This document shows, in pieces, positions 1 to 64,000 of a DNA stretch of 64,000 nucleotides (position 1 is its first letter; every line of letters starts with the position of its first letter). Where the stretch lies: contig DF237095.1 of assembly GCA_000708835.1 (NCBI GenBank), positions 109,447-173,446 of the forward strand, written 5' to 3'. The stretch comes from Klebsormidium nitens. Its lineage: Eukaryota; Plantae; Klebsormidiophyceae. A model generated the notes under the pieces. The model had not been told where the DNA came from. It searched no databases and saw only the letters and a program-made list of their open reading frames with translations. Made by a program: the position numbers and the translations under genes.

Positions 1-1916
1 TTTGAGTTGCGGACTGGTTTCTCAGAACTAAGAAATTATGCTGTGAGACGACAGATCATGTCAGTCTGCAGCTTTGCAGAGTACTGTCATAGAATGCCTC
101 CCGATTGCCCTCTCAGAAGTTGCATGGAGACATGAGGGCAAAGACTGCTAATCAGGCTGCTAACTCAACTCAACCGTGTAGAAGCCTGCAGAACACGAAA
201 ACAAGGGTTTAGGTGAACCAGGGTCTTCTAGAGACACAATGGTTTTGGCCCAAAATGTCATGCCCTTGTCAAAACACCGCGGTAAATATCCCGCATTGGG
301 AGAATTATGAATGATCAACTTGGGCAAAGACCAAGACTTTTTCTAGCATGATTTGGAGCTGGCGGCGGGGCACCCCGTTTTTCATCTGCATTCCTGTCAT
401 GTACATGAGGTCTCTGTTGAAAAAGGGCAACGAATATTCTGTGCACAAACAGTGGGATATCAATAGGAAACCCTCTCATAGTGGATACTTGAAAGCTGAG
501 CTGGCACATGGAAGTCCCCTCTAAGATCTGAGAAGCTTTGAAGTGTTTCAGAGCTTTGTAGCAACAAAATCGAGCATTGAACAAGGTGGAAACTTTCACG
601 GGGAGCGGGACTCAGATTATAAGCTGCATGAGCCATGATGTCGACACAGCTTGTACTCCTGTCAGACAGCATTGCATTCAGATTGTGACTACAAATCATG
701 CAACTGATCTTTGATCCACATACTATTGAGGAGCGAATGGCTGGACATTTGCATGTAATGAGCTTTCAAGCTTTTTCAAACCGACTGAATTGCTCATACT
801 CAGCCAGCATGCCATTCCTTCCTTCACGTCCTGATCGCCACAAAGATTCAAACATGCAGAGCTCCACCTTCCTGATGCTGACGTCAATCACCACCAAAGC
901 CCCACGACTCTGATTCTTTCACCCTTGTCGCGAACCCCATAGACATTCTTACCTTGCATGGAACGACGCGAGAATAGGCCAACCGCCCTTTTAAGACTGC
1001 TGCTGCAACCAATGCTCCCCAACGCTGGTGTGATGTGCGGTGCTGTGAAAGTTGGACCTCTGAGGTATGGAGGAGGTATGTTGACAAGGTTTGCACTTCA
1101 ACTTCATTTTCCAAGCAATGTGTGTTCACACTGCAACTTCACAGTTCCACTCGATCAGGAGGATAAAACAGAAGATTCTTCCATGGGCAGATCTCATCCA
1201 TGGAGCAGCTCATGATTCATCCTCCTTTTGTCTCGCGAGGAGTCCTCGACGAGGCATATGCCACATGTATGTAAAGCAGGGCGGATACGGTCTACCGGGA
1301 GCTTTTGACCCTGAAAGAAGGAGAGGCAATGAACCCGGTCGATACTCCCGTGCTTTTGACACTCGTAAAGGTAGAGGATGCCTGCCCGGCCACGGTCTTG
1401 TCTACCATGTACAAGCTTGTGCATGCAATTCTGACTCAAATTTCCATATACCTATATTCAGTTAAATGAACAGGGTGCATCGTTAAAGTACACTCTGCCA
1501 CACTTTCCATGTAGATGCACAGGCCAGGCATGGCATTTGTGGAAAGGGCAAACAAATGAATTGCATGTGAGCCTCCAGACAAGCGAATGGCCTGTACATG
1601 GACCTTTGCAGAGAACAAGCGATCATGTGTAGTGAATCGTCGAACATGTGTTTCATGCCAGATGGGATAAAAACGATACAATTATGTCCGTGTCCGTTGC
1701 CATAGTTGTGCAGGCTACTTTTTGAAACCGGCGGCTTGCATAAGCCTCCATTCGATGGCTGCCTCAATTACATGCTGGCATGATGAAAGTAGAATCTTAA
1801 TATAGATCACTCTTGAAGGTAAGCCTACTAGCAACCGCCAGAAGATTGCTCAGACCCTAATCATGTCGGTAAACAGTTTGGTGTGGACTGCACCGCAAAT
1901 GTCCTTCGAGTTCCCC

Positions 1917-4536
1917 TCAATCGTCCTCTTCTTGTGCTGGGACCACCGAGTTGTAGTGCTCCCCAAGCCCATAAGCATGGTGATGGTACGATAACCGGAG
2001 TGGCTGCGTCGCCCCGCGCTCGTACTCTTTACCCATCTCCACCACTGGCAGACTTGCAGAATAGACACTGATGTGCTGCCTCAAGGCGTGTGCCAACGCC
2101 CCCAGTTCTAGTTGCCCCCCCCAGGTAGCCGTTTCTTCCACCTCTTTACAATAGGCCTCGAACTGGGCATCGGGATCGCCCTCGTGCTCTGTCGCGTGCT
2201 CCGTGACGAACGGCAAGAAATCGTCCTTGTGAGCCCGCATGTAGACAGCAGCGAGTTTCCGAAGGCTGAGGTAGTCTTGGATGAGATTGGAGGGCTGCCC
2301 TTGTAACTGCAGAAACGAAGGCACGGGTTTGAGATGTTGCACAGGTGCGTATGGTAAGGGTATCTCATCGACCTAAGAATGAAAGGGGTTAGAAAAAACC
2401 CCTGCTTCCGTGTGTGAGGGCAACCCGTTTCTTTGCAAACAGCTTCTTTGCAAACGGCCAAAATGAAAGAATGTGTTTACATCTTCATCTGACGGACAAT
2501 TCTGGCCCCAGAGCACCGGGGATGAACACCAAAAGGAATCAACAATCGGTGATACGACAGGTCAGAGTTGGCAATCGGCTCGTAAATCAAAGTTCAAGCA
2601 GCTTCTTGGTGCAACCTTAAGAAGGATCCATCTGTACAAGGAGGGTACCCCAAACCGCATAGAGGGCAAACGACTGCCCTGGCACAGAATGTTTTGCGCA
2701 GCGCTTTCGATCCTTCTTCGAAATATGCGTTCACGAAGCCATTGGGGGATTTACTTCCTAAAGCAAGGCAGATTCAGCACTTCGTCTGACCATCTCAGCT
2801 TGTAGATTTCTTTCTCGATCTCCGACCTGCCAAGACTGGAGACTGGAAGGACGTTGCGTACCCTTAGAAAAAAGTGGAATCTGAACGTGAGGATGCAGAC
2901 CTTTCCTGGGCACAACGAACTGAGCAGACGATTCGAGAAAGGGAACCGCATTGCCGTCGAAGCAGCTGGGCCGCTTCGAGCGGACGTCCTCCCTCACCTG
3001 CAACTGATCCTCCACCGCGCGGTACAGACAGTGCCCGTCCGGCTTGATCTCCTTCAGCGCCAACCCCAGCGGACTCAGCTTTTCCGCTAACCTCTGGTTC
3101 TCGATAACCCGCTCGCTAACCACCCCGCTCTGCTCCTGCTGGATCCGCTGTTCCCGCTCCACCTCCTGCTTCATCTTCGCATCCCTCCGCTTCTGCGCCT
3201 TGCTCGGTCCGCGCTGCGGACCCACGCTTGTCCCCGCTATTGCGCGGATCAAAGTGTCCATATCGTCCGGCTTCTTGCCTTCGGCGCTCTCAGCCTCCTT
3301 CTCGCCGAACCCAAGGGCGGCCAGCTCTTTCGCTTGGCGCTTCCTGCAGATGGGGGGCCACAAGCGTTGGCTTGGAGCCTCTCGACTAACTTCAGAAGGC
3401 TTGGCCGCTTTTAGGTTTCGCCTGACATCGTGCGACTTACAAAGAATCAAGACCGTCCGGAGATGGTGACTAGATTCTGTAACGTGGAATCAAATATTCG
3501 TCGTGGTTGTTACTTCTTTTTGAAGCATCGACATAAAACTCTATCTGTACCGTTTCATCCTTTTCGAAAGTCCACTAACATCCTCCAGGTAAGGATTCCT
3601 GCAAGATGTTGCAAAATCCATCTCGAAAATCAACACTCGAGGTAGCGAGTCCACTAGCCTCTCCGGATATGTTGTACCTCATTCCTATAAAACTGCCCCC
3701 TCGCAAACCAGGATATCGGTAAGAAGTACGATACAAGCAGATCTGGAACCAGGAGCGCACCAGAAGAAAGAGACGGCACCCTTACTTGAGCGATGCATCC
3801 AGCTTTGCAATCTGCTCGTCAACAGCGTGCTTGGCTGCTTTCTGCGCGGCCTTGCTGCCCTTTGCGGCCTGCTTCTTCAGCTCGATCTCCTTGCCTTGCA
3901 GGGCCTTGATTTCCTTGCGGTGCCGCGCCAGCACCTCTTCGCGGGTCTCCTTTGGAGCGCCTGCAGCAAGGCCTTCCGAGGTGTGAGTCAGAAATCTTAC
4001 CTCCTGTCCTGCCCGTGAAATCCTTGATTCAAACCGAGACTGGGGTTGCTGTTGCAAATGATGACATGGGGAAAGGTGTAGGGCTTTGGGCGGCCTCCTC
4101 GGCAAGACTACGTCAAGGCCAGAAAGGTTGAATTTTTTTGCACTTCTTATTGCACCCAAGGCTCGCCACGTCACGGCTTCCAAAGCGGTTCCTGGTCTTT
4201 GTCCCACTATTGCTTCTCTCCTTGACCCCAGCTCTGCCAGAAGGTTGGTTCTGTCCAGAAAGAACGGGTTGCAGAGAGCATTTACCTTATTATGGCAAAA
4301 GAAAGCCAAAGCTCAAGCTTAACTCCCCCTCAAAGAATCTTTGCAAGAATTGCCTTGTCGGGCAAATACGGAAATACTGCCTTAAAACAATGGGGCTTAT
4401 CGAAGCAGATCCACATTTCATGCCCCATCCAGAACAAAGGTTGGAACCTACCATTGGATTCAGAGGGAGTCGAATCCTCAACTGCTGCCCCTTCATCCAG
4501 GTTTGAAAGGCCCGGAGCCCCCTCAGTCTCGCTCAT
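1917..4536 (-). CDS. OTU-domain deubiquitinase (OTU6B/OTLD1-like), 4 exons, ~331 aa
   Basis: Exons 4536-4452, 3960-3786, 3343-2998, 2306-1917, all GT-AG with matching phases (996 nt). OTU catalytic Cys box '[16 protein letters not shown]', '[10 protein letters not shown]' and His box '[16 protein letters not shown]', plus a coiled-coil N-terminus '[10 protein letters not shown]'. Confidence 0.93.
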
Positions 4537-5047
4537 CTTTGCGGTTACTTTTGTCTGCAAACACCAACCACTGTCATAGAGACGACAACATCCGGCCAGC
4601 TCTTGGTGACATCAGAGATCGTTACAAGCAAGTGACCTTAATCTGCAAGAGCCGGTACTCAAGTTGAATGAGATGCAGACGTATCATTTGTCTGGAATGG
4701 TAAGACGAAGCGCGCGACACAAATATTCGCACTTCAATATGGAGTTACTTACCAGGTAAGTATAGAAGGTAAATACAGTTGCTTCAGATTCAATATCCGC
4801 TGCACAGTACCAGAGAAAAGACAGTGAGTGAAAACAGCGTCTCCGCTGCCAATTTTGTGGGGAGCTTGTGCAAGCAGAAGCTCGACCAGGCAGGACTCGT
4901 TCCTGAAAAGCAATCACAGCGGCAAGTCATACTGACCACATGGCAAGGACTAAGAAAGCGAGACAGTTTGCAGCTTGATCTGGTTGGACAGAATGTTTCC
5001 GCCCTTATTCAAAGGAAACAAGATGGTGGCAAAACAGACAGGCCCAC

Positions 5048-5899
5048 CTACGTCTGCTTAGTGTAGGCTGAAGAGGACGCCGACTTTCTTGTCCTGAAAA
5101 AGCCGTACACTAGTGGAAGCACCACCCCGACAACCATAACAGCTGCTCCCAGGATGTACCTGACATTGGAGAGGATAGCGTGAGTTTTAAATGTCTTCCA
5201 TCAAGGACAATTGAAAGAAATAAATTGCCAAAGCAACATCCTGAGCATGAAACTCTTGAATCCATAATGTTGCTATTGGGCCTACAAGCTAACGACGGCG
5301 TCGACATCAGCAACCACTCAAGGTAGGTGTGCAAGCAGCGGTTGCCCCACCTTGTGGGAGTTGGTGACTCAACCTCTAACAGGTGACGAACCTGCATCAC
5401 AAGACGAGCGGCAGATCGAAAGGAAGAGTCAATACTGCGCAGCCATCAGGTCAAGTTTCTGTGCCAAAACAATGAGTTTCCCAGCTGGCATCAGCAGTAC
5501 GGTAAACAATCTTTCCTCAATTAGTATCCTCAATGTCCGCAGGGCACCAGTCACGTCACTATTCCAAAACTTTATATTGACAGTTCATATTCAGGGGAGA
5601 AGAACGTTACGAAGTGGCAGGAGATAAGAACGTTAAGAAGTAGCAGGAAATAGTTGATGCCAGAGATCCACTCAACCCCAGCAATTGCTTGAAGTTGATG
5701 CCTGATTTGTGCACTTGTGGGAGCCTGGATCCCCATAGTGCGCCACCAGCATTGACAAAAAGCAGAAAAGTAGCCGCCGACAAAAAATCCGAGTGTTCGT
5801 CACCTAAAGTGGCTATCGCAACCTCCAACAGTACCCAACACAAGATAGTTAGCAGGTGCAATGCAAGCTGGCCCATTTGACCATCAGGCTTACCGGCAT
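5048..5899 (-). CDS. Small single-pass membrane protein (~52 aa), conserved plant-type
   Basis: Exons 5899-5894 (ATG CCG|gtaag), 5391-5351, 5159-5048 give MPVRHLLEVESPTPTRYILGAAVMVVGVVLPLVYGFFRTRKSASSSAYTKQT*. An alternative in-frame ATG at 5397 gives MQVRH.... One hydrophobic helix is followed by a basic tail. It resembles small plant proteins ending ...SSSSYSKQT (recalled, not searched). A donor-like GTAGGT overlaps the stop, so one more 3' exon is possible. Confidence 0.7.
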
Positions 5900-6688
5900 G
5901 TTGTACAATTTTACGGCGACCTCAACCACGCTTCACCTTGATCAGCTTCCCCTACTTAGAAATCCTGCGCATCCTTCCGTTCCTTTTCTGTATTCCCAGA
6001 GAATAGGTAGAAGCCACAGAGAGATCTTTAGGCCTTTCAGGATTGCCACGACAAAGGTCTCTGCTGACGGATTCCAGCGTGCTTTCCTGGCACCCTTGGC
6101 ATGGCATAGAAGCGTAGAGCGCGCTTCCTGCTGAGCCAGAGTCCACAATGATACCTGCCGCCTGCGCCTTAACTTGCATACCTATACAGATTGGGCTGTA
6201 CGTCAATGGGCTTCGAAGTCGTATTCTCTTGCATAACCCAGCGACTTTGACCAGCCTATATAATGTTCCCGTATTGCATGGGGGCTGTAAAACCTGACAC
6301 TTGATGCTAATTTCATTACCCCTTCCCGAACATGTCACCTTGGTTGGAAGAGCTAGAATAAACGCGCGCATGTATAAGGGCTAGAAGGACCTTCATATGA
6401 ACTGGCTCACATATGATTTGGTTTGATCCACGTATTACTATAGGTAATAATATTCATGGTGCGACGTAGCCTTAGGCCTGCGTTCTTGGTCTTGCCATTG
6501 ATGTCCAGTGAAACATGGTGCACACAGTTCCTGCAGAATGTGGTGGCGGCCCAAGAAGCAGCTGCTGATGGCGGTGGGTAGGGCGTTGCATGCTAATGCA
6601 CAGGCCAGCATTCTAGTCAGCAGCTGCAGAGTCTAGTTTTGTGTTGTGTCGCTTCAGCGTTGCTTTTGTCCTGATTCTGTAGGTGCGA

Positions 6689-9600
6689 ATGGCAGGAACG
6701 TGTTTGTTATGTTCTTTGGCGGCAGGAAAACAGGCATTGGCGCGCTTTTCCAACTTGGATAGGAGCGCGGGCCTGGCTTCCAGAGAGGGGTCAGCAGCCA
6801 AACTTGTGGCTGGAACAAATGAGATGCGAACAAATGCGGTTCTAGGGAGAGGAAAAGCTGCAGCATTGAGGACGAGCAAACCCCTGTTGAGCACGAGGTC
6901 TCCCCTGGCTGCAGATTGCAAGCTACCTGGTAATGGTGTTGCATTGCGAAACATCTTTTTGCATACAGCATCATCAGAAAGGCGCCGGCAGTGTCAGGGG
7001 GCGCCCTTGCATAGAAAAGCAGCGGGGTGGTACAGACAAGGCGCCGACACCCTCGCTAGAAAAGTTGAGTGCGTTGAGGAGGGGTGGGGGGCCCAGACAA
7101 AAGGACCGCGTTCTGTGAAAGTTACTTTGGGGAGGGCGTCGGAATGCTTGCCTAAACGGCCGTGTCTCGTACGTGTACAATTTCCTGCCCCGCTTTGCCA
7201 TGCTCCTCGTAGGCTTTGTCCTCTACGGGCAAGCACTTCGGACGCTGAGCCAGCTGTCGGGATGGCGTCAGACCTACCGTCCGAAAGGTCGGACAGCGCC
7301 GGCAGCCAAGCTGCCAGCTCTCCGTCCAAGCTGGAAACTGACGCGGGGCCGTTAGAAAAAATCTTTGGGTCAGAGGAGGTGGGGACATCTTCGAATGACG
7401 AGACTTCGTTCGATGGGGGTACAACTAGTCAGGGGGAGGAAGACACGCGGGGCTATCGGCGCGAGACGGTGCTTCCGCATCGGCAGCTGCGGGAGGAGGT
7501 TAAGGGCCGGCGGTCAACCAAACCCTGGCGGCCTAACAAGCCCGAGCGCCGGTCGGCCAGCCACGATTTGGCGCAGACTCACTATAAGAATCAGGTGAGT
7601 GGACCCTCTGCGAGGGAACGCGAACCTTGGCTTTATGAGACTGACTCAGAGGGCGAGGAGGAGGAAGAAGAAGAGCGAGATGATTACTTGGGGGCCGCGC
7701 CGCACTTAGAAAAGCTGCCAGAACCTCGTAGGGGGTTCCGTAAAGCTACGAAAAGGGGGGAAGGTTTAGAGCTCAGGGTGCTTAAAGGCGCGCGGTTAGA
7801 CAGCGGTCTCCGCCGCCCGAGTAGGCCGAAAAGGAGATCGACAGAGGGGGCGCCGGCTGCGGTTGCGTCAGATCAGGTGAGACACGGTGGTGCAGCTTGA
7901 TTAAAAGTGGATCATCTTGTTCCAGAGTCAATTTTGGTCCAGTGAGACTGCCCGGAGGGAATCAACGAGCACAAGTGGAGAAAGGTAACCAAGTCTTAAA
8001 GCCGTCGCACTGGCTTTTTGTGAGGCCAGCATAAGTCTTACCGGAGTGGGCCAGCGTCGAGGCATTGGCTTTGTCATTAAGGATTCAGGCCCTGTTTCTG
8101 CGTAAAGTCAATTGGAATACATGCAATTAGACAGCCGTGAAACAAGTATGGTAACCAGTTTGAGCGGAAGGCTAGGACACTCCAGACCCTCTTCTGGCCA
8201 GCCATCTGTTTGGCATATGACGCAAACAGTTGGTCATCTCAAGTTGTACATCTATGACGTGATTGCGAAACGAACTCGAGGTGGCAGCATTGGAGCTTTC
8301 AAGCTACACCACCTACCCATCAAGGCACCCAAGTCTCACATCTCGTTTGGATTGCCCCAGGACTTTCCTCTAGATGATGCCCTCGGCCGAATGCTCGTGT
8401 ATTGGTTTGACCAGGCTTTGCTTAAGCAGTTCCAATTACAGATTATTAAGCCAAAAGTCTCTTCCGGAGGAGAAAATGTAGACAGCATTACAAGTGATCC
8501 CCTTAACCGACTTCACTGGCCACACCCTTGCGAGCCTCCTTACCCAAGCACCTTAGGTCAGTGCGCACATACAACTTGGAGAGGCGCGGAAGGAAACTAA
8601 AACGACAAGAGATTCGAATTTGCCACCACCTCTCCTTTGAACCAACTCCTATCAACCCATTCGTACTTCCACGCAGGGTGGCGCCACGAAAGACCTTCAC
8701 AACGACGAGTTTGGCGTAACGCTGTACCTGCGGCCAGGCTCGCTCGGGTGCGTGACGTGGGTCATGCGCGCGCTCGAGGCGCAGCCAAAAGAGGGGAAGC
8801 TGGACGACCTTTTGGACACGATGCTCGAGGAAGCGCCCGTGACGGTCTCCGACATGGGGAACGTGATGAAGCGGTTGATGGAGCAGCGGAGGTGGCGGCG
8901 CTTGTTGCAGGTAGGGAGGAGTTGTTCCAATCGAAGTGACGTGTCTTGAAGGCAGTAAATATTCCTGTCTTTTTATGCTTACGGTTATGAGAGCTTTGGA
9001 TATGAGTAAATGATGTTGGAGCGGCGGAGGTGGCGGCTGTTGGTGCGGTTAGGTCTTTTCCTGGGTTGGAGTGGCGTCTTGTGAAGGCGAGAAGTGTGCC
9101 TTCGTCAACCTGCTTCTCTTTTGACCCATCTTTTGATACCTAGCTTTGGTCTGGTTAGACTATTAATGAACACAAGCGCTGGCGGCGAGAAGTTCAACGT
9201 CCAAGCGGCGATTCTCGATTCAATGCGTTTGCCTCGTCAGTGCTGCGCTCAAGATTGCCAGTTGGTGGCTTATGTTCGTCCAAGCGCTGTTGCAGCAACT
9301 GCCCTGGCGGCGGCAGCTGCGGATTGAAGAAAAGGGTACTTTTTGAGTCATCCTTTGTGAACAACGGCAGTTTGTTGTTCTTTTTTGTGACCAGTCTGAC
9401 GGTACGTATCTGCAAACGGGCGAGAGACACTCGGCCTTTGGAAGTCGTTCTCTGAGCCCTTCCCGGTACCTACTTTAAGCAGGTTTGCGCGGAGACGTTG
9501 ACGTGGTTATGGGTATGCTGCACCTTGGCGAAGCCTCTCAATGGACGAAAAACGTAATCCTTAACGACGTACTTTCTCCCTTTCTCGTCTCGTCGGCTGC

Positions 9601-12600
9601 ATCATTACAGAAATCCGTGAAGCTCTCTGAATCAGCCCCAGCTTATCACAACAATCTTTCTTTACCTTTGACCTCGTCTCTGAAGCCGTCTGGAAAAGGA
9701 GCGTCCCTATCAAGCAGAGAGTTGCCCCACGAGACCGAAACCGTCCACAACAGAAGGGTGGAGTCACGAATTGCTCAAACGATGCCCCGTTTTGAATCGC
9801 AGGTCCTCGAATACCTCGAAGCCCGCAACTTCGCGCTCGCGTCCTACTACCACATCGCGATCGACGCGCTCGGCCGGTGCCGTCGCTACAAGGAAGCGGG
9901 CGAGCTGTTCCGCTCGGAACGGTGCCCCAAAAACACGTTCACGTACAATGTCGTCATGCAAATCTACACGCGCCAAGGGAAGATCGAGAAAGCGGAGGAG
10001 GTCTTCAAGGAGATGCGGACAGCAGGGGTGGTGGTCGAGGCGCGGACGTACAACGTTCTTATCGACTATTACTATAAGCGGAGGGGGGGCTTCGATAAGG
10101 CGCTGGTGAGTCGTTCAACCGCATGCTGTACCAGCAGATGCTAGCAGAGGGTATTAACACGGATCTCATCACCCACAGCATGCTTGTCAGCAACTCCGGG
10201 CGGCCAGTTCCGTTTATCTCCTTCCTCTTTCTGTCAAAGGTCCGCCTCTCTTTTTGGGTTCTGTACGACAGATGCTGGCGGAAGGCATTGACCCGTGTAC
10301 GGCTTGCTCATCAGCAGCTGCGGGCAGCTCGATCCGTCCATCTTCAAACCGTTCTTGTTGATTCCGCTTCTCTCAGAATTCCGCTCGGTTTTCGTTTGGA
10401 GCTGTGCCGGCAGATGCCGGCAAAAGGTATTGACCCAGATCGCGTGACGTATAGCACGCTGCCGGTAGTTCCTCTATTCTCCTCAAGTTTCATTATAATA
10501 TGTGCAGGTTGTCTCGAGAATTCCGTTTTGCTTTTCTCAGGAGCTGTACGGGCAAATGCTGGCAGAAGGTATCCACCTGACTCGCGTCACTAATGACAGG
10601 ATCATCAGCGGCTGCGACATCTTCATCTAAAGCCCAATTCCTATTCATGATTACGTTTGATTTGAAAGTATACTTTCTCTCAAATCCGCTTTTCTTTTTC
10701 AGGAGCTGTACCAGCTAATGCTAGAAGAAGGCATCGACCCGGACCTTGTGCCGTACAGCATGCCCCATCTGCAGTTGCGGCAACTTCATGCGACACCGGT
10801 GCTACATTGTGTATACGTTAATATATCGTTCAAACAAGTATGCTCTTTCACAAACCCCCCATTCCTTTCTCAGGAGCTGTATGGCCAGATGCTGGCAGAA
10901 GGCATCGACCCGGACCGCATGACGCACAGCATGCTCACCAGCGGCTGCGGCAGCTAAGCTTCAAGGTAGTCATCATTCATGAACATTGTCTGGAAATAGG
11001 ACTTATTTTTCCGCTCTATATTGTCAGGAGCTTTACCGCCAGATGCTGGCGGAGGGCATCGACCCGGACCGAGTGACGTACAGCGTGCTCATCAGCTTGA
11101 GGGCCCATCAGTTTCAACCATCCCAAATACGCGCCGTCAAGAATCTCGGTTGTTCCACTCTTTCTTTCTGCCGCGCAGGCGCTGTACCAGCAAATGCTGG
11201 AAAAAAGCATTGACCCGGACCGACTGACATACAGCATGCTCATCAGCGGCTGCGGCAGCTTCGTCTGAAACTAGTCGTTCTTCGTGATCATGTTCAGTTA
11301 TGGGAAATAGACTCTGTCTCAAATTCCGCTCTCCCTTCGCAGGAGCTGTACCGGCAGATGCTGGCGGAAGGCATCGACCCAGACCGAGTGACGTACAGCA
11401 TGCTCATCAGCGGCTGCGGGCGGCTCGAGCGCAACCTTCCGGAGCAAGCGCTCGCGTTCTTTAAGGACATGAAGGAGCGCCAGGTGGAGCCGGACTTGCC
11501 GGTTTACAACGCGCTCATTGATACGCTTGGGAAGGCGGGGATGTGCGACGAGGCGGCGGCAGTGCTTGAGGTAAGAAAGTCTGGGTTTTACGGGTTCGTC
11601 ATGGTCGGGCCCCAAGAATTCAAGCGCAGGCGTTTGCGTGTTTCAAGGTATGACAGAGCGCCAAAGTTGGATTGGACCTATCCGTCTACAACGTGCTCAT
11701 CGATACGCTCGGCAATGCGGGGACGTGCGACGAGGTGGCAGCGGTACTCGAGGTAAGCGATGCCTAGGGTTGAGATTTTGAATCAGTCGTCGGGTGTAAA
11801 GGTTTGAGAGCGAGCGCTTGATTTACAGAGACACAGTGATACGCCAAGTGAAACTCGACTTGCCCGTCTATGATGGATCGAAGGCCCAGTAACCTGACCT
11901 ACATGGCGCTCATCAACTTCTACAGCCGGTGCAATCATGTTTCCCCAACTTCACTTACACATTAGCTAACATACTGTTGATCTGGAATCTTTCAGGGCAT
12001 GGAAAACACGGACTGGCGGCCAAACATCGTAACATACACATCGCTGATCGACTCGTATAGCCGGCGAGGTCGCTGGGAAGATGCGGAGGCCATTCTGGAG
12101 CGTATGAAGGAGGAAGGGAAGCGGCCGAACGTGGTCACGTATACGTGCATGCTGAACGCGTATGGCGTGGCGAAGCTGATGGATAAGGCGGAAGGGGTCA
12201 TCGACGAAATGAAAGCAGCGGTAAGCGGTTTTGGAGTTCTTTTCGTCGGGCTTGTGAGTTGGATTGTTAGCTTTCGTAAGATTTTGTAGGAGGACCCGCA
12301 TAGTCGGACGAGAATGGCGTTGCGAAGCTGATGGATAAGGCGCAGGAAGTTGTTGACGAGATGATGGCAGCGATGAGGGGTGCTGGACCTTCGCTTATCA
12401 TCGGAATTTGGTTTTGAGTTTGTTTACATCCATCGAGATTGTTTTATAAGAGCTGCCTGATTGAACGCATATGGCGTAGCAAAAGCTGCTGTCGAATTAA
12501 ACGGAGGGAGTTATCGGCGAGATGAAGGCAGCGGTAAGCGGTTTTGGGGTGTTCTTCCTTACTGGAGCTTTAGAGTCAGAGATGTTCGGATCTCCTAAGA

Positions 12601-15600
12601 TATTACCGTAAAGTCCGCAGGAGTCAGTCACTCACTGCAACAACAAAAACGTTCCCTAAAACGATTCACCGCCCACTCTGCTCTTAACCGTTGTTTGAAC
12701 CAAGACTTGACCCGCTTTTCCAGGGCTTGCGTCGCAGCATCATACCGTGCCACTGCTACTTCCTACATACAGGCGGGCATGTCACAGCAGCGAAGGACTT
12801 AATAGCCCCTCGCTATATCACGGCGCTATTTGATGATTAGTCTGTCACCCTACCCCAACTTACCCCTTCATTGACCAAAGCCAGAACCCACCTTTTTTCA
12901 GGGTTTGTAAGTCAACATCATGACGTGAACGTCGCCTTTTCTTACTACGGGCAGGCAGGCGTGTGACTTGTCAGGAACGGCGAAGAACTTCAGCACACCG
13001 AGGACGTTCAATAAAACTTTCCTAACCTGCTTTTCCTCAACCTTAACTTATATTGACAGAGCGTTAACCCTCTTTTTCAGGGCTTGTACCACCAACATTA
13101 TGACGTGGACGTCGCTGCTGTTTCACTACGGGCAGGCAGATATGCTGGATGAGGCAGAGGCACTCACTTAATAAGCAGGACGTTGTATTAAGGTGAAATC
13201 ACCCTGTAAGCCACTTTGAATTCCTTTTTCACTTGTCACTGACCAAAACGGTACCCACCTGTTTTCAGGGCTTGTACCCCAACATCATGACCTGGACGTC
13301 GCTGCTGTTCCACTACGGGCAGTCGGGCATGCTGGAGGAGGCGAAGGACGTGCTCATACGTATGGAAGATGCGGGGTGCCGGCCCAACCAGGCCACCTAC
13401 ACGTCGCTCATCCAGGCCTTCATGAAGGCGATTCGGTAAGTCGCGGGTCCTAAGGAGTGTGTAGAGGTTGGTGTTCTGGGCTGCTGAGATTCATTAGGGG
13501 TCTGTCAGATCTGCTTCTTGGGCTCCTAAGGCAGTTGCACGATTGTGACTCGTGTACTCCAAACGCCAAGTACTAGGACGTACTCTCCCTTTTTGAGGCG
13601 ATGGAGGAAAACTCTCCGCAGTCAAACAAGGTTGCGTGCCTGCGCGTGCTGCGGGCGCTGGTGGCGCATCAGAAGTCCCAGAATCTCAATACCTGACACC
13701 ATCTGGGTATTCTACCAACCATTCCTCTAAAATAGGACGTGGTCTCGGTCTACGAAGTCATGAACGAGGACGCAGTCCGGCCGGACGAAGTTGCGCAGCT
13801 TCGCGCGTCGCGCCCGCTGGTGATCATTGGCGCATCAGAACCTCCAATAGCTGACCCTCAGAACGTCACGGATCAAATCATTGGATCAAGTCCTCGCAGG
13901 TACGAGGACGTGCTCACAGTCTTCGAGGCCATGAAGGAAGGGCTCGGTGCAACTAGACCAGGTCGCGTATTTGTGCGTGTGCACTCGTTGACTGACATCG
14001 GCCCTACGGAAGTCCCAAAATTGATACCCCTAGACCCTCTCTATTAAGTTTTCGGAACCATTCTTTCCAGGTACGAAGACGTGCTCATCGTCTTTGAAGC
14101 CATGAAGGAAGACTCGGGTCCAACTTGACGAAGTAGCGTACCTGTGCGTGCTGCGGCCCATCAAAAAAATGAAACCGCAATACCCCCACATTTTTCCATT
14201 AACCTTGTAACGCATCCTCTCAGGTACGAGGACGTGCTCACCGTTTTCGAGGCCATGAAGGAAGACGCACTTCAGCCAGACGAGGTGGCTTACCTGTGCG
14301 CGCTGCGCGCGCTGGTCGACAGCGGCGTGTCAGATCATGAAGGATACGCCCAGATCCTCTCATCTATTTTTTACGCCTTTTCTCAGGTACGAGGACGTGC
14401 TCACCATTTCCGAGGCGATAAAAGAAGACGCAGTTCAGCCGGACGAAGTAGTTTACCTAGGCGGCTACACCTCCTGGTGATTGCCAGCGCACAAGAAGTC
14501 CCCAGACTATGGGATTCTTCAACTCTTGCTAATCAGCCTCTGGACGCTTCCTTGCAGGTACGAAGACGTGCTCACCGTTTTCGAAGCCATGAAGGAAGAT
14601 TCGGTGCAGCCAGACGAGGTGGCCTACCTGTGCGTGCTGCGCGCATTGGTCGATAGTGGCGCCCCAGAACAGGTGCCCCGCGTGTATGAGGAGCTGCTGA
14701 AAGCGCGCATCACGCCGGGGGCCAAAGTGGAGCTCGTGCGGACCGAGGCTTACTTCAAGATGGTAAGATCGAGAAGAATCTGGTTTTGTGAGGGAGGAAA
14801 GCCTTGTCCGAGTCTTTGTGGGATGGAGATGCTCGATCAAATATGAGAACGGAAGTTTAAAGTGACGCTTGTGCGCCGCGACTCCTATTGTATGATAGTC
14901 GGGTTTAAGCGATGCAGAAAGAGCTTGTGGTGCCTTGGAAAGAGCGGTCGGGAGCCCTCCGGTTTTGTGAGATGCGGACTGTCTGCTTCGATGTGGGATT
15001 CATAAGAGGGGTCGAAGACCACGTTTACTTGAAGCAGTGGGTTCCCATTGCACCCTCAAATCACGTCAGCGATGCCTCAGTCAATAACTACACCAGTTTC
15101 ATTATTTTCATTGGTATCTTGATTGAGATCATATCAAGATAGACATAACACCAGGTTCCTGACTTCTACGGTGGCGCCCTGTGCGAAAGCAACTGAAGAA
15201 AGTCTGCTAAAAGTGTTCTCGGGGTTTTAATCATTGTTCTGTTCAGATCTGATTTGGAAACAAATATGGACAAATTCCCTCGACATGGCCCCCAAGTGAG
15301 ACAGCTTGCAGGCGTGAGTGCGACAGTCGCTGCGTGTAGAACCAAATTTCGACTTTCACCTGGCACTTTTGCAGAACCAAGTTGAGGAGGCGAAGGCCAT
15401 CTTCGCCGCGATCCCCGCCCCGACAAGATCGCCTGCGACCACTTCATCAAAGTGGGGCGTGCAGCAGAACAAGCCATTGAAGACATGAAAATGTGCCTTG
15501 AACATTTCTGACCTTGTTTTTTTGGCATTCTTGGCAGAACCAAGTCGGAGAGGCAAAGGCTTTCTTCGCCGCAGTTCCCGCCCCCGGCAAGATTGCCTAC

Positions 15601-18455
15601 GACCACTTAACCGAAGTGGGGCGTGCAGCATAACAAGCCGTAGAAGACATGAAAATGTATCTAAAGCATTTCTGACCTGTTTTCTGGCATCTTTGCAGAA
15701 CCAAGTCGACGAGGCGAAGGCCATCTTCGCTGCGATCCCCGCCCCCGACAAGATTGCCTACGACCAGTTCATCAACCTGCTAGCCAAAGTGGGGCGTGCG
15801 GCAGACGCATACCTAGCGCTCGAAGACATGAAAACGAAGGGAATCGAGGTGTCGCACTACGCGTACTCGGGGGTCATTTTGGCCTACTGCAACGGGGGGG
15901 GGGACGACGGGGTGCTGCGCAAGGAGCGGATCCTGGAGTTTTTGCAGGTAGGGGCGCGCTAGGTGTGTGTTTGTGACTGGAGGGTTGAGTTTTATGAGTT
16001 CGATGGAGACTTTGTACGGGTCTCTTAAGCTTCCGGTTTGTCGGCTGGACCAAAGCAGTGCGGAGTCGACGGATCTCGGAAGCGGCAGGGGTTGGCCGAT
16101 GATTTGTGGTTTGGATCTTAACGTGGCAATACCATTGATTCACGATGCTTCCTGGCGACGCCTCGGTCTCAATTGGTTTTGATGCATCTGTTACAAGAAC
16201 TTATAAGGTTTACTCTTGTTCCTCCTGCTAAGTAGATATCATCATCAATGGAGAATCAGCGCTCTTGAGTGAACCTGACCAGCAACGCTGACGCGTATAT
16301 TCCGAGGGTACTGGAGCTTTTTGATTCCAAAGTCGGAATATGACTTGAACGTCGGCGAGGCGGTTTGTCAACTTGAAAAGATTGCCCTTTGTAAGAGTTA
16401 CCCATTGCAAAGCAAATGGAGCGTGCCATACACTGCAACTTGACCTACGTACCTCTCTTTGAGCAACCTCCTTCGCGTTAGGGACTCCCTGAATAAGATT
16501 CTGCCCACCTTTACGTTGTAGGAGATTCGCGATCTAGGAATCGGTTGAGCGCCGCTGTGTGCAACGTCGCGAGCAACGCCTTTGCAGTGCGCACTGTGTT
16601 TGGCAGAAAAGCGCCCCTGAATGAAATGCCTCCCATCGGTTTTGCAGGAGATGCGCAATTTGGGAGTCAGGCCAAGCGCCGCCAGGTACCATATTGTGGG
16701 AAAGCATCTGCTTCACTCAACCTGGTTCCCTGATAACAGTCTGCCCGCTTTCATTTTGTAGGAGATGCGCGACCTAGAAATCGAGCCGAGCGCTGCCGTT
16801 TACAACGTCGCAATCAATGCGTTTGCGGTGCGCAACATGTACAGCGAGGCCGAGGAGATGTACCGGCACATGCAGGACAACAAGGTGGAGCCGGACGCGG
16901 TCACCTTCGAAACGCTGATGAGCATGTACACGGAGATGCACGACGTCAAGCAGGTACGGCATCAGCTTGAAGACGCAACAAAGGGCGCCGTTTTGAGAAC
17001 TGCGGTGGCTTTCTATTGTCAGCTGCAGGGTGCTCCAGCGTGAAAGCTTCTGGTTTGATGGCCGCGAGAAAAGGCAAGAGCGCTCATTAGGCCTCCTGAG
17101 TTCTATTTTAGGGAGCAACGCTAGAGAGCACGTACACGGATATACACGAAGTTGACCAGGTAAGAGACGAGTGCCCGTCGCAGTCTGGGCCAACCCAAGC
17201 ATCCTGGACGCGCGGAATTGAGTTCAATCTGCATCATGGACGGTGCGGGTCCTAGCGGGCGACCTAGCTTATTTGATAGCGCGTTCAAACAGCGTCGATT
17301 GCAGTGGCACTGTGACATAATTTTCTTGGAATAGTGGAATAGAGGCTCGCCGCTTCCTGACAGTCGTGTATTCGATCTGCGAAAAGACGAGGTTCAAGAA
17401 AAGCTGCTGCGCAATACATGTTTTTGGTGCAGGATGTCCCTGGAGCTAGCACATGGATTGATTCGTTTTGAAAAGGAAGTATCTTTCCTATATGCTATGC
17501 CATTTGCATTGGCGATTCAGCGACTTGCCGGGGTCTCATACCAAGTATTTGAAAATCGACGAAGTTGACGGGAGCAGAAGTTCGTTTCAATGTCCTTGCG
17601 AAGTCTGGCCCTGTTGTCTTTCCTGGTTCTTGGGTCCCAACCCAAGTCTGCCCGTCTCCTCTGGCGCTCGGCTCTAATATTTACCTCCGCTGTCGACCAT
17701 TTTCCTCTTGAGCAGCAGGAGGTTCTGCTTCCGTGCCCTAGAATCGTGTCAAAATTCTAAGGAAGCTTTTGTAAGTTGTAAATTGCTGATTCAGGCTCGA
17801 TCTTTCCCCGCAGGCGCTGGGCGTTTTCCGCTACATGACCGCCGTCGGCTACCTCCCGTCCACGTACGCCTTCTTCCTCCTTGTGCGCGCGTGCGAGCTC
17901 GCCGGCTCGCGCACCGCACCCCGGCCGCACATCTTCGACATTCTAGAGGACCACGGCATCACGGTTGACGTCACGTTTGTCGACATGCTCGCCGAGTCGC
18001 TCTGGTGGCACCGCGGCCGCCGGCAAACGGTCCTCGACGTGCTCGAAACCGCGCGCAACGTCGGGCTTTACCCCGCGGAGCATAAGGAATCTCCGGACGA
18101 ATGGACGCTCGTACTGGATACGTCGTCCGAGGGCACGTGCCAAGGGATGGTGCTGGTATGGTTAGCGGAGGTCCGGTTAGCATTCGAGCAGAAGGAGAAG
18201 GGACCAAAGCGGTACGCGGTTACGGTCAGCGCAGACGGGTTAGCGGGGAGCTTTGGCGGGTTGCCCATCGGGCTAGGCGCGGTTAAGGAGACGTTGGACG
18301 ATATGGGGAGTCCGTTTGTGCTGCGGGAAAAGGGTGGGAGTGGGGGCGGAGGGCCCAGGCTGGAGGCCGAGGCGCCCGCCGTGCATAGTTGGCTGATTCA
18401 ACCGGAGGTTAAGGTTAAATTGATAAACCCGGAGGCCGACCTGGTTAAGTCATGA
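6689..18455 (+). CDS. Organelle-targeted P-class PPR protein with C-terminal SMR-like domain, 10 exons, ~1210 aa
   Basis: Exons 6689-7876, 8677-8910, 9803-10105, 11343-11570, 11996-12220, 13269-13435, 14558-14762, 15699-15947, 16762-16953, 17814-18455 (3633 nt, all phases consistent). Many 35-aa PPR motifs (e.g. PNIVTYTSLIDSYSRRGRWEDAEAILERMKEEG). The C-terminus has the PPR-SMR pattern 'WTLVLD..S.G....MVLVWL ... LDDMGSPF ... PRLEAEAPAVHSWL'. The N-terminus is transit-peptide-like and acidic. Confidence 0.92.
9008..12550 (+). repeat. Donor-side copies (exon end plus 5' splice site) downstream of PPR exons 2, 4 and 5
   Basis: ~9008-9090 copies the end of exon 2. ~11655-11758 copies the end of exon 4 with an intact GTAAGC at 11753. 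~12305-12380 and ~12460-12550 copy the end of exon 5; GTAAGC is intact at 12534 and lost at 12373. Confidence 0.88.
10120..11342 (+). repeat. Eight degenerate tandem copies of the PPR exon-4 acceptor plus exon start
   Basis: Copies of (cag)GAGCTGTACCGGCAGATGCTGGCGGAAGGCATCGACCC... start at ~10122, 10258, 10399, 10541, 10703, 10874, 11028 and 11179; the real exon starts at 11343. Period ~135-170 nt. AG is retained in the five proximal copies. Confidence 0.93.
12715..13268 (+). repeat. Three degenerate copies of the PPR exon-6 acceptor plus exon start
   Basis: ttttcag|GG(C/T)TTG... at 12724, 12902 and 13081; real exon at 13269; period ~180 nt. Confidence 0.9.
13560..14557 (+). repeat. Six degenerate copies of the PPR exon-7 acceptor plus exon start
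   Basis: cag|GTACGA(G/A)GACGTGCTCA... at ~13570, ~13730, 13900, 14071, 14224 and 14387; real exon at 14558; period ~155-170 nt. Confidence 0.93.
15360..15698 (+). repeat. Two degenerate copies of the PPR exon-8 acceptor plus exon start
   Basis: gcag|AACCAAGT... at 15375 and 15538; real exon at 15699; period ~162 nt. Confidence 0.9.
16500..16761 (+). repeat. Two degenerate copies of the PPR exon-9 acceptor plus exon start
   Basis: tg(t/c)ag|GAGAT... at 16522 and 16648; real exon at 16762. Confidence 0.85.
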
Positions 18456-19035
18456 GGAGTCCTCACATGCACCGCAGTGTTGACATCCGGGTTGTGCCCG
18501 CGGTTGAGGGCAGCCAGTTATGAAGCACCCGTGCCCATTGGAAGCATTCAATGTGAGTTTTTGTCTGCAAGCCAGCTCCTTGGGAAGGCAAGCAGAGGTC
18601 GTCGAGCACTTTGACGATCATGATGCAGGCGTCCATCTAGCTTGATCATTGTCCAGGTATGCGTAAGCGATGTGTCCAACCATGTGCACGCTTGCACGTG
18701 CCAGGATGTGTAATCATATGCAGCGTATAATGTAAAGCCTGCAATCAGGCCGCGGGGCCGATCATTGTGCAGTTGCCGCCAAGTCCAATCCCATGTTGCA
18801 ATCTGGGACTTGCTCGTTTTAAGGTATTGCGGTTCAACTCAGTGTACATTAATTACATTCAATGCAATAAGATGGCATGTGTTAACGGGCCATTGCCTCA
18901 GAGTAAAAAGCACAGCGAGCATGTTTATTATGAAAGTCTTGGCCTGCATGACGCACTAGTATGGACGTGCAGCTACTAGATCTATAGGCGCGCAGATCAA
19001 TCATGCAAAGCATAAGTTTACCTGTCTTTGCGGGC

Positions 19036-20409
19036 TTAAACTTTAACAGGTTCATCCCGACCATCATGCTCCATTGCCCTCAGTTGCAAATCCATATCGT
19101 CAAACTGCTTAGACGGCTTCCGAACCCTTGACCTACAAAACTTCACGAACAGCGCCGAGAGCGGAGTGACTAGGTTGTCCTTGATCCACCTTCGATTGAT
19201 CAACTGGAAGCGTTCGCTCGACTCGGACTCAACCGATACAAAGATCATCCCAAACACAAGTGGAATCAAAAACCACGCGCCCCCAAGGGTGGACAACAGA
19301 CTAAGCCAAGGGTTCTGCTCTTGCTGAATGGCGACTCCGAGGTTTGGGCCCGATAACCTCAACCGCAAGATATAGAAGTCTAGGTCGGTAACCAAGTAGT
19401 AAACGTCAAGCCCTGCTCCAGCACACTGCGCGCTTTCGGCATTGCACAGATTGATCCTCTGCTGGTCACCGGTCAGAACGCTGATCTCAGCGGGCTTGAA
19501 GAACGCACTTTCTTCAGAGGAAGAAAACGGTTGCCGGTACGTTACCTCGATCGGCACTAGTCCCGTCTGATTTGCTAATGCTTTATATGTCCCCACGCCC
19601 CGCTCCACCAGATTCTCTTCTATGGCCGCCTTGTTTTCTGCCAAGAGGACTTGAACTGAGTCGCACGACGGGCCGCAAAACCCGGCAGAACTCTGCCTAT
19701 TCCTGCAATAAGTAGATGGCGTGCGGGCGCGTCGGTTAGGGGATCTTGTGGGATCTGTACCAAAGAACTCCGCAGGATAATTTGAGTCGGCAAGTCCTAG
19801 GAAAAGGTCGATTGTTGCGCCTTGGTTCAGCTGGGAGGGTTGCACCGACTCGAAACCCTCCAGGTCATAACCTAAGCAGAACAAGCCGGAACCAGTCTGC
19901 TCAAACCCTTTGACAGCCGGCATTGGCTCCGCTTTGCAGTTTGAGACTGTGTCCCCAGACTCTGGCGACCGGAAGAGGAAACTAACACCAGGGTTGCTTT
20001 TGCCAAGGTTTATTAGCGTGGCACTCTGGTTGAAGACCGGCGAGCTGTACCACTGAGAAGGGAGCTGTTCATCCACTTCACCACTGGCACCAAACTGCGG
20101 TAGCGAACTGTTTGGTGGTTGTGCTAACCAGTTCCTAACCAGGCATCGTGAGACCAGCCTCCCTATCTTATATTGACCCTGTCCGCAGTCGCTGAGAAAG
20201 TCCTGTTCATTGAGGCACACCGCAATGTAAGGCAGCTTTATGGTCCTCTTGATGTCTGTGGATGTTGCAACTAGAGGGGTTTTGCTCAGACCGTATGCTT
20301 TCTGTATCAAGAACCCGCAGTAAATCAGGTAGCCTGACAAGAGGAAGAAGTAGACTACCCAGGCGCAGGTCCGCCACCGCTTCTGCACCTCCTGAGGACT
20401 TGGCGCCAT
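19036..20409 (-). CDS. Intronless two-transmembrane protein with Cys-containing ectodomain; candidate PAC/TMEM206- or DEG/ENaC-fold ion channel
   Basis: Uninterrupted 457-aa ATG-to-stop ORF. Hydrophobic segments at aa ~16-36 and ~368-392. Ten Cys and three N-glycosylation sequons (N100, N127, N280) lie between them. Motifs: KTPLVATS...LPYIAVC after TM1 and NPWLSLLSTLGGA at TM2. The ORF is well supported; the family call is inference. Confidence 0.75.
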   Translation of the reverse strand: MAPSPQEVQKRWRTCAWVVYFFLLSGYLIYCGFLIQKAYGLSKTPLVATSTDIKRTIKLPYIAVCLNEQDFLSDCGQGQYKIGRLVSRCLVRNWLAQPPNSSLPQFGASGEVDEQLPSQWYSSPVFNQSATLINLGKSNPGVSFLFRSPESGDTVSNCKAEPMPAVKGFEQTGSGLFCLGYDLEGFESVQPSQLNQGATIDLFLGLADSNYPAEFFGTDPTRSPNRRARTPSTYCRNRQSSAGFCGPSCDSVQVLLAENKAAIEENLVERGVGTYKALANQTGLVPIEVTYRQPFSSSEESAFFKPAEISVLTGDQQRINLCNAESAQCAGAGLDVYYLVTDLDFYILRLRLSGPNLGVAIQQEQNPWLSLLSTLGGAWFLIPLVFGMIFVSVESESSERFQLINRRWIKDNLVTPLSALFVKFCRSRVRKPSKQFDDMDLQLRAMEHDGRDEPVKV

Positions 20410-20615
20410 TTTGGCGCCAGACTGTTTGTTCGCCGCTCATGCAATGGCAAGCCTGCGCCAACTCCAAGAAGACAGGCTTTCCAACAAGATCAGAAGAGTT
20501 CGCTAAATCATGAAAGCTAATATTAGTACAGATGGCCAGGTAGTACAAGACTCAAGTATTAGGAAGTGCCAGTGCATTATGCAAATGTCAGTGTCAAAAG
20601 TCTGAAGAATTCAAT

Positions 20616-20687
20616 CCCCCGTGAATTACCCCCGTGAATTACAAGACTGGCTGCAGGGGGACGGTGGACGGTGGACGGTGGACGGTG
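20616..20687. repeat. Short tandem repeats upstream of the two-TM gene
   Basis: (CCCCCGTGAATTA)x2 at 20616-20641 and (GACGGTG)x4 at 20660-20687. Confidence 0.85.
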
Positions 20688-22119
20688 GAGCGGCGCAGCG
20701 ATCGAAGGGAGTGCGCTTTGGGCCTGCGCGCGCTGGACTCGCATTGTCCATGGTGCTATTTGCAATAAGCGACGGTTATAATCTTGCACCATAGAAACCT
20801 AGGTACCAACTCAAGCCCCCACACGGACTGGAAGTACCTACCGGTACTGCCTACTACCTACGATGCCTACTACCTACCTGCTACGACTTCAACGAGAATC
20901 TGCTTTGGTTACAGTATCTACAGTAGGTAGGTGTACCAAATCAGACAGCGACATGAGAATGCATGAGAATGGCTATTTATAACTAATTACCTATTCGAGC
21001 TGGAACCACCTGCAGTTATGGTCTGTGCCTGCGTTCTTATTTATTGGTGCTTGTTCCTATTTCTAAGCTGCAAATATGACGTTGGTTGCTGGACCTAGCA
21101 TCAGTACGGTAATATATACCGGTATACCGGTACAAGTCAGTGACGATACAATCTTACAACTTTTGTAGCTCGCAGAAGACTTGGTTCCTCTACGTATTAG
21201 ACATATCAAAACTTGCTGACGGAGCTTGTGATTGATTTATATGCACATCATCACGCAACATCATGTGTCACGAGAGCTCCTGGTGTGCTAACTGCGAGCT
21301 CAATCTGCTTTCAAGCAGCTCCTGAAGGGCTGCCGCCAAGCTGGTCCATCCAAGAGCTCTCGTATAGCAGGACAGCAAACCAATGAGTGGGCTATAGCGG
21401 CAGGTAAGCCTTCCGTTCCTTGTTCCACATCTCTATCCTTTGAAACAAAAGGGGGCAATGGCAGCTCTGCAGTCATATTTGGCCACCAGCGAATCCTACA
21501 TGACGCTGCTTTCTATTGCTGTCAGACCTACGAGCTAGGGTATACTATGGAACTGTGGAACTGACGACCATCCGACCAGATTACGAAATGAAGACCTCTG
21601 AGCGTTGCCAAAACCGGCCGTGTCAAGTCATTGAGCTGCTCTTCGTCAAGTAGGCGGGCTGCAAACTGGATAAGGAGTGTATGAGAGCCAATGCATTTGT
21701 CAGCATTGCCAACCTTTGGCATTACCCTTTCTTTTGATAAGCGTGATATTCTCCGGCCCAAGACTTCCTGGTGCCGTATTTATTTGGCTGCACCACAAAA
21801 AAAGCTGACGGTTGAAAATGTTCCAGAATCTTTAGTAAAATTTGAAGCCACCTGGAAAATTGCGTTGGTACTTTCAAACTAGTTTCCGCTCTCTGGTGAA
21901 AGTCTGCTTGTATCAAGTGGTTGTGAACTATTAAGAAACTTGGACGATCGCGCAAGTGGCACAGTATAGGAAAACGTCTAAGTAAGAGTATCAGCACCTT
22001 TTGCACTAAGCTCGATTAAAGACCCAGCCATACGATCATCAGCCCTTGTATACATCAAGATACAAACATATTAAATTACGCTTCAGTTCTTTCAACTCAA
22101 CCTTCCTCTGTAGTAGTAG

Positions 22120-25100
22120 GCATAAGCTCCAGCGCAGCCCCGACACACTGGCGAGGGGCAGTCTTTCCGGTCGAGAGACTCCAGATCTCATAAGGTCTCC
22201 CCGCGCCCGACAAAATGGGCGCTGTCTCTGGCCGTGTCTGGGAGCCCGGAGGGGGGCGTTGCAGGGGCTTGCAAGCTTTCTCTTCTTGTGTAGCACCGCA
22301 CTCATCTGCTTGACAACATGTGAGCCCAACGACTGCGCATCTACTGCTTGTTCCCAGTTCCAGGGACACATCTCTGATCAAGCGATGCAAACGATGCCAT
22401 GCCTTTCAAGCTGTCAAAAATGTGGTGCGCGCTCGCTTTCCAAGAGATGTACTTGTCGTCAGAACCTGTCAGAATAGCTCCCGCTTCCACACTCTTCTTC
22501 CGATGCCAGCATGTTGCCGTTGCAGGGCTGATGGATTACACCGCAAACCTGCCCCAATTGGGTCCCGGGAGTTTTGAAAACTGATTGACAAAGAAGTCTG
22601 TCTCATCCGCAGATCTAAGTGTGCCCGATAGCCCAGCCTTAGAGAGCTCCACCACAAACCCCAAAGCCGCAGCCACTCGGGTTCTCTCGGCCGGCGCTTT
22701 CGGACGGAACGACTGGACTGTCAAAGAGGCATTGGTTTCACCTGATTCTGATACATTAGAGAATGAAAGTCTACAATTGATAAGAACGAAAGGGGTTGCT
22801 GGCGAAACGGGAACAAGTCTTGACGAGCGACATGATCGGACAGGGGGGGAGGAAAATGTGGCGCTGGGCCAACTCGACGTGCGAGTTGGTGCACTTGAGA
22901 GGGAAAAGAAACTAGGGACGGGGAATGTTTTGGACGACTTGCCGCCCGAAGCTTGGGAGCCCTGCCACTGGTGCAGAAACGAGAGCGTTGGGGGAGGTTT
23001 CAGCTTTTCATCACAGGAAGCCACGTGTCCTGGCCGAGAAGCGGATGCCAACGGGCAGCCTTACCGTGAGTCTACTTTCGGGACGGTGACTTCTTAAGCT
23101 TGGAGTATCGCACGATTCTGCGAATACCCTTTCTTTGATCTCACGAGATCCAGCAGAACTTTCGGATTCGCCACTTAGGGAAAGTTTAGCAGGCAGTAAG
23201 CATGGTCCCACAGCGAAAGTGCTTTCTAATGCTTGAAGGAAGGCTAGGTAATCGTTGTAGCCCTGCTGTCGGCGACAATTCATCGTTCTCCGTAAACGAG
23301 CGACCCGAATGTCCAAAGGTTCCGGTTGCGGGGACGTCAGATCGAAAGTTCGCCAAACAATCTCAACGCCGAACTTCTGCACGTGACTCACTCTCAGCCA
23401 ATCTGAACGGCTGAATACCAAGAAGAATTGATGCGTTCATCCAGGGGGAAATGCATATCTATGCAGATGATTCGCCCCGCACAAGACACCACTTCCTAGG
23501 GGAAAGATAACATTAAGAAAAAGGACACTCACTGATTACTAGCTTGCGAGAGCCATTTGAGCGGAACGATAGCATATTAAACGACATTTTCACGACACTG
23601 TGGTGCGTAGTATTCGCGGCGTCGGTAAATCAACCGATTCCCCGTTCCGCTCCGCAGGCATCCGGGGCTTCATCATCCCCGAAACGACCGGCGGGCTGAA
23701 CCAGATCCGCCGCTACATCTGCAACGCGGTGGGGCTCGCGCACCTTTTGCACGCCGCCCTAGTTCTCCCGCGCCTGCAGGCGGACGTGTTCTGGAAGGAC
23801 GGCGGCGCGTTTGAGGACGTCTTCGACGTCGATCATTTCATCGGACGGCTGAGAGGCGTCGTCCCCGTGGTGCGCGAGCTGCCGAAGATTCTGCAAGGGC
23901 TGCCGCCGACCGAGATCAAAGTCAGCCGCTTCGACAAGTGAGTGCTACTCATTGGTTCTAGGGGTCAGATCTGGATGTCGAATCCAATTCATTGAGCGGT
24001 GCTCAGTCCGCTTCTGCATGTTCAAGATAATCTTTCAGACCCAATGTAACACTTTGTGTCAAATTTCAATCGAGCATCTCGCGTGAGCTCTGGGTACAAA
24101 ACTCCTCACAGCGTCCGAAGAAAGCTTTGCATCAGAAGGGAAACGCTTCGCAGAATAACGGGTTCGCGAAATCGCCTCCGCTTTGATTCGAAGCACCCTG
24201 AACATCGCCACGAACCCGCTTCAAAAGCTCATCTTCATTGCTGACAGCCGTTAGAATGCCGCGCAGCCAAGTTCTCACCTTCTTTTTGTAACATCGAGCC
24301 CCCAGCCGCAGGCCGTCTGACTACGTCCGGTGGGTTCTACCAGTTCTCCAACGGCGGGCAGTCATCAAGCTGCGAGCCCGGTTTGGGGGCGAGTACGAGC
24401 CCGGGTTTGACCACTTCGAGCAGGCTCGGTGTCGGGCGTGCTTTGGCGCGTTCAAGTTTGTGGACCATGTTGCCGAAACGGGGGAGTTGCTGCTGGCGAG
24501 AATGAGAGAGAAAGGGCGGTTTGCGGCGCTGCACCTCAGATTCGAGCCCGATATGGTGAGGAGAACTTTTGAAGTCAGTCTTCCAGATTCTCCCTCGACT
24601 GTAAGGCAGGAAAAGATTCTGCTTCGGAGCTTTCCGTCCAAGGTGTCAGCCAGAAGGTGACTGAGACACCTCGAGTAAGCGGAGGGCCTTGTTTTCCTGC
24701 AGTCGATACGTGGCTTTCCCACATTGTGTACGCATCTGGAAAGACTTTAACCGACTTTTGTTGACAGGAAAGGAAAAGGGAGTATGAGTCGGACAGGAAG
24801 ATTGCTCGATCGAAAAGGGTGGCATCGAACGGAAAATCACGAGCAAACAGTCTTGCTATGCAAGAGAAGAGTTTTCAACGGCAGAACGTTGACGAGCGGC
24901 AAAGTAGAGGAATTTCGACTCTTTTCCGGCAGGCTATTTCTACTGGACCTTTAACCGGTTGCCGCTTGTGGCCCAAACACACAGATCCTGCGTCCATCCC
25001 TGCCAGGTGGCCTTCTCCCGGTGTGACTACCCAGACCTGCTCCCCGCTTCCGCTGACGTCTTACAGAGCATCCGGTCAACGAGCCGGAAGTTCAACAAGC

Positions 25101-25633
25101 GGAAACAGGTGGAGGCGGCGGAACTCCGGCGGCAGGGCCTGTGCCCGCTGACCCCCGCAGAAACCGCTAAGGTTTTCCTCGCGCTTGGGATCCCTACCGA
25201 ATTGCCGGTGTACCTGGCGACGGGGGACTTTCTGGAGCCGGAAGGGCTGACGTCGGTGTACCGTAACACGTTCCGAAAAAGCGATCTGCTGACGAAAGCA
25301 GAGCTGGAGCCGTACGGGGGTAGGGCAAACCTCTTGGTCGCGTTGGATTTCTACGTGGCAACTAGGAGTGACTACTTTCTGGCGACGTTCTATTCAAACG
25401 TGGAGCAAATGGTGGTGTCCGATCGGACGCTCAGCGGCCGGAGGCACAGCTTGATTTTGAATCGGACGGCTGTGGCGGAAGCGCCGGCACATGAGGGGGA
25501 GTGGCCAACATTCAAGGCTATGATGCTGAGGTCTCATCTAGGAGAACAGGTTACGGTGCAGGCGGGGCAAGTGCCCGAGAAGTTGCCGTACTGTATGTGC
25601 CCAAAACGGACGTCAAGCGAAGGTGCCCGTTGA
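22120..25633 (+). CDS. O-fucosyltransferase family (GT106-like) type II membrane protein; start codon unresolved
   Basis: Exons ~22120-22319, 22613-23065, 23658-23937, 24312-24555, 25007-25633 with consistent phases. Hallmark motifs 'GGLNQIRRYICNAVGLAHLL.A.LVLP', 'FEDVFDVDHFI', 'ALHLRFEPDMVAFSRC', 'GLCPLTPAET', 'ALDFYVATRSDYF'. N-terminal TM anchor after RR. Confidence 0.9.
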
Positions 25634-26660
25634 AATGTTCCTGTCGTAGTGCGTCGACTTAATCCTGTGCACTCACATCGGGTCAACTTAGCTTTCTGAC
25701 GGCTCGTTAATTTGGATCTCTTCAAAAACACCGGAAAGTCCTTGATCATTTGTGGCTAGCGCTATAGATGCATGATCATTATGGCTCGTCGTCACCGAAG
25801 GTGCGCTTGAGAATGAACGAATCATGAAATCTGCATGATCGGCGGATGCCATGGTCTCGAGACTCGCCACAGCGGTCTTCGCTCACGCGAGTGGCCCCAT
25901 GCCATATGCCAGTACGCCCTGACACAAACCGTCTTCGCCCAAGATTTATTGGCACCCGCAATTTATAGCATCATGCATACTTTTATTTCAATGATGACTG
26001 TGATGCAAGCGTACGAGACGATGTGTACATATCGATCCATCATTCAATCATGTGCGGCGGTTTTCGAATCAACTCTCGTTGAAGAGTCAGTTGGAGGTTT
26101 GATATGACATTGACAAAGTTTACATGGCCGCTTGCTGCCATGAGCCCAAGGGCCCCGCCGGGGGCAACTGGCCGTACATAGGTCGGACCATGCATGGAGC
26201 CTCTGAGGCACATCTGAATCGAGAGCCAACTTTCATGTAGGTACCGTCAGCGTCTGCAGCCATCCACTTACTGTCTCACATGGGCGACCGTTAATGCTTA
26301 TTCCGTGACTCGAGTTCAAGGACGCGAAGGATCAGCAACGTGCCACGTACTGCCGCCTGGGAACATAGATGATTGACATGCCGGGGAGATTGCTAGACCC
26401 ATTTAAGTGTGTGTACCGGCGTCGCATGCGCGCACATAGGAATGGGAAATGGGGCAACACGTAAGCTCGAGCTCCAACGTGCAAACTCAAATCAAGTCGC
26501 ATAAAGGTGAAGTCAAAGTGACCTTGTGCTAAACGTTCAAGTTACTCAGAAACTATTATCCTTATACTAACTACTGTGATACACAGTGGGCATACCGTAA
26601 GCAAATTAAGCTGCGCGCGTGCAAATACAACCTCACGAACTTGGTGACAAAATGAGACGG

Positions 26661-29131
26661 TCAGTTCTTTGACTCAATCTCGGAGAAAACGCGATTGTAA
26701 AGCTCGATCAGACTTCGCAACCCAAACAGAAAGTTGGTATCTGGCTCTCCCTTCCCATCAACTACATGAGCAAAATCAATCAATCGGACTTCCAGCGGGC
26801 TCGTCGGAGGGGATGCAGAGGCGCCTTCTTTGGAGTGGTCCGCTTCAGGTGACTCGGACTGTTGGGCCTTCGGTTGAGTGGAGCTGTTTGACGGGACATC
26901 TGACGAGATGCTATCGTACATGAGAAGCAGAGATGCCGAGTAGAAATGATACGTCCCCTGGCTTTCAAACCTGCAAAACGAACAGACCGATATCAGCCCG
27001 CTGAAAGAAGAAGAACTAATCTCGACATGTATCGGACTCGCTGGAGTTTCGAGGCTGCAAAGCGTCAATTCCCCTTAGCAATAGAAGGATCGGCGACTCA
27101 TTTCACGCAGGGGGTTCCAGAGAAAACAAACTGCCACTCTCAAGTCTGCAAGTCTTTCCAGCTCCGAAGTGTGCGCTGTTTTCGCCACTGCAGGACCAAC
27201 AGACATCCGTCGCTTCACCAAGATAATTTCAGGCGCAGATTTAGAAAAACATGCATGTCCAAAAGACGGTCTGGACATGATCCAGGCAGCAAAACGGCTT
27301 ACCACTGCTGGAACTCCTTCAGCCGAGCCAACAAATCGTGGATCCTGGCCACCGCGTTGCGCCTTGACACCTCATCGTCGAACGGGAGAACGAATCGTTT
27401 CAAGGCCCCCGCGGTGCCTTGCGCGTCCAGGCTCTTCCCCCATTGCCTATCCGCACGCCAGGTGTCCCCTGTCCTCGGATCAAAGATCTGCAAGGACGAC
27501 ATTCTCATTAGAAGCAGCAAGAGTGAGGCAGCGAAAGTGAAGCAGCTGTGATCGAGTCACTTCCGTTTGCCTGATCAATTTTCGTCGTTCCAAAGGGAAT
27601 CTGTGACGAACGCAGCTTTGGTCAGCCCTTGAATGATCATAACACCCCGCTCATCAGATTGAGCTGTTCCCAAGGTCAGAACTCTCCCGGCCCCATGGAA
27701 GCAGAACGACTGCCGATGCATCCCGCAATGCTTCCCTACTTGTCTTTCCATCTTGCGGACTCTTGTTACTGAGAGCACAGGCTCACCTGCATGCCTGACA
27801 CTCTGAAACCAAGCTCTGGAGACGGGGTCGTGGCATCCTTGGCCCTGCACCCAAGAGTTGTGAATGTTTGAAGACACGGAAACTTCCAAATAAGAAGGTG
27901 TCGCCAACCTAGGCAGATAGGCTACTTGCAAGTTAAGTCAGTGTTTTCAGATGTTTGCAAGAGTTGAGCCCTATCAAATCAGGCCTCGCCAAGATGGTTG
28001 AGCAATCCTGATCTTGGTTCAGGGGGCAAGAGCGCAACCAAGGATTACCTACCTACACTTTTGTTCGTACTCTTCACTGCAGCCTGGGTACCACGTCTGC
28101 TTCCCCATCTGCAAACAAAGAAACACCCAAGTCAAATCTACATCTGTCAGCTTCTCACTTGTTTGAATTGACAGAGTCCCTCCTCCCTCCACGCACCCTC
28201 CACTACATGTGACATTAGGCACAGATACTGACCACCTGACCAGTGATGTTGAGTTTACTTTGCACACAGAAGATGTCCATCTTGCGACCAAATACTCTGC
28301 ACATTGGCTTACCAACCAAAGCGAGGCATGAAACAAGAGCTCACCTTGATATCCACAATGCTTGGATTCTTGTACGCATGCGTCAAGTCTTCCAGCGCAG
28401 CATGCTTGAGCTTCCCAACCGGACCAGCAGCTTCCAGCTCTTTCACACCGAAGAACTTTGGGAAGAAGCACTTGATGCTGGCAGGCACAGATTCATCCTG
28501 CCAGAATTTGTCGTAGAATGCCACCTCCCTCTCCCCTCTTTCATCTCCTTGCAGTGGTTTGAAGAAGAGGCCACTCCCGTCCACTAGCGATCCAACACGT
28601 CCTTCTGAGGTGTTCAAAAGATTCATCGGCATGAGGATCTCTACGAGAATGATGGAGCACCTTACGTGGTTGCATAGACAGAGGACTGCAGTGAGAACTA
28701 CATGCAACAAGAGCTCCTTGAATCTGTACACAGTTTGCAGCTGACTTGATCCTTCTTCCTTCCATTTTGCAGGTTTGGTACCAAAACACTGAAACATAAC
28801 TGTCACCATTGCTTCCAGAGCTACCCACCTTCAAATCGATGTCCTGCAACTTGGTTCTTTGACGGGATATATCTCTGAAATTGGAAGGACGACGCACATC
28901 AGAAGCTTTGGAAAAGCAGCAGGAGCACACAGCTAGGCTCCTGCACTAAAATGCAATGCCACATGTGGACTAGGGCTTTTCAGAATCTCCTTGTTCAGAT
29001 GCATCAGCTTAGATCACAAGAAGTTCAGTCGATTGCCATCAAAGAAAGCAGCTAAAAGCACCAGCAAACATTCAGAGCACAGAGAACAAAGGAGATGATT
29101 CGAACTAGGAGCTCACGTTGGGAGACGCCAT
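26661..29131 (-). CDS. IPK2: Inositol polyphosphate multikinase, 7 exons, ~309 aa
   Basis: Exons 29131-29117, 28874-28829, 28604-28345, 28108-28053, 27844-27787, 27487-27303, 26970-26661 (930 nt). Motifs QVAGH, FFKPLQ, PSIVDIKMG, LGFRVSGMQ, SLLLMYD, VRLIDFAH. Confidence 0.95.
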
Positions 29132-29786
29132 GATCCTCCTTCGACCGGCTTCCTTGTGCAATCTACCTAGCTCTGCCGCACTGCATTGGCATCGCTGTCG
29201 ATCAGACTTGACAAGAAAAGCAGTGGTGAGGAGGGAGTGTGAAAATCCTCTCTGTCAGGTGGCTGTCTCGACGGTTTCGGAACGGCGTCAACCGCGCGAC
29301 CATCGTGCAATCACATTGCGTCGATTCAACTTGAGAACCGTCCCTCCTTCGGCTGCCAGTTGGTAAGTTGTCGAGCCTATTCCCACTGCTCGCTGCCCCC
29401 GCTACGTAGACGCCGAACTAGGTACTACTATTAATAGTAGCGGGTTTCTTTTGTGCCTGGACTGTCCAGGTGTTCACTTCATTCAAAGTTTCCACTCATT
29501 GCGGACACTTGGACTGCGTTGTTGTTCAACTTCAACTTAAAGGTTTACGTCACGTTCAGGGCGCCTGGTTCTTTTTGTCCTGAACATACTCACAAGGTGA
29601 ATTCATCAAGCTAATTCCTCTCCTTCGTCTTGCTCCTTGCCCCGGGCGCCTTGCCAAACCCCGTCCTCAGACGAGCAATTGGCCGGCTTTCATGTGGCCT
29701 CAAAGCTCCGAGCGCTTCTTCGTGCAAAGTTTCTCTTCTTGGGCGCAGCTCTTTCTAGCCAGTCGTCGCTCCGCCGTCGTACCACC

Positions 29787-29803
29787 ATGCCATTGTCGGC
29801 AAG

Positions 29804-29810
<7 letters not shown>
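29787..29810 (+). other. Upstream ORF (7 codons) overlapping the CNOT11 start codon
   Basis: ACCACC-ATG CCA TTG TCG GCA AGA TGC TAA; out of frame with the ATG at 29804, and its stop lies just past that ATG. Confidence 0.5.
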
Positions 29811-36691
<6,881 letters not shown>

Positions 36692-38167
36692 GCCCCTTTA
36701 GGCAGATCCTTCCTGTTCTTCTCAGGATCTGCAACCCACCCACAACTGTAAGCGAGTGTGACAAATCAAGGATGGGAGGTGTTCATCAAGCATGTGGAGT
36801 GTTATACTAGTCGGTCCTTTGGAGTGCATTCAAATGAAATGTTATTAACAGAGGGAGGAATCCGCACTCCAAGTTGCAGCGCTGTCTTACATGTGCTGTA
36901 GCATTGGGTGACGTTCGTTTGGTCTTCGGCAATCTGCATACTTGCTGTGCGTCACCTGTTTGCAAACCGGCAGTGTACTATCTGCTTCGTCAACTCTAGC
37001 TTCCAAGTCGAACCCAACCGTTTAACGTGCGCCATGTGACAGGAACGAGAAGAGCCAGCCTTCCTTGTCGAGTCCGCCCAAGCAGCCTTCTCTTAACTCG
37101 GCGTCAAAAACAAGGTCGCCTTCTCCAGGCGCTTAAACGACTCTCTAAGGGCCTAGAGACGAGCAAGTCATTTCTAACAATCAAAACAGCCCATTGCTGC
37201 CCGCTATTCCGGTGACCTTCCGAGATCGAGCTCGGATTGGAGCTTTCTGGTGCTCTATTTCACCGTCTGTTTTGACTTCATGAACTGGTCTGTGACCCGT
37301 CTACAACTGAGGCACGCTTGTAGCTGCTGTTCTTTGGACCGCCTAAGCCACTTGTATGGACGATGACAATGTGTTTCGTGATAATGCGCGTGATAATGCG
37401 TGAACGTCTCTGGTTCCCAAATCTGCATGTCATGAATTGCTTGAATGACATGGGTGTTCGACTGCACAAGCCCGAAGCATGAAACATCTTTGAGCTAGGC
37501 ATCATCTTTTGCACACATAACCTGCAGGCGGGCATATCAGTGTGTCAAGCTGCTGCCTTCAGACATGCCATGTCATTAAGTCCTTCTAGTATGCATGCAG
37601 CGGCAGTTAGCCAGCTAGTCCCGGGCCAACTATCATCGTCTCACAGGGCCCCGCCACCTTTATATCTTCACGTATACTGCATTCTCATATTCAGTCACTA
37701 CTGTGCAGTATTTACAAAGAGCCCCACGTACTGCCTAAAGCTTCCGCTGACGGTGTACACGCAACGGAATGCAGAAACGGCCAATTCAATTTCACAAGAT
37801 CCCACATGTGCCAGAACGCGCTCCTGATATGGTTGATCCAAGACAGTATGCAGTGAGCCGCTAGTGTATGGATTAAATATATTATGAATCTATAGCGGGG
37901 CCGCCTAAGTCCAGTGCTTAACACGTGGCCAAGCACATGCTGAGCCAAGCATGATCCCATAATCAATGCTGATCTGGGAGTCACCTTTCAGTACCAGGGC
38001 ATTCTTTCAAGGTTTACCAACCAACTGTTTCTCAGGAACTTGTGACATCAAGTGTCTTGGGCAAAACTGTGAAGACAAACCCATATCCTCGCAACCCCAA
38101 AGTTACATGGCAACATGTCGAGAAACTATTTTCTCAAATGTTCGTTTCTGACATTCCGGCCGCCTTC

Positions 38168-39288
38168 CTACAACTCGCCAGAATGCATCATCTGGCCTAA
38201 AAGCTCCTCTTCCTCGATGCAGAGAATTTTGCAATCTGAGAGAGGTTTGGAGATGCACATGAGGGCAAAACCTTTTTCTTGCACGTCGTCGCTCAACATG
38301 CCCTCCGACTGGTCAACCTGCAGAAGCAAACAAGCAATCAAAACCCTGATCGGTGTCACCAAATTGTAACAGTAGACACTCTACTCGCTGGGAAAACTAG
38401 TCCGTTGTTGGGGATACTATGGTGTTTGCCTTTCAAATCAGCATCACAAACATTCTCTATGGTGGAAGCCAGAAGCCAAGCTGGACAAGTACTTCTTTGA
38501 GGAAGCGGCTTTGTTCCGAGTTGGTCTACTAATCAAACGTCATGCCACTTCATACCAGAGGGTGAGAGGGGCCAGAATGAGGAGTGGCGACAATTCATAA
38601 AGTTTCAAGCACTGGCCACATACACGCACATCTTATCAAAGGCATTCTGACTTCTTCTCAAATCAGATCTTTACGTTCCCTTAGGAAAAAGCGTTCCAGG
38701 CTTGACACGAAGACACTTGAATCCGGTTCAAATATCCTAAACGACACGGCATTGCTCAATGGTTATCCTATTCAGCTTCTTGCCCGAGTCCGGGACATTA
38801 CAAGGTAATGGTGAAGACACGCAAGGAACTCACCGTTTGCTGTGCAAGAAACAACAGACTTGAAACGAACTCAAGAAAACCTGCCTTTCGGCCCTCACCT
38901 GTCCAGACAGCAGTTTTGCCGGACATGTCATGCAAACCCCTAGCTTGCAGTCATGCGGAAGGTCAAGCCCCGCATCAATGGCCGCTTCCAAAATGTAAGA
39001 GTCTTCGTCAATGTGCAGCTTGTATGTTTCACTCCCCTTCTCAATCTCCACAGTGTACTCCTGACCCCTGCAGGCCATTCGCCTCCGAGCGAGCGGTTTG
39101 CTAAACCCTGCTAAACACCTGCCTAGTGCACCAGAACCTGGCGCAATAAGGTTTCTACTTTGAGGGACATACTGGGGGGCTGTGCGTGGCTGACGAAGGG
39201 AGCTGTGTGCTGAAGAACTAGAAGCGGAACATGATGCCAGGTTCAGGACGGTGGTGGCAGAGGAGCCAACCGCTGCCTCCAGAGCCAT
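38168..39288 (-). CDS. FdC1: Chloroplast ferredoxin C1 ([2Fe-2S], C-terminal extension), 2 exons
   Basis: Exons 39288-38899 and 38317-38168. Motif '[29 protein letters not shown]...G.AL.C', a transit-peptide-like N-terminus and an acidic C-terminal extension 'IEEEELL'. Confidence 0.92.
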
Positions 39289-39604
39289 GGTGTTGTTTTC
39301 TTAACGATGTGTCACAACGGGTTTCACTAGCCTGCAGAACTTCTTTCTGCAATCCAAACACGAGCTTCTGAGGATATACAAGGGCGCCCCACCCTCCCGC
39401 CAACACTTCAGAAAAGTAGCTGCCGCTGAAGCAACGTGTTTCAGCAGAGCTCACAACGATGAAACGCGACCAACGTGCCTGACATGGGAGAGAGGATGAC
39501 GGCCGCTCACTCCTGAGGAAGAACCACCGCTTGCAATGCAGTCGCCATTGAAGTTTCTCCTTCCACGGGCGTGCAAGCTAGCGAGCTTCTGAGCCTCTAG
39601 TTTC

Positions 39605-39655
39605 TAGCCAATCACAGCCAAGAGTCGTACCACGTGTTAAGTCATGACGTCAGCT
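39605..39655. promoter_or_regulatory. Candidate cis-element cluster in the FdC1/CLC-f divergent promoter
   Basis: CCAAT (39608), G-box CACGTG (39631) and palindromic TGACGTCA (39645) lie within 45 nt, midway between two divergent start codons. Function not shown. Confidence 0.4.
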
Positions 39656-39923
39656 GGAGCCGCTGCTGTTGCTAAAATCGTCCCCCCCGGAAAAAGTGAA
39701 TTGGGCAAAAATGGCGCACGGATATCAAGGGAGTTGCATCATGGTGTCATGCTCACCAAGAACACACAGAACGGTTGACAAAGGCGGCGTTATCCTTGGG
39801 CTTTTCTGTGAGCAGGCAGGGATGCAGCGCTTTCTTTGAGCTGATGACCCGCTGCGAGAGGCGACCCTCAGGATTCTGATTAATTGTAAACGTTGAGCGG
39901 AGGAGGATCAGTTCGTACTGAGA

Positions 39924-42900
39924 ATGTCGCCGCCTGTTCAGGAGTCCCGGCCCCTGCTAAATCCTGGGCCAATCTCTTCTGATCAAGATGGGGATCTAGA
40001 AGAAGGCAGCGCAGTGAAGCGGATAACCACACACCCCGCATCTAGAGAAAAAGCAAAACCGTCAGGACAGCCTTTCAATTGGCGAGCACCCTGGGGAGAC
40101 AGGGCGCCTCCAGAATGGGCTGTGTTGGTGCTGGGTTGCACAATTGGCTTGTGCTCAGGAGCAAGTGTTGTTTTGTTCAATCTGACGGTGAGTAAACTTG
40201 CATTTTCCCTGGGGCGCAGCGTTTTTGCTCCTATGGAAGAGCCCCTTGCCTGGAACCTGGCATGGTCCAGAGTTCAGCTGGATAAGGTTCCCATGACTGG
40301 CGTTCTGCAACATGGTGACTTCAGCTTAGGGTTCCATTCATTCCTACAAGTGTCTGTGAAGGTTGGAAGGTCTTCCAAAATGCAAAATTAGGGTTATGCT
40401 GAATACCCTCTGAAGCCTCCCGCTCAGTCAGCTCATCTGCAGAGTGAATTCACATGAGGGACAGCCAGGTTCTTTGATATTGTTGATAACTCTCTTAATC
40501 ATGCCTTATTTGATTACTGGGGTAGCTCCAACCATCCTGAGCTGGTTGGCAGGGGCACATTGGCGGACGCACACATCACTTCATCTGTTTCATGAGCAGG
40601 CGCAAGCTTGTGCCGCAATTGACCATATGGGAGCTTCCGCAAGTTGTCAAATCGTGTTCCCATCAAGTTTGTCATGAGGCAAAAACAGGGGGAAAGGGCT
40701 TTGCCAAAACTTAGGGGAATCAACTAGATGTATTTATAAGCAGTGAATCTGCATACTGTACTATGAACGGTCTTCAACTACAATCCTCGGAAGGAGCTCC
40801 GTTGTCAGGTTCTCATGTAGCATCCTATTCTGGCCGCTCATTTTCAAGACCAAACGACAGAGAGCATGCCTCTGCGGTGGCCACTGACAACGCCAAATCA
40901 AATTGTCTAGCTAAAAGTCAATATTCTGGGCCGTCACCACTTGTCTGGTCCATCTGTGCCATCTGCCAATGGACCCGCAGCAGATACACTAGTGGAGAAT
41001 GACGGCACTGCCATGTTTAGCTGGTTAGCTGGTCCTCTTGTCTTATTTCGCCCGCTGCAAAACAGCATCCTCATAGGCCCTCCCAACTGATCAACAGCTC
41101 TAAAGCTCCTGGCCAGCCTTAGCTTCTCCCTTCCATGCCTTATCGAAGGAACCGGGCAATCTAGCTGGAGCTCGATTGTTTCTGTGCGCATCTTCACTGG
41201 AAGAGGACTACAAGACTCCAAAGTTCACTTTCTGTACACAACGGGTTTGATGGAAGCTGCATGGCCTGTCCATAATAGCAGAGTCTACAGATAAGGAGAG
41301 TAGCCTAGTAGATACCCAGATTCAGAACATTTAATTTGCAGGTGCATGGGATCCACCATGTGGCCTGGGCAGGGACGCCAACCACGGGGGCTGCCTGGCT
41401 CAGGATGCAACATCTGTCCGACACCTGGCATCGGATCATGCTCATTCCTGTCTGTGGGGGGGTGGTTGTGGGAATGCTGCACGGCTTGGTTGGAATCATT
41501 GAGAACATCAGCCCGGTAAGTGGACAAGCAAGCGCCACAGGTTCCAGCGGCATGATTTAGTGCCCTTCTCAGCTGCAGGTCTAGTTTGCCAGTAGATTGA
41601 CCAAGCTCAACCCCGTGCAGTGAAAGGATTTTTTGCGTCAGAAGCAAGGAGGAGATCGTCCAACAATTGTCTTGGACAGCTTGCTGGTCATAAGGGGAGC
41701 TAAAGATTGACGAGTCGGCTTTCTAGAACTTGAGGTTGAAAGCAATCAGTGAGATTCAAGCTGTGCACGGGCACAAGTCCCCTGCAGATCGATAAGGCTG
41801 GCGCGTGGTCGGTCAGAAGTCTCTGAAGACGTGCTAAGGGAAGAGAGCAGTTAACAATTTAACGCAACAGACAAGGGTTCCACCTCAAACCTGATATCAA
41901 CCGACAGCTCTTTCCATCCCTGGTTCTCACCTGAGTTTGCCACACCTTTTTGGCAGGCTGCCGGCCATTCACACGGTTTGGTCGACAAGCTGAACCCGAT
42001 AGCCGCAGTGAAGCCTATCATCAAAGCGATCCAGGCTGCTGTAACTCTGGGGACGGGGTCTAGTTTGGGACCTGAGGGGCCAAGTGTGGATATCGGCAAG
42101 GCGTGGGCGAGTGGTCTGGCGGACATCCTGAAGAACAGCCGGCAGAACAAGATTGCGCTTGTGGCGGCGGGAGCGGCGGCCGGGCTTGCGGCGGGTGAGG
42201 ATTTTGATAAAAGTACTTGGGGGTTCAGGATCGTATAAGACCGGCTGAAGTTCGAAGTATGAAACTCGCGGTTTGCGTCTGGGGAAAAGGAGCTGATTTG
42301 CGACAGTTGAACACTGCTTAGTAGAGACGAGGGTTGCGATGTTGGTGGGTTGATTGTGTTTGGTCACCAGACGCTTAAGCTGCAAATTTGTTCGATGAAC
42401 TGGGATCAGAAGCGATGTTATGGTGTGTTAAAGTCCTGGAGTGAGTTCGAGTTGTTCCATCGCCGTTCTTGAGCTCGTAAGACTTGACTACCTTCCTTGA
42501 CAAGCTGTCGACGATGCCTTGGCCACGCTTCCGACAACCTCCTCTCTGGCCGCATGTGGCCACACACAGCTGGACCTATCTGCTCACTTCATACACTGAG
42601 CCTCTACTTGCATGATGCAGGCGGATCAATACTCAACCAAATACGACTTCTTTTGCAGGTTTCAACGCCGCCATTGCTGGCTGCTTCTTTGCTGTCGAGA
42701 CAGTGCTCCGGCCGGCATCCGGCGAAGCGGCTCCGACCCTCACCATCTCAATCGTCATGATGGCCTCCGTACTGTCGTCCACCGTAGCCAGAGTGTTCCT
42801 GGGTGCGGCGCCCGCTTTCACAGTCCCGGAGTACGAGCTTCGCTCCGCCGCAGGTAAGCTGAGAACAGCACAGTTTTCAATCTCAGCGAGCGAAGCGTTC

Positions 42901-45900
42901 TAGGCTCTGTTGCTGTGGAGAGATAGTTGCTAAATCGTTGCTAGAGGTCTTTTGAGCTTGTGTTAGCTTCAATTTCCAGCTACCCGAGAGCAACTACCTA
43001 TGCTGCAAAGTTGATACGCACACGACATAAGCGTTTCGGACGTGTTGGCCGCTATTCTGAGCCCCTTGTTGATGACATCAGCCAACGTCTTAGGGTAATG
43101 TCTTCTTAAGCTACTCAGCTACTTTGTACTGTCGGATACACATTCTTTGATTGAGGTGCCAGATTACGCTGTCGGAATCCCTAGTTGTGGCACGAAGACC
43201 GCTCAACTAGGGCAACACATCAGCTCGACCGCAGTGGTCGTTCACATCCTTGAATGCTGACGTTGCTATGTTGGCTGACAGCAGCAGAACGTCAACGCAA
43301 GCGCCCAAGCTGGGGAGCCGTCAATCCCAGAACTTTCCTTAGAAAGTTGATATCAAAGAATTCTGGAGGGTAGTTGTTTCCCCGTCACGCAGAGCTGCCC
43401 CTACACCTACTTCTCTATCTCTCGGAAGACCCTGAAGTCTCCCGCAGCGTTAATATATGAGTCCAAGTCACAAGTTTCGAAACGCAGAAACCCGAAAACC
43501 GGAAATCCGAACTTAGTTCCAGGGTAAATGGCCACTGTCAAACCGGTGTGCCCCGGGCCGAACCCCGAAACCCGACCTTAAACCCTTGGTTTCCTCTTTG
43601 CAGAGCTGCCCCTGCACCTCCTCCTGGGCGTCCTGTGTGGCATCGTGGCGTACATCCTGCTGCGCCTCATCGCCTACTCCCAAGAAATGTTCGACTTTCT
43701 GCGCGACCGCCTCGGCGTGCCGAAGGAGGTCACGCCTGCGCTCGGAGGTCTCCTCGTCGGATCCATCGCGCTGAAGTACCCGGGGGTTCTTTACTGGGGC
43801 TTCGAAAACGTGGACGAGATTCTGCACAGCCGGACGAGTCCCACCGCACCGGGACCGAGGCTCTTGCTCCAACTCGTGTTTGCGAAGATCATTGCGACGA
43901 GCCTGTGCAAAGGGAGTGGGCTGGTTGGCGGGATCTACGCGCCGTCGCTGTTCCTGGGCGCCGCGCTGGGGAGTGCGTATGGAGCGATTGCGGGGAGCTT
44001 CATTGATTTTGCGATCCCGGGGCCGTCGGGAGTGGCTGCGCCGCAGGTAAACATTCTGGAAAATTCACTGACGTGTGACAACGTTGATTGCTGGAAACGA
44101 GCTACATTTCTTAAAGACCACGATACGTAGTCAGAATTTTGTGGATGTCAGACTCATTGAGGAACTAAGCACAGAACGAGAGGAATTTGCCTTTTGCCCT
44201 TACGTTATCATTGCTCCGCGACCGTGCCTTAATTCAGTTGTCCACCAACCCAATATAGGCGCAGACGTGTTAACTGCTCACTGAAGCAACATTGCTATTT
44301 GTTGATTGAGCTTCACGTGGCGTCCTGATATCTGGAATTGCCACCATCTCCTTTTATGGCGCTTCGGTGTAAACTTACCGCGTATTTCTCCTCTTCACAA
44401 TCGATACAATCAATCCAGATGCGCTGCAGGCATACGCGCTGGTCGGTATGGCCGCGATGCTCGCGGGGGTCTGCCAGGTCCCGATGACGTCAGTCCTGCT
44501 CCTCTTCGAGCTGACGCAGGACTACCGCATCATGCTCCCGCTCTCGGGCGCCGTCGGACTCTCCGCTTGGGTCGCATCCACCGCGATGAAAAAAGAAGAA
44601 AAGCCGAAAGCGCACGCGTCGCCTCGATCCCCCCGGAATCGAAACCGGGGGGGTTCGGCAGACCGGGGGGGGGTGCTTGCGGCAGAGGCGTATGCGGGGG
44701 CGAAGGGGGGGGACAAGGGGCGGGGGGGAAAACCGTACCGCAAGGGGAGGAGCAGTGTCGGGGATCAGGGGTTGGAGTTGATTCAGCTGCCGACGGGGGA
44801 GGTGTTCACGGAGGATGAGCTGATGGACGATCTGCGAGTCAGCCAGGCGATGATGACGAAACTGGTCACCGTCTCGGTAAGCGGTGCAGCGTTGTTTTTG
44901 CGTGAGGCTTAGTAGGCAATAGGCTTTCCAGATGAGTTCCGTATTTTCGTGTCCTAGCTGGTCTCAGTAATGGTTCTCGGCATAGAATTACGTTCAAGGA
45001 ATGTGTGATTCTTGACCATTTCCGGAAGGAAAGGGCCTTCTGGAAAGGGCTATTCTGTTTGTCATTTCGCTGAATCGTCACACGACGGTCGTAGACTTGT
45101 ATCAGAAAGTATCCGGTCAGAAGTAGGCGTCTATCGCTCTGAAGTAGTATAGACAAAAAGGCTTTCATCGTCAGGAAAACGAGTCTGCTTATTCTTCGGA
45201 GCTGCAGAACCTAGGAGCTGATTCTTTTTGCTCTCCACCTCGACAGGCAAACCTGACAGTGCGCGGTAGGTGCGATTTTGAACCGACTGCAGTCCCATCG
45301 TTAAAAGGGCGCGACCGCTATTTTTCAGAGAATCCCAACGCTCTCAAGAGGGTCCGAAAGGCTTATCTTTTTGCTCCCCACCTTCACAGGCGAACGTTAC
45401 GGTGCGCAAGGCGGTGGGCGCGAGTTTGAGCCGGCTGCAGTCTCACCATTAAAAGGGCGCGACCCTACTCCTCAAAGGACTCAAACGCATTCAAAAGGTT
45501 CCGAAAGGCTCATGTTTCCTGCTCCCCACCTTCACAGGCGAACGTGACGGTGCGCGAGGCGGTGGGTGCGATCCTCAGCGGGCTTCAGCGGTGCTGTCTG
45601 GTGGTGGATGAAGACAACCTGTTGGAAGGCATCATGACGCTGACCGACCTGGAGCTCGAGGCGCAGCGCGCGGCAAAGGCGGTGGCGCGGGGCGAGATGG
45701 CACCGCTCGACGTGAGTATTTTTCTTCAAAGATCTCCGAATGTGATGGTGACACTGCGCAAAGTGTGGCGAGGCCCGAGAGATGGCGCCGCTACATCCAA
45801 CACAAACGTGCAACCGTTCAATATCTTGGTTTGTTACAACGGAACGGAGAGGAACCGGACCTGGGAAGATGTCGCGGCACAATGGCAGTTAAGTTCAAGT

Positions 45901-47789
45901 CGCTCGTAATTGGACTCAGTGGTGGTGACGTGTGTGGACATGGGTGAGCAACAGCGACAAAGGCGGCTTCTCTGAGCTTTCAACAATCCTCATCACACAA
46001 ACGACGCCCTAACCTTCATCAAAGACCACCGTACCTGTTTATTTCCGCAGGTGGACTTGATGCAGGTGGCTTGTGTGTGCACGAGCACACGGCAAGAGAC
46101 CTTTCGGATACAAAATCTCGAACATTCTCACCGGTCATTCCATACGTATACAAAATATGACGACGGTTTCTCTTTCTAGGTGGACTCGATGCTGGTGGCG
46201 TGCGTGTGCACGGGCAAGCTAGATTTTGGTACATCAAAGGACCGTCTTATGTTTCGAATCTCAGATATATTCACGTAGAGATAACAAAGTCTTGGACGTA
46301 CGTATTAAAACACCAACACGTTTTCGGACTCGACGCTGGTTGCGTGCGTTGGCACGGGCAAACACGACATCACCAGATTTTCTTATTCCGATTTGAGATG
46401 TTCAGCTTTACAAACACGTGTTCTCCTTGCAGGTGGACTCGAGGCTGGTTGCCTGGGTGTGCACGGGCAAGCGCGACGTAAATTAGACGAGGGATTTTGC
46501 CATTTTTGGTCATCACCATCACCCCGCCTCAAACCAATCTTCGATACCAAAAAAGCATACTTCTCGCAGGTCGACTCGATGCTGGTTGCGTGCGTGTGCA
46601 CGGGCAAGCGCGACGGTGAGACGGGCGAAGAGCTGGACCTGGTGAGCATCTTCCCGGACATGAGCCTCAAGCAGGCGTGGCGCGCCATGCAGCCACGTGG
46701 CCTGCAGCAGCTGCCCGTCGTGGCACGGGGGGGGAAGCGGTGGCAGGAGCGGGGGCGCAAGCTGGTGGGGCTGCTCGACCGGGACTGCATAAAGCGGGCG
46801 TGCAGGTGCGTATCGCTTGTCCTTGTTTTGTGGGGGTTGGTGGGGAGAAGGGGGCCCAGTTTTATAGAGTGGGCGATAGGAAGCAGAGGACTTGAAATTG
46901 TTAGGGGACTCCATAAAGCGGGCGTGCAGGCACGTTTGATCTTGATGAGGGATGGGGGGGAAGGGGGGTTTGGGGCGTAAAGCAAGCAGTAAGAACGTTG
47001 TCTGATTTGAAAATTAAATGCGGCCAGGGGCCCGGCACGTCTCTTGGGCCCCCGGCCGGGCGACACTAAGTACAAATCTGGGTGCGACAAGCCACAGTTC
47101 TGCTGCGAGTGTGCCGCAAGGTGCACCGTACAGACAAAGCTGTGGCGTTATTGTGGGAGTCGTAGACTCGATCGTGGCTTTAGCTTACGTCACTCGACCA
47201 ATCAAATTGCGGGGATGGGTCCGGAAGACTCACTAAGAGCCCCCTAAATAAGGGAGGGTGAGGAAATAATTGGGGGTGGCTCAATCAACAATCAATAGAA
47301 TTACAGTTCTTTTGGGACTCAGAAAGGGTCCGTTTTTTCAGTCTCAAAAAAGGGTCCATCTTTTAGGCATGAGTAAGATACCTAAACCTGTAAAGGAAAA
47401 GGGGTTTGGTAAGAGAAAATATCAGTTAGATTGTCCATTAGCGAGAACAGGAGAGGAGATTGTGCCAAAACTGCCAAACCGACCGTTCAAGCTTGGAAAG
47501 TCTCGCTTGCAGTACTGGCGTTGTTTTCACTGGAATGCATAAAGCGGGTGTGTCAAGTGCGGGGCCCGATAAACGTCAACTGGTTTCCTTTTCAGACGGC
47601 TTGATTTCTGGGTACTCGGAGACTGCTATTAAAAAGATCTTACCGAGCAAGTGTCCTAAGTGGTCCAGCGTCTTATTGGGCTTCTTTTGTCTGCTTTCCA
47701 GGGCGGAGGCGACGAAGCGAGCGCTCGACGCCCTCAAGCAGCAGGAGCAAAAGGAGGATGACCAGCCGCTGAATCTAGGGGGTCACTAG
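39924..47789 (+). CDS. CLC-f: CLC-family chloride channel/transporter with CBS domains (CLC-f type), 9 exons, ~752 aa
   Basis: Exons 39924-40187, 41342-41515, 41957-42194, 42659-42853, 43604-44046, 44430-44876, 45538-45711, 46570-46805, 47702-47789 (2259 nt). Motifs GDRAPPEWA, GSSLGPEGPSV, GFNAAIAGCFFA, GLVGGIYAPSL, VPMTSVLLLFELTQDY, plus two CBS repeats. Confidence 0.93.
43380..47565 (+). repeat. Splice-junction copies around CLC-f exons 5, 7 and 8
   Basis: Acceptor copy at 43393 (real 43604); at 45247 and 45390 (real 45538, ~145-nt unit); at 46051, 46180, ~46324 and 46433 (real 46570). Donor-side CATAAAGCGGG(C/T)GTG copies at ~46912-46930 and ~47537-47560 (real donor 46806). Confidence 0.9.
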
Positions 47790-49149
47790 GTAAAGGGAAC
47801 GCAAATACGGATGTGTGCAAGATACTGTCAGGAATAGGAGCCGCAAAGAGGACGGAATCAGAGCGAGTTGACAAGATAGCCCTAGGTAGATAATGAGCCA
47901 GAAGTGCCTGACTTTGATTTCGCATGCCGCCACAAGGTCTCGGAGTCTCTGCAGAAAGGGCAGGACTCTGGTCAGCGCAGAATGCCTGGCCAGACCGCTG
48001 TGCTTGATCATATTGGATCCTAACACATTGTAACTTACTTTTATTTTCACTTGAATTGGCAGGCAGCGTGTGGGCCCACTGAGTTTGTACCTAAGCTTTC
48101 TGTTTCTAGGCTCCGTTTGGAAACTGATGGAATATTCAGTTGAGGGATTCAACAGCTTCCCAACATGTTGAGGCACGTGCCAGACCTTAGTCGTATGTAC
48201 TATGATTGCCTAGTACGCGCGCATGCCGCCTGGCCATGCACTAGCCTGATATGTACACCATATACTTCTGCTGTCGTGCTGGTCATTTTCATGGATGCTG
48301 CCGCTACCGCGACTCAAATTGTCATTTAGCAGAGTATCAAGGTATATACACAGAGCCCACATGTTCATATGTGTTCCGGTAGGCCCGACACGAGATTTTC
48401 ACTGCATGATGCCGAGACCGGTCTGGCCAGATGTATGCCTCGTGGCAGCTGCGTGTGGAGCGTAATTCTACTGATCAAAGATAGGCGCGTGCACTGCAGA
48501 TACAGAAACTTCTCATACATGCATTAGGCAGAGGGAATGCCGCTGAGAGTGGAGTCTTGATCAAGTCCCATAAAGACAATGAGCAGCACCTTGTCCGAAG
48601 GGAACAGAATCCATGTTCAAGCCCGGATGATCCTCTCTCTGCTGCCAAAGGGGCGTATGCTGCCCAAAGCAATTGTTCGCGCACTGATTGACTGCGAAGG
48701 AAATGGGCAATTATATGTTCAGACTAAAAGCCCAGTCCCTGGACCCTCCTTGACGGTGCCATTGTGCATTGTGCGGGCATGTAGATCGCAAATTCAATCT
48801 GTCGATTAGCAGCATCTTCAGACTGCAAGTTGTCAGGTCTGGTATGCAGCCGTATGCTTTGTGTAGATACAATTGTACACTCTTGTTGCCTCTAGATTGT
48901 ACTCCAGACACGCCGAATGAGTCCCCCAAGCTGCTTCCTTATGTCCCCACTTAGAGAGTGTTGCCAGATCACACCGTAATCCTGGCAATCTCAGTGAGCA
49001 ACATACAGCTGCCAGAACTACGGAACTGAGAATGCTCTGAAAGAATGCTTTCATCTATACAAATCTCCTGACCAGAGAACAAAAAATATTGACCACCAAA
49101 GTGCATCCCATCCTTCCGTACCCCCCCGCACCAACTGGCTCAGTGCCCG

Positions 49150-49698
49150 TCATCGACTATCTTTCCTGACCGAAGCAGACGCCTGCGCCGCCGCGTGCGC
49201 CCCCCGTTTTGACAACAGTCTAGAAACATACGGTGTCAGCGCCAGAGTGATCGGTACCCTGATCGGAAAGAGCGCCTTGTTAGCTAGCACAGCTAACGCT
49301 AGCGCGCTGCCCCCCTGAACTGTCTTCCCTGAGAACCCCCCCAGAGCCCCTTTCTTCGTTTCATCTTTCGAATCCGCCCCCGGCAAAGCACCTCCCCCAC
49401 TTTGATCACTTCCGCTAGCACCAGACTGTTCCGTGTGGTTCACTCTCGGCCCCCCCGGAATCCCAAACTTATCCATCTCGACTTGCAAGTCCGCAGCTTG
49501 GTGTTCGACCGCCTCTTCCGACGCCAAGCCCACTCTTTCCAGCAACTTATTCACGTCAACATTGTGGCTGATTGCGAAGTAGAGGCTGGCGGTCGACAAG
49601 ATGGAGACGGATATGTGCACACCCAGGGCGACCTTGCCGTACTTTTTAGTGAGCTGCGCGAGGCGGCTCCCGAGGCCACCGCTCGATCCAGATGCCAT
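49150..49698 (-). CDS. FAM210B/DUF1279-domain protein, single exon, 182 aa
   Basis: 'LTKKYGKVALGVHISVS...LYFAI' at the N-terminus and 'LAVLANKALFPIRVPITLALTP' at the C-terminus match the DUF1279 pattern. Uninterrupted ORF. Confidence 0.85.
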   Translation of the reverse strand: MASGSSGGLGSRLAQLTKKYGKVALGVHISVSILSTASLYFAISHNVDVNKLLERVGLASEEAVEHQAADLQVEMDKFGIPGGPRVNHTEQSGASGSDQSGGGALPGADSKDETKKGALGGFSGKTVQGGSALALAVLANKALFPIRVPITLALTPYVSRLLSKRGAHAAAQASASVRKDSR

Positions 49699-50200
49699 CT
49701 GCAGCCGTGCTAGACTGGGAATATAGCATGCCCTGCCTCTAAAGCTTCAGCCTTAGACTCCAAAAGTGCCCAAAGCTAGCGTCTGCTGAGCATCTCAAGC
49801 GACGTCAATCTGACTCTGAGCTGTGGCCAAAACTTCAAAACTTGAAGTTGAAGTCGAGCATCTCCCCAGGAATGTCTGGTGTGAAAGCGCCAACTTGCCC
49901 GGCCCGGTACCGATAACGACAAAAACGGCAGCTTTCGAGAGTTGGACTCGGTCTAATTTCATGGCCGCGTGCCCAAAAACCGTTCTCTTGATCACGTCAT
50001 CTGCATATTGGAGCAGTTTACACGAGTGGCCGTCTTGCTTGGAAGAAAGCTCTTGCCTCCTCGAAATCTCCTTGAAGTACAGAATTCGCAGACGGAGAAC
50101 GAAGCTGGCAGTAAGTTTAAGAGCCTAAGGGGTGCCATTGCCTTCCCTCACATCATAGGCCAGCGCTTCTGAAGAAAAGAGATTCAGGCGCCCAGCCCTG

Positions 50201-50671
50201 ATGGCTCAAGTGGCATATCCAGGTGAAGCGAGAGGCCCCCGCCCGCAGTATCGCGGGCCTCCGGGGCCTAGGGGACCTCCAGAGCCAGTCCCTGTGCGGC
50301 CCCCCGTGGTGGTAGACCGAGAAATGACGTGCCCACTTCTATTAAAAGTCTTTTACAAAATTGGCGCGCACCATAGCCTGGAGGACTATGCTGTGAGGGG
50401 GAAAGAGCCAAAGGACACGGTTTCGATATACACGTGGAAGGACGCGAATCTGCGGGAGTTGACGGATCTTGTAAAGGAGGTGGTCCCGAGCGCGAGGCGA
50501 AGAGATGCGCGGCTCTCGTTTGCGTTTGTGTATCCGGACCGGCGGGGGAAGAATGTGCTTCGGGAGGTGGGCCGGACTCTGTCGTTGCGGCAAGGGGAGG
50601 ACGATGAGAAGACGCTCGCGGGCTTGGGATTCCAAACGGGGGACTTTCTCGACGTAGCGGTCTTTGTATGA
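50201..50671 (+). CDS. SAP18: Sin3-associated protein 18 (ASAP/HDAC complex subunit), single exon, 156 aa
   Basis: 'VDREMTCPLLLKVF', 'IYTWKDANLRELTDLVKEV', 'LSFAFVYPD', 'DDEKTL...FQTGDFLDVA' are SAP18 hallmarks. Confidence 0.96.
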   Translation: MAQVAYPGEARGPRPQYRGPPGPRGPPEPVPVRPPVVVDREMTCPLLLKVFYKIGAHHSLEDYAVRGKEPKDTVSIYTWKDANLRELTDLVKEVVPSARRRDARLSFAFVYPDRRGKNVLREVGRTLSLRQGEDDEKTLAGLGFQTGDFLDVAVFV

Positions 50672-51795
50672 GATGTAAGTAAGTCAATTGGGGCTGGGTT
50701 AGCCTCGTACTAAGTGTTTGTAAGATAGTTATCCAAGAAAGGTTCCAGAGACCTGCTTTAGCCGTGGTATCCTTGAGCTAATTGGAGCGCAAAGGAACTC
50801 CTTCCAGATACTGGTTACATGATCAGCCCGCTTCTTTCATTGCGGCTTTTGGATCTTCGTGGGTTTGTGAACTTGCTCATTTCAAAGCAGACAGCAATTG
50901 TGGGCATTCTCCTCGCACTTCTGTACTGTCTTCTCTTTTGATGTTCCAATTGGGAGTTGGACTGCATTACCGAGGTGACAAGTGGTCAGGGCGCTTGATG
51001 CTAAAGTCACTTTCCTTGATCAGCTGGTGGTGCGCCCATTGCCACAGCAATCAATTTTCACATGGTCATAACATCACGAGATTTTGAAACCTTCTTCAAT
51101 GACTCTGTCTGAGAACAATCTGCTGCAAGTTTGTCAGAGCTGGTCCAAAACAACTCATATGCACTTCTCTGGACACTGCTCAGTATCTTTGTCATGGGTC
51201 AACAGCGTCTGGTCACCTGTACATATTGGGAGAGTATTTGCGGTGTTGAAGATGTGGTTCCATGGGGCTTCTTCATACGCCGACCTATCTTTACTTATGT
51301 CGCTTTGATCCTCATTAGTCTCTGTGTGCATGACATGTGCAGTGGTACATATATGCAAATCATTCACATGTAACTTGGCAAATATATGATTACTTAATAC
51401 CATGCCATTATGTTGATCATGAGCATGTATGTGCATGATCATGCAAGTCGACCGGATGTATAGAACTCTACTTGTCGTCGGATCCAAACACTGCCAGTGA
51501 AACAGAACGCGTGATTGGTTGGAAAAGCAAGCGCACGCAACCTATAAGCATGTTACAAATACCGGAACTCGAAACGCCGTTCACAAACAAACCATGTGCT
51601 CGATCACTTGCACACAGTGCTCAGATCAATATTTTGAGTTGCTTTCTCACTCGTTTTCCAAGCAAAGCATCGAACGAAGCTCCATAGTCAGAAGTTTGCT
51701 CCATATCCATTACAAAAAGCATTACAACACGACGGTGTAGGAAGAATCTCATCAAGGAAGGCGTGTCCGCCATGGCCCCATTTGGCAGTCTCCGT

Positions 51796-54700
51796 CTAAG
51801 GGAACATCGGCTGCTGGAGAAGTCCGCAGTCCTCCGGACAGCCAGTCATCAAGTTCAGGTTCTGCAAGGCCTGACCGGAGGCCCCCTTCACCAGATTGTC
51901 AATCTGCACCGACGTAACAAGCCGTTGGTAAAGATTCAGTTTAGAAAAGCTTGATAAGAGCGGAGTAGAAAGGGTTCTGATTGTCAATCTGCAGCGACGT
52001 AATAAGCCGTTAGTGAAGATTCAGATCCTAGGTTAGCTTGAGAAAAGCGGATTAGAAGGAGTCGTCACGGGTTAGCAGACATCCGTACATTTTACGGAGG
52101 ACTTCCACAGCAGCTTCCTCGTAGAGCAAGTGAAGTCCCCGTCCCAAGATCACCACCAAAGATTGGATTCATCTTTTGAAACAAAGGGGTCTGCTTGCTT
52201 ACGACGGAGATGATGATGGCGCGCCCCTTCAGGCGGTCCGGGAAGACCGAGATCAGGTTGTAGTTAGAGCCGCGCACGTTCCGCGTGTGAGGGACGACAC
52301 CCGCGTTCAGGACCTTCACGAACTCCTCGGTCTGCAAAAGTGGCGGCAACTTAAGCGCGGGTTTGAAAAGCATAGCAATTCAGGATCTTGGAAGTTCGGG
52401 CTGCCTTTAGTTCCTGGGTTTCACATCCCTGATATGTTAAGCTCAGAGGAGCGCAACAAAGCTTTTTTAATTTGTAATCTGCCAGAATCACGTACCCCGG
52501 TTTCCCCGGGCTTTTGGCGGGGGCCGCTGTGCCTGAGATGCAAACGAGGCTGGACTGAGCATGTGAAACCGGTGTCGTCTCAGCGCCCAAGTCCGAAGCA
52601 AGCTCTGAAGCAATGCCTCATCATATTGCAATTTGCGCAAGCAGGAGCAGGGATGCTAGTCACCTCATAGAAGCTTTGGAGGTGGTTCCGCAGGTCGTCG
52701 ACGCTGGTCCCGTCGGTCAGCTTCACGTAGATGGTCGACTGCATGCCGCGGCTCTGCAAGGAAACCAGCATTCTTAAAGACCAGCACAAGAAGGGAAATT
52801 CTGTAAAGGTCGTTGGAACTACAGACGTCTAGTCGCGAACGAAGTTTTTGGAACAGTCATTGAGAGACGTCTTTCGTTCGACTGCTTGGTCGTATACGAA
52901 AGTTCTGCAAAGGTCGTCGAGGAAGGTGTTTCACTCAGATGATCAGTCGCCGATTGAGAATCTCTGCCGATATCCCAAACAGATTCTGAGAGTACGTGCA
53001 TACAATCTGCGCTGCTCATACAGAGCGAAAAACGAGTCCTTTTGCTTTTGATGGCAATCACGTCATGTGTCAAAGTCCTTTTCCTGACACTCTTTCCCTA
53101 GAAGCTCTGAGACCCTGTATCTGGCCCTGAGCGCATTGACGAGGAGATTGCTCATAAGCTTGGAGCTGGGATCACTGAAGGGAGGGTGAGATTCGCCTTG
53201 AGGAGACAAAGGCCACGCTGAGTCGCGAGAGGGGCAGATGATGAGCATATCAAGAAGCGCAAAAAGAACGTTCCACTCACCATGGGGATCAAGTGCGGCG
53301 TGAAGCTGATCTGCACGGGCTTGCCAGCAGCGTCTGACAAGCCCTGCTCGATCTCCGGCACTGCAAAAGGAGGACGGCTCATGTAAGAATTGGAAGACGC
53401 CGAGAAGTGACCGTTTTCAGAAGCAGCGATTAAAACGACCGTAGACGGCAAGAACTGATGACTCGGATCCTGTCGTTGTCAGGCGTGTGCGAGAACGAGC
53501 AAAGGCATGACCATTGGAGTCGTAAGTCGCTGGGTTTGAGACGTAAGGGGTACAAACGCGTCAGCGCAGGCAGAGAGTGAGGCACGTCCGCAACTGGTAT
53601 TTGAATTCCCCGGTGTTAGCGGAGCCTTGATCACTGAAGGCTGACACACATACTTGGAAAATGCCTAACGAACTGCCTTCTGAGACGGCCGGATGGCCTT
53701 TTCATCCCAATAAAATAAAGCGTCGCCCGACGTTAGAAGCGAACGCGCAAAAACCTGGTGGCAAGTTCTTGATACGACTCATTGGCCCAGTCACGGAAGG
53801 AGCTAAGCAGATCGGACTCCCTCCATTGTTCCTAATCAACTCTTAAATGGATCTTTCAGATCGGCTAGTATTACTTACCCGTCTTCGACTATAAATCCGT
53901 CCTTTCGACAAATTGATTGGGATTAGGAAGCTAAGTGCAGCTTACTGTGTCTATGCTTCGAAACGCCATACGAGTTCATCCCCTCCGCGATCTCCGTATA
54001 CAAGTTGGCTTCCTTGGCCCCACGGCCTGCACGCAGACAAAGCATACATTAGGGGAGAAGTTTGATCTTGTCGCAACAAGATTCAAAGACCGAGGGACAA
54101 GCACGCCACAAGCACCGAAGCTGTTTACAATCTGTGTAAAATTGACAGCTGTTCCCCCGCTTGCAGCGCTTTCAGGACCAAGTTTCCATTTAACAAGCGC
54201 TGTAAGTCGTTGGGGCTTCTGAGCTTAACTGGTTGACCTTGCACTATGTTCGCCAATCTTATCTTTGACAAGATCACTTTGTTCTTTGCCTCAAGGCGCA
54301 GTCCATGCCGACAACCCGACGCTGTACAATCACCTGCCCCGCTGACTCCAGACTTGGCGTCAATGATGATATCTTCCGTGGTGATCAACCCGCTTTGTAG
54401 GAGAGGGACGAGCGGGAGCTGGACCGTAGTCGGGTAGCATCCCGGGTTCGCGACCTGGACGGGAAAAGCAAAGTCAGCGTCAGCGACATTAGCAGAGCAG
54501 AGGCAGGAGATGCAACGTCAGCGTCAGTGACGTCAGCGAGGCGGAAATAAGCAACGTCGGCGTTAGTAACATCCACGAGGCAGAGACCGGAAAAACAAGT
54601 GTCAGTGACGTCAACAGGGCGGAAGGAGTGACTTGCTTTGAGGAAGTTTCAAAACGGAGGGGAGCTGATCGGTGCTGCGGGATTCGAAAGAAAAGAAAAA

Positions 54701-57138
54701 CGAGAAGAAGATTTTGTACGATACTTTCTTAAGAAGCCGTAGCACCAGCATAGAACCTGGGGAGATCGCCCTACTAAGGCAAGTGCACGTCGCGAAAATG
54801 GCGCTCAAGGTCACGTGATCCTCACCAGCCGCGCTGTCTCGACCTCATCCCGGTGCAGCTCAGTCAGACCGTACACTGCCTCTTTCTGCAGGTGAAGAGT
54901 ATGCCAATTTGGAGCGGATCAATCGTTCCGAATTCTCTGAGGGGCGGGGCGGAACTGTTGAAAATGCAAAGACTTCCGTTGGATCCTTGAAGCTGCCTAG
55001 CGAAGCGGCCCGCAGCAATGCAGAAGCTTGACCAACATATGAGGAAACAATCAAGACGACTCTCCGATTGATGAAAGCTGTCCGTGGATTCACTAGCCAG
55101 CCCTGAGTTCTTACACCTAGGCAAGGATGCAATCGAAAGACAAGATAACCCAAAGGTGAGCACCTTGTTTCACATTCATTGCAACGCCCCCGGGGTTCCG
55201 CCTATCAACTCCACCACTTCTAAGGGGGTTTGGGGTTGTTAGGGGTCGTTTCCAGGTAGCTTTTGATTGAGAGTTCGTTTCTAGGTAGTTTTCAGGTAGT
55301 TCAACTGACTTTCAGCCGTTTTTAGATTTTCTCTCGCTGAGAGGCCTGAGCGTACCTGAAGCTCGGGTGCACGGTGCTCCCCTCCGTACCACTCGGCATA
55401 AGAGTTGACGTCACGCAACCTGAAGTCAGCAGACAGATCCACCACCTTGAGGTGCTTAGGGATAGCTGCGACAATCTCCTGCAGGGTGCATGAGAACGAT
55501 CAACTTGTTTCTGTAGCTGACATGAGTGGAGTTGATGCCCAGGTTAAGGGGGAGAGTAAAGAGATTGATATTCGGCTTCAGAATGCGCACTTGGAAGTGT
55601 GCATGTTGCTGGTTTTCAAGTCAACGGTTCAAGTCAACGGGTTCAAGTCAAACACTGCAAACTTGCCAACCAAGCTTCTTGAGTGGGAGAAAGCTCCTCC
55701 TCCTAAACGAATCCAGAACAGCAAAGCCAGTCAAGGTCGCTTTATGATTGCAAATCATCAAGAAACAAAGGTACTTCAGCTGGTACAAAGAAACCACCTC
55801 AGGGCAACTTGTTTTGGGTCAGCCTATGAGAGCCAGAGACTATCACAGACCAGCATGCCCAGGACTATTGTAAGCCAGCATTGTCGAAGAGGTCAATTCA
55901 GGAGGGGCAGCCAACAGAAACAGAGTGACGAAGCAAGCAAAGGGACCCTCACCTGAGTAGTGGCATGGGGAAGGCAGCAAAAAACAGCGTCCACTTGGTT
56001 GAAGTCTGCGTCCTTGATCGCGACCAGATCTGGAAGGTCTGACTTGAAGATGAGATGGGGGAAAACGTCGGCGATGCTCTGACCAGCCTTCCTGTCGGCC
56101 GTCATCATTGTAACCTTGAAGAAGGGGTGAGTCGCCAACAACCTTGCAATCTGCGGAAGATGAGCTGTTGCCATCAGCCTCAGCTGTGCCAAAGCACAGT
56201 CTCGTGCATAAAGCTTACACAACAGCTTCTTTCTGTTACCTCCTTTCTGTGAACTTAACTTAACAGCACTTCTCAAGTAGCTCATAAGCTGGTTCACACC
56301 ATCCTTCGCAAGCTCAGGCCGTAAACAGGAGACCGTTGCTCTTCCCCTTCCATACACCTACCTCAACCATACTCCTCAGGTTTGTCATCAGCTGAACCAG
56401 ATCATTCTTCTCAAGGACAGTCCTCCTTCAAATCTTACCTCAGCACCGGTGTAACCACTCGCTCCCAGAACCCCGACCCTGACAACTTGACCCAGCTGCA
56501 ACTTTTGAGGCTTCGCCAGAGGCGCTGCTACCGCCATCGAGACAGCCGGCCTTGCCCCCTGGTGGTGGCGGCTGAGAGGGATGGTGAGCCTCGCCCCATG
56601 GAACTGCGAGCTCGAGGAACACTGCAAACCAGGCAAGCAAGCGCTTTGCATTAATGCTTTCAATGAACTCAAAGCATTGAACCATACTTGGAGATGGAAA
56701 GACGGCAGTGCTTTGATTGGAATATATCAATCTTAGTGGTGGACTGGCTAAGAGCCTTACTAGAAGGCTTTAAAAGAACATGAGATTCTTGAAGACGAAA
56801 TGAAGTAGCACATGTCACCACAAGAGACTCTGTCTGAGCTTGCAGGCCTACCTGCAGAACGTGGGCCGCTCCGCTGATCGGCGCAGATGACAAAGATTGT
56901 GCGGCCAATGTGGATGCCTGCAGAATTCCAGGCTTGCATTCAAGGGCGTGTCATTTTCGTTTTAAGGCTTTCAAGCAAAGATTCAACGACCACGCAGACA
57001 ACGGCTGGGGGGCATCGACCAACCCTGGTGTCAAGTCAACCAATTGGCTTTCCAACAAACATTACGTCTTGACCCATCTAGAATGCTGTCTTTCCAGGAC
57101 TTTGCAGACCACTCTCCAAAGTGCCACCAACTCACCAT
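51796..57138 (-). CDS. argC: N-acetyl-gamma-glutamyl-phosphate reductase, chloroplastic, ~390-400 aa
   Basis: Exons 56651(or 56621)-56439, 56150-55953, 55478-55356, 54885-54826, 54454-54334, 54026-53946, 53360-53281, 52753-52664, 52331-52203, 51903-51796. Motifs [53 protein letters not shown]. The start is either the ATG at 56651 or an ATG-only exon at 57138-57136 (ATG|gtgagt) spliced to tttgcag|56621. Confidence 0.95.
51894..52060 (-). repeat. One tandem copy (~85 nt) of the last argC acceptor plus 10 nt of exon
   Basis: The + strand shows GATTGTCAATCTGCA(C/G)CGACGTAA(C/T)AAGCCGTT... at 51894 and again at ~51979. Confidence 0.85.
54470..54628 (-). repeat. Four degenerate ~40-nt units in the argC intron upstream of the 54454 acceptor
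   Basis: + strand units (a/c)aacgtcagcgtcagtgacgtcagcgaggc.... On the transcribed strand each carries CTGAC/CTAAC branch-site-like words. Confidence 0.7.
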
Positions 57139-57458
57139 GTTGGTTGCTGCTGCACTAACACAGGATGCTGATCAATGAAATGACAAGCGCTGATGCTCAG
57201 CTCAATCAGTCTTTCCAAACCCGTCGACACAGACTTTGCGAGGAAGGTGCTTCCTTGCAAGCTGGGAAATCGGTGCGAAAATGACAAGGTGGTACGTTGT
57301 GGGGGCGCCTTCCAAAATGCTGTGTTTCGTGGAGATCCAAAATTTAGTAGAATCGCAATGCTGGTTCTGTAACCGCCAGGCTGCGCCAGCTCAAAGAAGG
57401 GCAGCGTGTCACCCGTCACTCTTTCCAGTCACGTGAACTGGCGGCCCCGCCGCCGGAG

Positions 57459-57500
57459 CCACGCGCGCGCGCGCAGAAATCCACTCCCGCGCGCGCGTGG
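57459..57500. repeat. Perfect 13-bp inverted repeat with alternating CG arms
   Basis: CCACGCGCGCGCG (57459-57471), 16-nt loop, CGCGCGCGCGTGG (57488-57500). Confidence 0.85.
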
Positions 57501-60500
57501 TAGCCCCTTGATCGGAAACCCCGGCGGCCCATGCGAACAACCGTCCCGCGGCCGCGGGGCGGCAAGCTGCGCGCGCAGGCCCCGTCACACTGTGACAGGC
57601 CTGCGGACACTTCTTTGAAGCTCCCAGGCTGAGCTTTTGGCTCCCATTGAAATTTCGTTCCGAGGAACAAGCGATCAGTGGTATTTCTACTCGAAGCTGG
57701 TGCGGCGGGCGGGATGCGGCTGGTCCATATTGCAGATCGAACTTCTGCGGGGCGTGGCAATTAGGACAAGCGCCCTCGTCACAGCCTTCTATTCTGCAAC
57801 GGTCCTGGCTCTCAGCTTGATGGTGTATCTGTAGAAAATTATTCCGAATCATATCAGATAGGTTTCCTTTGATGGCCACGCCGGGTGCCACCTGCACGGG
57901 TGCCACCTGCACCGATCAGAGTGGCCGGACCATTGCGCCGGCAGATCATTTGAGAGTCAGCGGTTCGACTCAACGATGCTGAACAACTTGCCATGTCGAG
58001 TTTATAGATTTGTCCTGAGACCGTCTTGGGCCTTGAGATACGAGCGAGCGTGCCAGCTGGCACTAATCCTGCGCCGCGGCACTAGACCTTAGAAGCTTCG
58101 AGATAGCACATGGTGCGGGCGCGGTGCATTTGAGCAAATCCGTCAGATGGTTGGAAGATCGTCTGACGGTTTGCATATAAGGAGGTGTCGGTTCGGAAAG
58201 TCGTCGACGACCCGAGTTGAGCTTTCAAATCGACCTTGTTCCTCTGTAAGACGTCCGGTCGTTCAGATTCAGACCGTTCTTTCTGCCTTGACTGGCTGCA
58301 AAGTATTTGTCAGAAATATATGGCGGCAACGCGACTCTTGAGAACTCAAGTGTCGGCGGCACTGTGGTCGGCAGTCTGACAACAAGCGGTGCAGCTATCG
58401 TGGACAAGTCAAGTCGTGCTTTCAATCCCGTGCACAAGAATATTGAAGTGCAAAGAAGAGGCTGCACGGCTCAAGCGAGGGGCCACGGCCCATCGTCACG
58501 CCTTCGTCGTGATGAGATTGTGTTTGGTCGGTGTGTGTGGTCGGTAGCGAGATCAAAATCATTGACCGATGAAAGTAACATTTCTGCCTGATTTGTAGAT
58601 TTCTTCACCGTCGAGCGTTCCCCCGATCGATCAGAAAAAGGCACGTCTCTCCGGATAGTCTTTCAATACGTGAAGAGGCTGATCTGTACAGTGGCAAGAG
58701 CTTCGGGGATCGTAAGGCCTAACATAAACAAAGTTCTCGGCCACAATACACCCTGAAAAGCTAAGTGGGAAACGACATTCGAGTTTTGACTCTTAAGTTC
58801 CGTAGTTCCGTCTTTGCCTCGTTCATTCTTTTCTTTGAAATGACGAATTAGCCGCATTGTCTTGTTCTTGGGCTACAAACCAGAATGAGGGCTGTTCTGC
58901 TGACGTTTCCGGTCCAGTGCTTGGGCCAATGTGTTCCAGCTGAGTCGCGTGGCTCCGCTCGTTTGCAAACGTAAGGCCGTATCTACTGCTGAGCAGCCGC
59001 TTCTCAACTTCCTTGTAGCCATGAATCATAAGATGCCTCACTCGGTTACTGTGCAGGACTGAAGTCACTGAAGGAACTTGAGTGGATGAGGGAGTCAGCC
59101 GCGTTAGACAAAAAAGATCCAAAAATGCAATCCTGGTTTGAAAGCTTTAGACGGGCTCTTGTAAATATGCGCTTCATGCGGAGGGCTGTTGGTGGGAGCC
59201 GATGGCGAGCTGACAGGTTTTCTTGTTAGAATGCAAAAAGGTTTTCTTGAGCACTTGGAAGCACGCTCGGATCCGATCACTAGCTAGGCCTTGCTTGGCC
59301 CGGCTACTCGAGAAACCAAATATTGTCCGTAACAAAGGAAAGATCTTGTATCCGTTGACCTTGACAAAAACTGGGCGGCGCAGAAGAAGAGATGTAACCG
59401 AGCAACGCCCGAGTCCCTTATAACATCACGGACAGGTCAAATTGTTTCAGACAGCAAGGAACCTTGTCACTGACACCCAGTTGGTTTTCATGGTGTGCCC
59501 GGCTCCGATTCTAAGAGCAGTCGAAGCTTACGAGCACGTTGCATCACAAGGTGAGGGCCGCTGAGCGGCTAGGTAAAATCCGCACATGCTGTCCGTATCA
59601 TCAATGATCATGCCTGCATTGGCTGCCCCGGCTAATTGGCGTTCGCCGCCCCTACCGTACCGGGGCCGTTGGCCGGGGTACTGCATAATAAGACCGACTG
59701 CCAGCATATGACAAAAGTTGATGATTTGCCCTCGACGGTACGTGCCAGCATGCGCGTATGCATGCATCATCACGGTTGCAGTGTACCCTACGTGCAAGTT
59801 TTTTCTTACTCGTTCAGAAGGAAAAGGCACGGCCATGATCATGTACTCCAGAGAGGCCCGGCGCGCGATTATTCACATGTGTATGCTGCCGGCACGGCGG
59901 GTGACGCCCAGAAGGACCCATAGAGTTGGCTTGGCCAACGCACTTAGTATTGTTGATAACGATATTGTTAGGTACCAACATAGAGCTCAGTCACATGGGC
60001 AGGCACATATGCTAATCTCCGGGAGTGCACCCGCGCTCACTAAATTGACAGCTCTGCCATGCAGCACCATACATGTGGCATGCAACGACGTTGCAAACAT
60101 TGAAACCAGAAACAGGTTCTTCGCTTAAAAACGATGAGGTAAATGTCGGAGTAACCGTCGACGTGCGCCCGCACTGACGTGCTGTATTGAACACCGGGCC
60201 GCAACATGAGTGAAGCCAAACCAATTTAGAGGCTTATTGTTGTCTTGAGCTTGCTGAGCCAAATCGCAAAAGTAGCATAATTCGGTCAATCTGGTCGCGC
60301 TTACCACAAAAATAGATAGGCAGAGCAGCGCTTTCCTATGAATAAATAAGCAGGGCAGCTTGGAACGGCTTTACCTGATGCAATCGAGAGGTTTGACGAA
60401 AATCGTCTCTAGATGGACCCGAAACATGCACTGTGATTTTCTACCGGGACTCGTTTTCTAGCCTCTTTAGTCGCCGAGGTGTCGAATCAATTAGAACAAA

Positions 60501-62239
60501 GTAAAGTCTCCTCTTCTTTACTTTCTTCCGGCTGTAAGAATTCACCGGAACAATCCGCTTGAGCGGGTTGGACGATCTGCTGACCCGGTTCTCGACGGGC
60601 AACCCGATAAATGTTGTCTTCACCGCCTTGCAATACCAAGCTTCTTGCCCCTGCACACGTGAGCAGGTCGATCATTACGGGCATTCGAAAAAGGATTCTG
60701 AGACGGCAGTGGCTCGTAGATACGCAGTTCATTTCGGCACACAAAGGCGAAATTCGACACGATCAGACCATTGCTAAACCTGGGCAGATAGCTCGGACAC
60801 TAAGAGTGCTACAGAACAGTGAGACAAAAACAAGTATTCCATAAGAAGCCACCATTGAAAAAGGGTCGTCGCGCGCTTCGATCATGGGGAGAGGTCTTTC
60901 GGCCTGTCGCAGTTCCTTAATGAAGCTCAGAACTTCAAATATCAACAGACTTTCAAGAAACTCGTATCAGATGTTTGTAACAAAGCGGGTACTGTAGCAC
61001 AGCAAAAGGGCTCTGCTCCTCGCGACTGGAAGCAGTTAAAAACACTAATGACTTATAACTTTTTCACGACACCTGGGCGAATTAGATCCGCTGATATTGA
61101 GACTCTCTGCAGACGAAAAATAATCAGGCTTTACCATGCCAAACCTGAAACTCACACCTGGTGAGTGTCGGGCCCCTCACTCGTCGCCAAGGCTGCCAGA
61201 TTCGTCCAACAGCCCCAAGTTCTGATCGGATGCCGCTCACAGCCAACCGGAATCCGTCTCGTGAAAGTGGCCGGAAATGTCCGGAGGCGGTGGCCGGCCG
61301 CCCCGGTCAGCTGATGGGCGGTCGGACACGTGTCTCGGCAGCGCGCTAATCGGGAAGCTGCCACGTCATCCCGAGGGATCCCTCAGACTAAGGAGCTCGT
61401 CGTGCTTCGCGTGGACCGTCTCGGACATGGATGTCCTGCGCTCGTGCGGCTGACAGGAGAGGACCAAGCAAAAGGGTTAAGCCAGTTGTGATTCGAAAGT
61501 GCTCTCAGCACGAAGGAAATCAAACGGGCCAAATTCACTTTGGGGACAGCCTGTTTTAGGCATCGCGATCGTCCACCAATCTGGAAAAGAAAAGCGCGCT
61601 GAAGCGCTCAAAAATATCCAGAAAAGAGAATGTTAGGATGTTAAAAATATTGGCGTGTTCGCAAAACCCTAACAACCTTGCCCGAGGACAAGAGGCAAAG
61701 TCCAAGGGAAGACAATCGGAAAGTAAGGAGCAGTCCTCAGAGCGAGGATAGAATGTCGAGTCTGCGGAGAGGACGGACCGCTGATAGCTGACAATCATCA
61801 TTACTTTCTGCAAGCCACCACAGACGGGTTCTGCAGCAGACTTTGCGGACTCTGCCGAGAGCAAACGTTGAATGAAGCTGGACTCCAATGTGTAGCAGGG
61901 ACTCCTTATCCCTTCTTCGATAGTCCTTAGATACTCAAGTCAGTACTAAGGCAAGAAGAGGCGAGCCAAGCTGAGATTACAGCCGAATATAGACCTTGGT
62001 CATGAATCAAGAACCGGCAGATACCGGGCATCCCTCGAACGCACCAAATATCAATCGAACTAAGTGACGTTTCGACCTTGCAGCTCGTCAACGGCTCTCA
62101 GCTCGTGCAACAGTGATTGTTACAGCACTACCAAAAGATTTCTTCTGCAACGCTCACATCCGCGCTTCCAGGTCGGGCCTGGGGGCAGTCTGGCCGACGC
62201 CTCCCCCGGCCCGCTCCGCTCTGATAAAACCCACCGCAG

Positions 62240-62301
62240 CGCCCGCGATCCGTCCGCGATCCGTCCGCGATCCGCCCGCAATCCGTTCGCGATCCGTTCG
62301 C
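62240..62301. repeat. 11-nt minisatellite, ~5.6 copies
   Basis: cgcccgcgatc cgtccgcgatc cgtccgcgatc cgcccgcaatc cgttcgcgatc cgttcgc. Confidence 0.9.
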
Positions 62302-63682
62302 CGCGTAAGTACGGAGGGATAGGGCCCAACGCGACCGGCTTGAGTGCGGACCCCTACTGCCCCTGGGGCCTGCACGCCGACTGAGGGAATCTCAGCACAA
62401 AGCAAAAGCGATCATTCAGGCACTTTTTGTTCACGGTCAAATTACTTAAGGAGCAACCTGTCGCCACGCTCCTCCGCAGAGATCTCCAGACTTCTCTCCA
62501 GACTTCTACAATAAAGCTGCTCGGCGAAAGGTCTCAATAGACAGGCGTCTTGACGTGTCAATGCAGTCCTACTCGTAGATCAGAGGAAAGGGTGACTTCC
62601 TGAATGGAAAGCCCAAAAAGATGCCTTCAGATGCAGGCAACAGAGCAATAGGCAATACTTTGTAGTCAAACACATCAGAATCAACACCGTCGTTGGTAAT
62701 CGATCGAGAAGCCTTTTCGGCCCAGCTTGTGATGTAGAAGGCCGACTTGTAGCTGATGGGCTGTTTTTCCTGATGATGACGTCAGCTCACTGTAGCAGGT
62801 CTTATGATTGTCTGAAAAGAGGAAGTACAAAAGGACCCTTGAACCACCGTCATGCCCCGAGACGTGTATCGGACTGCGTATTACACCTCGCTTTCAAACG
62901 GAGAGATGCATATAGCAGAAACACAACGTCCACGTCTTTCATGCGCGGACATCATTGCCTAAGAAGGACGACAACAACGTCCCTGCTCGATTGATACCAT
63001 ACCTCGGTATCTTTAGAGATGACCCATCAATCTCCATTTGCTTATGAACTCTGTTCTCCCGAAGAGCGCAAAAGCACCGCCGCACGGATCGAGTTCTCCT
63101 CCTTCCTGTTTCTTGGAGCTCAAAAAGGGCGAAAAAGGACACTTTCTAAACGAACGGACTCTCACCCATCATCACTGTCTAGACGAAACCTCCGGCCGCT
63201 TTCCGGCCGTGCGATCTAGCACTTCACCGGAACCGACGGCGCGGTCTCTCTCATCTTGTCGACCAAAGCTTATCCGTCCCGGCCCGTCTCTTGCTGACAG
63301 CCAATTTCGCAACCCAGTATCTAGGCTGCAAGAAAGAGTAACGCCGTTTAAGGGAAACGGCGTCTACTTTCTTGCTTTGATTCGAAAAGATGCTTCGCGT
63401 CTTTCTAGCGGGACAGTCAGACCTTTGCGACAACGGACTAGAGCCCTGGCATGCGAAAATGGGGGAGGCTCCCAAGCCGCTCTGTAAAGAACCTGCGCTT
63501 TCGGGTCGGATATAAATGTCAAGCCAACGACGAAGATTGGTGGCTTTTGTAAACCCTACTCCACGGATCGCTCGCGAAGGAGCTTCGAGGCTTGTAAACT
63601 TGATATGAAGCACGTGTCTCTTTCTCGAACCCACCAACCTTCAGCTTACTAATTGGGCGCCAGCCTAAGGGATAGTGCTTAC

Positions 63683-63842
63683 CATTACTGTTTTGTCCAC
63701 GATTCTTCTGGCTGAGACCTCCGTGCTTGCACTGTCCGCCAGCGATATCGGGGCGCTTGGTTCGGCGGAACAGGGGCAGAACCCGCTTCGCCGGATCCCC
63801 GAGCAAGTCATACCCGCCCGGTGCTTCTCCCAAATGCAGTGC
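63683..63842 (-). other. Possible internal exon of an unrecognised gene extending beyond the window
   Basis: Strong acceptor cttttctttctag| at 63843 and donor |gtaagc at 63682 bound a 160-nt segment open in two frames. No recognisable homology. Confidence 0.25.
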
Positions 63843-64000
63843 CTAGAAAGAAAAGGGCGTCCGGTCAAGATCGATTGGTGAAACGTGCTGATTTTCGACG
63901 GCCAATTCTTGAGGATCAGCCGAGGAGCACAGTGGATCAGGTGGATAAACCTGATAGTTCGCTTGAGCTCCGGCGAATCCTCAGCATGCGGACGCTTGTG

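What the first reader, a model, noticed from the sequence alone, without database searches (positions are those of the whole stretch)
19036..20409. Intronless two-TM protein resembling the proton-activated chloride channel (PAC/TMEM206) in a plant-lineage genome
The topology (short N-terminus, TM1, ~330-aa Cys/glycan ectodomain, TM2, basic tail) is that of trimeric PAC, ASIC/ENaC and P2X channels. From memory of human PACC1, two blocks align. After TM1, KTPLVATS...KLPYIAV matches KHPVMSVS...DAPGIAL. Before TM2, FYILRLRLSGPNLGVAIQQEQNPWLSLLSTLGGAW matches FFVVFEWKDPFIQKVQDIVTANPWNTIALLCGAF, including the NPW motif. PAC and DEG/ENaC are mainly known from animals and I know of no land-plant member. 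Being intronless in an intron-rich neighbourhood also suggests retroposition or horizontal acquisition. This could be an unrecognised acid-gated or sensory channel in algae.
Basis: partly seen in the sequence, partly recalled or inferred. Interest (0 to 1): 0.75.

Follow-up and report, generated by a model that had tools for sequence, protein, structure and literature searches.

The report
Algal two-helix DEG/ENaC-like membrane protein
This is a real, expressed, intronless gene of the alga Klebsormidium nitens for a membrane protein that belongs to a tiny family known only from early-branching streptophyte algae; the family shows a weak but consistent sequence link to animal ENaC/ASIC-type channels rather than to the chloride channel PAC, so it may be the plant lineage's first relative of these three-subunit channels, but its fold is not yet shown.

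Summary
The 457-aa ORF (window 19036-20409, minus strand) is real. It is transcribed unspliced in RNA runs from four studies and is under purifying selection (dN/dS 0.11). It has two TM helices around a 331-aa ectodomain with 10 Cys. The NCBI model KFL_001460170 wrongly removes 306 nt as an intron.

An exhaustive profile search of 1.84 billion proteins found only seven relatives. With the word searches, the family has about 13 sequences, all from Klebsormidium or Chlorokybus where the source is named.

No member matches Pfam TMEM206, and block profiles do not retrieve PAC chains, so the remembered PAC alignment has no statistical support. The sequence link is to DEG/ENaC instead. Chlorokybus paralogue P0013 passes Pfam ASC (29-33 bits, E 4e-8), and eight other members give weaker hits in the same register, covering TM1 and the post-TM1 strands only. 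The query itself gives none.

The AlphaFold models are poor (pLDDT 47). Foldseek's top 17 hits are all PAC (E >= 6e-3), but an unbiased aligner cannot separate PAC from generic helical hairpins. A predicted P0013 homotrimer passes its controls (0.38 vs 0.00).

Best reading: subunit of a divergent DEG/ENaC/PAC-fold trimeric channel, function untested. The scan flagged similar two-TM candidates on other DNA of this genome before.

The parts
19036..20409 (-). Coding sequence, 457 codons plus stop, with no intron
   Evidence: ORF list. Colinear RNA contigs without joints. dN/dS 0.114 against orthologue P0001.
18874..20734 (-). Largest extent of the transcript seen in assembled RNA contigs: 5' UTR about 100-325 nt, 3' UTR about 110-160 nt
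   Evidence: Table 8: pieces 18926-20734, 18874-20509, 18899-20551, and 18887-20039 plus 20011-20536.
20371..20409 (-). Short cytosolic N-terminus (residues 1-13) with the family motif MA-x-P-x-x-V. There is no His-Gly motif.
   Evidence: Alignments A2 and A4. Net charge +2.
20302..20370 (-). TM1 (residues about 14-36)
   Evidence: Hydropathy. AlphaFold helix 10-43 with pLDDT about 80.
20182..20301 (-). Post-TM1 conserved block (residues 37-76): K-x-P-h-V...D...LPYIAVC. Together with TM1, this is the part that matches Pfam ASC positions about 16-100 in relatives.
   Evidence: ASC hits in register. (hhalign 97.3% between the Klebsormidium and Chlorokybus groups over this part).
19309..20301 (-). 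Ectodomain (residues 37-367), 331 aa, with 10 Cys and sequons at N100, N127 and N280. Predicted to be beta-rich, at low confidence.
19872..20177 (-). The 306 nt that the NCBI model KFL_001460170 removes as an in-frame GT..AG intron. It is in fact coding.
   Evidence: P0002 lacks residues 78-179. Boundaries. RNA contigs run through it. Orthologues keep it, and dN/dS for codons 96-180, within it, is 0.10.
19222..19338 (-). Pre-TM2 strand plus TM2 (residues 358-396): GV..QQEQNPWLSLLSTLGGAWFLIPLVFGMIFVSVE. This is the most conserved and most constrained block of the family.
   Evidence: Alignments A4 and A6. dN/dS 0.044. The equivalent residues 328-337 of P0013 lie in the predicted trimer interface.
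19039..19221 (-). Cytosolic C-terminal tail (residues 397-457), basic (RSRVRKPSK) and weakly constrained
   Evidence: Net charge +4. dN/dS 0.56.

Best explanation
The gene encodes one of four Klebsormidium nitens paralogues of a small protein family found so far only in early-diverging streptophyte algae (Klebsormidium and Chlorokybus). The protein crosses the membrane twice, with short cytosolic ends and a 331-residue, Cys-rich, probably glycosylated outer domain. The family is most likely a very divergent branch of the DEG/ENaC/ASIC superfamily, which shares its core fold with PAC/TMEM206. I infer that three subunits assemble around a central axis lined by TM2, whose G-G-A-W motif is the best conserved part, and form an ion channel gated by a stimulus sensed by the outer domain, such as protons, a ligand, or osmotic or mechanical load. 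Shown here: the gene, its expression, its constraint, its topology, family membership, and the N-terminal ASC likeness in relatives. Inferred only: the fold of the outer domain, trimer formation by this paralogue, channel activity, and ion selectivity.
Confidence: 0.5

Rival explanations
1. [quoted passage not shown] On this reading it is closer to PAC than to DEG/ENaC.
Against: No member hits Pfam PF15122 at E <= 10. No PAC chain is retrieved by the protein, the family profile or the two block profiles. All fold evidence comes from a pLDDT-47 model with TM-scores of 0.16-0.30, and the unbiased search does not separate PAC from helical hairpins. The only significant family-level sequence signal is to ASC. 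The ectodomain is about 100 residues longer than that of PAC. TM2 (residues 368-396) holds no Lys or Arg, whereas, from my own knowledge, a TM2 lysine sets anion selectivity in human PAC. The two TM2 sequences could not be aligned here.
Confidence: 0.12
2. It is a lineage-restricted two-pass membrane protein that is not a channel, for example a receptor, a cell-wall or adhesion sensor, or an ER-Golgi cargo receptor of the Erv41/ERGIC kind. On this reading the ASC likeness near TM1 is fortuitous or convergent.
For: The sequence likeness to ASC is limited to TM1 plus about 55 residues. The ectodomain has no detectable relatives. The fold could not be predicted with confidence.
Against: ASC is the top or only Pfam family in nine divergent members, always TM1 to TM1 and in one register, and it passes Pfam's threshold in P0013. 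No ERGIC_N or COPIIcoated_ERV hit was listed at E <= 10 in any scan. The strongest constraint and conservation lie in TM2 (dN/dS 0.044, G-G-A-W motif), as expected of a pore or assembly helix and not of a mere anchor. The predicted homotrimer places that motif at the interface. Trimeric two-TM channels dominate the Foldseek list.
Confidence: 0.33
3. The gene arrived recently by retroposition or horizontal transfer, which would explain why it has no intron.
Against: Orthologues in two other Klebsormidium-like genomes are also uninterrupted and lie in conserved flanks (85-86% identity). Paralogues P0004 and P0006 are nearly colinear with genomic DNA. The family also occurs in Chlorokybus. GC content (0.54) equals that of the surroundings. 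No relative outside streptophyte algae was found among 1.84 billion proteins.
Confidence: 0.04

Closest known systems
DEG/ENaC/ASIC superfamily (Pfam PF00858 ASC)
   Same: Two TM helices with short cytosolic ends and a large Cys-rich outer domain. TM1 plus the post-TM1 strands match the N-terminal 85 positions of the ASC profile in relatives, with P0013 above the gathering threshold. A homotrimer is predicted for P0013, with TM2 at the interface.
   Different: The query itself gives no ASC hit. About 80% of the profile (finger, thumb, palm, TM2) is unmatched. There is no N-terminal His-Gly motif and no recognisable G/S-x-S filter in register. The N-terminus is far shorter (13 aa). The family occurs in streptophyte algae, whereas published non-animal Deg/ENaC are from heterokonts and Tunicaraptor (PMC10507113).
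PAC / ASOR / TMEM206 proton-activated chloride channel (Pfam PF15122)
   Same: The topology and overall size class match. PAC gives the best, though weak, Foldseek and VIA matches, end to end from TM1 to TM2. PAC shares its beta-core fold with DEG/ENaC (PMC7904269).
   Different: There is no sequence or profile match. The ectodomain is about 100 residues longer and the N-terminus is much shorter. TM2 holds no basic residue. PAC is described as conserved in vertebrates (PMC7904269).
P2X receptors
   Different: The fold of the ectodomain is different. There is no sequence signal, and the scores are weaker than for PAC or ASIC.
Erv41/Erv46 (ERGIC2/3) cargo receptors
   Same: Two TM helices flank a large luminal beta-rich, Cys-containing domain, with short cytosolic ends.
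   Different: No ERGIC_N or COPIIcoated_ERV Pfam hit at E <= 10 in any member, and none among the top 50 fold matches.

Membership tests
PAC/TMEM206 (PF15122) | Match to the Pfam TMEM206 profile | tested here: not met
   No PF15122 hit at E <= 10 for the query, for 12 relatives, or for their N- and C-terminal pieces.
   phmmer and hmmsearch with the protein, the family profile A2 and the block profiles A5 and A6 against all PDB sequences returned no PAC chain.
PAC/TMEM206 (PF15122) | Fold: 12-stranded beta-domain between two TM helices | tested here: inconclusive
PAC/TMEM206 (PF15122) | Acid-activated, outwardly rectifying anion current; basic pore residue in TM2 | not testable with these tools
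   Electrophysiology is needed. The sequence shows no Lys or Arg in residues 368-396, but TM2 could not be aligned to PAC.
DEG/ENaC/ASIC (PF00858 ASC) | Match of this protein to the Pfam ASC profile at or above the gathering score (23.6 bits) | tested here: not met
   The query gives no hit, either whole or as its N-terminal piece.
DEG/ENaC/ASIC (PF00858 ASC) | Match of demonstrable relatives to the ASC profile | tested here: met
   P0013 scores 29.1 bits whole and 33.1 bits as its N-terminal piece (E 4.2e-8). P0009 scores 23.5 bits. Seven further members give E 6.6e-4 to 0.08, all in one register. The query group links to P0013 and P0009 by hhalign at 97.3%.
DEG/ENaC/ASIC (PF00858 ASC) | Coverage of the whole family profile (ectodomain core and TM2 with the G/S-x-S filter) | tested here: not met
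   Only profile positions about 16-100 of 455 are matched. Ectodomain and TM2 pieces give no ASC hit. No solved DEG/ENaC chain is found in register.
DEG/ENaC/ASIC (PF00858 ASC) | Two TM helices, cytosolic ends, large Cys-rich extracellular loop | tested here: met
   TM segments at 14-36 and 368-396, a 331-aa loop with 10 Cys and 3 sequons, and positively charged ends.
DEG/ENaC/ASIC (PF00858 ASC) | Conserved His-Gly gating motif in the cytosolic N-terminus (feature known from the literature on the family; my own knowledge) | tested here: not met
   The N-terminus is 13 residues (MAPSPQEVQKRWR) and has no His-Gly.
DEG/ENaC/ASIC (PF00858 ASC) | Homotrimeric or heterotrimeric assembly | tested here: inconclusive
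   Tested on paralogue P0013 only, because three copies of the query exceed the size limit. Median ipSAE 0.38 against a best control of 0.00, pLDDT at least 48. This is a prediction, not a measurement.
Erv41/Erv46 (ERGIC_N, COPIIcoated_ERV) | Match to the Pfam ERGIC_N or COPIIcoated_ERV profiles | tested here: not met
   Neither family was listed at E <= 10 in any scan.
Unnamed streptophyte-algal two-TM family (this report) | Significant sequence relation, the same topology, and shared N-terminal (K-x-P..LP-x-[IV]-x-[VLM]-C) and TM2 (P-[WLF]-L..GG-x-W..FG) motifs | tested here: met
   hmmsearch E 3.8e-20 to 5.3e-4 against a library of 1.84 billion proteins. Alignments A2, A4 and A8. hhalign 97.3%.

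The most novel reading that the evidence does not exclude
Early-diverging streptophyte algae keep a true, very divergent branch of the DEG/ENaC/PAC trimeric channel superfamily, which would be the first in the plant lineage. This gene would be one of its four Klebsormidium subunits, forming a stimulus-gated channel (acid, osmotic or mechanical) that was lost before land plants arose. The family would also provide the missing sequence bridge between DEG/ENaC and PAC.
Probability: 0.4. Interest if true: 0.8.

Novelty: new variant of a known kind. Interest (0 to 1): 0.6.

Why it matters
DEG/ENaC channels were long called animal-specific. Published non-animal members are limited to a few heterokonts and a filasterean relative (PMC10507113), and land plants are said to have none (PMC12806904). 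PAC is described as conserved in vertebrates and as unrelated in sequence to ENaC/ASIC although it shares their fold (PMC7904269). A streptophyte-algal family that links to the ASC profile at TM1 and looks PAC-like in weak fold searches would push the origin of this channel architecture far back in eukaryote history, or else reveal an ancient transfer. It would also give plant biologists a candidate sensor for acid, salt, desiccation or touch in an alga used as a model for the move to land. On the practical side, the NCBI gene model is wrong and can be corrected.

Tried and rejected
1. Pfam, NCBIfam and PDB sequence searches with the query gave nothing.
2. AlphaFold2 on 4 and then 12 sequences gave pLDDT 33.6 and 46.8. 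This is too poor for a fold claim, and both fold jobs are now spent.
3. The family profile (A2), the block profiles (A5, A6), the Chlorokybus profile (A7) and P0013:1-120 were searched against PDB sequences. No PAC, ASIC or ENaC chain matched in register. One ENaC-delta row (E 0.8) lies mid-ectodomain and is noise.
4. C-terminal and ectodomain pieces against Pfam gave no ASC or TMEM206 hit.
5. The metagenome contig scan for more members failed once on the alignment and then found 78 pattern matches with no confirmed relative.
6. The Foldseek-independent search (pdb_via_wide) gave generic helical hairpins at the top, so it is not discriminating. The atlas shape search gave only weak rows (TM <= 0.29 by the model).
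7. A literature check of the DEG/ENaC post-TM1 motif string found nothing usable. The likeness of LPYIAVC and LLSTLGGAW to DEG/ENaC motifs that I recall is therefore left as untested memory.
8. I did not type human PACC1 or any ASIC sequence from memory for a pairwise or hhalign test. No referenced copy was available, so that step was left out.
9. Pseudogene or non-gene is rejected by expression and dN/dS.
10. Recent retroposition or horizontal transfer is rejected.
11. The bacterial promoter/terminator scan is irrelevant for a eukaryote.

Full report
**1. The observation**

The window holds one uninterrupted ORF at 19036-20409 on the minus strand. It runs from ATG to stop and encodes 457 aa. 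Kyte-Doolittle hydropathy gives two hydrophobic segments, at residues about 14-36 and 368-396. The loop between them is 331 residues long, with 10 Cys (an even number) and three N-x-S/T sequons at N100, N127 and N280. The N-terminus (13 aa, net +2) and the C-terminal tail (61 aa, net +4, with RSRVRKPSK) are basic. That the loop faces outward is an inference from the positive-inside rule, the Cys count and the sequons.

**2. Organism and gene model**

The word-index search finds a 100% identical protein, KFL_001460170 of Klebsormidium nitens. It is only 355 aa long because the deposited model removes residues 78-179. That 'intron' is window 19872-20177: 306 nt, in frame, GT..AG on the minus strand. 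Three results show it is coding:
- Orthologues P0001 (88% identity) and P0003 (59%) keep it in frame.
- dN/dS for codons 96-180, which lie within it, is 0.10.
- Assembled RNA contigs run straight through it.

**3. Expression**

Twenty public runs from seven studies hold the stretch. I laid four runs from four studies on window 17800-21800. Each has a contig of 1.6-1.8 kb (two overlapping contigs in one run) lying colinear on 18874/18926 to 20509/20734, with no differences, gaps or joints. The intergenic stretches 18750-18870 and 20750-21800 are uncovered. The contigs of the neighbouring gene end at 17810 with loose ends, as at a splice junction. The runs therefore behave as RNA, and the gene is transcribed as an unspliced mRNA.

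**4. Constraint**

Against P0001 (DNA from L005), dN is 0.068, dS is 0.60 and dN/dS is 0.114. Constraint is strongest in the pre-TM2/TM2 block (0.044) and relaxed in the C-terminal tail (0.56). L005 also shares flanking DNA with the window at 85-86% identity, so it is an orthologous locus. The ORF is uninterrupted there, and also on the JGI contigs that carry P0003.

**5. The family**

An exhaustive hmmsearch of the Klebsormidium profile against 1.84 billion representative proteins gave only seven hits. Word-index searches added P0010, P0011, P0012 and P0013. The sources are:
- K. nitens paralogues KFL_001660135, KFL_001690010 and KFL_000240410.
- A K. subtile fragment.
- Two Chlorokybus atmophyticus proteins, Chrsp14S00780 and Chrsp4S06273.
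- Unnamed Logan and JGI sequences.

hhalign of the Klebsormidium group against the Chlorokybus pair gives 97.3% probability, E 2.7e-11. Two blocks are conserved throughout. One is TM1 followed by K-x-P-h-V...LP-x-[IV]-x-[VLM]-C. The other is G-[VIT]...E-Q-x-P-[WLF]-L...G-G-x-W...F-G at TM2. A scan of metagenome contigs added nothing.

**6. Is it PAC?**

No member hits Pfam TMEM206, whether whole or as N- or C-terminal pieces, at E up to 10. The PDB copy holds many PAC/ASOR/TMEM206 chains. The remembered alignment is therefore not above chance at the sequence level. I did not type PACC1 from memory, so the direct pairwise step was left out.

**7. The DEG/ENaC signal**

Pfam PF00858 (ASC) is the top or only family for nine of the thirteen sequences.

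| Member | Best result against PF00858 |
|---|---|
| P0013 | 29.1 bits whole, 33.1 bits for residues 1-120 (E 4.2e-8); gathering score 23.6 |
| P0009 | 23.5 bits (E 3.4e-5) |
| P0006 | E 6.6e-4 |
| P0004 | E 0.018 |
| P0003 | E 0.024 |
| P0011 | E 0.034 |
| P0012 | E 0.044 |
| P0010 | E 0.044 |
| P0008 | E 0.076 |

All matches place the conserved A-W of TM1 near profile position 22 and the L-P of the post-TM1 block near position 67. The N-terminal end of the protein thus aligns to the N-terminal end of the profile. The query and P0001 give no hit, so the query's link is transitive. Nothing beyond profile position about 100 is matched. No solved ASIC, ENaC or FaNaC chain is found by phmmer or hmmsearch. 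I read this as a real but thin remote-homology signal.

**8. Fold**

AlphaFold2 gave mean pLDDT 33.6 with 4 sequences and 46.8 with 12. Only the two TM helices exceed 70.
- With the second model, Foldseek found no match at E <= 1e-3. Ranks 1-17 of 350,542 chains are nevertheless all PAC/ASOR/TMEM206 (E 6.3e-3 to 0.17, TM 0.16-0.30). P2X, the DEG/ENaC channel PDPNaC1 and ASIC follow.

Geometry therefore does not discriminate. The PAC-first ranking rests on Foldseek's local alphabet applied to an unreliable model. ESM-feature searches for the query and for P0009 agree with each other: the same unnamed Mucoromycota cluster at 0.95 and 0.96, the ciliate family PF27811 Y80K_N at 0.92 and 0.88, and TMEM206 at 0.85 and 0.84. 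These are leads only.

Deng et al. (PMC7904269) report that TMEM206 and ENaC/DEG channels share a 12-stranded beta-domain between two TM helices, with the same topology and no sequence homology. A sequence link to ASC and a weak structural preference for the smaller PAC are therefore compatible.

**9. Assembly**

Three copies of the query exceed the size limit of the complex tool. I tested P0013 residues 18-350 in three copies instead.
- ESMFold2 gave ipSAE 0.23, 0.45 and 0.38 (median 0.38), against 0.00 for all three controls.
- That mark was reached by 21 of 30 proteins solved as pairs of one chain and by 0 of 23 solved as single chains.
- Partner pLDDT was at least 48, and at least 63% of contacts agreed between runs.
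- The confident interface includes TM2 residues 328-337 (the G-G-A-W motif) and ectodomain strands.

The caveats are the tool's own: it was calibrated on two copies, passes on eukaryotes may come from memory, and the fold itself is uncertain. The result supports homo-oligomerisation of a family member but does not show it, and it does not test the query directly.

**10. Origin**

GC content at the gene (0.54) equals that of its surroundings. Orthologues are intronless, and paralogues P0004 and P0006 align to their genomic loci almost without interruption. The family reaches Chlorokybus, and no relative exists outside streptophyte algae. The lack of introns is a family trait. It is not evidence of recent retroposition or transfer.

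**11. What is known**

Elkhatib et al. (PMC10507113) report Deg/ENaC homologues outside animals only in heterokonts and Tunicaraptor. A plant-genome survey that used PF00858 states that land plants have none (PMC12806904). My searches found no paper that links Klebsormidium or Chlorokybus to these channels. Earlier notes of this scan flagged similar two-TM candidates on other pieces of this genome. Whether these are the paralogues was not checked, since a look-up by the sequence of P0006 returned nothing. One follow-up found no sequence kinship to ASIC/ENaC, which the Chlorokybus link now qualifies. Another saw a PAC/ASIC-like low-confidence fold, which agrees with this report. A third read a different protein as Erv41/ERGIC-like. 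For this family no ERGIC_N or COPIIcoated_ERV hit appears at E <= 10.

**12. Verdict**

The PAC assignment is not supported as stated. The broader idea of a trimeric two-TM channel subunit of the DEG/ENaC/PAC fold is the best current explanation, at about 0.5. The main rival, at about 0.33, is a lineage-specific non-channel membrane protein whose TM1-proximal likeness to ASC is fortuitous. Function, gating stimulus and selectivity are untested.

Noticed in passing
window 19872-20177 (-): The deposited K. nitens gene model KFL_001460170 (355 aa) removes an in-frame 306-nt GT..AG 'intron'. RNA contigs, orthologues and dN/dS show that this stretch is coding, so the correct product has 457 aa.
   Followed up: yes
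window 17810-18640: The neighbouring gene is expressed at higher contig depth. Its contigs have loose ends at 17810, 18280 and 18595, as at splice junctions. The ORF at 17835-18455 (+) has no Pfam match.
   Followed up: partly
window 24959-25633 (+) and 9485-10144 (+): These ORF fragments carry a GDP-fucose protein O-fucosyltransferase domain (PF10250, E 1.2e-14) and PPR repeats (E 5e-15). They are ordinary plant-lineage neighbours.
   Followed up: no
P0005 (KFL_001690010) against P0012 and P0007: The annotated C-terminus of paralogue KFL_001690010 breaks off inside TM2 (..SGSWVIRLAPPLFDVFSRSFVQ). The near-identical Logan and K. subtile sequences continue with a normal TM2 and tail, so this is probably a second faulty gene model in the family.
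   Followed up: partly
P0008 against P0010: The Logan protein P0008 (362 aa) follows P0010 closely and then diverges and ends before TM2. It looks like a frameshifted or truncated contig rather than a distinct isoform.
   Followed up: no
ESM Atlas neighbours of the query and of P0009: Both proteins independently land on the same unnamed 'Transmembrane protein' cluster of Mucoromycota (417 aa, 212 members; scores 0.95 and 0.96) and on a ciliate cluster carrying PF27811 Y80K_N. These may be further two-TM families of the same architecture. No sequences were available to test this.
   Followed up: no
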